Shown piece after piece: positions 1-64,000 of a stretch of 64,000 nt of DNA. A program made the translations under genes and the position numbers. The notes under the pieces are model-generated. The model saw only the letters and a program-made list of their open reading frames with translations, made no database searches and was not told where the DNA came from. The stretch is taken from positions 69,445,781-69,509,780 of the forward strand of contig NC_090397.1 of NCBI RefSeq assembly GCF_036365525.1, in the 5' to 3' direction. Origin of the DNA: Heterodontus francisci. Taxonomy: Eukaryota. Each line of letters begins with the position of its first letter. The stretch's first letter is position 1.

Positions 1-374
1 AGAGCAGGAGACTTCTAACATGGCAAATCAAGTTTTCCAGTTAAAAAATGTTTTGTGTGAGAAATCCTTCAGCTCACTTGCTGTAGTCGGGAAAATTAGG
101 TCCGCTTGACTTTCACATCAGTCACGGAAGAAATGGAAAAGTATGAATTCAACAGCTGAAGTCAAATGCAGCAAGCGGGCTAGGCACCTGACACCACATC
201 GCTGTGCTGTGGGCTCAACCTATCTCAGCACAGAACAATCTTGTTTGTTAGTGTGACCAAATTCAATGGAGTTTGGTGCGTGTTCTAAACTGTCAATAAA
301 AGTTTGTTCGTACTTTCATCAACTCGGTTCTAATCATTGAGAAACCAAAATGAAACAGCAACAGATCCTATAAG

Positions 375-739
375 TTTGTTTATTTTATTTATTTTTTATT
401 TAGAGATACAGCACTGAAACAGGCCCTTCGGCCCACCGAGTTTGTGCCGACCATCAACCACCCATTTATACTAATCCTACACTAATCCCCTATTCCTACC
501 ACATCCCCACCAGTCCCTATATTTCCCTACCACCTACCTATACTAGGGGCAATTTATAACGGCCAATTTACCTATCAACCTGCAAGTCTTTGGCATGTGG
601 GAGGAAACCGGAGCACCCGGAGAAAACCCACGCAGACACAGGGAGAACTTGCAAACTCCACACAGGCAGTACCCAGGATTGAACCCGGGTCGCTGGAGCT
701 GTGAGGCTGCGGTGCTAACCACTGCGCCACTGTGCCACC
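375..739 (-). mobile_element. tRNA-derived SINE, shark HE1/V-SINE type, full length
   Basis: Minus strand starts GGTGGCACAGTGGCGCAGTGGTTAGC (A box), has GGGTTCAATCC (B box), the V-like core GGGTGCTCCGGTTTCCTCCCACA and a CR1-like tail GGGCCGAAGGGCCTGTTTCAGTGCTGTATCTC followed by AAAT repeats; CCTATA on both flanks. Confidence 0.85.
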
Positions 740-952
740 TATAGATCAGGGTTGCCCAACCTTTTCAGGCGGAGGACCGCATTGCAATTTTTGCTCGGCC
801 CAGGGGGCCGGTGAGGAAATTTCAAAAGATAAAGGCATTAAAAATTTATCTTACTAATAAAAACAACAACAAATGTGCATTTTTGTGAAGAAGCTTTAAA
901 TGAGAAGACTAATTTATTGACCTACTTTCTCGTCACCATATTGAAAACTGGT

Positions 953-1072
953 TTAGTGACATACCTGGCATTGTTTTTGCTTGCAAAAGTAGTCAACCTC
1001 TGCATGCACACTTGATGTAGCGATGCAGAGTATTCTGGATAGATACCCATCTGTCAGGAGTGATCTTGATCT
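953..1072 (-). pseudogene. hAT transposase C-terminal (dimerization region) remnant
   Basis: RSRSLLTDGYLSRILCIATSSVHAEVDYFCKQKQCQVCH* matches the RS.LTD.HL..ILRIATS....D.....KQCQ.SH C-terminal pattern of Charlie/Buster transposases. Confidence 0.75.
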
Positions 1073-1520
1073 CTCTCTCTGTTTCTCTCTCTCCCTGTGC
1101 TTCCCACTCTCTGCGTCGTCCTTGCGCTCTGTGTTCTCCCCCCGTTCCCCCCCTCTCTGTTTTGCTTCCTCTCTTTTCCCCCCTCTCTCTCTGTTTCCTC
1201 CCCTCCATTTCCCCCCTCTCTCCATTTCCCCCCTCCCTTTTCCCCTCCCTCTCTCTGTTTTCCCCCTCTCTCTCTCTGTTCCCCTTTCTCTTGTCCCCCT
1301 CGCTCTCTCTCTCTGTTTCCTCTCCTCTCTTTTCCCCCTCTCTCTCTGTGTTTTCCCCCTCTCTCTCTCTGTTTTCCCCCTCTCTCTCTCTGGTTTCACC
1401 CTTCTCTCTCTCTGTTCCCCTCTCTCTTTGTCCCCTCCTCTCTCTATTACCCCCTTTCTCTCTGTTTCCCCCCTCTGTTTTCCCTTCTCTCTCTCTCTGT
1501 TCCACCCCCCCCCCCCCACC
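1071..1520. repeat. CT-rich low-complexity / degenerate minisatellite
   Basis: Repeated CTCTCTGTTTTCCCCCT-like units; explains the overlapping low-complexity ORFs at 953-1655. Confidence 0.95.
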
Positions 1521-3187
1521 TTACTGACAGCTACATTGAGTGGGAACACTCAGCTGAGCAGCTTTTGCTCGGTCAGTTTGTTTAAAAACATCATACTGCG
1601 TTTCACAGCTCAGTTGCTGAAGCGGAATGCGCTTCCCAACATCGGACAGATTTGAGGTTTTCCTGTGGACGTTTTGAAAAAAGTCGGAAAACCCCAAATC
1701 TGTCCGGTGTTGGGAAGTGTGTTTCCACTTCCTGCGTCAGCAGCTGAGCTGTGAAACTCAGTGCGATGTTTTTAAAAAGGCCAGTCTGCAAGAAGAAGAC
1801 AATGGGAATTTCCCATCTCCAGTCACGGAGCCCTGGGGAGGATGAGGAACGGCCTCGGATACAGTTTACACCCGCGGGCCGGATGGAAACCTTTGGCGGG
1901 CTGGATCCTGGCCCGCGGGACGTATGTGGGACAAGCTTGGTCTAGATGTAGTTTATTTTATTAATTAATCTTCCAAATCACTCTTCACTGTCCCCTACAA
2001 TTAACTTTGGAGTTTTAATTTCTTATTACACAGCAGATTGCTAACATAAAAAAAAAACACGAAGGTCGCGTTTCCTCGGAATATTTTAAAGTTGACCGTG
2101 CGCGACTGCACTCACATAATAACCAGTCCAAAGACCAATTGCTGTGTGTTCGTCTCCTCAAGTTGGTCCCCTATCACTTGCTCAATTCACTGTCCTATAA
2201 GATTGGTGATTTTACCTCCAAGTTATGCTGAAGTTTTTGTGTCAATGGGGCATAAAAACCATGTAACATCAGTGCAAAAGCCAGGCATTTGGTGGAAACA
2301 GTTTTGCTCTGATGTTATTTGATGTTCAGTTGTGTTATACGGAACCAAATACTGGCATTAATTTGTTTAAGTCATGGTCGCATGCTTCAAAGAATTATAA
2401 AATCTGGTGTATAATTGGTGGCTTCATCCTCTCCTGAGGGCTGATCTTTTGACTATTATGCTCTTGCCCTCTGGCACGCTCTTCTAAAACCTTTATCTAT
2501 CTCTCCCTGCATTCACCAGCCTCCTAAAACATAAGTGCCTTTGGATTCTTTCCTCCCTGCAAATTCCTTCATTCCTTGCTCAGCTTCCAGCTGTAAACAT
2601 CTCTCAGTTAGACCTTACATGAGGAGCACCACACAACTGTGACATCAAGTTTCACCAAGCCGACAGCACAGAAACAGGCTGTTCGATCCACCTGGTCTAT
2701 GGCAGCGTTTATGCTCCACAACAGCCTCGTTGTAAGTTTAAAGGTATGACCTGTGCAGTCATATCAGTTCAGGTGTCAGCAAAATGGCAAGCAGAAAATT
2801 GGACACATGGAACTCTTCACTGACAAACATGGATTTTTAAAAAGTTTCTGTCCGTTCTAGTCTTGACTTCAAAAGCACTGATAATAAATAAATCAACCAC
2901 TGGTCTCCAACAAGAGTGGCTGTGAGACATGCCAAACAATTTAGTAAAGAGATTCTCTTTTAATTGATTGTTCACCAGTAATTATTGCAGTTTACTTCCA
3001 TTGTCACAGTGTGGATTGTAAAGGAGATTCAGCTGGACAGACTGATATATAACACATTGTATGTTTTGAGAATGGCCGCAGGGCAGTTCAGGTAAAGTGA
3101 AGAAAACGTCAAAACTCTACTTTTAAAACGTCAGTACAAAGTACTACCCTTGATTTCTGTACACTCTTTACCCCGTGGAATACTTAC

Positions 3188-3196
3188 TTGGTCCCT
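3188..3196 (-). CDS. Candidate 9-nt microexon of FRMD4A (unconfirmed)
   Basis: Minus strand TATGCTGCTATTTTCGATTGCTTTCTGCAAAG|AGGGACCAA|GTAAGTA; frame-preserving, no stop in the phase-1 frame. Confidence 0.4.
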
Positions 3197-3645
3197 CTTT
3201 GCAGAAAGCAATCGAAAATAGCAGCATAAATACCATCATTACAGACAGTTTATAAACACACTGCAATCCAGAGAATCTATCATTTTTCCACTGTGAATAC
3301 CAGCTCAGTTTCACGTTTCCACTCATTTTAGGAGGTCTAATGCTAGCTCATTTTCCTAATCCAAACAATGGGAAATTTAAAAAAAAACTAAATTGAGTGT
3401 GGTTTAGTAAGAATTCTAAAAAAATTGGAAAAAAGGCCAAGACTCTGACCTTAATGAAGAATATCTGTTTCATTTGCAATTTTGATTAAATGCGATTCTA
3501 ACCTTGCATGAATGCTGGAAGAAATGTTTTATCCTCCATAGTATAATGGGAATGTGCGATGGACACTCCGCAGTTCAGGCTGAGATGATTAATTCCTCTG
3601 ACAAACAGGATTGGCAGTTAATAGGGATAAGTACAGACTGAAGAA

Positions 3646-4070
3646 AACAGGAAGACTTGCATTTATATAGCGCCAGTCATCGCATAGCCCTTTACAGCCA
3701 ATGACGTACTTTTGAAGTGTAGTCACTGTTGGAATGTGGGAAACGCAGTAGCCAATTTGTGCACAGCAAGCTCCCACAAACAGCAACGAGATAATGACCG
3801 ATAATCTGTAATTTTTTGTGATGTTGATTGAGGGAGAAATATTGACCAGGACACCAGGGAGAACTCCCTTACTCTTCTTCAAAATAGTGCCATGGGATCT
3901 TTTACATCCACCTGAGAGAGTAGACAGGGCTTCAGTTGAACATGCCATTCGAAAGACGGTACTGCACTGGAGTGTCAGCCTTGATTTTTGTGCTAAGTCT
4001 CTGGAGTGAACCCACAAACTTCCAACTCAGAGGCAGGAGTGTTACCAACTGAGAGCCACAGCTGACACTG
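3646..4070 (-). mobile_element. Deu-domain SINE (SacSINE1/AmnSINE1-related)
   Basis: Minus strand Deu core CTCTCAGGTGGATGTAAAAGATCCCATGGCACTATTTTGAAGAAGAG and an L2-like tail GCGCTATATAAATGCAAGTC. Confidence 0.8.
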
Positions 4071-4429
4071 AAAGGCAAAGGGACAATACTGCATGGAGAA
4101 CAGCTGGGATGGTGTAAGTGTGAGGGTGGATGAGAATTCTGAAGTTTACCTTCATTATGTTCAGGGATCAGAACTCTCTGAAGCGATTAATGGATGGGGT
4201 AGAGCAAGCAATAGGTTAGGTGGTACAAGTACGTGGCAGAAACCTGCTTCGTGGCTTATGGGGCTTTCTGTCTTTCATGGCTTCACGTTCCTCTATAAAT
4301 GGAAGAAAAGACCTTTGTGTCAGGGGCAACTGCAGGGCACCCCGGGCGGATGCAGCTCCTGTAACCGTCCGTTGCTGGTAGCATTGCTCAGTCCAGGCAG
4401 GTTGAGCTCTCAGACTCATGCACTCCCAT

Positions 4430-4800
4430 GATTCATTTAAGGGGATGCTTGATAAACACATGAGGGGGAAAGGATTAGAATGATGTGTTGACAGGGCGAG
4501 ATGAAGTACAAAGATTGAAGATAGAAAGACTTGCATTTATATAGCGCCTTTCACAACCTCAAGACATGGCAAAGCGCTTTACAGCAAATTAAGTACTTTT
4601 GAAGTGTAGTTGCTGTTGTAATGTGGGAAACGCAGCAGCCTGTTTGCGCACAGCAAGATCCCACAAACAGCACTGAGGTAATGACCAGATGGTCTGTTTT
4701 TAGCGAAGAGGATAATAGACGTTGCGGGATGGGAGAGGGTTCCCGCGGAGAATAGGTTAGTTTGGCGGAATGGTCTGTTTCTGTGCTGTATATGATTCTG
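4430..4800. mobile_element. CR1 3' tail (+) interrupted by a DeuSINE 3' half (-, about 4523-4700)
   Basis: CR1 tail motifs at 4430-4500 and 4740-4800; AAGACTTGCATTTATATAGCGCCTTTCAC in between. Confidence 0.6.
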
Positions 4801-5759
4801 TGTAACATACAATTTCTAAAAACCATGCGAGGCTGTGCCAGTTTTATTAAAGTATGTAGCTATTGAATAAAAAGAATTTCAAAGATCGTCTTGAACAGGT
4901 TCTCAGATTTCCTACCATATATCTCTCATCCAGCAGCTTGTTTATCAAATTAATTTGCTCTTATCAGAATACATGGAGACAGCTACTGACTTTTACTGGC
5001 GCTTTGAAGGAAATGTGAGGAAAATCAGTGGCTTAGCCAAGCTCAGGTTTAAATCCAAGCTGTTACTTCTGGGTTGCTCAGCTTCCCCCAAGTACGGCTG
5101 CATTGAAATCAGAAACTATACTTCATGGTTGCTGCCAAAGGATTTCAAGTTGCACGCCTGGAGTTTCTCCCAATTTCCCGCTGTAACCTTGGCAGATGTT
5201 GGATCGGCCCTGGGGAAACAATGCCTTTTGCCGTTTCTGGCCACGGAAATAATGGTGATAGATCAGAGGAGGCACACAGAAACTCTTGCCTGTGTTGTCT
5301 GTAACTTACTGGTCCCTAATTACAAATTGACACCACGGGAACTGCTATTGTACACACAAATACCTGAGGCACTTTTCTTCTTCTGATTGACTCTCTCTCT
5401 CTCTCTCCTGATTCTGTTTTATTTTATTTGTTCATGGGATGTAAGTGTCACTAGCAAGGCCAGTATTTATTGCCCATTGCTAAATTGCCCTTGAGAAGGT
5501 GATGGTGAGCTGCAGGGGGGGGGATGCTCGTGATCGGCATTAGGAGTAGGAACTTAGGCTGATTCCAGGTTCGCCAAGGACAAAACTCGACCCCCAATTG
5601 CTGCCTGCTTGAAATCAATGAATCCAGTGTAAAGCAGGAAGCAAAAAGCAGGAATCAAACTCCAGGCCTTCTGATCAATGGGAGAAGATCTCCTCTGTGT
5701 GAACTGCATAATGAAACTGTAAAAATATTCTCTATAAGTAGGTTTATGATGTGAAGAAA

Positions 5760-6122
5760 AAGAAAGAACTTGCAGTTATAATAGCACCTCTCACAATCTC
5801 AGGATATCACAAAGCACTCTACAGCCAATGAAGTACTTTTGAAGTGCAGTCACTGTTGTAGGAAGCATGGCAGCCAATTAACGCACAGCAAGATCCCACA
5901 AACAGCCGGTGGAAAAATAAGACCAGATAACTTGTTTCATTGATGTTGGTTAAGCAATAAATATTGGCCAAGACAAAGACAGCATCTCCAACAGTGCAGC
6001 GCTCCCTCAGTACTGCACTAGAGTGTCAGCCTGGATTACTTACTCAAGTTTCTGGACTGGTATACGAACCTAGAATCTTTTGACTTAGAAATGAAGGTGC
6101 GACCAACTGAGTCACAGCTGAT
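5760..6122 (-). mobile_element. Deu-domain SINE, internally deleted
   Basis: Same head (CAGTACTGAGGGAG) and tail as 3646-4070. Confidence 0.75.
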
Positions 6123-6354
6123 ATCTATACTGCACCCAACAAAGAGGAATTCTCCAACTTTTTAACTCATTAGTTTGATATTTAGTTCAATAATTTGCAA
6201 ATAGTAAAGCTGAGAAAATTAAAAAGCACAGCAGCCAGACTGCAATTTTAATAATTCAATTAATTTAAATTTTGTTCTGATTTTTTCAACATGCTGGAGA
6301 AATAATAACATAATCTGATGCAAGGATGGAATAAGACAATACTGTGAGGTTAAA

Positions 6355-6660
6355 CACAAGCAAAATACTACAGATGCTGGAAATCTGAAATAAAACAGAA
6401 AATGCTGGAAATCCTCAGTAGGTCTGCCAGCATCTGTGAAGAGAGAATCAGAGTTAATGTTTCAGGTCGATGGTCATCATCCCTTAGTCATTTAATCTCT
6501 CCTGCACTTCACCCTATCAGAGATCTTCCCTTTGGTTCACTCCCCTTCCCCTCCGTTCCCTGTCTCTGTATTCACTTAAATCCTGTTACATCTTTCACTT
6601 TTCCCAGTTCTGATGAAAAGTCATTGACCTGAAACATTAACTCTGTTTCTCCCTCAACTG
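6355..6660. mobile_element. Penelope-like element terminus in inverted arrangement, with hammerhead-like motif
   Basis: GATGCTGGAAATCTGAAATAAAACAGAAAATGCTGGAAAT...GAGTTAATGTTTCAGGTC is inverted against GACCTGAAACATTAACTC; CTGATGA...GAAA core at 6610-6634. Confidence 0.6.
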
Positions 6661-6707
6661 TTATATCTTGCCAGAGAAACAACAGCTTTTCAGAGTGTGT
6701 GCCTCAC

Positions 6708-6849
6708 CTGATGACAGCAGGCTGCCACTGCTTCCACTGATGATTTTGCCTTTACTTCCCATATTAGCTAGCTTGGACATCTTCAAAGTTCCAGTTTCCG
6801 TTAAATCAATGGCGATTTCACTTAGACTTCTTGCTGCATGAATTTTCGA
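6708..6849 (-). CDS. FRMD4A: FRMD4A coding exon (142 nt) SKIHAARSLSEIAIDLTETGTLKMSKLANMGSKGKIISGSSGSLLSS-G
   Basis: CAG acceptor, GTGAG donor, phase 0 to 1; peptide matches recalled FRMD4A rather than FRMD4B. Confidence 0.95.
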
Positions 6850-6970
6850 CTGGAGGAAGTAACAAAAGTAGTAAATAATGGATCCAAAACCATGATGCAC
6901 ATGTCACAAAGCCAGGGTACTGGCAGCAAGAACACGAACAGTGTTTAAAATGTAGCTGAATGCTGTAATT

Positions 6971-7170
6971 GGGGGGGGGGGGGGGGGGGGGGGTCGGTTA
7001 GCTCAGTTGGCTAGACAGCTAGCGTGAAATGCATAAAGATGCCAACTACCGGCTGTGGTAGTTTATGGAGGCCTGCCTCCTCGCCTCACCCTACACTTGA
7101 GGACTATAAATCGCCAATTGTCTCTCTCTAATGGGGAGAGATCCTGTGATCCTTTGGGACTATGGTTAGA
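6971..7170 (+). mobile_element. Poly-G run followed by a tRNA-headed SINE fragment
   Basis: About 23 G, then TCGGTTAGCTCAGTTGGCTAGAC (A-box-like). Confidence 0.45.
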
Positions 7171-7640
7171 GCATGCAGTAATGTGAGGGTTGAGGAAAAG
7201 GATGAGCTTCAATGGGTTATTTATTTATTTGGAGATACAGCACTGAAACAGGTCCTCTGTTGCACATCCTACAGTTCTCTTGAAAACTATTTCAATCCAT
7301 GCTCAGAATTTCAGTGGCAAAGAGTAACCTACTGATGATCAGAATGATGGTGAAGAATGAAGGTTTCAAAGATTAGAATTACAGAAAAGTAGCAAGGATT
7401 TGCAGTGTACTGAACACCATCCCACACTGTGTCTCATGACTGCTTCAGCCTTGGTATTCTCTCGGTGTGAGTAGGAGTCTTGTGCATACTGAAAGTTGCT
7501 GACTTAATGCTTTTCCCTCAAGGTTTCTGGCCCCACCCCTAAATGTGTTGACTCGCAAGTAGACATGTTGCCCTAAACTCAGATTCTTCACGATCCAGGC
7601 AGTGTGCATGACCTTTGGGGTGAAGCAGCTGAGTCTAAGT

Positions 7641-7959
7641 CAATGGTCCTCAAACGTTTTGGATGAAGGATCCCTTTTCAAATATATAAATTATCTTAGT
7701 CCTATATAAAACACATAATAGGAAAGTGCAGCATGTAAAGAGTATTTTAATAACGTTTTTAAGAAAATAGGTATTTATTTACAGATATTAGCTCGATTGG
7801 TGTGTCTGCTTCTCACGACAGAGTTGTCTGTTCTTGGTGTGATGTTTGTTGTGCTCCATACCAAACCCCCTTGTTATTACATTCACATTATTTTGCAGAC
7901 TCACTGGAAAGTCTCTACAGACCCCTCGGGGTCTGCGGATCCCAGTTTGAGAACAACAG
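7641..7959. mobile_element. hAT-Charlie-type MITE
   Basis: TIRs CAATGGTCCTCAAAC / GTTTGAGAACAACAG (CAGTGGTTCTCAAAC-like); 8-bp TSD GTCTAAGT/GTCTAAAT (7/8). Confidence 0.75.
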
Positions 7960-8334
7960 GTCTAAATAACCACAGACTGAGTAGTGAACAGCACCAGGGA
8001 TCCTGGATGGTTTTCCTCCTGTGTAGCCCAGAGACACAGGCAAATTGCAGTGGTCAAAACCACAGCCTGGCTAAGATTAGCACAAAGTAGTCACTGAGCT
8101 TGGGAACGTCTTGGTCAGTAAGGTTCACTAGGCAGTGCATTCACTAACTGAGCCAAAGAGATTGCAGGGGAGGCAATGGAAGCTATTCATTTAGTCTGTT
8201 CTCCAACATCTCGTGCAAAGTGGCATTTATTTATAAATAGGATTCTTAAGTAAAGAAAAAAGGTCTGTAGATAATATATGCCAAGGGCTAAAACACTTGA
8301 TCTAGGAAATATTTTTAGCCTAGTTTATGCTCAC

Positions 8335-8473
8335 CTTGCTTTGTTTTCTGTCCAGGTAGAACTGATGCTGACTAATGGCCATTGCCCAAATTGACTTAAT
8401 CAGAGCAGTGCTGGCATACCATGTATGCACTGCGATTCCACTGTGACCAAACGTTCTCCTGGTTACAGAAGCC
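8335..8473 (-). CDS. FRMD4A: FRMD4A coding exon (139 nt) ASVTRRTFGHSGIAVHTWYASTALIKSIWAMAISQHQFYLDRKQSK
   Basis: CAG/GTGAG splice sites, phase 2 to 0; end of FERM C-lobe. Confidence 0.96.
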
Positions 8474-8911
8474 CTGGGAACATAAACAGAAAGCAAAGTT
8501 GCTGTACAAGTTTCTCTCCGACCCCAAGAGTGTATAGCGTTACTGTTCACAATAGTTTGAACATTTACAATATGAATTCCGTCTCTCGCTATGAATGTTA
8601 GCAGCATTCCCTCTTCCTCCCACAGGACTTTGACTTCAAAAGACTGCAGATCGATCTTACAATCTTATTCAGAACAACTAATGGATTTTAAGAAGTTTTG
8701 TTTGCATACTTAAAACAAACACTGGATACAAGGCAGCAGCCTGCTAACACCATCTTTACACAAATGTTGGCAAGTTATTTACAATTTTAAGATAGCAAAA
8801 ATTCCAAATTTTTAGAAGCAATCTGCTTCTATTTTCCCAGGAAGAATATACAAGCAGGCAGAAATCAGACTGGACTGTGAATGACACTAATAAACAATGG
8901 CTTTACTTTAC

Positions 8912-8988
8912 CTGCGTGGATCATGGACTTCCACAGAAAATTTCTTCTCCCTGAAGTACAGGTTCTCCAACTGTCTCCATTGAAAAAT
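8912..8988 (-). CDS. FRMD4A: FRMD4A coding exon (77 nt) IFQWRQLENLYFREKKFSVEVHDPR-R
   Basis: AAG acceptor after a pyrimidine tract, GTAAAG donor, phase 0 to 2. Confidence 0.96.
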
Positions 8989-10129
8989 CTTGACAAGACA
9001 AAGAATTAAGAATGAAAGGCGTTTGTTATTTCACCCTTTTTAAAGGCATAAACAAGTTTTCTTCAGGTTTCCTGCACACACTTGTCTGCCCTTTCATAAA
9101 ATCTCTGCACTTTCTCTCTCTCCTCCTGCAAGATGCAGAAAAAAATCTGACAGGGCTGTGAGCTGATTTCAAACACTTTGGGTGTGTTTTCCTGAGGACT
9201 TTTTTTCTTAAGAAAAACAGCTAAACAGTCCCTTCCGGTAGTCTGCTTTCCCTCTTCGTTTTCCACACAATTCCTGCAACACCAGTCTTTTCCTTCTTGC
9301 TGCCAGTACTTCTGAGAAGTAAGCAAAACCATCTGTGACTCAGTACTTAGAGGACTGCTGAATATAATTTCCTCCCCTCATGAACTGGTTGGAAGTAAAA
9401 GATGGGAAGACATTCAATCACTTGCCCCTCATGGGACCCCACTTCCTGCTCACTAATCTACAATAGCTCCTGACATGTACGATTGCTATAGCAGCAATGC
9501 AATGAAAGCTTTAAGGGTGGAGCTTCTTCAGAAACCCTTATGATTAGCCAAAAATAAAACAAGATCTATGATAACTCACAATGTAGCAGACTGACTCCCA
9601 GCCTTCCTAAAGTAAAGAAAACAAAAATCAACCTTCACTACTTTTGTGTAGCTTAAATGAAGTGGCAATTTCCAAACTTCACTTTCGACTGTTCTCTTTC
9701 GCTGAAGTTTTTTTGTTTGGTTTCTGGCTGCTGGTTAACGGACATATGCTAATGAGGGTTTTTAAGCTCCCATTACAGCAGAGGTTCAGGAATGTCAAAC
9801 ATGCCAGATGTTTGTGTTGTGAGAATTCCAGCTGAGACCACATGGGGTGGTGTCAAAGACAGAAGAACCTGACACTGCAGTCTGTGACTCCTGGGCAGCA
9901 TCATACATGAGACAAGCTCAAGATGCTGGTGATGAGAGCTGCTCTCTACAATTTCTGAATGTGGATAGCACTGCACTGGGGCTCAGCATCAATCTGCAAT
10001 GCTGTTCTTTATTAGACACGTAAAATAAGGAAGCACAGAAGACAGAATAGTTCCACTAGCCTATCAAACTTGCTCCTTTTTTTTCCATAGGTCACATGCC
10101 ATGTGTTCTATTCCTGCCCGGTTAACCCA

Positions 10130-10860
10130 GAAAACAAAATAGAAATAGGAGATGCTGAAATGGGGTCTGCTGGCATCTGAAAAGAGAAATGATAAGGTTA
10201 ATGTTTCATTCAGCAGCTGCCTCTGAGAAAGCAGCTACTTAGCAGAATTAATCTGGGTTTTTGTTTTCAGATGCAAACAGCCTGATGTGCATTTCCAGCA
10301 TTTTCATGTTTTATTTCAGATTTTGTATCTCTTGCAACTTTAGTAAAAATTATTCTGCACTGATTCCTCTTGTTGCCTCCCATATACAATAGAGGCGAAA
10401 ACACACAAACTTTAATGCCTTTTCTCTTGGCAGATGTCTATTTCCATTTTGCGTTCCCCCCAGTATTTAATCATCTGCACCTATACTTCTTTTTATGATC
10501 CCTATTTATTCTGCTCCCGGTGAGATATACATCCAGCTCTGTTTGTGTAGGTGTTAATCGACAAAGCCATTAACTCCGATACAGACATGCCACGATAAAC
10601 AGAATCACCCTCAAAATTCGAATGCAAGGTGAGCATTTAATTTTCCAGTGACACTAGTATTTAATTATTGCATCTCAAGAGCTTCCCATTAAGTAACCAA
10701 ATGCTGAACTTAGCTACCATGAAATAGAGACAGAAAGTTCTGGAAGCGTGCAGCTGGATTCTGACAAAGGTTCTCTATCTGACCGTTAGACTGCCTTTGT
10801 TTGAAATGTCTCAGCAACATTTCAATTTTCTTTGCGGATTTCCAGCCAGTCTTTTTCTTT
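10130..10860. mobile_element. Two degenerate Penelope-like terminal relics (about 10130-10340 and 10720-10860)
   Basis: Decayed versions of the GAAATAGAAAATGCTGG / CCAGCATTTTC...TTTCAGATTT inverted motif seen at 6355 and 37315. Confidence 0.4.
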
Positions 10861-11403
10861 TGGGCTCCTCATTAAAATATAAATTCAGAAGCATGAGTCT
10901 CATCCTTTTAGTTGGGTGGTGCAAAAATCTCAGAAATATGCGACTGCGACATTATCTGTTTCCTGTGCTGATTCCCTCAGTCCCATAACCTTGGAGAGAT
11001 ATGTGTGCAGTAATGTTTATTTATTCATAACAGCGTAAACACTTGTCTGTCTGCACCGTGATCTACCACCAGGGAAGGCAGAATCGATTGGAAGATTGCG
11101 GATTCCTTAAGCTGGAAAAGGTTTAATATTTTATTAAGAAAAGGGGCTCACGACAGACAACTAAAATAAACAAGGAAGGATAAAGGCTGAGGACACACTG
11201 ACAATTTATTAAAATGGAAGAAAAAGGGACAAAGCTTTGCGAATGTTTCTGCAGCAGACGGAAACCATTCCAAGGAAAATATTGTGAAGGAAAGTGCAGC
11301 AGGCAGTGGATTTATAAATATCCCCCACATTTCTCTTTGGTCACAGATTGTATACACATGTAATAGGACATTGTATTGTGACGTGATAAAACAAGAGAGA
11401 ATC

Positions 11404-12133
11404 TAACCATCACCCTTGACATTCAACAGCATTACGAGCGCTGAATTCACAACCATCAACATCTAGGGGGTTACCATTGACCAGAAACTGAATTGGACCA
11501 GTCATATAAATACCGTGGCTACAAGAGCAGGTCAGAGGCTTGGAATTCTGCAGCGAGTAACTCACCTCCTGACTCCCCAAAGCCTGTCCACCATCTACAA
11601 GGCACAAGTCAGGAGTGTGATGGAATACTCTCCACATGCCTGGATGGGTGCAGCTCCAACAACACTCAAGAAGCTCGACACCATCCAGGACAAAACAACC
11701 CGCTTAATCGACACCCCATCCACCACCTTCAACATTCACTCCCTCCACCACTGATGCACAGTGGCAGCAGTGTGTACCATCTACAAGATTCACTGCAGCA
11801 ACGTGCCACGCATCATTCGACAGCACCTTCCAAACCCATGACCTCTACCAACTAGGACAAGGGCAGCAGACACATGGGAACACCACCACCTGCAAGTTCC
11901 CCTCCAAGTCACACACCATCCTGACTTGGAACAATATCACCGTTCCTTCACTGTCACTGGGTCAAAATCCTGGAACTCCCTTCCGAACAGCACTGTGGGT
12001 GAACCAACACCACATGGACTGCAGCGGTTCAAGAAGGCGGCTCACCACCACCTTCTCAACGGCAGTTAGGGATGGGAAATAAATGCTGGCCTTACCAGCG
12101 ACACCCACATCCCATGAATCAATTAAAAAAAAA
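11404..12133 (+). mobile_element. 3' fragment of a second non-LTR LINE family (CR1/L2 group), called family B here
   Basis: RAGQRLGILQRVTHLLTPQSLSTIYKAQVRSVMEYSPHAW...LDTIQDK is a post-RT LINE ORF2 region; tail TTAGGGATGGGAAATAAATGCTGGCC...CACATCCCATGAATCAATT(A)n. Confidence 0.85.
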
Positions 12134-12154
12134 CTTTCACATATTTTACAATAC

Positions 12155-12405
12155 ATGGAATTTACAGCAGAGAAACAGACCATTCAGCCCAACTGGTCCA
12201 TGCTGGTGTTTATGCTTCCCTCGAGCCTGCTCTCATCCCTCTTCATCTCATCTTATCAGCTTAACCTTCTATTGCTTTCTCTCTCATGCGTTTATCTAGC
12301 TTCCTCTTAAATGCATCTAAGATTTCGCCTTAACCACCCCCTGTGCTAGCGAGCTCCAAATTCTCACCACTCTCTGGGTAAAGATGTTCCTCCGAAATTC
12401 CCTTA
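12155..12405 (-). mobile_element. Old CR1 3' tail
   Basis: TTCTCACCACTCTCTGGGTAAAGA and the CAGCCCAACTGGTCCATGCTGG tail motif. Confidence 0.65.
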
Positions 12406-12632
12406 TTGTTCCCAACAGACCCATCTGGCGTCATACTTTTTCAAAATTATTAAATCTTCAAAAAATGTTCAGACTTGACCAAGTTCAACTGCTATGTTAA
12501 CCACCCAATAAAAAAGGAGAAAAGGAATTTGACAAGAACCAAAGGTTGCCTCCACTCATCTAGTTGACCGTCCCAAATACCCTTCAGTTAACTGTTCACC
12601 CTGCATTTCTTGGCTGCATGAAGTGTTCTGTA

Positions 12633-14194
12633 CAAAGAACAAAGAACAGTACAGCACAGGAACAGGCCATTCGGCCCTCCAAGCCTGCGCCGATCTTGAT
12701 GCCTGCCTAAACTAACACCTTCTGCACTTCTGGGACCCATATCCCTCTATTCCCTTCCTATTCATGTATTTGTCAAGATGTCTCTTAAACGTCGCTATCG
12801 TATCTGCTTCCACCACCTCCCCTGGCAGCAAGTTCCAGGCACTCACCACCCTCTGTGTAAAGAACTTGCCTCGCACATCCCCTCTAAACTTTGCCCCACA
12901 CACCTTAAACCTATGTCCCCTAGTAACAGATTCTTCCACCCTGGGAAAAAGCTTCTGACTATCCACTCTGTCCATGCCGCTCATAACTTTGTAAACCTCT
13001 ATCATGTCGCCCCTCCACCTCCGTCGTTCCAGTGAAAACAATCCGAGTTTTTCCAACCTCTCCTCATAGCTAATGCCCTCCAGACCAGGCAACATCCTGG
13101 TAAACCTCCTCTGTACCCTCTCCAAAGCCTCCATGTCCTTCTGGTAGTGTGGCGACCAGAATTGCACGCAATATTCTAAGTGTGGCCTAACTAAAGTTCT
13201 GTACAGCTGCAACATGACTTGCCAATTTTTATACTCTATGCCCCGACCGATGAAGGCAAGAATGCCGAATGCCTTCATGATTACCTTATCCACCTGCGTT
13301 GCCACTTTCAGTGACCTGTGGACCTGTATGCCCAGATCTCTCTGCCTGTCAATACTCCTAAGGGTTCTGCCATTTACTGTATACCTCCCACCTGCATTAG
13401 ACCTTCCAAAATGCATTACCTCACATTTGTCCGGATTAAACTCCATCTGCCATTTCTCCACCCAAGTCTCCAACCGATCTATATCCTGCTGTATCCTCTG
13501 ACAATCCTCATCATTATCCGCAACTCCACCAACCTCTGTTTCGTCCGCAAACTTACTAATCAGACCAGCTACATTTTCCTCCAAATCATTTATATATACT
13601 ACAAACAGCAAAGGTCCCAGCACTAATCCCTGCGGAACACCATTAGTCACATCCCTCCATTCAGAAAAACACCCATCCACTGATACCCTCTGTCTTCTAT
13701 GACCGAGCCAGTTCTGTATCCATCTTGCCAGCTCACCTCTGATCCCATGTGACTTCACATTTTGTACCAGTCTGCCAAGCGGGACCTTGTCAAAGGCTTT
13801 ACTAAAGTCCATATAGATAACATCCACTGCCCTTCCTTCATCAATCATCTTCGTCACTTCCTCAAAAAACTCAATCAAATTAGTAAGACACGACCTCCCC
13901 TTCACAAAACCATGCTGTCTCTCGCTAATAAGTTCATTTGTTTCCAAATGGGAGTAAATCCTGTCCCGAATAATCCTCTCTAATAGTTTCCCTACCACTG
14001 ACATAAGGCTCACCGGCCTATAATTTCCTGGATTATCCTTGCCACCCTTCTTAAACAAAGGCACAACATTGGCTATTCTCCAGTCCTCTGGGACCTCACC
14101 TATCGCCAATGAGGATGCAAAGATTTCTGTCAAGGCCCCAGCAATTTCTTCCCTTGCCTCCCTCAGTATTCTGGGGTAGATCCCATCAGGCCCT
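12633..14194 (-). mobile_element. Young 5'-truncated CR1 LINE with an uninterrupted RT reading frame
   Basis: ORF 12712-14268 with PGNYRPVSL, QHGF, DFSKAFDKV, GVPQGLVLGP, FADE, RPHLEYC; (TTCTTTG)n tail; no endonuclease domain. Confidence 0.95.
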
Positions 14195-14354
14195 TGATGA
14201 TGTATTTGATGATGATTTTTTTTTTGCCTGTTGCTTGGCCGCTCTATTATCCACCCATAGACTGGCATGTCTACTCTTCACTGAATACTTAGCCCATCTA
14301 TTCTCCACTTGATGTCACCTCTCTGTTGACTGCTCTGCAATTGTTATCCAGCCA

Positions 14355-14985
14355 GACTTTAGGAAGGATGTGAGGGTCCTTGAGAGGGTGCAGAGGAGAT
14401 TTACCAGAATGGTTCCAGTGATGGGAGATTTTAGCTACAAGGTTAGGTTGGAGAAGCTGGGGTTGTTCTCCCTGGAGCAAAGGGGATTAGGGGAGATTTA
14501 ACTGAAGTGTGCAAGATTATGACAGGTTTGGATAGGTTAGATAAGGAAAAACAGTTCCCAGTAGCTGATGGTACAGGGACAATGGGGCACAGATTGAAGG
14601 TTTTGGGCAAGAGATGCTGGGGAGGGGGAATGAGGAAGTTTTTTTTTAACGTAGTGAGTGGTAATGACCTGGAACTCGCTGCCCACGAGGGTGGTGGAGG
14701 CGGAGACAATGAATGATTTCGAAAGGAAATTGGATGGGCACTTGAAGGAAATGAACTTGTAGGGCTCTGTGGAGAGCGGGAGTGTGGGATTGCTCTGTGG
14801 AGAGCGGGAGTGTGGGATTGCTCAGTGGAGAGCGGGGGTGTGGGATTGCTCTGTGGAGAGCGGGGGTGTGGGATTGCTCTGTGGAGAGCGGGGGTGTGGG
14901 ATTGCTCTGTGGAGAGCGGGGGTGTGGGATTGCTCTGTGGAGAACCAGCATGGACCCAATGGCCTCCTTCTATGCTGTAAATGAC
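14355..14985 (+). mobile_element. CR1 3' fragment containing a 28-bp minisatellite
   Basis: LERVQRRFTRMVP...LEKLGLFSLE coding remnant and CR1 tail. Confidence 0.85.
14764..14943. repeat. 28-bp minisatellite, about 6.5 copies
   Basis: Unit GCTCTGTGGAGAGCGGG(A/G)GTGTGGGATT. Confidence 0.95.
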
Positions 14986-15029
14986 TCCATAACCCTATTT
15001 GCTCTGATTGTGTTGGCCAGTCTTTTTGA

Positions 15030-15460
15030 AAGATTTGCATTTATATAGCACCTTTCCTAACCACAGGTCATCCCGAAGTGCTTTACAGCTACTTTTGAAG
15101 TGTAGTTATGGTCATAATGTAGGAAACATGGCAGCCAATTTGTGCACAGCAAGCTCCCACAAACAGCACTATGATAAATGACCAGATAATTTGTTTTTGT
15201 GATGTTGATTGAGGGATAAACATTGGGCAGGACGCAAGGGAGAACTCCCCTGCCCTTCTTTGAAAGAGTGCCATGGGATCTTTTACATTCACCTGAGAGG
15301 GCAGATGGGGCCTTGGTTTAAATTCTCATCCAAAAGGACAGCACTTCCAACAGTGCAGCACTCCGCCTAGCTGCTTGGTCTCAAGTCTCTGAGTGGAACT
15401 CAAACCCACAACCTTTGAAGTTCACAGCAAGACTGCTATCAACTGAGCCACAGCTGATAC
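15030..15460 (-). mobile_element. Deu-domain SINE
   Basis: GTGCCATGGGATCTTTTACATTCACCTGAGAGG core and L2-like tail. Confidence 0.8.
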
Positions 15461-15501
15461 CTGGTCAAACTGTGGCCCATTCAGCCTGGGGAGAGGTTTG
15501 G

Positions 15502-15827
15502 TTTATTTTATTTTTATTTATTTATTTATTTTTTTATTTAGAGATACAGCACTGAAACAGGCCCTTCGGCCCACCAAGTCTGTGCCGACCATCAACCACC
15601 CATTTATACTAATCCTACACTCATCCCATATTCCTACCAAATCACCACCTGTCCCTATATTCCCCTACCACCTACCTATACTAGGGGCAATTTATAATGG
15701 CCAATTTACCTATCAACCTGCAAGTCTTTTGGTGGTGGGAGGAAACCGGAGCACCCGACGAAAACCCATGCAGACACAGGGAGAACTTGCAAACTCCGCA
15801 CAGGCAGTACCCAGAATTGAACCCGGT
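15502..15827 (-). mobile_element. HE1/V-SINE, 5'-truncated at the B box
   Basis: Near-identical to 375-739 up to GAACCCGG; GGTT on both sides. Confidence 0.85.
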
Positions 15828-16404
15828 TCTTTGACTGTTAACTGATGTGAATTGGGTGATGGGTGATGGGTTGCACTCGACCTAGGCTATGGTGATGAAG
15901 TCAGTCAGTGTTCAAGTTGCTGACCCAACATGTTGGAAAGTGCAGCTAACTTGGAGAAGAGAGCAGCAAGCATGGCTGGAATGCTTGCAGAACAGTGAGA
16001 AGTCCTCAGATGCAGTTGCTCCAGCAAATTCTCCACTTCTACTTACAACACCAACTCACAGCCTCACGGTTAAAACAAAAATTCAGGCCTGTACTATTTA
16101 GCTATGTGACTTGCAGCTGTAACCTTTAAATCAGTATCATGCCTTAATGCACAAAAACATGTGTTCCACATCATGTATGATGTAATGAATGTCTCAGTGT
16201 GCTTAAAAACATACATAGCAACCAACAAAACAGATGTTAGTAAACATTGCTGCCCACATTGTAAATGCATAGCAATGGTGAGAAATAACCTGCTACTAAT
16301 TTCAGAGTATCATTATTAAATGGACTCAGAATAGAATCTTCATATAACAGTTGCAATATTCACAATATTCACTCATCTCCTGCTGCCTCAGTGGGTAAAT
16401 TAAC

Positions 16405-16815
16405 ATTTTTTTTATTCATTCACGGGATGTGGGCATCGCGGGCCAGGCCAGCATTTATTCTCCATCCCGAATTGCCCTTGAGAAGTTGGTGGTGAGCTGC
16501 CTTCTTGAACCGCTGCAGTCCATGTGGGGTAGGTACACCCACAGTGCTGTTAGGAAGGGAATTCCAGGATTTTGGCCCAGCGACAGTGAAGGAACGGTGA
16601 GTACAGTTCCAAGTCAGGACGGTGTGTGGGTTGGAGGGGAACTTGCAGTTGGTGGTGTTCCCATGTATCTGCTGCCCTTGTCCTCCCAGGTCGTGGGCTT
16701 GGAAGGTGCTGTCGAAGGAGCCTTGGTGCTTTGCTGCAGTGCATCTTGTAGATGGTACACACTGCTGCTACTGTGCATTGGTGGGGGATGGGATGCCAAT
16801 CAAGATTCTTGAGTG
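16405..16815 (-). mobile_element. LINE family B 3' fragment
   Basis: TTCACGGGATGTGGGCATC...GCCCTTGAGAAG tail; VAAVCTIYKMHCS peptide. Confidence 0.85.
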
Positions 16816-17877
16816 TTGCAGGGTACTGTAGAGCATGGCATTGTGTGCAAGGTCCCAGGTTTGATTCTTTGACTGTTAACTGATATGAGTTGGGTGATGG
16901 GTTGCACTCTACCAGGGCTATGATGATGAAGTCAGTCAATGTTCACGTTGCTGATCTAACATGTTGGAAAGTGCAGTTAACTTGGAGAAGAGAACACCAA
17001 GCATGGTTGGAATGCTCCGATGGTTGAGCAGCTCATTGCCACTCATTCAAATTTTGAAGCTCATATGTGAAGAATGGCAATTTAACAAGGTTACATGAAG
17101 GCAACAGCTTAAGGAACGGGTATCACTGTAAAACGACTGGATCTGGAGCACACTCAGAACCATCAGAACTTAGAACCATCCTTGATGTTAAATAAAGAGC
17201 TATGATGCTCTGCTGCATTATGAGTTTCTGTTCAAAGGAAAGCCGGGCTAGTAAATGCAAAGAAACCTCTCACATCTTAGACATAAAGGGCTGATTTGGA
17301 AAGTTGTTGAACTAGCACAACTCATTCATTACCGTAATAGGTTAATTCAGTAGTTTGATATGTAACAGCAGTCACTGTACTCCAAAAGTAATTCACTCCA
17401 AGAAGTGGTTTGAGGCATTTTGATGAGGTTCTACACAAATGCAAGTGCTTTATTCTATATCCACATTTAAGCAAACAGATGCATCCCTCATTAAAATACT
17501 AATTGTATGCACATTGCACGAATGACAGGAGTGGCCAGAATATATTGCACAGGTCAATTTTCCTGTCAGAATTTCGGGAAAGAAGGATGAATTCACTGCC
17601 GTGGGTATGCAGCAGAAGATTAAGGATGTTTGCAGGCTGATTTGTTGCTTTATACTTTGTAACTGTTCTTCGTCCTTCAATTGTTAACACTAGGCTGCGA
17701 ATATAAATGGTCTCACAATGACTGTGAATAATGGAAACTTTTCCAAAACAAATAGCCTGTGCCGACTTAACTTCTTGTCAGAATGAAGGCCCATTCATTT
17801 AACACTGTCCCTTGATATCATCAAGCAGTTGTATTGAAACACAAGACAGTGTAGAACATGAGAACAGAACTTATACA

Positions 17878-18305
17878 AGCTGTAACTCAGTTGGTAATAC
17901 TCTTGACTCTGAGTGAGGAAAGTTACAAGTTCAAGTCCCACTCCAGAGACTTAAGCATAACAATCTAGGCAACACTCTAGTGCAGTACTGAGGGAGTGCT
18001 GCACTGTCAGAGGTGCTGAGAGGTTAAACTGAGGACCTGTCTGCCCTCTCAGTGGATGTAATACAGCTCTATTCTGAAGAAGAGCAGGGGAGTTTTCCCT
18101 GGTCAATATTTATCCCTGAATCAACATCACAAAAACATACTCTCTGGTTATTATCATAGTGCTGCTTGTGGGAGCAAAATTGGCTCCTACATGGTTTCCT
18201 ACATGGCAACTGTGACTATAATTCAAAAGTACTTCATTGGCTGTATAGCACTTTGAGATATCCTGGGGTTGTGAAAGGTGCTATATAAATGCAAGTCTCT
18301 CTTTC
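17878..18305 (+). mobile_element. Deu-domain SINE
   Basis: tRNA-like head (GTTCAAGTCCCACTCCAGAGAC), Deu core, tail GTGAAAGGTGCTATATAAATGCAAGTC. Confidence 0.8.
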
Positions 18306-18349
18306 TTTTTATTGCTTTTAACAGTAACTGTGACAGGAAGAGGAACAGA

Positions 18350-19380
18350 TTCACAGAACTACTACTACACAGAAAGAGGTCATTCAGCCCGTCGTGTCTG
18401 TGTTAGCTCTCTGAAAGAGCAGTTCACCTAGTGCTACTCCATGGCCTTGTCCCTGTAGCCCTGCACATTCTTCCTTTTCCGATAACAATCCAATTCCCGC
18501 TTGAAGACCTTAATTAAATCGGCCTCCACCACACTCTCAGGCAGCACATTCCAGATCCTAACCTCTCGCTGCATCAAAAAGCTTTTCCTCATGTTACTTT
18601 TGCTTCTTTTGCCAATCACCTTGAATCTGTGCCCTCTTGTTTTTCATCCCTCCACCAATGGGAACAGTTTCTCTCTATCCACTCTGTCCAGACCCTTCAT
18701 GATTTTGAACACCTCTACCAAATCTCCTCTCAATCTTTTCTTCTCCAAAGAAAACAGTCCCAACTTCTCCAAACTATCCATATAACTGAAGTTCCTCATT
18801 CTTGGAACCATTTTTGTGAATCTTTTCTGCACCCTCTCTAATGCTTTCACATCTTTCCTGTAGTGCGGCGCCCAGAACTGGACACAATACTCCAGCTGAG
18901 GCCGAACCAGCGTTCTATACAAGATTAACATAACTTCCTTGCTCTTGTACTAAAAGATCCAGGATACTGCATGCCTTATTAACTGCTTTTTCAGTCCTAC
19001 CTGTCCTACCACCTTCAATGACTTATGCACATATACACCCAGGTCCCTCTGCTCCTGCACTCCCTTTAGGATTGTACCCTTTATTTTATATTGTCTCTCC
19101 GTGTTCCTCCTACCTTAATGAATCACTTCACACTTCTCTGCATTAAATTAAATGCCACTTGTCCGCCCATTCTACTAACCTATTTATGTCCTTTTGAAGG
19201 TACACACTATCCTCCTCACAGTTCACAATGCTTCCAAGTTTCGCATCATCTACAAATTTTGAAATTGTGCCCTGTACACCAAGGTCATTAATTATATCAG
19301 GAAGAGCAAGGGTCCCAACACCGACTGCTGGGGAACTCTGCTACAAACCCTCCCCCAGCCCAAAAAACATCCATTAAGCA
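18350..19380 (-). mobile_element. CR1 3' fragment
   Basis: LYRTLVRPQLEYCVQFWAPHYRKDVKALERVQKRFTKM peptide; frameshifted. Confidence 0.9.
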
Positions 19381-20084
19381 CTAACAGATAAAGATAAAGT
19401 TAAAGCAGCCCAAATAACTGACAGCAAAAACTATCACAATGCTGTGAGAGCAATGGAAAACATTCATTTCTCTCGGTATTCTGGAAACCTGGATGCACAG
19501 CAAGTTTCCAGCGAGGCTCATCTGCACCTCCCCTCCCCCCTACCCCCCGCTCTCCTTCTCCATCATGGAATTCAATTCCCTAATGCAAATGTCCTCAGAC
19601 CTTAAGAAGTGAGATACCTTCCTGTTTGCTGATCACATGTCACAGTGCACAACCCAGCCTCATTTTCCTCAGGAACCAGATGCACTAATGGATCCAAGAT
19701 GTTCCCTTGGCAGCAGCAGCGATTCCCCTGAGACCTTACAGTGCACATGGTTTCAAAGTGATTGTCCAAGTTACAGATTCTGAGCAAAATTTGGAACCAT
19801 TGCTCTCTCTCTCTCTCTGCACAGCAAAGTTAAAGTGATGCCCCCGTGGAGGCTTCAAGATTTTAAGTTTTTAACAAAGCAATTGCTTCCAAAGTAGAAA
19901 CTCTAGTTGCAAACTTTTAATTCTTGTCCCTAGGATGACTCCTGTCATTCTGATCCACAAATATTGTAGAGTGGAACCCCTTGCTGTCCTGAATAAAGAG
20001 AGAGGGTTTCCCCACTGGATAATGGAAGCTGGCAGACAATATTAAGAGACCCCCTGATCCTCCTCCATACAAGGCTGTCATTAA

Positions 20085-20725
20085 GATCACCTATTTCTAC
20101 CTCCCTCACTTGACTTTGCCCTGCCTCTACTGCTGAAACCCTTAGCCATGCCTTTGTTATCTATAGATTTGACAGTTTGAACATTCCCCTGGTCAGCTCC
20201 CACTTTCTATCCTCCGTAAACTTCTGGGCATCCAAAACTTCACTGCCCGTGTCCTAACTCGTACCAAATCTGGGGGGTTCACCCATCGCCCCCCTGTGCT
20301 TGCTGACTTACACTGGTTCCTGGTTAAGCAATGTCTCAATTTTAAAATTCTCATCCTTGTTTTCAATGGCCTCGCCCCCTCCCTACCTCTGTAATCTCCT
20401 CCAGCCCTACAACCCTCTGAGATCTCTGCACTCCTCTAATTCTGGCCTCTTGAGTATCCCTGATTTTATTTGCTCCACCATTGGTGGCCATGCCTTCAGC
20501 TGGCTGGACCCTAAGCTCTGGAATTTCCTCCCTAAACCTCTCCGCCTCTCTTTCCTCCTTTAAGACACTCCTTAAAACCTTACTCTTTGACCAAGCTTTT
20601 GGTCATCTGACCTAATATTGCTTCATGTGGCTCGGGGTCAAACTTTGCTTTAAAATGCTCCTGTGAAGCGCCTTGGGACGTTTTATTATGTTAAAGGTGA
20701 TATATAAATACCAGTTGTTGTTGTT
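20085..20725 (+). mobile_element. L2 LINE 3' fragment
   Basis: TTTTAAAATTCTCATCCTTG...CCTACAACCCTC coding remnant (LHW..FKIL..Y.P.R.LRS) and GTGAAGCGCCTTGGGAC...TATATAAAT tail with TTG repeats. Confidence 0.85.
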
Positions 20726-21599
20726 ACTACAGTGATAACCCTAAGCACAGCAAAATTAACAATGCGACTTCCTTTGAGCTACCAGGCTAATCTATGGCAG
20801 ATTGATGCGAGAAGTCTGTGTAACAAAGAAGTTTTGTTCTCATACTATTCTGAGGGACAATCAAGAAGGTGGATAATGAGCAGTGACTCTGAATGACTCT
20901 TCACACCCTCTGAAGTGGCTTAGTAAGCCATTTAGTTACAAAACAATCACTACTGCACCAAAACCGTCTCAAGGCAACTAGGGATTGGCAATAAATGTGG
21001 CATTAATAGTGTCACCCAACACTTGAGAGCAAAAAACAATAACGACTTTGATCACAATCTTTCCTGATAGAAATGGTAGGTCTGTGTAGCTCATCAATGT
21101 GAAGTGTTGTGCGATTGAAATATGCAGAAGAAAGTGATGGCTGCCAGTGGCCCCTGTCAGAGAAAATTCCAAGCCTGTTTGTGAAGATGACACTGAGACT
21201 AGGATGCTTTGGTGGAGATTGTTTATTGCATGCCACAGAGCTTACTTCTGCTCTTCAAACAACATCACCAGCCAGTACTGGCTGGCTCTTCTCTATATAT
21301 ACACACTGGAATACAATTAACTAATGAACACCGATCACCTGTTCACCCTATTATCTTGAACTACCAGGTATTTATCATCCATTAACAGAACTTCAGACCC
21401 TAACAGCCACTTGCTGCCAGTTGCTATTTATGTTTCCTGTCTGCAGTGTTTTGTCTCCATCAATGCAAAGTGAACTCACCACTTCAGTGACCATGTAGGC
21501 AGTATTTGGAGCATGATGCATGGGGTAACAAAACAGTCGCAGAATGCAATTGGCAAAATTCATCTCTCCTTCTAAATACTGTTGAATACTCAGTGAATT

Positions 21600-22785
21600 G
21601 AAAATTTCAAAACTGAGACTGATAGATACTAGTTGGGTCAGGGTACTAAAGAATATAGAACCAAGGCAGGTAAAGGGAGTTAAGTTACAAATCAGCCTTG
21701 TTCGAACTGAATGGTGGAACAAGTTTGAGGGGCTGAATGGCCTCCTCCAGTTCCGATGTTCCATGCGACAGTGCAACTGTAGCGGAATCCGGGAAGTGTG
21801 GAGCCTGGCAATATCCAAAGTACAACGTAATGCAGAAGTATCGGTGAACAATGCGCCTCTTGCAGGCCTCTAGCCTGAGGAAACTGTTTCCAATTTAGAT
21901 TCATATTGAGATGAAAATAACATTATTGTCATCAGGAAGAGTGTGGCAAGCAAAAGAGGAGGGTCTTTCCAAACAGACTTTACATAAATAGGCATTTGGT
22001 CCCTTTAAAAGAAAAGCTGGGTTACAGATCAGGCACCACTACATCACGTAGACCAGTCATTTCGAATAGAAACCGCTGTCTGGCCACAGGTGTAGCTACA
22101 ACAAAATCATTTTAACCGCAGGCACTAACTTTAGTAGAAAACACCTTACAAAAACACGCATAAAATACAGGTAGATGTGCCTCACCATGTGTACATTCAC
22201 TTCACAACATCTACCACCATTCAGTAACCAGGGAAGTAAGGTATTCACAATGATAAAAAAAACACTCATACTGTGCTTCCGTATTACCATTTTACCAACA
22301 GACGCACAAAAAAGGTTAGGGAACACATTCATACATTGTACACAGGAATATAAGAAATGGGAGCAGGAGTCGGCCATTCGATTCCATGAGCCTGCTCCAC
22401 CATTCAACAAGATAATGGCGGAAAATGGGACTAGGATAGTTAGGTGCTTGATGGCCGGCACAGACACGATGGGCCGAAGGGCCTGTTTCTGTGCTGTATG
22501 ACTCTATGACTCTACCTCAACTCCACCTTCCTGCACTATCCCCATATCCCTTAAATTTCCTTCGTACCCAAAAGTCTGTCTTGAATATACTCAATGACTG
22601 AGCATTCACAGCTCCCTGAGGTAGAGAATTCCAAAGATTCACAACCCTTTGAGTGAAGAAACTTATCCTCATCTCAGTCCTAAATGGCCAACCCCTTATT
22701 GAGACTGTGATCCCATGTTCTAGATTCCCCATCCAGGGGTCACATTTTCTCAGCATCTACCCTGTCAAACCCTTTAAGAATTTTA
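21600..22785. mobile_element. CR1 tails: + at about 21600-21755; - at about 22345-22785 with a + tail nested at about 22419-22513
   Basis: GGGCTGAATGGCCT tail hairpin motif; FFTQRVVNLWNSLP peptide; (ATGACTCT)n end. Confidence 0.7.
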
Positions 22786-23584
22786 TATGTGAGCATTGCA
22801 ATCACATGCCAAACTACAGTATCTATTACTCATTTTTTATTTGCTAATGCATTAGCCACATCTGGATTTCCAATTAGCCACATGTGGCTGGTAACTTATT
22901 AGAAAACAATGGTGTAACACCAGTGAGTTTCCCACATGTTCTATTCCTTTTTTGTAACATAGTTCCAGTTAGTTGAATGACTCAGTTGGAACAAAATTAA
23001 GATCTATGAGCAATGCTGGAAACAAATCCTGATACATTGAAGTGATGACACTGCAGTGACTAAGCAATAAATTCCTGACAGATTTGTCAGCGCGCACATC
23101 TGTTTCACTGAAGATACAAGCACCTCCTGTGTTAAAATAATCAAGGTCGCAGAGCACCACCACATCCCAACCACAAGCAAGCCGGAAACCATAGGAAGTG
23201 CATTAGGTTCTTCAATCTATTTTTGGCGTATTACACACTTGGTATCTGTAGATCTTCATCAAATATTTCTGCAGCAGGTCAAAGTCAGTAGCACAAATAA
23301 AAATCGACCTGCTTATCAAATCTTACATGCACTATTGATATACTATAACAAAACAAAAACTAACACCCCTCTCCTGTGATTCATAACCTTTTAACTATCA
23401 TCCAAGGTAGTAACAAGTATTCATAGCCAAAACAGCCCAATCCACAATACATTGTGTGTAGAATTTACCCACCAGTCCAGACTCTGCACTTGATTTGGTA
23501 CTTGCACTACATTTGGTAACTTTTGTCACACGATTTGCTTTATATAGCTCTACAAGCTGTACTGAGGTAGTCTATATTCGATCA

Positions 23585-23885
23585 GATCTTCCGAACTCGT
23601 GACCTCTTCCACCTAGTAGAAGGACAAGGGCAGCAGATGCATGGGAACACCACCACCTTCAAGTTCCCCTCCAAACCACACACCATCCTGACTTGGAACT
23701 ATATCGCCGTTCCTTCACTGTCGCTGGGTCAAAATCCTGGAATACCCTTTCTAACAGCACTGTGGGTGTACCTACCCCAAATGGACTGCAGAGGTTCAAG
23801 AAGGCGACTCACCACCACCTTCTCAAGGGCAATTAGGGATGGGCAATAAATGCTGGTCTCACATCCCATGAACAAATAAAAAAAT
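23585..23885 (+). mobile_element. LINE family B 3' fragment
   Basis: Same tail as 11404-12133. Confidence 0.85.
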
Positions 23886-24096
23886 GTCCTGGATTTCACC
23901 TGGCTTTTTTCAGCATGATGGCAACACTCAGGTGAGGGAAACTTAGCAGTGACACTCTGTCGCTCTAGTCATTTAAAAGAAATCTTTGCATTCACAATTT
24001 AAATAATTTGCATTTTACTAATTTACATAATGACAAAGCAAATACAATGATTTGATTGGCTACAATATACAGCATCACATGTGCTTCTCTGCTTAC

Positions 24097-24183
24097 CTTC
24101 CTGGGTTTCACTTTGTCATGGTAATCATACTGAAAAATTCCTTTGTAACTCAGTCCCAACCACCAGGGGATCCCTTGCTTGTC
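24097..24183 (-). CDS. FRMD4A: FRMD4A coding exon (87 nt) DKQGIPWWLGLSYKGIFQYDYHDKVKPRK
   Basis: TAG/GTAAGC splice sites, phase 0 to 0. Confidence 0.96.
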
Positions 24184-24699
24184 CTATCAGATAAATCATA
24201 ACATTTCAGCACTCAACATAACTTGTCATTTTTAAAAAAGCATAAGCCAATAAATCCTAGAACAAATGTGTACAGGGGTGTGGGAAACCAGAGTCCACTG
24301 CTTCAAATGGAATTAAGCAAAGGCCCAGCAGTTATGGGGTTAACCGAGGTTTCTGCTCAAAATGCTTGCAGAGACAAGGCATTGAAGACACTGAGTCTTA
24401 CCATATCTGCAAGTTTCAAATCATTTTTAGATTAATTCTCGGAAACACGTACAGCTTTCCTCAAGATCTGAATGTAATTCAAATTCAATACAGAAATAAA
24501 AATCCACTATCAAAAGAAGGTGCCGCCATAGGACACTGTCTCTTTGAGCTTCATGAATATGCAGGCCTATCGAAGTCTGTTACTCTTCCACACCCCCTGA
24601 TATGTTAAGCCTTTTTCCTTCTTCAACAGGAAAAGGAAGCAGAGAATCTACAGTTTTACACAATCTAAGGAGCCCTGGTTCAGAATTGTTGGCCATAAA

Positions 24700-24912
24700 C
24701 AACAATAACAACATTTATATAGCACCTTCAACCTTGTAAAACGTCCCAAGGTGCTTCACAGGAACACTATTGAGCAAAATATGACATCGAGCCACATAAG
24801 GAGATATTTGGGCGATGACCTAAAGCTTAGTGAAAGAGGTAGGTTTTTAAGGAGTGCCTTAATGGAGAAAAGAGAGGTAGAGAGGCGGAGAGGTTTAGGG
24901 AGGGAGTTCCAG
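24700..24912 (-). mobile_element. L2 3' tail
   Basis: ACAACATTTATATAGCACC...CCCAAGGTGCTTCACAGG; GGTTTAGGGAGGGAGTTCCAG. Confidence 0.75.
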
Positions 24913-25383
24913 CAGTTTATTCAGTTGCAGTAGCTTCTGTGCATCCCACTGAACCAATCACAATAATATAGACAAGAGTGTCATTGGAAAATGGAACATC
25001 TTTAAAAAAAGATGAGAAAACCTGGGCTGATTAATCAAGGTGGGTTTGGTGGTGGAGGGGAGGCTTGGGAAGCAGTTACTCAGTGGCTGGGGACAACCAA
25101 TCAATGTAAAAGAGCTGCCAAATGCAGTCGAAGAACAATTCAATGAAGTGAAGAAAGACCACAAAGGAAAAGACGACATCTGGTTATTAAACCAGACGTT
25201 ACTTGGGGAATCGACACAATTACAGGAGTTGATACTGATCAAACTGAGAGTTTCAGTTTCATTTAAAATGCCCCAGGCATTGTAGAGGCTGAGACAGTAG
25301 TCCCAATGTATATTCTCTCATGTGCCATATACTAATATAAAGTTTATTTCCTACTAATGCAGTCATTCCACATTTTGTTATCT

Positions 25384-25735
25384 GCACAATAGCAACTCAC
25401 CAAGGCTCCTTCGACAGCACCTTCCAAACCCACAACCTCTACCACCTAGAAGGGCAAGGGCAGCAGATGCATGGGAACACCACCACCTGCAAGTTCCCTT
25501 CCAAGCCACACACACACCACCCCGACTTGGAACTATATCACCGTTCATTCATTGTCGCTGCATGAAAATCCTGGAACTCCCTCCCTAACAGCACTGTGGG
25601 TGTCCCTACTCCGCACGGACTGCAGCGGTTCAAGAAGGCAGCTCACCACTGCTTTCTCAAGAGCAGTTAGGGATGGGCAATAAATGCTGGCCTAGCCAGC
25701 GACACCGACATCCCATGAACGAATAATGAAAAAAA
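25384..25735 (+). mobile_element. LINE family B 3' fragment
   Basis: Same tail as 11404-12133. Confidence 0.85.
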
Positions 25736-26139
25736 CCTTCCGCCTCTATGCTCATTTTACTCTCTGTTGATGGGATTATGGGGGTGTGGCCATATAATAC
25801 TGGTAAATACCTTCCGTTCACAGACCAACTGTTGACCAACTGGAATTGCAGCATGGCAATATTTGCTACATGATGTACAATAAAAGCACAGCTAAAACAA
25901 GCAGTGAGCCTAGAGATTTTGCTCCTTATTGAAAATTATATAGGCAGTTCTGTACAAGAGTTCACTGCACAGGGACTGTCATTCTGCATGGAAGCTGCAG
26001 TGTAGTCCTCAGTGTCTCAGAGAAGTAGCAGTAGATATACACTCAGACATACAGTAGGAGTTCTGAGCAGTTTTGAGAGAAATGCTGCCTGAAGTTAGAC
26101 CGTAACTGTAGTCTGGGGGTTGGTGATATAGCTAACACT

Positions 26140-27000
26140 GAGGAAGAATGTAATGTAATATAAGAAGACATTAGGACTGGGCACTTAAGTGGTAAATGAA
26201 TTTTAACACAGACAAATGTGAGGTGATGCACTTTGGTAGGAAAAACAGAAACATCACCAGCGCTTTAGAAAATAAGAAACTGAATAGGGTTGGAAGGATT
26301 TAGAGATACAGGTGAACATGTCATTAAAACAGTATTGTGGTCAGCAAAGCAAATAGAAAGGCAAACACAGCACTGGGATTTATTTCTAGTGATACAGAAT
26401 TCAAAAGTAGTCGAATTATGTTAAACTTGTATAAGACTCTGGTCAGGCCGTACTTAAAGAGTACTGTGCACAGTTCCGGTCTCCATACTATAAGAAGGAC
26501 ATAGGAGCACTGGAGAAAGTGTAAAAAAGATTTACAAGGATGATACCAGAACTGAGAAATTACAGCTATTGGGAAAGTTTGAACAAGTTAAGCTTTTTTC
26601 TTTAGAAAAGTGAAAAGTTAGAGGAGACCTGATAGAGGTCCTTAAAATTAGGAGAGGGCTGGACAGGTTAGATGTGGAGAGAATGTTTCCACTTGAGGGA
26701 GAATCCGAATCTCGGGGCCATAAATACAAGATAATTACAAATAAATACAATAGGGAAATAAGGAGAAATTTCTTTTCTTGGAAAGTTGTTAAAATGTGGA
26801 ACTTGTTACCACAGGAAGTGGTTGAGGCAAAAAGCTTAGATTCTTTCAAGAGGAAACTACATGAGTACATGAAGGGAATAGAAAGAGTTGCTGAAAGGCT
26901 GAGATGAGGCAGATGGATTGGGAGAAGACTTGCGTGGAGTATAAAGACCAGCACAGACTAGTTGGGTTGAAAGGCTTGTTTCTGTGCTGTATACTCTATG
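26140..27000 (+). mobile_element. Old CR1 3' fragment
   Basis: KCEVMHFGRK and RRNFFSWKVVKMWNLLPQEVVEA peptides; CR1 tail. Confidence 0.85.
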
Positions 27001-27475
27001 TAATTCATTATTAAAGGAAGGTTTATTTGCAATTGGATATGCCATTCAGTCTATTCTCAGCCAGATCAATAAAAGGAGGCAGTGTCGGCAAACAAAATAG
27101 AACAAATTATTTGTCACTGTAGGGAGGACATTAGCAATCTGTGCGAGGTGACATCGATGCCACGAGAGGACCTGTAACCCTTCTGCCCCCTGACATTGAT
27201 CAGCTTTTCATGCCCTGATGCCCAGACAGTACAGATGCTGCCGATTCCTCCATCGTCCCACGTTGCTATCTGGATGCAGCTTTTTCCCCAGTGTTGCTGC
27301 TCTCAGAAGGGAATCAAAGAAATTATTGCCAGGTTCAGGCTCAGCGAGGTAAAGAGCAAAGGATAGTGCTGCATAAAAAAATGTCAATGCATATTCTCAA
27401 GATCAGGGACTGATGCTTTTTGCATGCAAGCATTTTGCAATTGTTTTCGTAACGTTGGGTTTGGACAGTCTGATA

Positions 27476-27826
27476 TAGAGCATAGCTACCCGACCTGAAC
27501 CCGATGGGACCCGATGACATATGTCAGGTTCGGGTCGGGTAGCGTCGCTCTTCTGGGTCTGGCGTTCGGGCTCGGGTCAGGTCGAGCCGGGTTGGACACA
27601 GTGACAGCCAAGACATCAAGGTGGGAAACACGCCGCACTAGTCTGTAGTGAGTGATTCCATCCAAAATACAGCACAACCTCTACAGTAAAGTTGATTATA
27701 TTCTGGTGGTCGGGTTGGGTAGGGCGCGGGATAAAATGAAAGGATTCAGGCCGGGTCAGCCTCGGCTCGGATGTCGTTCTGTCCGGCTTGGGTCAGGTTT
27801 CATTTGCAGACCTGAGCCAGCCTTTA
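27476..27826. mobile_element. Non-autonomous hAT element with CCCGA/TCGGG subterminal motifs
   Basis: Perfect 8-bp TSD GTCTGATA at 27468-27475 and 27827-27834; imperfect TIR TAGAGCATAGCT / AGCCAGCCTTTA. Confidence 0.8.
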
Positions 27827-28469
27827 GTCTGATAGGTGCAGAGACCCCTCACCATGTTTAACAGTTTCCAAACCAAACTACCAGGAAATCCACTCATGTG
27901 GAGTTTTTGCTTGTCTGATCGGGAGTGCAGTCTCTCCCTCTAGGGACGTACCCCGCTGGACTAAGTCAAGTAATGTAGGCAGAGGTTGGCAACAGCCAAT
28001 GCTAATGGACTCCAGAAAGGAGGCTGCTAGAGTATAACCAATTAAAACCACACAGCTAATGACAGCACAGGACTGAAAAGTTTCCTGCTGCTTGTCCAAC
28101 AAAGCCATCTAACCTTTAGGACACTGGGTTGTAGGTTTATCTGGAGCAAAATGGAAATCATCCCACCTCCCAGCGACAGGACGACGAGTGACATTAACAG
28201 TCAAGGGCAAAACAACTGCAGTCACTCAGAATTCCTTCAAATCAAATGCCACGATCAACTCAGTTACGATCTTTCTACTTAATCTGGCTCTCCAAATGCA
28301 TATTTCTCCAAGACATACCGGAGATTAAAGCCTGGCTGATATAACCCTTCCCTGGGGCCTGGTCCTCTTGGCCATATTCTCACCAGGACAAGAACAATCA
28401 TATCCATTTATAACAGGGAGATTCAAGTCCAGAGGCAAATCCAGATTATAGACATTTTTTAAAAATTGT

Positions 28470-28875
28470 TTTTGGGATGTGATTATGACACTGGCAAGCC
28501 AGTATTTATTGCTCATCCCTAGCTGCCCTAAAAGCATTAAAACCAAAGCACATCGTGTGGGCCTGGAGTCACGAGTAGGTTGAACTTGTTACAGGTGGCA
28601 GCTGCCTATCCCTAAAGGACTAACGTGAATCAGTTGGGCTTTAAAACAATCCACCAATGTGATAATCACCAATTAAACTCAATCAACATCACAAAAAGAG
28701 ATTATTTGGTTGTTATCATATCGTTGTTGGTGGGAGCTTGCTGTGCGCTGATTGGTTGCTCCGTTTCCTACATTACAGCAGTGACTTCACTTCAAAAAAC
28801 GTACTTAATAGACTGCAAAGCACTTTAGGACATCCTGAGATTATGAAAGGTGCTATATAAATGCAAGTCTTTCTA
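28470..28875. mobile_element. SINE fragments: family-B-tailed SINE (-) joined to a DeuSINE 3' half (+)
   Basis: GGGATGTG...CAGTATTTATTGCTCATCCC; TCAACATCACAAAAAGAGATTAT...GCTATATAAATGCAAGTC. Confidence 0.6.
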
Positions 28876-29699
28876 ACACTTTCCAAGGCACTTGGGTTGA
28901 TATTTTATGAGTGTTAGGACATTTCTGACACTCAGTAAATAGGGCTCACAGAGTGCATTAGTACTATTAAAAATAACATGAAGTATTGTGAGCATTGTGA
29001 AGAGAGTAAGTTGAAGCTGAAAGCAGGGGGAGTCCTAATGCTGTAAATACTGCAGGAACCTGCCAGCAACAACAGCAACTTAAACAGGCATCCATATTAT
29101 CGGCAAGTTGCACAATGAAGAAAGCCATACAACTAACAGAAGGAGAGAAAGGAAGTGGGTTTTGTATCTGGAGGCTGTAACCCTTTGAAAGGAAGAAGAA
29201 ATCCATAGCTGCAGTGGACAATCTAACAATCTTCTTCATTCATTCAACCTCCTTATACAAATGAATTTTTATCAAAGTTGTGCAAAAGCTGGAGGTGGGA
29301 ACTCTGTGACCTAGACCCTGAGGTCAGTGTGGAATACAGTCATGTCAAAGCATTAATCATCTTCAGCTGTCTGAGGAAGACAATGATACTCAGTAAAAGC
29401 ATGTAAGTAACTCCAAGCAGTTGCCTTGTTGATGCTGTCAAGAGAAACCATCAATATATCGGCCCACAAAGGCTTCTAGCATTCCCAGTGAATCCTGGCC
29501 AAGGGAATAACGGAAGCAGATAGCTTCCATAATTAATGCAATTATCTCTATCATAATATAGTTCCCTTTAAATGGAAGATGTGTGAATGATGAGCAATAT
29601 ATCACTGTTATTTCCAGAGAAAAATGGAACAGATACAAATTTCTAAGAGTTATACCTCTTAAAATCTCAGAGACTTTCACTGAAAATGAGTAAATCTCT

Positions 29700-30085
29700 C
29701 AACAACATCACCAACTTGTGTTTATATGTTAGACAAAAACTAACTGAGCCAAAGAAGGAGATATTGGAAGGAGCGGCTAAGAGTATGGTCAAATAAGACT
29801 GATTTTAAGGAACTTCTTAAAGGTGAAGAGACAGGTAAAGAGGTTTAAGGGTGGGAATTTACAGCTTCGGGTCGAGATGGCTGAAAGCACTGCCACAAAT
29901 GGTGGAATGACGGAACTGGGGGATAAACAAGAGGCTCGAACCGGAGGAATAGAAAGTTCTTGGAGGGTTGTAAGGCTGGAGGAGATTTCAGAGATAGGGA
30001 GGGGCGAGGCCATGGAGGGATTTGAAGATGAGGATGAGAATTTTACCGTTGCAGGTGTCGAGGGACTGGGAGCCAATGTAGGGTC
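29700..30085 (-). mobile_element. L2 3' fragment
   Basis: GGAGGGTTGTAAGGCTGGAGGAG...GGCGAGGCCATGGAGGGATTTGAA. Confidence 0.8.
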
Positions 30086-30154
30086 GCGATTACAGGCGTG
30101 TTGCTATGATTGTTTAAAATGAAGCATAAATGTTTGTGGAAATTATAAGCTTAC

Positions 30155-30212
30155 CTTTACTGCATAATAGTGCACCCCATAGGTTGGAAGAGATTCTGCA
30201 ATGCTCATGTAA
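30155..30212 (-). CDS. FRMD4A: FRMD4A coding exon (58 nt) N-YMSIAESLPTYGVHYYAVK
   Basis: CAG/GTAAGC splice sites, phase 2 to 0; FERM LPTYG motif. Confidence 0.96.
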
Positions 30213-30779
30213 CTGGGAAAAGAGCAAAAATGGAAGGAATGTTAGAAATGATTTTGAATTGTTTTCCTAATAGTGCTCCAAAAACATTGAAATATATAAG
30301 GCAGCTGATTTGTCAAACTCATAAAAAACTGCAAATAAAAACTGGCAACAGAAGAAATATGAATGCAAGATTAAAACAAAAGGAAACACTTGAAATAGGC
30401 AAATTAGCAACACCTCGTGAATACAGAAATAAAACAACTAAGGACAGTTATCAAAGAACATCCAAAAAATACAAATCACTCTCCTATTTACCATAAAAGG
30501 AAAAAGCCTGGAAATCACTGCTGGTGATGTTATCACACAAATGCACAACATGTTTGATTCAGATTCCTCACTTTATATTTTAATGGAGGCATTAATCTGT
30601 TTATTTTGAACAGCTTATACCCCCATTTAAAATGGGAGGGGGGGGGAATTTGATACGAGCTTGCAATTTGCAGGAGAACATTGCTGACAGTAATTTCTAG
30701 CATATCGTTTTTCAGTAGATCTGAAAGATAGAAAGCTAAAAAGTTATCCTTAGAATTTTTCAGTAAATGCATGACTTAC

Positions 30780-30845
30780 TTCACAATAGCTTGTCCTCGT
30801 GTTTGTCCACTGACCTTCTTATGATGTTCAATCACTCTATCCTCG
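30780..30845 (-). CDS. FRMD4A: FRMD4A coding exon (66 nt) C-EDRVIEHHKKVSGQTRGQAIV-N
   Basis: CAG/GTAAGT splice sites, phase 2 to 2. Confidence 0.95.
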
Positions 30846-30924
30846 CTGAAAGGCATCAGACAATAAACATTGTTTCTAAAACCACAGACTGACTTTATGA
30901 AAGTGTTTATAATAAAGCAAAAAC

Positions 30925-31495
30925 GTAAGAAATAGGAACTGGTGTGGACCATTCAGCCCTTCAAGCCTACTCCGCCATTCAACAAGATCATGACTGATCT
31001 TCTATCTCAACTGCACCTTCCCGCGCGCTATCCCCATATTTCTTAATTGCCTTAGTGTCCAAAAATCTATCAATCTCTGACTTGAAGATACTCAACGACT
31101 GAGCACCACAGCTCTCTGGGGTAGAGAATTCCAAAGGTTCACAACCCTCTGAGTGAAGAAATTTCTCCTCATCTCAGTCCTAAATAGCCGACCCCTTATC
31201 CTGAGACTGTGACCCTCGTGTTCTAGATTCTCCATTCGGGGGAAACATTTTCTCAGCATCTACCCAGTGAAGCCCCTTAAGAATGTTGTATGTTTCAATG
31301 AGATCACCTCTCATTCTTCTAAACTCCAGGGAACGTAGGCCTAGTCTACTCAATCTCATCTCATAGGCCAATCCCCTCATCCCTGTAACCTTTGTTTTAC
31401 TCCATCTAGGGCAAGTATGTCCTTCCTTAGGTAAGGAGACCAAAAGTACACACAGTACTCCAGGTGTGGCCTCACCAAGGCCCTGGATAACTGTA
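30925..31495 (-). mobile_element. CR1 3' fragment
   Basis: RLSRLGLRSLEFRRMRGDLIETYNILKG peptide and tail. Confidence 0.9.
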
Positions 31496-32139
31496 AGTAA
31501 CTACCCATTTAAAATGTGTTGGAAAAGTACATCATATGCATCCAATCTTTTCATTACCTCTTGGTACAGATATTGTAGAATTAATTGCGACATTTTGGAA
31601 GGGATGGAACTCTGCACCCTGCAAGAGTCAGTGGAAAGAGCATGGAAAAAAGGAGAAAGAGATTGCCACAAGCAAGAGAGTGAAAAACAGAGACGGAAGG
31701 TGAAATAGAGCGAGTAAGACAGTGTGAAAGTATGAAAAAAGCAGGAAGGAAATGGAGGAAAGAACAAAGAAAGAACAAAGGCTGGAAAATAAATAAACTA
31801 AGCTCAGCCTAGCTTCGAGGCACAGCAGCTTATAGCTCAGAAAAGGTCCATTTGGCACATTGTATCTATGCTGGCTCATTGATAGAATGATCAAAAAATA
31901 CTCCCACTATCCTGCTCTCACTACATTGCTTTACATTTTTCTCTGCTTCAAATAGTTTCTCATATTTTCCTGACAAAGATTCAATAGTCTCTGCCTCAAC
32001 TGCTCCCTGCAGCAAAACAATCTATGCTCCAACAACCGCCTGTGTTAAGAAATATATCTTCTGACTTGTCGGCACACTCCCTTAGCGATCATGGTAAGGT
32101 AATGAACCCTCATCACTGAACCTTCAACCACAGTCCGCC

Positions 32140-32785
32140 TCACTGTTTACCAAATTGCCATATAAATACCATGGTTACAAGAGCAGGTCAGAGGCTGGGA
32201 AATCTGCAGTGAGTAACTCACCTCCTGACTCCCCAAAGCCTGTCCACCATGTACAAGGCACAAGTCAGGAGTGTGATGCAATACTCTCCACTTGCCTGGA
32301 TGGGTGCAGCTCCAACAACACTCAAGAAGCTCGACACCATCCAGGACAAAGCAGCCCACTTGATCGGCATCCCATCCACCACCTTCAACATTCACTCCCT
32401 CCACCACCGACGCTCAGTGGCAGCAGTGTGTACCATCTACAAGATGCACTGCAGCAACTAACCAAGCCTCCTTAGACAGCACCTTCCAAACCTGCGACCT
32501 CTACCACCTAGAAGGACAAGGGCAGAAGGAGCATGGGAACACCACCATCTACAATTTCTCCTCCAAGCCACAGAGCATCCTGACTTGGAACTATACCACT
32601 GTTCCTTCACTGCCACTGGGTCAAAATCCTGGAACTCCCTTCGTAACAGCACTGTGGGTGTACCTACACCACACGGTCAGCAGTGATTCAAGAAGGCAGC
32701 TCACCATCACCTTCTCAAGGGCAATTAGGGATGGGCAATACATGCTGGCCTGACCAGCGACGCCCACATCCGTGAATGAATTAAA
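32140..32785 (+). mobile_element. LINE family B 3' fragment
   Basis: YKAQVRSVMQYSPLAWMGAAPTTLKKLDTIQDKAA peptide and tail. Confidence 0.9.
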
Positions 32786-33819
32786 AATTCCCACTTGCAT
32801 CACATTTTGAGATTGTGTCACCTATACCCAAGTCTAAATATAATCCTGCGAACATTAATAGGACTCAGCACTGACTTCTGAGGCCCACCATTACCAATCC
32901 TTCTGCAGTCTGATCAATACCCTCTCACCCTAACTCTCTGTTCTCTATCCATCAACCCAACTCTCTATCAATACTGTTACACTTCCTCAAACACAGGATT
33001 AATGTAGTAATCTCGATTACACAGAATACATTTCACTTTTCCAGTAGTAAGATTTGTTGTGCTATTCTTTTCAATTGAAAACTGAAAGGCTAGGCTTACT
33101 CCATGGCTGTTGCTTAAGACAGGGATGAAAAAAAAGGCTTGACCTGCTTTGAAGAAAAAAAGCAAAACGAAACAGCTCCACAGGCCTGTGTGTCATAGTT
33201 TTATAGCTTGTGAAAGATTTCCATCTCAAATATCACTGCGATGACCCAAGACACAAGAGGCCGAGCTTCTTTTCATCAAAGACAAGTGACGTTACTGTTT
33301 GGGAGTCACTCAGGGCAAAGGCTGCAAAATACCTTAAATATTATCTCAGCTCTCCTCCACAGTTGGGACAACAACAAGATTATCAAACAGCTGCCTAAAT
33401 TCATAGACCGCACCACTGCACCTGCTGTTATCACTTGTATAAGATTATCTTAGGTTAAATTTAATGTAAAATAGAATGGGAATTTATTGACATTTCTATT
33501 CCTTTATTTTTCTTTCCTCTCCCCCTCCCCAACTTTTCTCTCCCTCTTCCTCTTCAGATGCCCCTGCACAAGGCCCCTTTCCTAGTTAACTCTGCCTGTT
33601 TGTTCAGCTTTGCCTCTGTGCTATTTAACCAGCTGTTGAGAGCTCCCTCTTTTCCAGAATACTGCCACTTCTCCTCTTTCCCCTCACCTACAATGAACAG
33701 TGAATTCACTCTTCACTAGAGGAGTGACAGAAACATCCGCTGATCTCCATTAGGGTGGCAGTGGGTGCCTGTCAGCCTTGCCCTTTTGAACAGGAAGGAT
33801 TAAAATTGGTAAGTCTCTT

Positions 33820-34192
33820 TTATTGATTCATGGGATGTGGGGGTCACTGGCTAGGCCAGCATTTATTGCCCATCCCTAATTGCCTTTGATTCTCAGAGGG
33901 CATTTAAGAGTTAACCACATTGCTGTGGGTCTGGATTCACATGTAGGCCAGACCAGATTAGGATGGCAGATTTCCTTCCCTGAAGGACATTAGTGAACGA
34001 GATGGGTTTTTACAACAATCGACAATGGTTTCATGGCCATCATTAGACTAGCTTTTTAATTCCAGATTTTATTAATTGAATTCAAATTTCACCATCTGCC
34101 ATGGTGGGATTCAAACCTATGTCCCCAGAGCATTAGCCTGAGTCTCTGGGCTACTAGTCCCAGTGACATTACCACTACGCCACCGCCTCCCC
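33820..34192 (-). mobile_element. tRNA-derived SINE carrying the LINE family B tail
   Basis: Head GGGGAGGCGGTGGCGTAGTGGTAATG...GGTTTGAATCCC; 3' end GGCAATTAGGGATGGGCAATAAATGCTGGCC...CATCCCATGAATCAATAAAA. Confidence 0.8.
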
Positions 34193-34209
34193 TTGAAGTG
34201 AAACCCAAT

Positions 34210-35090
34210 CCTGACTGTAGTCGTTGTCGGCTGTCCCTCGATTCGAGGATGACATCGACTCAGTGTCGCGAGTTTCTGCCATGGGTTTTCAGGTGACTGA
34301 ACAGGCCGATTCTCGACTCGCAGATCTTTGGGCACATGGGGCAGTACGTCCCACGAGGTAGTGAGATCCGGAGTGCAGGATTTTCTTCCTTTTCTTTCTT
34401 TCTCTGCCGCCGTTCTGCCTCATCGTTTAGGCCGCTTGGACTCAAAGCATGATGCAGCTTTTTTTTTAGAATTAGAATTAGAACATTACAGCGCAGTACA
34501 GGCCCTTTGGCCCTCGATATTGCGCCGACCTGTGAAACCATCTGACCTACGCTATTCCATTTTCATCCATATGTCTATCCAATGACCACTTAAATGCCCT
34601 TAAAGTTGGCGAGTCTACTACTGTTGCAGGCAGGGCGTTCCACGCCCCTACTACTCTCTGAGTAAAGAAACTACCTCTAACATCTGTCCTATATCTATCA
34701 CCCCTCAACTTAAAGCTATGTCCCCTCGTGTTTGCCTGATGGACAAGTTGTCGCCATTTTGTACAAATGGTAGCAAGCTCCTCCCAGTCATCAACGTCAA
34801 TGCTGCCAAGCTTCAAAGAGAACTTCAGAGTGCCCGTGAAGAAATTTCTTTGCCCTCCCCTAGAACACTGGTCATTTGGGAGTTGAGAAAACAGGAACTG
34901 GTGGGGGGAGGGGGGGGATGGGGGAGGAGATGGTTTTCGGCCATCCAGAGACAGTGTCCAGTCCATCGAAGTCGGTTTTGCAGGAGTTTTGCCTGAATGC
35001 TTGTGGAGCTGGCGTCAAGAAGCCAGTGTCCTGATTGTAGTGATGCTTGCTGGAAAATATACATTGTGAATTGGGATGAGAGCAGGACCA
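34210..35090 (-). mobile_element. RTE-clade LINE 3' fragment interrupted by a CR1 tail (about 34468-34735)
   Basis: QNRLRWTGHCLWM...RGGQR...WEELA...WRQLV and C2H2-like CPMCPKICESRIGLFSHLKTH, typical of RTE ORF C-termini; inserted CR1 RGHSFKLRG...FFTQRVVGAWNALP. Confidence 0.8.
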
Positions 35091-35524
35091 ACCCCTGTTA
35101 GCCTGTCAAGACATGGGTAAGGAAGGGAAAGCCTGTGTGCAATATGACATTTAATTAACAGCTAAGATGGTTTAATTGCAGTAGTTGTGTATTCTACAAA
35201 GCTGCAGACAACTATAAGGCAGTGGCTGAAAAGTACTTGCTCCACCATAGCCAAAAAATGGTTGGAGTTGAATGATGCACAGATCTACATTATCAAAAGA
35301 GAAATGAAAGGACCACTGCAGCAATGTTTGGCAAATCTTTCCTTGTTTGACGATGGAATCAGATAGAGATTTGTGTTGTTTTTGCCACATATGCATCTGA
35401 TGCTGTGATGCATTTCAAAGCAACTTACTGCTCCTGTATATTTGTTAACAAATGGAATGGAGTTCACAAACCCTTTTTTTCACGCAGACGGTGCCTCTAA
35501 AAACACCTTTCTTTCAGCAGCCTC

Positions 35525-35775
35525 CAAGAAATTCAATGGGGAATTCAGGAGAAACTTCTCAACCCAAGTGATGAAAATGTGGAACCCGCTACCCCAGGGA
35601 GTGGTTGAGGTGAACAGTATAGATACATTTAGGGGGAAGCTGGATAAGCAGATGAGGGAGAAGGGAATGAGGGTTATGATGATAGAATTAGATGAGGAAG
35701 GATGGGAGGTGGCTCGAGTGGAGCATAAACGGCAGCATGGTCTGTTGAGCAGAATGGTTTGTTTCTGTGCTGTAT
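35525..35775 (+). mobile_element. CR1 3' tail
   Basis: KFNGEFRRNFSTQVMKMWNPLPQGVVE peptide. Confidence 0.75.
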
Positions 35776-37314
35776 ATTTTATGAAATCCTATAGAAAATC
35801 CCAGAGGGAGTCAGTGCCTTCGAGGATGCAATAGATGAGCTGAGAAAACTGAATGACAAATGAACAGTCAAGGAACTAAAGTGTGGATGGTGATTAAAAC
35901 ATAAGTGGATGTGCTAAGGAATGCCTGGCAATACTCGTCCCTTTTAAACTGCACTTGAAATCAATGTATTCAATAACAGTTGATTTAAACTGGCGGATGT
36001 TTCTGCGGTGTGATAGATGACAGGGCTGGGATTGGAGCACATCTCCAAGTTTGTCCGAGGTGATGGGTTCTCATATACACATATCAGGAGTGGCTTTGAT
36101 GTAAAGTACAGCTCCCTTTTACATTATACTGACAACAGACCGAACCCCAGTCTCAGAAGATCACCCTGTGCCACACTATTGGGAATTTCGTGTTCCTAGG
36201 CTGTCATATATATGACCTCACTGACAGAAATGGCTCAATTAGTGACAACTGTGCCGAATGATGAGGTCTTTCCCCATTGGGGAAAGGGTTTTAGATTACT
36301 CAAACCCATTTCATTTTGGAGCTTTTAACAGTGAATAGGGAGCCAATCAATCCGAGCTGCAATAGATGGAACTGTGTTGTGGAGACAAAGGCACGGTTTT
36401 CTGATCATTGCACTGGCCCCATTTTCAAATCTCTCTGATTGTAACGTCAGTCATGTTCCCACAGCATACATCCCAATGGAATCCTAAACCTGCCGCTTCC
36501 ACATATTCTCAGAGCAAGTGTTAAAAGATACAATAATCAACCAGGCCATTAAGAACAGGCATGACTTTATAACTCGATGGCTTGTTCTTTGCTCACTCTG
36601 CATGGATGTAATATACCGCCTTACTTCACAGGAGCAGAACTTCTTTCTATTATTTCTTGGGTATGAAGAGGCCAAAGTAAAACTGGATCTTCTCTTGCCT
36701 CTTTAACAGAAATGCAGGTCAGCAATCCTTAGACAGTCAGTGGCAGCTTCAACAGTAACTGTGTAACGTACCCTTGTCTAATTGGCTGAGTCTCACTCCA
36801 GCTCTATCTATTCTGCCTTTTCAGGCTTGCTTATTCTATTACACGAGGGTCAACCCAGAGTGGAGAACAATGCCAGTAAGATGCAAATCAACAATCCGTG
36901 TTATCTTAAACATTTTGACATTCAACTTGACACAGAGAGAAACTGAAGCAAGTCGATGGGAAGTGAAATGTCTTGTAACTTCAGTCCCCACTTTCAGAGG
37001 TTTTTATGTGAGAGCTGTAATGCAGCACATATTAAATTGATCCATTAACCCTTGTTATAATCTCAACTAGTTATGCCAAAAACAAAATTAGTTGAAGAAA
37101 AGTACCAAAACTATCAAATATGGTCCTGCCAATGATGCACTCTAACGTTATCACTTGGTTTGTTTAGTATATTGGTACCAATTCAGAGATCCCACATTCC
37201 CAGTGGGGAAGCTCACTTGAAGGGACCAGACAGTTTAATGCAGGGGCCTACAGGAGCCACAGCCAGGGGCCCCAGGTAGTGCTTACCATAACAATAACAA
37301 CTTTCATTTAAATA

Positions 37315-37481
37315 GCACAAAAGCATAATACTGTGGATACTGGAAATCTGAAATAAAAGCAGAAAATGCTGGAAATAGAACTGATTCTGATGAAAGGTCA
37401 CAGACCTGAAACGTTAACTCTGTTTTTCTCTCCACAGATGCTGCCAGACCTGCTGAGTATTTCGAGCATTTTCTGTTTTTA
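37315..37481. mobile_element. Penelope-like terminal relic (inverted arms) with hammerhead core
   Basis: AAAAGCAGAAAATGCTGGAAATA is inverted against TATTTCGAGCATTTTCTGTTTT; CTGATGA-A-AGGTC-ACA-GACCT-GAAACGTTAACTC. Confidence 0.65.
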
Positions 37482-37745
37482 CTGCATAAGGAATGAATAT
37501 CAAACAAAAAATTTGACATTCCAGAGCTTAGTACCTTAGCAACTGAAGGAACGGCCACCAATGCTGAAGTGATTAAATTCAGGGATGCTGAAGAGGGGCC
37601 AAGATATCTCGGAGGGTTGTGGGGCTGGAGGTGGTTACAGGGATAGGGAGGGTGGGGCCATGGAGGGAGTTAAAAACAAGAGTGAGAATTTTAAAATTGA
37701 GGTGTTGCTGGAATGGAAGCCAATGTAGGTCAGCGAGGATAGCGA
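37482..37745 (-). mobile_element. L2 fragment
   Basis: LADLHWLPFQQHLNFKILTLVFNSLHG peptide. Confidence 0.85.
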
Positions 37746-38170
37746 TAGAACGTGGGAAAGTAACCAGGAACACAGAAAAACTGACTACAACTCGCTGGAT
37801 CAAAACCTTCAATCATTTAAAAGTACGGCTGTGAGGGGCCAAGACAGAGTTTGTTTTGATAGATTGAGGTGCTGGGGTTTTGTGAGGGGTGCAGGAGACC
37901 CTGAGAATTCTTAATCTGGTTTGGGAGCACAGGCCAGAGAACTAACTCTACACTGTTGTAGAGCTATTCTCGAAGTCTGTTTCCTTTACGAGTGGCTCCT
38001 CACAAAGAGCACAGGATCGCTGAATTTACCTTAGTTCAAAATGCATTCTCCACACCCCAATCCACATTTAAAAGGACAACACCCAGAACTGAAATCTGTC
38101 AAGTAACTCAGCAGTGCTGAAGGGGAAAAAACACACACATAACCAGTATTTTTCACGGGATGTGGGCATT

Positions 38171-39394
38171 AGTTTTTTGAGGAAGTGACGAAGATGAGTG
38201 ATGAGGGGAGGGCAGTGGATGTTATCTATATGGACTTCAGTAAAGCCTTTGACAAGGTCCCGCATGGCAGACTGGTGCAAAAGGTGAAATCACACGGGAT
38301 CAGAGGTGAGCTGGCAAGATGGATACAGAACTGGCTCAGTCACAGAAGACAGAGGGTAACAGTGGATGGGTGTTTTTCTGAATGGAGGGATGTGACTAGT
38401 GGTGTTCCGCAGGGATCAGTGCTGGGACCTTTGCTGTTTGTAGTATATATAAATGATTTGGAGGAAAATGTAGCTGGTCTGATTAGTAAGTTTGCGGACG
38501 ACACAAAGGTTGGTGGAGTTGCGGATAATGATGAGGATTGTCAGAGGATACAGCAGGATATAGATCGGTTGGAGACTTGCGCGGAGAAATGGCAGATGAA
38601 GTTTAATTTGGACAAATGTGAGGTAATGCATTTTGGAAGGTCTAAGCAGGTGGGAGGTATACAGGAAATGGCAGAACCCTTAGGAGTATTGACAGGCAGA
38701 GAGATCTGGGCGTACAGGTCCACAGGTCACTGAAAGTGGCAACGCTGGTGGATAAGGTAGTCAAGAAGGCATACGGCATGCTTGCCTTCATCGGTCGGGG
38801 CATAGAGTATAAAAATTGGCAAGTCATGTTGCAGCTGTACAGAACCTTAGAATATTGCGTGCAATTCTGGTCGCCACACTACCAGAAGGACGTGGAGGCT
38901 TTGGAGAGGGTACAGAGGAGGTTTACCAGGATGTTGCCTGGTCTGGAGGGCATTAGCTATGAGGAGAGGTTGGAAAAACTCGGATTGTTTTCACTGGAAC
39001 GACGGAGGTGGAGGGGCGACATGATAGAGGTTTACAAAGTTATGAGCGGCATGGACAGAGTGGATAGTCAGAAGCTTTTTCCCAGGGTGGAAGAGTCAGT
39101 TACTAGGGGACATAGGTTTAAGGTGCGAGGGGCAATGTTTAGAGGGGATGTGCGAGGCAAGTTCTTTACACAGAGGGTGGTGAGTGCCTGGAACTTGCTG
39201 CCAGGGGAGGTGGTGGAAGCAGATACGATAGCGATGTTTAAGAGACATCTTGACAAGTACATGAATAGGAAGGGAATAGAGGGATATGGGCCCCGGAAGT
39301 GCAGAAGGTTTTAGTTTCAGCAGGCATCAAGATCGGCGCAGGCTTGGAGGGCCGAATGGCCTGTTCCTGTGCTGTACTGTTCTTTGTTCTTTGT
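38171..39394 (+). mobile_element. Young 5'-truncated CR1, same subfamily as 12633-14194
   Basis: ORFs 38185-38733 and 38736-39314 are nearly identical in protein to 12712-14268 (FADD intact, one frameshift); (TTCTTTG)n tail. Confidence 0.95.
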
Positions 39395-39835
39395 ACTGGC
39401 TAGGCCAGCATTTACTGCCCATCCCTTATTGCCCTTGAGAAGGTGGTGGTGAGCTGCCTTCGTAAACCACTGCAGTTTGTGTGGTGTAGGTACTCCCACA
39501 GTGCTGTCAGGAAGGGAGTTCCAGGATTTTGACCCAGTGACAGTGAAGGAACGGTGATATAGTTCCATGTCAGGATGGTATGTGACTTGGAGGGGAACTT
39601 GCAGGTGGTGATGTTCCCATATATCTGCTGCCCTTGCCCTTCTAGGTGGTAGAGGTCACGGGTTTGGAAGGTTTAGTCGAAGGAGCCTTGGTGAGTTGCA
39701 GTAGTACATCTTGTAGATGGCACACACTGCTGCCACTGTGCGTTGGTGGTGGAGGGAGTGTATGTTGAAAGTAGTGGATGGGGTGCCAATCAAGCGGGCT
39801 GCTTTGTCCTAGATGCCATTGAGCTTCTTGAGTGT
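39395..39835 (-). mobile_element. LINE family B 3' fragment whose extreme tail (38150-38170) was split off by the CR1 insertion
   Basis: TTCACGGGATGTGGGCAT | TACTGGCTAGGCCAGCATTT rejoin to the family B tail. Confidence 0.85.
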
Positions 39836-40149
39836 TATGCAATACTGAAGTCCCAGTGACAACCGTGCAACATTCTATTTTAGTCATACCATGAGACTGA
39901 CCCATAACATGTATGAGGCCTTTTCACTCATGTGTTATAGCATCAGCCTTACTTTACCATGATAGCTGTAATTAAAAACGTACTTTAACTGCAGCATTAC
40001 GGGACTGAAAATATAAAATTCACAATCAATACACTTGTCTTTGTCAGCTAATATTAGCGAAGGATGCAAAAGACTCCACTGAATGTAAACATTTGTGGAC
40101 TTTGAATTCCCGAGCGGTAGTCACGTAAGAGAAAGAGTCTGAGGCCTAC

Positions 40150-40233
40150 CAGTAAGCGAGGGATGGGTGCTCCTTCAAAGCTTGTGTCGGCAGTACTGGC
40201 AGCTTCTTTAAGTCAGTCCTTGTGACTTCATTG
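40150..40233 (-). CDS. FRMD4A: FRMD4A coding exon (84 nt) S-NEVTRTDLKKLPVLPTQALKEHPSLAY-C
   Basis: TTTCTTTCAG acceptor, GTAGG donor, phase 2 to 2. Confidence 0.95.
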
Positions 40234-41576
40234 CTGAAAGAAAAATCAAAAGGATATCAAGCTTATACAGAAACTGTGATCCTCAGTGTGACCAGGTCCA
40301 GATGGAGCACCCTGAAAGTCCACATCTGTTCCTTTTTAGTAAAGAGCACTTTTTAGCAAAGTAGATTTTTTTACACAAGTCTTCAGTGACTTTTTTCTTT
40401 AATAAAGAAAAAAAGTCAACATGTGTCTCACTGTTGCTGTGTGGTCAGGAACTAGATTCAGCTTGCTTCCTCTGTACAAGTCCCTAGCCCCCAGCCCCTT
40501 CGAACAAAGACACTTTTTTGACCCATTCAAGGGGGGAAAAAAACAACAGTTTACTTTCCTTGACAGGATTTAAAGAACAAAATAAGTGGCAGGGGGTGGG
40601 GGGAGGTGGGAAGGCACCAAACAAATCTTTGATAGTGAGGTTCGACCCTCCTATCCTGTAAGGCTCGAAGGAATAACTGACCTTATATTAAAACCATGAT
40701 CGCTCTTTAACACAAAGCTCACTCTGTTTCAGCAATGGGAGAGCAACTTCCAACCAAGATTTCTTTACATTCTCGGGCTCTACAAAAATACTCACGTAAC
40801 CTTCAAGCTCCTTTCTGTCTGAATAGAACAAGCTTGCCTATCTCTAACAATTTGTTGGTTTCTATGTGTGGCCAAAGAAAGGTTTAAAGTCTCATCTCCA
40901 GACACTCTCCCTTTGTCTGCAGCCAGACTCCTGTGTACAGACAGCAGGGTAATATATTTTACACTGTACCTGCCATCACTGAACTTTTTAACTTCGTTCC
41001 AGTCACAATTTATAAGTTATGGTGACGGAGTGTAACTATGCAAGGTGAAACCTGATCAAGGCTGCTTTTGGTTGTGCTCACTGACCCTATTGAAATGCAG
41101 CAGCTCTGGATTCTGGCAGTTATTTTAAAGAGTATTAGTAGTGAAATGTAATATGGTCTTGTGCACACAAGTTGTTTATACATGACTGCGCTGACTGCAA
41201 GTTAAGGCACACAGTCCTTGCTCTGCTTGTGTGAGTGATGTACGACTAAACCCAGGGATTCAGGAGTTGTAACACATGGTCACTGAGGAGTTTTAAAATG
41301 CAGTAACTCATATCCCCTAGTATCAGCAACCAGCACTTGGCATGCGCCAGTTTCTGAACAAACTATTAACAAAAGCTTGCATTTGTATAGCACCTTTAAT
41401 GTAGTAAAATGTCTCAACGTGCTTCACATGAGCGTTAAGATACTGGTTCAATTTTTGACCAGCGATGTTAGCATTGGATAAACAAGAGTTCATCAGATGG
41501 AGAGTAAATGGGACAGCACTCCGGTTTCCAGGGCCACTGATGTTTCTGGATGTTCAAAGGCTTTAAGAGCATGATA

Positions 41577-43230
41577 GAAGAACATCGGATATAGGAGCAG
41601 ACGTAGGCCATTCAGCACCTTGAGCCTGCTCTGCCATTCAATAAGATCATGGCCGATCTTTGACCTCAATTCCACTTTCCTGATCCCCATATCTCTTAAT
41701 TCTCCTTGAGTACAAAATTCTGTCTATTTCAGCCTTGAACATACTCAGCAATTGAGCATCCACAGCTCTCTGAAGAGAGAATTCCAAAGATTCACAACCC
41801 TTGGAGTGAAGAAACTCCTCCTCATCTCGGTTTTAAATAAAGACTATGTCCCCTAGTTCTAGACTCTTCAGTCAGGGAAACAACCTGTCAACATTTACCC
41901 TGCCAAGTCCTTGCAGAAACTTATGTTACAATGAGATCATCTCTCATTCTTCGAAACTCCAGGGAACATAGATCCATTCTACTCAATCTCTCATCATAGG
42001 ACAACCCTCTCACCCCACGAATTAATCTAGTGAACCTTCACTGTACTGTCTTCAATGCATGTTTATCCTTCCTTAGATAAGGAGACCAAAACTGTACATG
42101 GTGCTCCAGGTGCGGTCTTACCAACGCCGTCTATGTACAATTATAGCAAGACTTCCCTATTCTTGGACTCCAATCCCCTTGCATTAAAGGCCAACATGCC
42201 ATTTGCTTTCCTAATTGCTTGCTGTACTTGCATGATAACTTTGCGTTTCTTGTATGAGGACACCCTGATCTCACTAAGGCCGGAATCTCATGTTGAGGTG
42301 GTAGCCCCGCCCATTGGTTGAAAAGCCGGGGTTGAGCCTGCTGCCCCCAGGCCTGCAAGCCAGGCAGCAACTTTACATGGCTCGGGCCCTTAACTGCCCT
42401 CGGTAAGGACTTCCATCCCTCCGAGGCAGGAATTCCCACCTCCAAGAGCTGCCAGCCTATCAGAGGGCTAGCAGCTCTTCAGTCCCAGTGGGACTGCACC
42501 CAGCAAGAAGCAGATAATGGACGTCAACCTTCAAAGTGGCAAGTGGAGGTCGGGCTTTGCCAGGGAGAATTGACAAGGCCCCGGTGAGGTGTGGATGGGT
42601 CAGAGAGCAGAGCTGAGGGGGGATAGTTTTAGCGGGGGCGACCAGTGCTCCTGGAGGGGCTCTCTGTGAGGCACAGGGTGCCTGATCAGGAAGGGCTCCC
42701 CTCCCAGCACGCAAGGAGGCTGCCATGTATTACTGGGCGGCCTCCTCAGGTGCTGAAGTGCCTGTCTGCCACCGGTAAAATACCAATGGCAGCGGGAGGA
42801 GGCCCTTAAGTGGCAATTAATTGGCCACTTAAGGGTTTCAATTGGCCTGAGGTGTGTGGGCCGTTTGTCACCTCCCCCGCTGCTGGTAAAATAGTGGTGG
42901 GGAGGTGGCTAGGCGATGGACATGGCACCTCCTGCCTGCCGCACGATTTTACCACCCCCACTCCCCCACCACCTCCTAGCCCAAATCCAAGGCAGGCATT
43001 AATTTTTGGCCTAATATTTAAAAGATTCTCACCATTTGAAAAATATTCTGCTTTTCTATTCTTCCTATCAAAGTGTTGAACCTCACTTTTCCCCACACTA
43101 TACTCCATCTACCACCTTATTGCCCACTCACTTAAGCTTTTACAGCCTCTTTGTGTCGTCCTCATAGCTTTCATTCCTAGCTTTGAAACGTCAGCAAACA
43201 GATGCATCACTCTTGCTCCCTCCATCTAAA
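41577..43230 (-). mobile_element. CR1 fragment interrupted by a MITE
   Basis: CR1 tail at 41577-41700; MEYSVGKSEVQHFDRKNRKAEYF resumes after 43011. Confidence 0.85.
42278..43011. mobile_element. PIF/Harbinger-like non-autonomous element
   Basis: 3-bp TSD TAA; termini GGCCGGAAT / ATTTTTGGCC; GC-rich interior. Confidence 0.65.
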
Positions 43231-43395
43231 TCATTAATAGTGATTCAATCTCTTTTCACTGCCTTTTCCAATGTATTTTCATGCCCGACTGAGCGATATC
43301 AAACAACATTCTTTCACCCTTATCACCTTTAAAAAGCTATTGTCAAGCTCTTGAACCTATTAACTTGGTGTTGGAGCAAGCTAACATGACTCTTG

Positions 43396-43933
43396 AGTTT
43401 GAATTTTGCAGATTACTGCCAAATCTCGCCCCCGGGGCCGAAAGCAGGAGGCGACCCTGCTTTGGTGTGCAGTGGGACCCAGGGCAGCAGTGGCACTGCT
43501 CAGGCTACATCACCAGGGGGAGAAAGTCTTAATGGCAGGGCATCCTCGAAGAGAGTTCAGGTAGGTTGAGCGAAGCTGGGGCCTGGTAGCCAGGTGCCAG
43601 CAATGGGCGTGGGGTGTCATGAAGCACCAGAAGCCCCATTGCCAAGAGGGCAGTCACAGCTGCCGGGGACCCCTGTGTGGGCCATGTAGTGCTCCTAAAG
43701 AAGGCCCCACCCTGCCTGGAGTCCAAAAGGTTTAACTGGGGGGGGGGGGGGGGTCTCTATGTGGGAGCGGGCCCTCTTATCCAGTAGGTGACCAAGCTGC
43801 CAACTTTCCCACCATTGGCAATATGCCATGGCAGTGGGAAGACACTGGGCTTCCCTCCCAATGCCTTTCCCCGCCATTTTGCCAGCCTTCCCATCTCCTA
43901 GCCCATTGCCAATAGGCCGTGAAAATTCCGGCC
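43396..43933. mobile_element. Degenerate PIF/Harbinger-like element
   Basis: Right end AAAATTCCGGCC, decayed left end AGTTTGAATTTT, TTG on both flanks. Confidence 0.45.
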
Positions 43934-46900
43934 TTGGTTTCTGATTACTCCTCCCATCTTTGCTGTTGTTCAGTTCTAAGAAAAACAGTTTGCTCATCAC
44001 CCACCTTCCCATTCTGACCAAGGATCAGATCAATGGCAGAAACGTGAAGGTGTCCTTTCGTGTTATAGATTCTGGTGGGCTTGCTGTGTGTTCCCAGCAC
44101 TTTCTAGATTTATTTCAGTTTTCAGCATTTCATTTTCCCCTTTCATCTCAGGAGAATTGTGGCTACCCCTGATTTAGCCATTTGCATCTACCTGACATTA
44201 TGTGTAGCCCAACCCGAAGGCTTTTTCATTTTAGTCTTTTTCTCCACCTTGTAGAATTAAAACCTTCTGCTTGTTATTTTCTCCCACCCAGAATCACTAT
44301 CAACGGTGACCTGTTTCCAGCCTCTGCCTACATCTTCCTGAAGCAGCTGCATGAAAGGGGCTCAAAGGTGACAAAGCACAGGCGGGCAGCTGTTGAAGTG
44401 GAAGATTGGCTGCTGTGTGAATGCACAAGAAAATCAAATTCAGTTTGCTTGCTCCTATGAATGCCATGGGGCCTGACATGATTAAAATGACCAGAGGACA
44501 ATAAAAAAAAATTAATAGGAATAAAACATGTGCCAGGGCAAAATGAATGTGACAGCTGTACAATGGTATGTGACAGTGCACTGAGAACACAAACACTGAC
44601 TTTTACTGTACTCATTTTGAAAGAAAAAAGATCTTACAAGGAGTCCTATTTCAGACCTCTTACAAGCAATAAACTACACTGAAACCCTTTTAAAAATGCA
44701 CCAAAATAAGGAAATGATGAAACCATTGTTACTGCAGTCTGCTAAAATGTTCTAAATTTTGTCAAAGCATGTTTGTGTCCAGTATCAGCCAGTGTCTTAT
44801 TACCAAGCATTTTGTTCAAGTTTAACACAATCTCTAATAGGGGCACAACATTAGTTCTATATTCAAGCAACCAAATAATGGTTCAAAATGTACAAGATTA
44901 GACTATTTCTTTGTTTGTACAGTCAATTTGTAAAAGGAAATCCTCTGGATGTACCAAGCAGTTTACAATAAGTTACCTGCCTTTTCTTTTCCGCCTCCTT
45001 TAAATCAACACACTTATTTTTTATTTACAAAACCAAAGTGGATATAACTTGCAATATACAAGTGAGCTACAGCGACTGTGACTTTTGAACCTTGCCCTGA
45101 CAAAATAATTAACTTGTGTCCTGATTGTCTAACTACATCCCCCTCTCTCACTCTCCCACATTTTGCTTCAAATCCATCATCCTGATATATTGTGGCAACA
45201 AAAAAGGATCACTGAAAGCAGCCCGCTAACCTCTGTTTCTGCCAGACTGAGACAAGCGTTCCTCGCAACAGAACCGTCTATGTGCAAGTGATCCAGTTTC
45301 TCGGGGGTGAAATGCTCATACAGAAGGTTTTGAAAAGCATAGGAATCATGAGTTGTAAAACGAACAGTACTGACAAAAATCAGCCTGAAACACATCAAAA
45401 ATATTTAGGATACAGGGCTGGGATTGGCTTCTCCACAGCTGCATCACCCAACGTATGTTTTCACTTCAGCTTTAATGGCAACAGAAGGATATTTAATTCC
45501 AAAGTTTCGAATTGTTTTTTCTTTCCCCCAATTTGTTCTCTCATGCCCCCTCTCCCCAAGGTAGTGACTCATGGTGTAGAAGAGCTCCGTGGGGCTCTCC
45601 AATAACTCACTGATGTGGGTATTGTTACACATGTGAGTATGGGCAATGAGTGTCGGTGGAATGTTGGACTTTGGCAGGGCTGCGGGGCATGGGCAGTAAA
45701 ACTGAACCAGACCCTGTCCTCACCTTCCATCCTCTTTCTTTTACATCCCGACTAGGGTCACTGAATAGCAGCCAGGGGAAGACTGATATTCCTCCCTATG
45801 TCTTCCATGGAGATGGGAGTCAACAATAAGCTCTCATGATCATCCGCTCCTGTCACTGCATTTGCCAATACTTCACAAATGTTTACAATAAAAGTAGGAA
45901 GAGGCATTTGTGAGGGAAACATTAGGACAGATTCTTACTTTAACAAAAAGTTATCAACATGTAAGATTAACTTCCAAATAATGGAGGGTTTAAAAAAAAA
46001 CATGGAATAATTGAAGAAACCGATGCTACATTTGAGAGGACAGTAGATTCCCACTTGAGCCCATCTTGTGACCTTGTGAAAGATATTATCGATGTTTCTC
46101 CTCCTTCTTGATGTTTTACATTCACTCATTCCTGGAAAAAAAGCTGCGCTCTCGAGAGTATTGCAGAATATTGGAGGAGCTGCTGAACGCCAGAGAACAC
46201 ATGTGTCTAATAGATCCACTGCTGGCAATCTGTTCATCATTTCCTATTAATGGCAATCGGCTTTACTGGAAACTAAAATATTAATGACTAAGTGGAACTG
46301 CACTGATGATACTGTGGTAAGTTACAGGCAATGATTATTGCATAAGCATTATCAAAAATGGAATCAAAAAGCTGCCGTCTTTGTTATAGCAGCTGGTGAA
46401 GGGAATGCTACATCTAAAAAAAACTATAAATAAATACAAACCATCTCATATATTAACAATAAGACAGACAGTATTTGTTGTAGGACCACTCTCTGTTCTT
46501 CTGCTGACTTCCATTCTGTTGTTTTGGGGCAAGTTTTACTGAGAAATGAATTGAACGTTAATTGCTTAAGTGCACACTATGTCGAAAATGCATCTCCTTT
46601 AATTTTCAGCTGCATTCGGTGAACTGCTAGTAAAGGAAAGACAGTCCTTAGTTTTAAAAATGAGGAAACTGCTAAAATATATTAAAGTTCTGTTCTTAAT
46701 TTAATGCATTTTGGGTTCAAACATTTCAAATTGTTTTCAGCTCATTATGTAAAACTTGTACTTAAGAATTTTGTTTTGTTTACCTTTTGAAAGTCAGCCG
46801 AGATTGGATTGATAGTACATAAAAATAAACATGGAACAAGAAATGGCCACTTGACTTATCAAACTTACAGACCATCTATAATCTACCCTACCACTGACTC

Positions 46901-47668
46901 TACCACATCCTCTTAATTTCAGAAAATTCTTCTGAAAAACTCACTACTCAAGGGTTATTAAGTAGAACTCCACAGGACTCATCTACCTCATCAGACCATT
47001 GCTCAAACCCCATCTGGGCTCACCCAGAAAATATTCCTTACTCCAAGAATGATACTGTTCCATGGAGTAGCTGATTATTTCAGTTTACACCTATGCATGC
47101 CCTCAAATAGTTACTGAAAGATCTTCGTTATTTTGCTGGTTGATTCTTTCCTGCCTATCCATCGCTCTCCCTCTCTTATTTTAAAGTTTATGGGTTCCGG
47201 GGCTCTGTTGTGTTTGTGGAAACACAGGGGACTTGGTGCCCCACATTTAATTCATAGACCCACATTTTATACTATGGAGTGCAGTATGCAGAAGGAGACT
47301 TGTACTTTTCTCTCTGGCTGAACACTGAAAACATAAAATTACTTCAAACGGTTCCCTTCAGAAGTCCACTCTCAAGGATTACTTCTTTGGGAAACTTGAT
47401 TATATTTTTAGTCTGCGATGGGGGAGACCACATAAAAATAGAAACACTGCTGCTGATCGGTCTGTAATCACAGAGACTGTTGTTTCGTCTGAGGCGGGAG
47501 GAGTGCACTGTCTTTTCTAGTCCCACTTCTCCGCAGATCACAACATATATTTTCAAAATGTTTACCAAGTTACTGATTCGGTCAATCATATACTCTAATC
47601 TTTATCCCAGAATAAAATACACCAACCAGGTTTCTTTAATAAACAACAAAATTATCAGTTATAATTTT

Positions 47669-48003
47669 GGGTGGCACAGTGGCGCAGTGGTTAGCACTGC
47701 AACCTCACAGCTCCAGGGACCCGGGTTCGATTCTGGGTACTGCCTGTGCGGAGTTTGCAAGTTCTCCCTGTGTCTGCGTGGGTTTTCGCCGGGTGCTCCG
47801 GTTTCCTCCCACATCCAAAAGACTTGCAGGTGATAGGTAAATTGGCCGTTGTAAATCGCTCCTAGTATAGGTAGGTGGTAGGGAATATGGGATTACTGTA
47901 GGGTTAGTATAAATGGGTGGTTGTTGGTCGGCACAGACTTGGTGGGTCGAAGGGCCTGTTTCAGTGCTGTATCTCTAAATAAATAAAAAAATAAATAAAC
48001 AAA
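47669..48003 (+). mobile_element. HE1/V-SINE, full length
   Basis: GGGTGGCACAGTGGCGCAGTGGTTAGC...GGGTTCGATTC...GTGCTGTATCTCT(AAAT)n. Confidence 0.9.
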
Positions 48004-49979
48004 ACTTATCCAGTAATGAAGCAAAGCATTAACACACAGATTGAAATATGAAAGTGCCCTTTTTAAGTTCTCCCCCACAAACACATACACATACAGAAAT
48101 TCTCTTCACAGAGGTCTGTTACAAAAAAGACAGAAAAAAGAATACTTTGGCCAAATGCTTGATAATTCTTGAAGAAAAAAGAGAAGATATGGAACGAAGT
48201 CAGTTGTCCCTTTTGGTCTGGCATCTGGGTATATGGAGACGGGTCACTGGTATCTTTTCTAAAGATCTTTTCAGGCAGCACTGAGAATTAATCTGGCAGG
48301 TTTGTTCAGCTTCTCAGGATAGATGCAGCACCAGGGATTTTAGCTCTCCCACACTGGATCTTTGCAGAGTTTCTTCAAAGAGGTGGAGAAAGAGGTGAGC
48401 TGGTGGTTTATCCTTGGCAAGTTAAACTCCAACTGTCTTCAAAACAGTTCACACCTCAAACAGAAAGTCAATCTCTTGACCTCCATAAAACCTGGCCTGT
48501 GGCTTCTCTGTAAACATCTTCCCCAGATCACCAAGGTTTCTGTTGTTTATTGAACTTAATGCACATGATTTCCAGCAAAGATTGTTTTCAAACAACATCT
48601 CAGTGTTCTTTCAGTGAACTGTCAACAACAAAACAAAGTCCAGCATTTATGAAATTTTCAGCCTTCCAATGAATCCATCTCCACAATCTAAATATGAGTC
48701 CTCAAAAAAAACTTCACAAAAAATATAGAAGCATCTTCATAACACTGCGCAGAAAGACAGCCAGGCAGATATCCTCAACCCAACGTCTGCGGAGTGTGTC
48801 TGCTTCTTGCAAATGTTGATCGACCAGCCTTTACAATGAGACCCCTTTCAAATGTAAGATTTGATTTGAAACAAATCCCATGGGACTTTTTAAACTAAAA
48901 AAAGCTTTCCCCTTATAATCTCCTTTCTCATTTAATAAACTGGCTTCTTGAGCATTAAAATGAGCTTCTATCACATGGACCAGCTTGTGAACTGTGAGTG
49001 CGAGCGGAAACCAAAGTTTCCTAAACAACATGCCCAAGCTTTATTCGGCATTAAGATATACATCACACAAAGTGTCCAGAACCCGAAAACAAAGCAGCAC
49101 ACCAACAGAACACAGCCGACTGGGACACACCTGCCTCATGCCGTAATGCATAACTAAAGGACTGCTCAGATTCTGAAATCCAGCTCTTTCAATGTAGGCC
49201 AAACATAACTTCAAGAAATTCCTCTCTCAGCAGATTTATGGGCTAACCACTTTGTTAAAATAGAGAGGTTCCAATTGAGTCTGTTAGCCAATGCATCACA
49301 CATATCACGAAGTACAATTTCAAACTGACCTCCCTTCATAAGCAATTGTGGCTTTCACTTTACGCTAGAAAATAACAAAGACGACAACACTCACAGGCAG
49401 TGAGCATTTTTGTACTGATAGTTCCAATTGATTAAGCCTATACATAAAGTTATCTGCATTGAATTTTCCAGAATCTAACCGTCGAAAAAATGCTCAATTT
49501 TGGGGTTTTTATGAATGCAGGAAACAGGATACTACTGTACTCAGTGATTAAAGACACGGTTATAATGAGAGAGTAAATGTGGAGCAAATGATAGGGCTGC
49601 ACTCTTATACCATATGTGTTTAACAGAAGGGAGCTGTTCACAGTTTCCAATCTCAGCATAATAATCAGCCGTCTATTACATCCCACCACAGGCTAAAACT
49701 GGTGTGGTCGAGAATGCCGACTTCTGTCTTAGGTGTACAATAAAACAAGTAAGGAACAGAGAATAAGTGGAATGAAACGAGGCCTCAAATGCAATTCACT
49801 GGGGCATTGACCAGATAACGGTTTGAAAATGCTTACTGTATTCTGTTTTATTTATACGTGTGCGTCTGAACACATGTGCATGTGTGCATGTGTGTTTGTA
49901 CATGCAACTCCAGAACCGGTGAACAATTGTGGTTCCTGGGAAACACTGATTACAGAATCCTCACAACAGATGCCATGAC

Positions 49980-50500
49980 AAATACAACAACAACAGCGTG
50001 CATTCATCTAGCGCCTTTAATGTAGTAAAAAGCTTGGTCCAAGAAGTAGGTTTTAAGGATCATCTTAAAGGAGAATAGAGAGATGAAGAGGTTTAGGGAG
50101 GGAATTCCAGAGTTGAGGGTACAGCCGCCAATGGTGGAGCAATGAAAAGTGGGCAAGAGGTCTGAATTGGAGGATTTCTTGGAAGGTTGTAGGGCAGGAG
50201 GAGGTTACGGAGATGGGGGTGGGGGGGGGGGGGTGGGGGGTGGGGCAAAGCCACAGATGGATATCAAAACAAGGATGAGAATTATTTTAAACTCTAGGAC
50301 ATGCAGGGCTGGGAGCCAGTGTGGGTCAGCCAGCACAGGGGTGATGGCTGAACAGGTCTTTGTGAGAGTTAGGTCATGGGTAACAGTATGTTGGATGAGC
50401 TCAGGTTTATGGAAGGTGCAAGGTGGGAAACAGGCCAAGAGAGCAATGGAACAGCCGGACCTAAGCTAACGAAGGCATGGATGAGGGTTTCAGCAGCAGA
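49980..50500 (-). mobile_element. L2 fragment
   Basis: AAETLIHAFVS and ITPVLADPHWLP...FKIILIL peptides. Confidence 0.8.
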
Positions 50501-50852
50501 TTGAAATACTGCAAACACTTGGGAGACCACTGACTGCAGACTTCCCTGGACAAAAACTGCAAGCACCGAGGCAAACACTATCTGAAGATTCCTCATGCCA
50601 AATGCTCCAGACATGAAAATGACATTGGTTCAATGGTCCCTATGACAGATATTTCAAGGCTCCTGTACGACCGAGGCTTCTCACAATGGAACCTCTGAGC
50701 TCGAGGCAACATTCCCAGCTGACAGAAGATACTGGCTACAAGTGTTATAAAATTCTGTGCAATACGACCTCATCTGCAAAGACAGCAATTGATACTTTAG
50801 CATGAGTATTACAGAAACCCATACACAATATGTACACATATAAGCACAGAAT

Positions 50853-50995
50853 AAGAACATAAGAAATAGGAGCTGGAGTAGGCCATTCAGCCCCTCGAGC
50901 CTGCTCTGCCGTTCAACAAGATCATGGCTGATCTTCTAGCTCAACTCCACCTTCCCGGACTATCCCCATATTCCTTAATTCCCTTAGTACCCAAT
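50853..50995 (-). mobile_element. CR1 extreme 3' tail
   Basis: AAGAACATAAGAAATAGGAGCTGGAGTAGGCCATTCAGCCCCTCGAG. Confidence 0.75.
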
Positions 50996-51784
50996 ACTCT
51001 TATTGATAACATAAAACACATTCGGTCCTTTTGGAGAAATATGTCCAAAAGCACTAAAACTTAAAATGAGCTCAGAATTAAAATGTACAGAGGAAGAGGA
51101 AGGCAGAAATAGGCACATTGGTTTATCAGAAAAGGAAATTCACCTGATTTTTTTTTCATTAAAACAAGACACTTTATAAAACTGTAAATTACTTGGCCTC
51201 TTGCCAGTGCATTTCCTTTGTTTAACCTGAACTGTGTGTGTCTATTGTTTATATGGAACTGATTAACAGCAGCTATTTAAAACCACTGGCTGGAAAATTC
51301 CACTGAGCTATTCACATTCTGCTGGCACGAATTTGCCACAAGTGTGGGATTTCCGCTGCACTTCTAATGAAACAACTCCAATAGAGTAGGAGTAGCAGTG
51401 GAATGGGGAAGTTATCTTTCATACAAGTTGAGTGTCAACTTTTTAAGCTCACTGTTGGCTTTTCCAACCCTTGTGTCAGCTTGTTTGTGTTTTACAAGGA
51501 AATCAGCCTTTTCCTCAATGGCAATGAGGTGTCAATTTATCATATAATTTGAGCCTATCAGAACCAGGCAGGATTGCAACCAATCAAACACAGCTTTCTC
51601 CTATTGTTTGCAACACACAAACTGGAGGCAGGAAAATGTAAAATTTGTTGTTGCTTTCTGAGAATCCCAATTATGTGTTTCTTTTCCTTTGTATTCGTTC
51701 ATGGGATGTGGGCATTGCTGGCAAGGCCAGCATTTATTGCCCATTCCTAACTGCCCTTGAGAAGGTGGTGGTGATCTGCATGAC

Positions 51785-53925
51785 ATATGAACATATGAAT
51801 TAGGAGCATGAGTAGGCCACTCGGCCCCTCGAGCCTCCTCCGCTATTCAACAAGATCATGGCTAATCTGATTGTAACCTCAAATCCACATTTCCACCTAC
51901 CCCAAATCACCTTCCACCCCCTTACTTATCAACAATCGATCTACCTCTGCATTAAAAATATTTAAAGACTCTGCTTCCACCGCCTTTTGAGGAAGAGAAT
52001 TCCAAAGATTCACGACCCTCTGAGAGAAAAAATTTCTCCTCATCTCTGTCTTAAATGGGCGACCCCTTATTTTTAAACAGTGACCCCTAGTTTTAGATTC
52101 TCCCAAAAGAGGATATATCCTTTCCACATCCACCCTGTCAAGACCCCTCAGAATCCTATATGTTTCAATCAAGTCGCCTCTTACTCTTCTATATTCCAGC
52201 AGATACAAGCTTAGCCTGTCCAATCTTTCCTTGTAAGACAACACACCCATTCCAGGTATTAGTCGAGTAAACCTTCTCTGAACTTCTTCCAATGCATTTA
52301 CATCCTTAATTAAATAAGGAGACCAGTACTGTACACAGTACTCCAGATGTGGTCTCACCAATGCCCTGTATATCTGAAGCATAACCTCCCTACTTTTGTA
52401 TTCAATTCCCCTTGCAATAAATGGTAAACATTCTACTAGCTTTCCTAATTACTTGCTGTACCTGCATACTAACCTTTTGTGATTCATGCACGAGGACACC
52501 CAGATCCCTCTGCATCTCAGAGCTCTGCAATCTCTCACCATTTAGATAATAAGCTTCCTTTTTATTCTTCCTGCCAAAATGGACAATTACACATTTTCCC
52601 ACATTATACTCCATTTGCCAGATCTTTGCCCACTCACTTAACCTATCTATATCCCTTTGTAGCCCTCTTATGTCCTCTTCACAACTTATTTTCCTACCTA
52701 ACTTTGTGTCATCAGCAAATTTAGCAACCATAGCTTCGGTCCCTTCATCCAAGTCATTTATATAAATGGTAAATAGTTGAGGCCCCAGCACTGATCCCTG
52801 TGGCACACCACTCGTCACATCTTGCCAAACATAAAATGACCCATTTATGCCTACTCTCTGTTTCCTGTTAGCTAGCCAATCTTCTATCCCTTTCAATATG
52901 TTACCCTCTATACCATGAGAGAGGGGAACATGCAGCGAGACCTGGGTGTTCTCGTATACCAGTCGCGGAAGGTAAGCATGCAGGTACAACAGGCGGTAAA
53001 AACAGCAAATGGTATGTTGGCCTTCATTGCGAGAGGATTCGAGTACAGGAGCAGGGATGTCTTGCTGCAATTATACAGGGCCTTGGTGAGGCCATACCTG
53101 GAATATTGTGTGCAGTTTTGGTCTCCTTATTTGAGGAAGGATGTTCTTGCTATCGAGGGAGTGCAGTGAAGGTTTACCAGACTGATTCCTGGGATGGCAG
53201 GAATGACATATGAGGAGAGATTGAATCGGTTAGGATTATATTCGCTGGAGTTCGGAAGAGTGAGGGAGGATCTCATAGAAACCTATAAAATTCTAATAGG
53301 ACTTGACAGGGTAGATGCAGGAAGGATGTTCCCGATGGTGGGGGAGTCCAGAACCAGGGGTCACAGTCTAAAGATACAGGGTAAACCTTTCAGGGCTGAG
53401 ATGAGGAGAAATTTCTTCACCCAGAGAGTGGTGAGCCTGTGGAATTCGCTACCACAGAAAGCAGTTGAGGCCAAAAGGGCTGAATGGCCTACTCCTGCTC
53501 CTATTTTCTATGAGCTTTTATTTTCCGCAATAACCTTTGATGGGTCAGCTTATCAAATGCCTTCTGGAAAGCTAAGTACAGGTTCCCCTTCATCCACAGC
53601 ACAAGTTACTTCTTCAAAGAACTCCAATAAATTGGTTAAACATGATTTCCCTTTCACAAAACCATGTTGACTCTGCCTGATTACCTTGAATTTTTCTAAA
53701 TGCCCTGCTAAAACATGTTTAATAATAGCTTCCAACATTTTCCCTGTGACAGTTATTAAGCTAACTGGTTATAGTTTTCTGCTTTCTGTCTCCCTCCCTT
53801 TTTGAATAAAGGAGTTACATTGGCTATTTTCCAATCTAATGGAACCATCCCCGAATCTGGGGAATGTTGTAAAATTAAAACCATTGCATCAACTATCTCA
53901 CTAGCCACTTCTTTTAACACCCTAT
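51785..53925 (-). mobile_element. CR1 (RT region, frameshifted) interrupted by an opposite-strand CR1
   Basis: WKIANVTPLFKKGGR, QSQHGFVKGKSCLTNLLEFFE, GVPQGSVLGP, FADDTKLG, RPHLEYC peptides. Confidence 0.92.
52920..53509 (+). mobile_element. CR1 3' fragment nested in CR1
   Basis: QRDLGVLV...RPYLEYCVQFWSP peptide; ATGAG duplicated at 52915-52919 and 53510-53514. Confidence 0.88.
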
Positions 53926-53934
53926 GACCCTTTA

Positions 53935-54190
53935 ACAGCCTTCTTGAACTGCTGCAGTCCACCATGGGGTGTAGGTACACCCACAGTGCTGTTAGGAAGG
54001 GAGTTCCAGGATTTTGACCCAGCAACAGTGAAGGAACGGCGATATAGTTCCAAGTCAGGATGGTGTGTGACTTGGAGGGGAACTTGCAGGTGGTGGTGTT
54101 CCCATGTATTTGCTGCCCTTCTCCTTCTAGGTGGTAAAGGTCGCAGGTTTGGAAGTTGCTGTTGAAAGCCCCTTGGTGAGTTGCTGCAGT
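53935..54190 (-). mobile_element. LINE family B fragment; its tail continues at 51690-51778
   Basis: GAGAAGGTGGTGGTGATCTGC (51760) and GCCTTCTTGAACTGCTGCAGTCC (53938) are contiguous in family B, so the CR1 block was inserted into it. Confidence 0.8.
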
Positions 54191-55188
54191 GTATTTAATT
54201 AATGTTTATTGTTCCAAAAGGTACATATAACGAATAAGCTCCCAAAGACACAGCTTCCAAAAATGTTTTTTATGCCATTCCAAAGCAACTATCTGGGATT
54301 TATTTGTTGTCTAACATGAGGGCTTATTTTCTTCAATACTGGTTGCAACTCATGTTTTTTTGAGATAAGGTTGAATACAGTAAGTGGGTTAATTTGATCA
54401 TTTCTGTGACTTGTAGTTGTGGAACTGCCAAGGTTTTGAAAATCGGAGAGTCTTGGAATGGTTATGCACAGAAGGAGGCCATTTGGCCCAACAAGTCTGT
54501 GCTGGCTCTCTGCAAGAGCAACTTACCTAGTTCCACTCTGCCGCCCTTTCCCCATAACTCTGCAATTTTTTTCCCTAGAACATTGACAGGCTGTTTGCAC
54601 GCTCACGTTTAGACCCAGGAACCTGCAGGGAAGCAGACTTCCCAGGCACCTCCTCAGCCTAATGACAGGAAAATAGGGCAGGGCCAAAGCTAAATTCAAC
54701 TGTGCAAAGCCCAATCTATCCCTATTTCAGCACTGCAAACACAGCCTCTCTAGAACGGGTCATTAGATAGAGATCAGAGCAGCAAACGTGCTTGATTTCC
54801 CCCTTTCTCGCCTTGAAACATTGAGGTTGATTAAAGCACTTGGACTGCCACATCAGCTGATGCTGATCCATTGAGAACACAACAGAGATTAAAGCTGTCA
54901 CCCTTTCTGGTCTGTTTGCCTCAGTACCAGGCAATGTCATGGAGGTCAACTGACAACAGTTTCACATGGATTATCAGCTTTTGGGGCAATGTCAGATGTT
55001 CCGACAAAAAAAAATCAATGTTGCTACAGCCCCTTCTCCTCTCAGTCCTACTCCTTCTTAGTCCACTCGGTAAAGGATCCACTGGGGGCCTAACTGTTCC
55101 TGAGACACTATCAATGCTAATGGGACAGGAATGCAGCCGTCCTGTGCTGGAGGTGGGAACTCTCACGGAGCAGAAGTTCCCACCCATA

Positions 55189-55980
55189 GGGCCGGCTTTC
55201 AACACGCCCTTGACGTTCGGTTCCATAGCGGTGGGGGGGGCCTGAAGATGGATCTGGATGAGGTCACCATGTACTGCAACGCCGGCAGGGCCCGGCCTGT
55301 GGCGACCCCCGCCGCTGGGTGACAGGACCACAAATTAAATATGCAGAGCAATAAAGTTAATACGTTTAATACACTTACCTCCAACCTTGAGGGCCCGCCG
55401 CGATCTTCGGTGCAGCGGCCAGCGCTCCCGCACCTTCAGATCCCCGTCCGGGGAAATGCGGCGCCACACTGGTGGGGAGGGGGTAGGAGGTAGGTTTGTC
55501 AGTGTGGGAGGGGAGGGGGACGGGGTCAAATAGATGTAATGGGTGTAGGGGATGCTGGGAAGGGTTGAACCTTAAACTTTTTGCAGTTTCGGAGTGGGAA
55601 AGGTCAGATGTGAAAGGTGAGTGTTTTGGGGGAGTGGGAAGGAGCAATTAGTTATTGTAATTGTTTTTTGGGATGGGTGGGAAAGGGGCAAAATAAATGT
55701 ATGTATTTAATTGTGGGAGGTTCTTTCTTTAAAAATTTAAATATGCCGTCTGGGCTGGCTGCCCTTTAAAAATGGCGCCAGTGCCTGCGCACAGGGAGCT
55801 GACGCAATTGCCGGGGATGGACATCCCGCCCCTCCATGCGATTGGGGGGGGGGTGGAGGGTGGGCTGTCTCGGCTATGTAAATGAGCCGCCACGCGTAAG
55901 ATTGCGGCAGCTCTTTGGCGTGCGGCCCACCACTTTTGGAGCTCACCGCCGATCTCAGCGGTGGGCTCAAAATCCAGCCC
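55189..55980. mobile_element. PIF/Harbinger-like non-autonomous element
   Basis: Termini GGGCCGGCTTT / AAAATCCAGCCC; 3-bp TSD ATA; CpG-rich interior. Confidence 0.7.
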
Positions 55981-56622
55981 ATAAGATGTGGGAGCAGCGA
56001 TGTTTGAAGTGACATGGAGAAAAACAGGCAGCAGAGAAATGAGAGAGGGAGAATCGACGGAAGTGAGGCGAGAGGCAAGGATAGGTCGAAATGAGAAGGG
56101 AGGATGGGTCGATGGTGGCGAAAGGAGAAAGGAGGATGGATGGAAATGGGAGTAGAGGGAAGGTTGGACAGAAATAAGAAGGGAAGATGATGGCAGTGTG
56201 TAAAATGAGAGGAAGGATGTCAGTGGGAGTTTGAATCGCAGTTTATTTCAAAACCCTAGAAAATGCACCAAATTCTGTAAAAGAAAATATCAAAATTTCC
56301 TTGGCGGGGGTTGGAGTGTGTTAATGCCACTAGATGCCCTATGAAAGAAATTTCGCACAATCAGATCTTATCTCCACTTTTAAAAAATTCTAAACTCACC
56401 ACTTTTAAAAATGGGTATATGCAGTTATGCAATCAATGGAATCTTGGGTATCCCTGCAGCATAGATCATATCAAACCCATGTCCCTCTGTACTCTCAGTC
56501 TAATTTCTTGGCTTCATGTGCCTTAAGTCTATATTCCGAGTTGTGTTTGAACTGTCAGCTTTTTTGTAAGTTGATGAGTCAGCTTTTACTAGTTTTCTAG
56601 GCTGGCATTTATAATTTAATGT

Positions 56623-57524
56623 TGTTATGCAGACCCCCACCTGCCAAGAATGAGGCATATTAATTTTGTCATATGAACATGATTTTTAAACTGTTGCTGG
56701 AGTGAAGAAGTGGCTTGTTTGAAGATCACCAGACACTGGCCTGGAAGGACCTTTGCATAATAAGAGACGCTGCTTATGGAGACAAAGGACTATTCCCTGA
56801 TCCAATTAACCCAAATGGATTTTGATCACCAGATATTGAGAGAGCAAAGAGAAGCAATCCAGGGTCTGCTATGATAATACAAAGCACAAACCTCGCAGGA
56901 GAGACTGTTCCAAATAAGGAGCTAGTCACATGACTAACCTGCTGGGCAACCTGGGGTTTTTGAATTGTGCCACACAGAAAGGAACAGAAGGCAATTTTGC
57001 AACTGAAACTGGAACAAGACAGCCTCTCTCTCGCTTTCTCCCGAGCCACTGGATCCACGGAAGACACGTAAACCTCAAAGGAGAAAAGACTCCAACATCG
57101 AAACAAGTTGAAGCGTGAACTGGGCCCCAATGAATAACAGGACTTACCGGCAGTTAAAGCCTCCATATTGAACTCAAAGGACCGTAAATAACTAACAGAT
57201 ATTGCCTCAACTTTTTCCCCTTGATTCTTTCTACTTTTTCTGTCTCTATCTGCATGTGTTTATCGCATATGCATGCTAGCATGGTCGCATTGCATATTCG
57301 TAGTCATTAACCGGATTAGAGTTTAAGATGAATAAACTTCTACCTTTCTTGCTTAAATCTAAGGAAACCTGTCTGATTTCTTTGTCTTACAACTGGAGCA
57401 GTGAACAAGGATTCACTGAAGGGGGAGCTAAAAACATGGTGTTTCTAAAATTAAACCCTGTTACAGTTAAACCAGGCAAAGGCTGAGAGGGAACCCCTAG
57501 ACCCCTTCTCACCTGGTCGTAACA
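56623..57524 (+). mobile_element. Solo LTR (ERV or Gypsy type), 902 bp
   Basis: TGTTATG...CGTAACA inverted termini; 4-bp TSD ATGT at 56619-56622 and 57525-57528; AATAAA at 57331. Confidence 0.8.
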
Positions 57525-57643
57525 ATGTACTTTGAAAAGGAATTATTTAAAAAAATTCCTCACACTTTTCTGTTAACTGTTTGGTAAGCCGGGTGTCTTG
57601 ATGCAGGCAGTTTCCCTTCCTCCCCTGGAGATGTCACAGGCAC

Positions 57644-57980
57644 CAACAGCTCTCCATGACCTCGCCAACAGCTCTCCAGTACCTCACCAGCAGCTCTCCA
57701 CCACCTCACCAGCAGCGCTTCACCACCTCACCAACAGCTCTCCACCACCTCACCAGCAGCTTTCCAGTATCTCATCAACAGCTCTCCACCACCTCACCAG
57801 CAGCTTTCCAGTACCTCATCAACAGCTCTCCACCACCTCACCAGCAGCTCTCCATCACTTCAAAAGCAGCTCTCCAGTACCTCACTAGCAGCTCTCCACC
57901 ACCTCACCAGCAGCTCTCCATGACCTCACCAGCAGCTCTCCACCACCTCACCAGCAGCTCTCCACCACCTCACCAGAGCA
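57644..57980. repeat. 22-bp minisatellite, about 15 copies
   Basis: Unit CAGCTCTCCACCACCTCACCAG with variants. Confidence 0.95.
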
Positions 57981-58029
57981 GTGTTGTTCGTGTGTGAGTC
58001 TGGACAGGACAGTGCGTGACAGCAGATTA

Positions 58030-58735
58030 ATTGAGATGCTCTTACGATCTGGAATGCACTCTGAAACAGCGGTGGAAGCAGTTTCAATGTTACCTTTCAA
58101 CTGGGATGAATACTTAAAAAATTAAAATGCTCTGGGGAAAGAGTGGGTCATTGGGACTAATTAGATAGCTCTTAAAAGGAACCGGCAGAAGCACGATGGG
58201 CCAAATGGCCTCCTTCTGTGCTGTATGAGTCTATGATTATTCTACAACAACAACTTGTATTTATATAGCGCCTTTAACATAGTAAAACATCCCAAAGTGC
58301 TTCGCAGGAGCGTTCTCAATCAAAATTTGATACCAAGCCACATGTGGAGATATTTGAGCAGCGTGTCAAAAGGTGGGCTTTAAGGAGCATTTTACACAAT
58401 GAAGTAGAGGGAGAGAGGCAGAGAGGGAATTTTGGGAGGGAATTCCGGAGTTCAGGTGTTGGCAGCTGAAGGCACAGCCACCAATGGGGGAGTGATTAAA
58501 ATTGAGAACGCTCAAGAAACCAAAACTGGAGGAGCACAGATATCTCGGAGGGTTGTGGGGCTGGAGGAGGTTACGGAGATAGAGAGGGGCGATGCCATGG
58601 ACAGATTTGAATATAAGGATGAGAATTTTAAAATTGAGATGTTTCCAGACCGGGAGCCAATATAGGTCAGCGAGCACAGGGGTGATGGGTGAACGGGATT
58701 TGGTGCCAGTTAAGGCATGGGCAGCGGAGGTTTGG
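58030..58735. mobile_element. CR1 tail (+, to about 58235) tail-to-tail with an L2 fragment (-, 58243-58735)
   Basis: GGGCCAAATGGCCTCCTTCTGTGCTG; TKSRSPITPVLADLYWLPVWKHLNFKILILIFKSVHGIAPLYL peptide. Confidence 0.85.
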
Positions 58736-60069
58736 ATTATCAGAGAGCGCTGTAGACGAACTTGGTCCCGATCTCCCACTCTGCCTCCAGTATCACCCCT
58801 CCCCCAACTCCCCACCTCCATGCACAGGTACACGGAGAAGACTTTCAAACACAGGCCCAAGGACAGCAATGGGAAACCCCATTGTATTGTTTTCCCTCGC
58901 TCCGTCACATCTCTGCTGCTGAGGATACATCGCAGGCTGGGGACTGATCCTAGGGACTTGCCTGTCAGAATGCCTCACTCCTACCCTGGGTAACACGTCA
59001 ACACAGGAGTTCCAGAAATCATTTGACTTGGTAAGCTTCTCTGCTCAGTTATGGACAATAAATTTGCATCTGAACTCTTCCCTCACAATCTTTTGCTGGG
59101 CACGCATTTCAGTAATTTAGTGATAAACCATCAAAATCCCAAAGGAATAAACAAAATTTCCACAAATAAACAAATTAATTGAAAGCTCTGGACTACTGTA
59201 GTTGGCCTGAAAACTTGAGATTGGCTTTAAACAAATACACAGTGGGGATAAAATAAACAGCTATGGCAAAGTATTTAATAAACGCTCTTGGCAGGAGCCT
59301 TTGTTTCTGTTTAATTTACTGCTTCTATGCATTCTTCCTGTTCAAATGGTGAATTTTGCACTGTTTACAAGCTACATTCCAAGTTTTAATTAAAATTACA
59401 ACTTGTTTTATGTGGTTCTTGTGGAGCTCTTTGCTTCAAGTACACCCTATTTGCACACAACTTGCCAAGCTGTTAAAGGACTTTTAAACTTTCTGTCTCT
59501 TATCACTGTAATTTATTCATTGTGACTCAACTTCAGAGTTTATTACAAGACCATCAAAGGACAAGCTCAGGCCCATGTCAAAATGTTTGCGTGTTTTTAG
59601 TTTCTTTGCTCTCACGCCGTGTAATGTAAGAATTAATTTTGTGGTGGGAGGAGGTTTAGCAGTTAGAAGAGTAATTATGTAACCAAAACCTGTCCAAGCT
59701 GTCGGACAGAACAAAGGCTGCAGGAATAATGTTTCTGTGTATAAAACAAACCCCCTTCATACTGCTGTGATTCAGAGTGCTGGCATTTGATACAGATCTA
59801 CCAGGAAATTCTTTTAGATAATATTTCAAATGTTGTGTTGCAGAATGTGTTCTATTTACCAAAGTTCCTGTCTTTCTCATCCCTGCAATTTTCTCCTGAG
59901 TGTTACTGACCTCCGCTGGTTAAGGGGTTCTATGGAAGCGTGCTGCCCACCAGTTCATCACCAAGTGACTACTCCTCTTGGGGGAGCTCCACCCCATGAG
60001 TGTTGGCAGGATGTTTGGCTGTGGCTGTGTGACAACTAAGCTCAATTTGGTCCTTACCCAATTTCACAG

Positions 60070-60515
60070 GGTCAGCTGTGGCATAGTCAGTAACACTCTT
60101 GTCTCTCAGGCAGGTTATGGGTTCAGTCCCACTCCAAGACTTGAGCACAAAAATCTAGGTTGACGGTCTAGTGCAGTACTGAGGGAGTGATGCGCTGTCA
60201 GAGGTGCTGTCTTTCAGATAAGATACTAAACAGAGGGCTTGCCTGCTCTCTCAGGTGGATGTAGAAGACCCACGGGCACTATTTTGAAGAAGAGCAGGGG
60301 GAGTTCTCCCTGGTGTCCTGGCCAATAGTTATCCTTCAATCAACATCACAAAAACAGATTAGCTGGTCATCGTCTCATTGCTGTTTGTGGGAGCTTGCTG
60401 TGCACAAATTGACTGCTGTGTTTCCTACTTTACAACAGTGACTGTACTTCATTGGCTGTAAAGTATTTGGGGATATCCTGTGGTTGTGAAAGGCGCTATA
60501 TAAATGCAAGTCTTT
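60070..60515 (+). mobile_element. Deu-domain SINE, near full length
   Basis: GGTTCAGTCCCACTCC head, CTCTCAGGTGGATGTAGAAGACCC core, GTGAAAGGCGCTATATAAATGCAAGTC tail. Confidence 0.85.
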
Positions 60516-61324
60516 TGTTTTCAGCACGTCTACCTTTCCAGCAAGGCTTCCCGGACAACATTCGGAGCAGGAATACTGCTTTGGCTTTTGCTTTTCCTTC
60601 CTGACCGAGAGGCAGGGCAGCGTCTGCCACTCATAGTGAAACCAATAAACAGCAGGGATTAAAGTTACAACCTTCCTGATCTACAGGCTCAGCTTGGCTC
60701 TGGGTCCTGTGGTTCCCAATTCAGCTGCTGCAGCAGACGTATAAGATCAGTTTAAGATGAGTCACGGCGTGGTTTGCAGAGTAATTATTTAAGACAAATG
60801 AGCATTAGTTTATAGCATCTGAAATCAATTCAGCAATATTAATTGACTGTGCGCTAGTAAAAATGGATCTCCCATACTGAGCATAAGTACTGGATAAATT
60901 AAACAAACATTTTGTACTTTTTGTATTTATCATTTTGGAAAGTTATTAATGTGTGAAAAACACATCAAATGCCATCTGCACATACTGATGGCTGCCACAA
61001 TGCATAATAATTTTAGGATTGGCTAGCACTTCATCAGCCTAAAGCATATAGTAATGCAATATGTCATCCATATTATACCATAAATCAGAAATCTAAACTG
61101 GAACCATCAGCCCAGAACGACACTAAAGCAATAGTCACCTTCGAACCAATCTTTGTACTGCCGATCTCAGTTAAAACTCTATGTCACAAGCCTTCTGAAC
61201 AAACACAAAAATACTGGGCACAAACACAGTAGAAGTCAAAGGCACCTCGATAATGAAACAACCATCCTTTGATCTCGCTCACACCAAACCCTGATCTGAG
61301 AGAGTAGGTCTCAAAATAGAGCGA

Positions 61325-61645
61325 ATTGACCTGGGTTCAAATCCTAACACAGCAGCTGGCAACTTAAATTCAGTTAATAAATAAATCTGGAATAAAAAGC
61401 TAGTATCAGTAACGGTCACCATGTAATTACGGGATTGTCGTGAAAGCTCATCCGGTTCACTAATGTGCGTTCGGGAAAGAGTCTGCTGTCCTTCTCTGGT
61501 CTGCTGTCTATGTAACTCCTGACCCACAGCAATGTGGTTGACTATAAAAGGGCTTTGCAAGCCACTCAGTTGAGGGCAATTAGGGATGGACAATAAATGC
61601 TGGCCTTAACAGCAATGGCCGCATCCTGTGAATGAATACAAAAAT
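61325..61645 (+). mobile_element. Family-B-tailed tRNA SINE
   Basis: GGGTTCAAATCC...AATCTGGAATAAAAAGCTAG...GGGCAATTAGGGATGGACAATAAATGCTGGCC. Confidence 0.75.
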
Positions 61646-61824
61646 AATATGTCTTAACGGAGGCAATAAAACTCGCAGTATATTTATTGTATTCTCTCAG
61701 ACATGGGAAGTCATTCCCTGTGTGTCCACAGCCTTGCTTACCTCTAGGAGCAAAAAGCTTCCGGAAACCCAAGTTTTCTTAGAGAGTCCAAGAAAACGTG
61801 AAGAAGGTAGGCATGGGCTCTTTG

Positions 61825-62960
61825 AGTCATAGAGTCATTATGGCAAAGAATGAGACCATTTGCCCATCTAATCCATTCCGGCTCTCTGTAGAGCAATCCA
61901 ATCAGTCCCATTCCCCTGCTCTATCCATGTAGCCCTGCAAGTTTATTTCCCTCATGTGCCCATCCAATTTCCTTTTGAAATCATTCATCATCTCCGCTTC
62001 CACCACCCTCCTAGGCAGCAAGTTCCAGGTCATCACCACTCACTGCGTAAAAAAATTCTTCCTCACATTCCCCCCTGCATCTCTTTCCCAAAACCTTCAA
62101 TCTATGTCCTCTCGTCATTGTGCCGTCAGCTAATGGAACAGCAATTCATTGTCAACCTTATCTAAACCTGTCAAAATCTTGTTCTCTATCAAATCTCCCC
62201 TCAATTTCCTTTACTCCATGGGAAATAACCCCAGCTACTCCAACTTAACCTTGTAACTAAAATCCCTCATCCCTGGAACCATTCTGGTAAATCTCCTCTG
62301 CACCTTCTCAAGGACCCTCACATCCTTCCTAAAGTGTGGTGACCAGAACTGGACGCAAAACTCTAGTTGGGGCCTAACCAGAGCTTTAAAAAGGTTCAGC
62401 ATATCTTCCTTGCGTTTGTACTCAATATCCCTACTTATGAAGCCATGTGCTTTGCTAACTACTTTCTCAATATATCCTGCCTGCTTCAAAGTATATGCAC
62501 ATGCACCCCCAGGTCCCTCTGATCCTGCAAACTCTTTAGAACTGTGCCATGAAGTATATATTGCCTCTCCCTATGCCTTCTGCCAAAATGCATCACCTCA
62601 TACTTCTCGGTATTAAATTCCATCTGCCACTTGTCTGCCCATTCTGCTAGCCTATCTATGTCTTGTTGCAGTCGATTTGGATGATCCTCACTGACTGCCA
62701 TATGTCCAAGTTCAGCAAATTTTGAATTTTTACTCTGAAGTTCAATATCCAAGTCATTTATGTATATCAAAAAACGCAGTGGTCCTAGCTCTGACCTTTA
62801 GGGAACACCACTGTCTACCATCCTCCAGTCTGAAAAACAACCAATTACCATGACTTACTGTTTTCTGTCCTTAAGCCAATGTTTTATCCAATTGGACATT
62901 GGCCCTCCTAATTCACAAGCCTCAGTGTTTTTAACCAGCATTTTCTGTGGTACTTTGTCA
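61825..62960 (-). mobile_element. CR1 3' fragment
   Basis: IYINDLD...LQQDIDRLAEWADKWQMEFN and LVRPQLEFCVQFWSPHFRKD peptides. Confidence 0.9.
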
Positions 62961-63289
62961 AACTGAAGTTTTCTTAGACAATCCCAGCAAACACGAAGAA
63001 GGTATGCATGTGCTCTTTGTGGCACTAACAAATAATGACACTGCAGCAAAGGAAGAGAAGCAGTGCTGCATCTCAAACCTTAATGAAAGAAGACAACTCC
63101 ATCACAGCCACTTAATTTCGGCAGTCAACATTAATAGAAAACAACAGGCTGTGTATTTTCTCACATAAAGCTGTATAAATGTGTTGGCTGAAGACAGATG
63201 GTTGAAGAGCACACTCAGTTTAGCAAATAGTCACAAAGTGTTGTGTAATCTATCAAGGATCACGTGCAAAACGTTTTATTCAAACTTAC

Positions 63290-63312
63290 CTTGAATAATC
63301 TCCTTTCGCTTC
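63290..63312 (-). CDS. FRMD4A: FRMD4A small coding exon (23 nt) EAKGDYS-S
   Basis: TCTCTTCATCCTTTGCAG|GAAGCGAAAGGAGATTATTCAAG|GTAAGT; phase 0 to 2 fits the 40233 exon; FERM B-lobe GDY motif. Confidence 0.9.
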
Positions 63313-64000
63313 CTGCAAAGGATGAAGAGAATAGACCGTCAATTAGTTGTTTTTTTATAAATATGGAACGTTTCCATGCAATTCCTGGGATATCGCAAAA
63401 GTACCTGCACTGGCCTAGGCCTTGGGTTTCTTGCTGTGTTTCCTTACTATTGCTGGCCAAATCCCGAGCATTCAGTGTTCAGATACTTATATGAGACACT
63501 CCACCTTTCAGGAAGTGATTGCAGCCCTAGCCCTCTAGTACTCTGCACTCAACATCCAATTGTTTACCCCATGATCAATGCTTGCAGACTCCAACATCAC
63601 TAAAACATTCTGGTATCTTTTATTCTATGATACATGCAATGGAACAACATTCACAGAGTTAGGTGATTGTGACTTAAAAGATGCATTTAATTAGGTGCAT
63701 ATTTACTAAGATTGAGCACTGTTGGTTTAATTGCATTAGTCTAGCTGCCTTGGAGTGCAGGAACTAGGCTCAGCCCTTCCATGATTTCCCAAATTAAATG
63801 TCTTTGTTTCGGTATGACAGTGAGATAGAAGTTTAAAAAAAAGATAAACTGTAATGATAGATACATGTGTGCTCAGGGAGATTTTCAAAAGATTTCAGAT
63901 ATGTGAGATCCGTTCTGATGGGATGTTTGGGTGAGGCAGTTGTGGAGGAATGTGGTTTCTGTGAAACTTAACTTCCTCATCCACTCCTCAGTTGGGTCAC

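What the first reader, a model, noticed from the sequence alone, without database searches (positions are those of the whole stretch)
3188..3260. Candidate 9-nt neural-type microexon in FRMD4A
Seen: on the gene strand TGTAAT...TTTATGCTGCTATTTTCGATTGCTTTCTGCAAAG|AGGGACCAA|GTAAGTA. It has a consensus donor, about 60 nt free of AG upstream of the acceptor and four UGC motifs near the 3' splice site, and it lies in repeat-free sequence. The intron is phase 1 (upstream exon ends TCA G), so inclusion reads G-AG GGA CCA A.., adding 3 residues (E-G-P-) just after the SSGSLLSS linker without a frameshift. Known: UGC motifs near the 3' splice site plus long AG-exclusion zones typify SRRM3/4-dependent microexons. 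Inference: a tissue-regulated microexon that gene predictors would miss.
Basis: partly seen in the sequence, partly recalled or inferred. Interest (0 to 1): 0.7.

Follow-up and report, generated by a model that had tools for sequence, protein, structure and literature searches.

The report
Unconfirmed 9-nt microexon in shark FRMD4A
A shark FRMD4A intron holds a nine-base stretch with the splice signals of a nerve-cell microexon, but every transcript and protein checked skips it and mouse and zebrafish surveys list no counterpart, so it is likely silent or rarely used, with a fair chance of being a shark-only neural exon.

Summary
The sequence is as described. On the minus strand of a shark FRMD4A gene, AAG|AGGGACCAA|GTAAGTAT lies at 3196-3188 in a 16.6-kb phase-1 intron. 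It has a donor matching U1 at 10 of 11 bases, 62 AG-free bases and four UGCs upstream. It was the only site passing my stricter (post hoc) filters in 1.93 million strand-bases; a Markov null gave 0.03-0.2 such sites per Mb. Inclusion would turn S-G-S into S-E-G-P-R-S just before the cytohesin-binding CUPID domain.

No use was found. Seven of 8 RNA-like contig sets reach the junction and show skipping (3 by letters, 4 inferred); tissues are unknown and contigs drop minor forms. None of 423 FRMD4A proteins has the insert, including 37 from 16 cartilaginous fishes. MicroExonator tables for mouse and zebrafish list only the 23-nt constitutive Frmd4a exon. Conservation among sharks could not be tested.

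Verdict: about 55% silent or trace-level cryptic microexon, about 40% real lineage-restricted SRRM3/4 microexon. Either is a known kind. The scan's earlier notes hold nothing on it.

The parts
3188..3196 (-). Candidate 9-nt microexon AGGGACCAA; in frame, would give E-G-P-R in place of G
   Evidence: no transcript support
3180..3187 (-). Donor GTAAGTAT; with exonic CAA it matches the U1 pairing consensus (recalled) at 10 of 11 bases
   Evidence: 16 such donors in 1,928,000 strand-bases
3197..3199 (-). AAG acceptor; a second AG 2 nt downstream would give a 7-nt unit
3199..3260 (-). 62-nt AG-free zone with TGC at 3226, 3223, 3210 and 3203; broken pyrimidine tract; no consensus branch point
2732..3628 (.). 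Repeat-free island holding the site near its centre; second longest in the intron
   Evidence: 13% of positions in the gene stretch are as far from a repeat
6708..6849 (-). Upstream FRMD4A coding exon (SKIHAARS...GSLLSS), ends in phase 1
   Evidence: covered by contigs

Best explanation
The nine bases sit between real-looking splice signals in an FRMD4A intron, are skipped in every informative transcript set examined, and are likely a silent or trace-level (cryptic) microexon, not a conserved neural exon. Shown: the signals, the open frame, and direct joining of the flanking exons. Inferred mechanism: a 9-nt unit with a weak AAG acceptor, a broken pyrimidine tract and no clear branch point cannot be defined by the core spliceosome, so the 16.6-kb intron is removed whole. 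The strong donor and UGCs could let SRRM3/4 pull in a small share in neurons; a 3-residue insert in a serine-rich linker would be nearly neutral, so such a site could arise and persist without being selected.
For: Runs X2, X5, X7: loose-end letters after the upstream exon are the downstream exon itself. X1, X3, X6, X13: a single contig per run crosses the exon and ends 1-2 bases past the donor, which fits the skip form (inferred). 378 of 423 proteins have the uninserted junction, 2 have unrelated longer inserts, 43 were not matched on both flanks, 0 contain EGPR; 36 of 37 cartilaginous-fish isoforms skip and 1 lacks the upstream exon. Mouse and zebrafish MicroExonator tables list only the 23-nt exon in the Frmd4a interval. 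Looser versions of the motif are expected about 31 times per 2,000 Mb by chance, and first readers select such sites from many windows.
Against: At its own values the combination is very rare: 0 in 135 Mb simulated, about 2e-4 per Mb from empirical marginals. It is on the sense strand, in frame, stop-free, purine-rich and in repeat-free DNA. The RNA sets are of unknown tissue and are contigs, which drop minor forms. Gene annotation often misses neuronal microexons (PMC7821500 passage), and zebrafish has many lineage-specific ones (PMC12626424 passage).
Confidence: 0.55

Rival explanations
1. A real SRRM3/4-dependent neural microexon confined to cartilaginous fishes or to this shark lineage. 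In neurons SRRM3/4 would bind the UGCs and, with U1 on the strong donor, include the 9 nt, lengthening the FERM-to-CUPID linker by three residues and possibly tuning cytohesin/Arf signalling.
For: Strong donor, weak acceptor, UGC near the AG and a UCUC at -78 fit the published layout (bioRxiv 2024.09.17.613571 passages and section 10). Rarity under the null. Two SRRM_C (PF15230) loci exist in G000. The insert falls just before the CUPID match.
Against: No inclusion contig in 7 informative runs; 0 of 423 proteins; absent from mouse and zebrafish tables; no strong distal pyrimidine tract or branch point; no matching site in the same intron of the FRMD4B-like paralogue.
Confidence: 0.4
2. The strong donor is used with another 5' boundary: the tandem AG (7 nt), an upstream AG (73, 89, 103, 116 or 134 nt; all frameshifting, so a poison exon), or an alternative first exon, since an ATG-led frame upstream runs open into E-G-P.
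For: Acceptor list; 59-codon stop-free frame 3347-3168.
Against: No contig covers 3000-3203 in 4 runs (weak, a hole proves little); no protein with such a start among those checked; the frame has no credible homologue.
Confidence: 0.05

Closest known systems
SRRM3/4-dependent neural microexons (3-27 nt), as described in bioRxiv 10.1101/2024.09.17.613571 and PMC12626424
   Same: 9 nt, frame-preserving, strong 5' splice site, weak 3' context, UGC close to the AG, long AG-free zone, host is a cytoskeleton/GTPase adaptor gene
   Different: No inclusion seen, no tissue data, no counterpart in mouse or zebrafish tables, pyrimidine tract and branch point are weak
Cryptic microexons (PSI under 10 in over 90% of samples, with or without UGC/UCUC; definition in bioRxiv 10.1101/2024.09.17.613571)
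   Same: Splice-site-flanked tiny unit with regulator motifs that is skipped in the samples seen
   Different: Even low-level inclusion has not been shown here
FRMD4A constitutive 23-nt microexon (window 63312-63290)
   Same: Tiny exon of the same gene
   Different: It is in the annotated protein P0023 and listed as included in mouse and conserved in zebrafish; the 9-nt site is in none

Membership tests
SRRM3/4-dependent neural microexon | 3-27 nt between AG and GT, usually in frame | tested here: met
   9 nt, phase 1 on both sides, no stop
SRRM3/4-dependent neural microexon | Strong 5' splice site | tested here: met
   10 of 11 U1 consensus matches by a simple count, not MaxEnt
SRRM3/4-dependent neural microexon | UGC between branch point and AG, with UC-rich element upstream | tested here: met
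   TGC at -30, -27, -14, -7; TCTC at -78
SRRM3/4-dependent neural microexon | Strong pyrimidine tract and branch point set back from the AG | tested here: inconclusive
   AG-free 62 nt, but longest pyrimidine run 6 and no yUnAy match; only TAAT/TGAT-type cores at -45 and -42
SRRM3/4-dependent neural microexon | Included in neural transcripts, skipped elsewhere | tested here: inconclusive
   Skipped in 7 of 7 informative contig sets of unknown tissue
SRRM3/4-dependent neural microexon | Conserved across jawed vertebrates (typical, not required) | tested here: not met
   Absent from mouse and zebrafish tables and from 423 proteins; other shark genomes not testable
SRRM3/4-dependent neural microexon | Inclusion depends on SRRM3/4 | not testable with these tools
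   Only the regulators' domain was shown in G000
Cryptic microexon | Detectable but low inclusion across samples | not testable with these tools
   Only contigs were served; no raw reads
FRMD4A (host gene) | FERM domain followed by CUPID, orthologous sequence | tested here: met
   FERM_C, CUPID, exons match named FRMD4A proteins

The most novel reading that the evidence does not exclude
An unannotated, cartilaginous-fish-specific SRRM3/4 microexon that makes a neuronal FRMD4A isoform with three extra residues at the edge of the cytohesin-binding CUPID domain, either gained in sharks or lost in bony vertebrates.
Probability: 0.35. Interest if true: 0.4.

Novelty: new member of a known kind. Interest (0 to 1): 0.22.

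Why it matters
If used, it adds one lineage-restricted member to a programme of a few hundred neural microexons per vertebrate, in a gene tied to brain development, and gives a case for studying how microexons are born or lost. It would not change how the class is understood. If silent, it shows that motif reading alone cannot call microexons.

Tried and rejected
No RNA holder was on record as RNA; the runs are RNA by guess, although their contigs are spliced. X4 does not reach the junction. Exact 25-mer scan of metagenome contigs: 0; exon-peptide scan there: 597 pattern matches, 0 confirmed; vertebrate DNA is scarce there, so neither counts as evidence. Translations of frames across the site as a proxy for conserved intron DNA: no candidate; 2 hits that are unrelated tandem-repeat proteins. 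Rfam over 2700-3660: 2 matches far below the gathering score. Paper searches for FRMD4A with microexon, micro-exon or SRRM4 gave only one unrelated paper, listed as preprint and journal version. Gene-name searches of supplements found no FRMD4A exon row: PMC12626424 (12 files), PMC9303857 (12 of 18), PMC12626420 (12 of 13), PMC7935315 (12 of 19; two expression rows only); these had no positive control for gene names. The name search in PMC7821500 was uninformative because its tables use coordinates, so I searched by coordinate. PMC4390143 was not held. VastDB could not be consulted. Earlier scan notes: nothing near, nothing by sequence, nothing on FRMD4A.

Full report
Observation. The described sequence is present on the minus strand. 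The 9-nt unit is at 3196-3188, preceded by AAG and followed by GTAAGTAT; 62 bases upstream of the acceptor AG are AG-free and TGC starts 30, 27, 14 and 7 nt before the unit. The site is single-copy in G000 and lies in an 897-bp stretch without repeats as judged by BLAST against 964 kb of the same genome; 13% of positions in the gene stretch are as far from a repeat, so this is mild support only.

Host gene. The window holds part of FRMD4A: FERM_C matches 8320-8664, CUPID matches lie just outside the window, and the exon 6849-6708 is identical at protein level to named shark FRMD4A proteins. The named protein P0023 maps exon by exon over the window and its neighbourhood. The downstream exon starts about 9.9 kb left of the window with GG TCC CAG, so the intron is 16.6 kb and phase 1; skipping reads S-G-S-Q-E, inclusion would read S-E-G-P-R-S-Q-E. 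The insert would fall in a serine-rich linker just before CUPID, the domain that binds cytohesin Arf-GEFs (PMC6226287, passages).

Chance. I scored AG-(3-27 nt)-GT sites by U1 matches, AG-free length, TGC count and pyrimidines. In 1,928,000 strand-bases 12 sites passed the loosest tier, 2 the next and only the candidate the two strict tiers. An order-6 Markov null gave 145, 30, 4 and 0 hits in 135 Mb for tiers T2-T5. Products of empirical marginals give about 0.4 sites per 2,000 Mb at the candidate's own values and about 31 with looser ones. The tiers are post hoc. A vertebrate has a few hundred neural microexons (zebrafish: 243 scored, 191 affected by srrm3/4 loss; PMC12626424 passages), and only a small share would reach these values. 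My rough estimate, resting on assumed feature frequencies, is therefore near-even or somewhat favourable odds from sequence alone.

Fit to the known layout. Published features are a strong 5' site, a weak 3' context, UGC between branch point and AG (79% and 74% of two classes), a UC-rich element and a strong, set-back pyrimidine tract and branch point (bioRxiv 2024.09.17.613571, passages and section 10). The first three are met and TCTC lies at -78; the last is not clear: no yUnAy match, longest pyrimidine run 6, no UGCAUG nearby. G000 has two SRRM_C loci, so the regulators are likely present.

Transcripts. One search listed 23 runs, all contigs, none on record as RNA; I laid 8 of them. In X2, X5 and X7 the letters after the upstream exon are those of the downstream exon. 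In X1, X3, X6 and X13 one contig crosses the exon, the bin depth equals that single contig, and the piece ends 1-2 bases past the donor, as the skip form predicts and the inclusion form (next base A) does not (inferred, as repeats crowded out the loose-end rows). X4 stops short of the junction. The runs come from 3 coded organisms and 3 samples; tissues are not given, and contigs drop minor forms. This lowers but does not exclude neural inclusion.

Proteins. Of 423 FRMD4A-like proteins fetched (120 of 547 and 120 of 515 hits listed, plus cluster members), 378 have the uninserted junction, 2 carry other inserts of 12 and 35 residues, 43 were not matched on both flanks, and none contains EGPR. 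Among 37 isoforms from 16 cartilaginous fishes, 36 skip and 1 lacks the upstream exon. Annotation misses many neuronal microexons (16.1% of 402 conserved ones missing from zebrafish Ensembl; PMC7821500 passage), so this is moderate evidence.

Conservation. In the MicroExonator mouse table the only row in the plus-strand interval searched (prefixes chr2 41-46; locus position recalled) is a 23-nt included exon whose sequence resembles window 63312-63290. Its zebrafish partner is likewise the only row in chr18 prefixes 83-86 of the zebrafish brain table. So these surveys found no 9-nt Frmd4a exon in either species. The FRMD4B-like paralogue has no comparable site in the same intron. Other shark genomes were not available; indirect searches were blank. 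Four paper searches found no report of an FRMD4A microexon; unsearched supplement files, closed bioRxiv supplements and VastDB could still hold one.

Verdict. The anatomy is real and unusual, but every test of use came back negative or blind. I put 0.55 on a silent or trace-level cryptic microexon, 0.40 on a real lineage-restricted SRRM3/4 microexon and 0.05 on another use of the donor; these odds are judgement, not computed. Both main readings are known kinds, so interest is low (0.22). Raw neural reads or one other shark intron would settle it.

Noticed in passing
window 63312-63290, minus strand: A 23-nt FRMD4A exon (EAKGDYSS) that is in P0023 and listed as a constitutive microexon in mouse and zebrafish tables.
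   Followed up: yes
window 3204-3407: In one search this non-repeat bin just upstream of the candidate had contig depth in X6 (63) and in the more distant organism's run X13 (11.4) but none in X1 or X3. The pieces were not listed; it may be an A-rich chance match or conserved intron DNA.
   Followed up: partly
window about 30856-30790, minus strand: A FERM-domain exon (EDRVIEH...GQAIVN, 22 residues) is present in the genome but skipped in isoform P0023.
   Followed up: partly
protein P0176: A primate FRMD4A isoform has a different 12-residue insert at the same junction, so this junction is alternatively spliced in another lineage.
   Followed up: no
window 12712-14277, minus strand: A 521-codon open frame that looks like a CR1/LINE reverse transcriptase (recognised from recall); about 46-48% of the intron DNA is repeat.
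   Followed up: no
G000:C49:11579095-11582166 and G000:C2065:61659-64715: Two CUPID-domain loci with near-equal scores and spacing, possibly one gene assembled twice or a recent duplicate.
   Followed up: no
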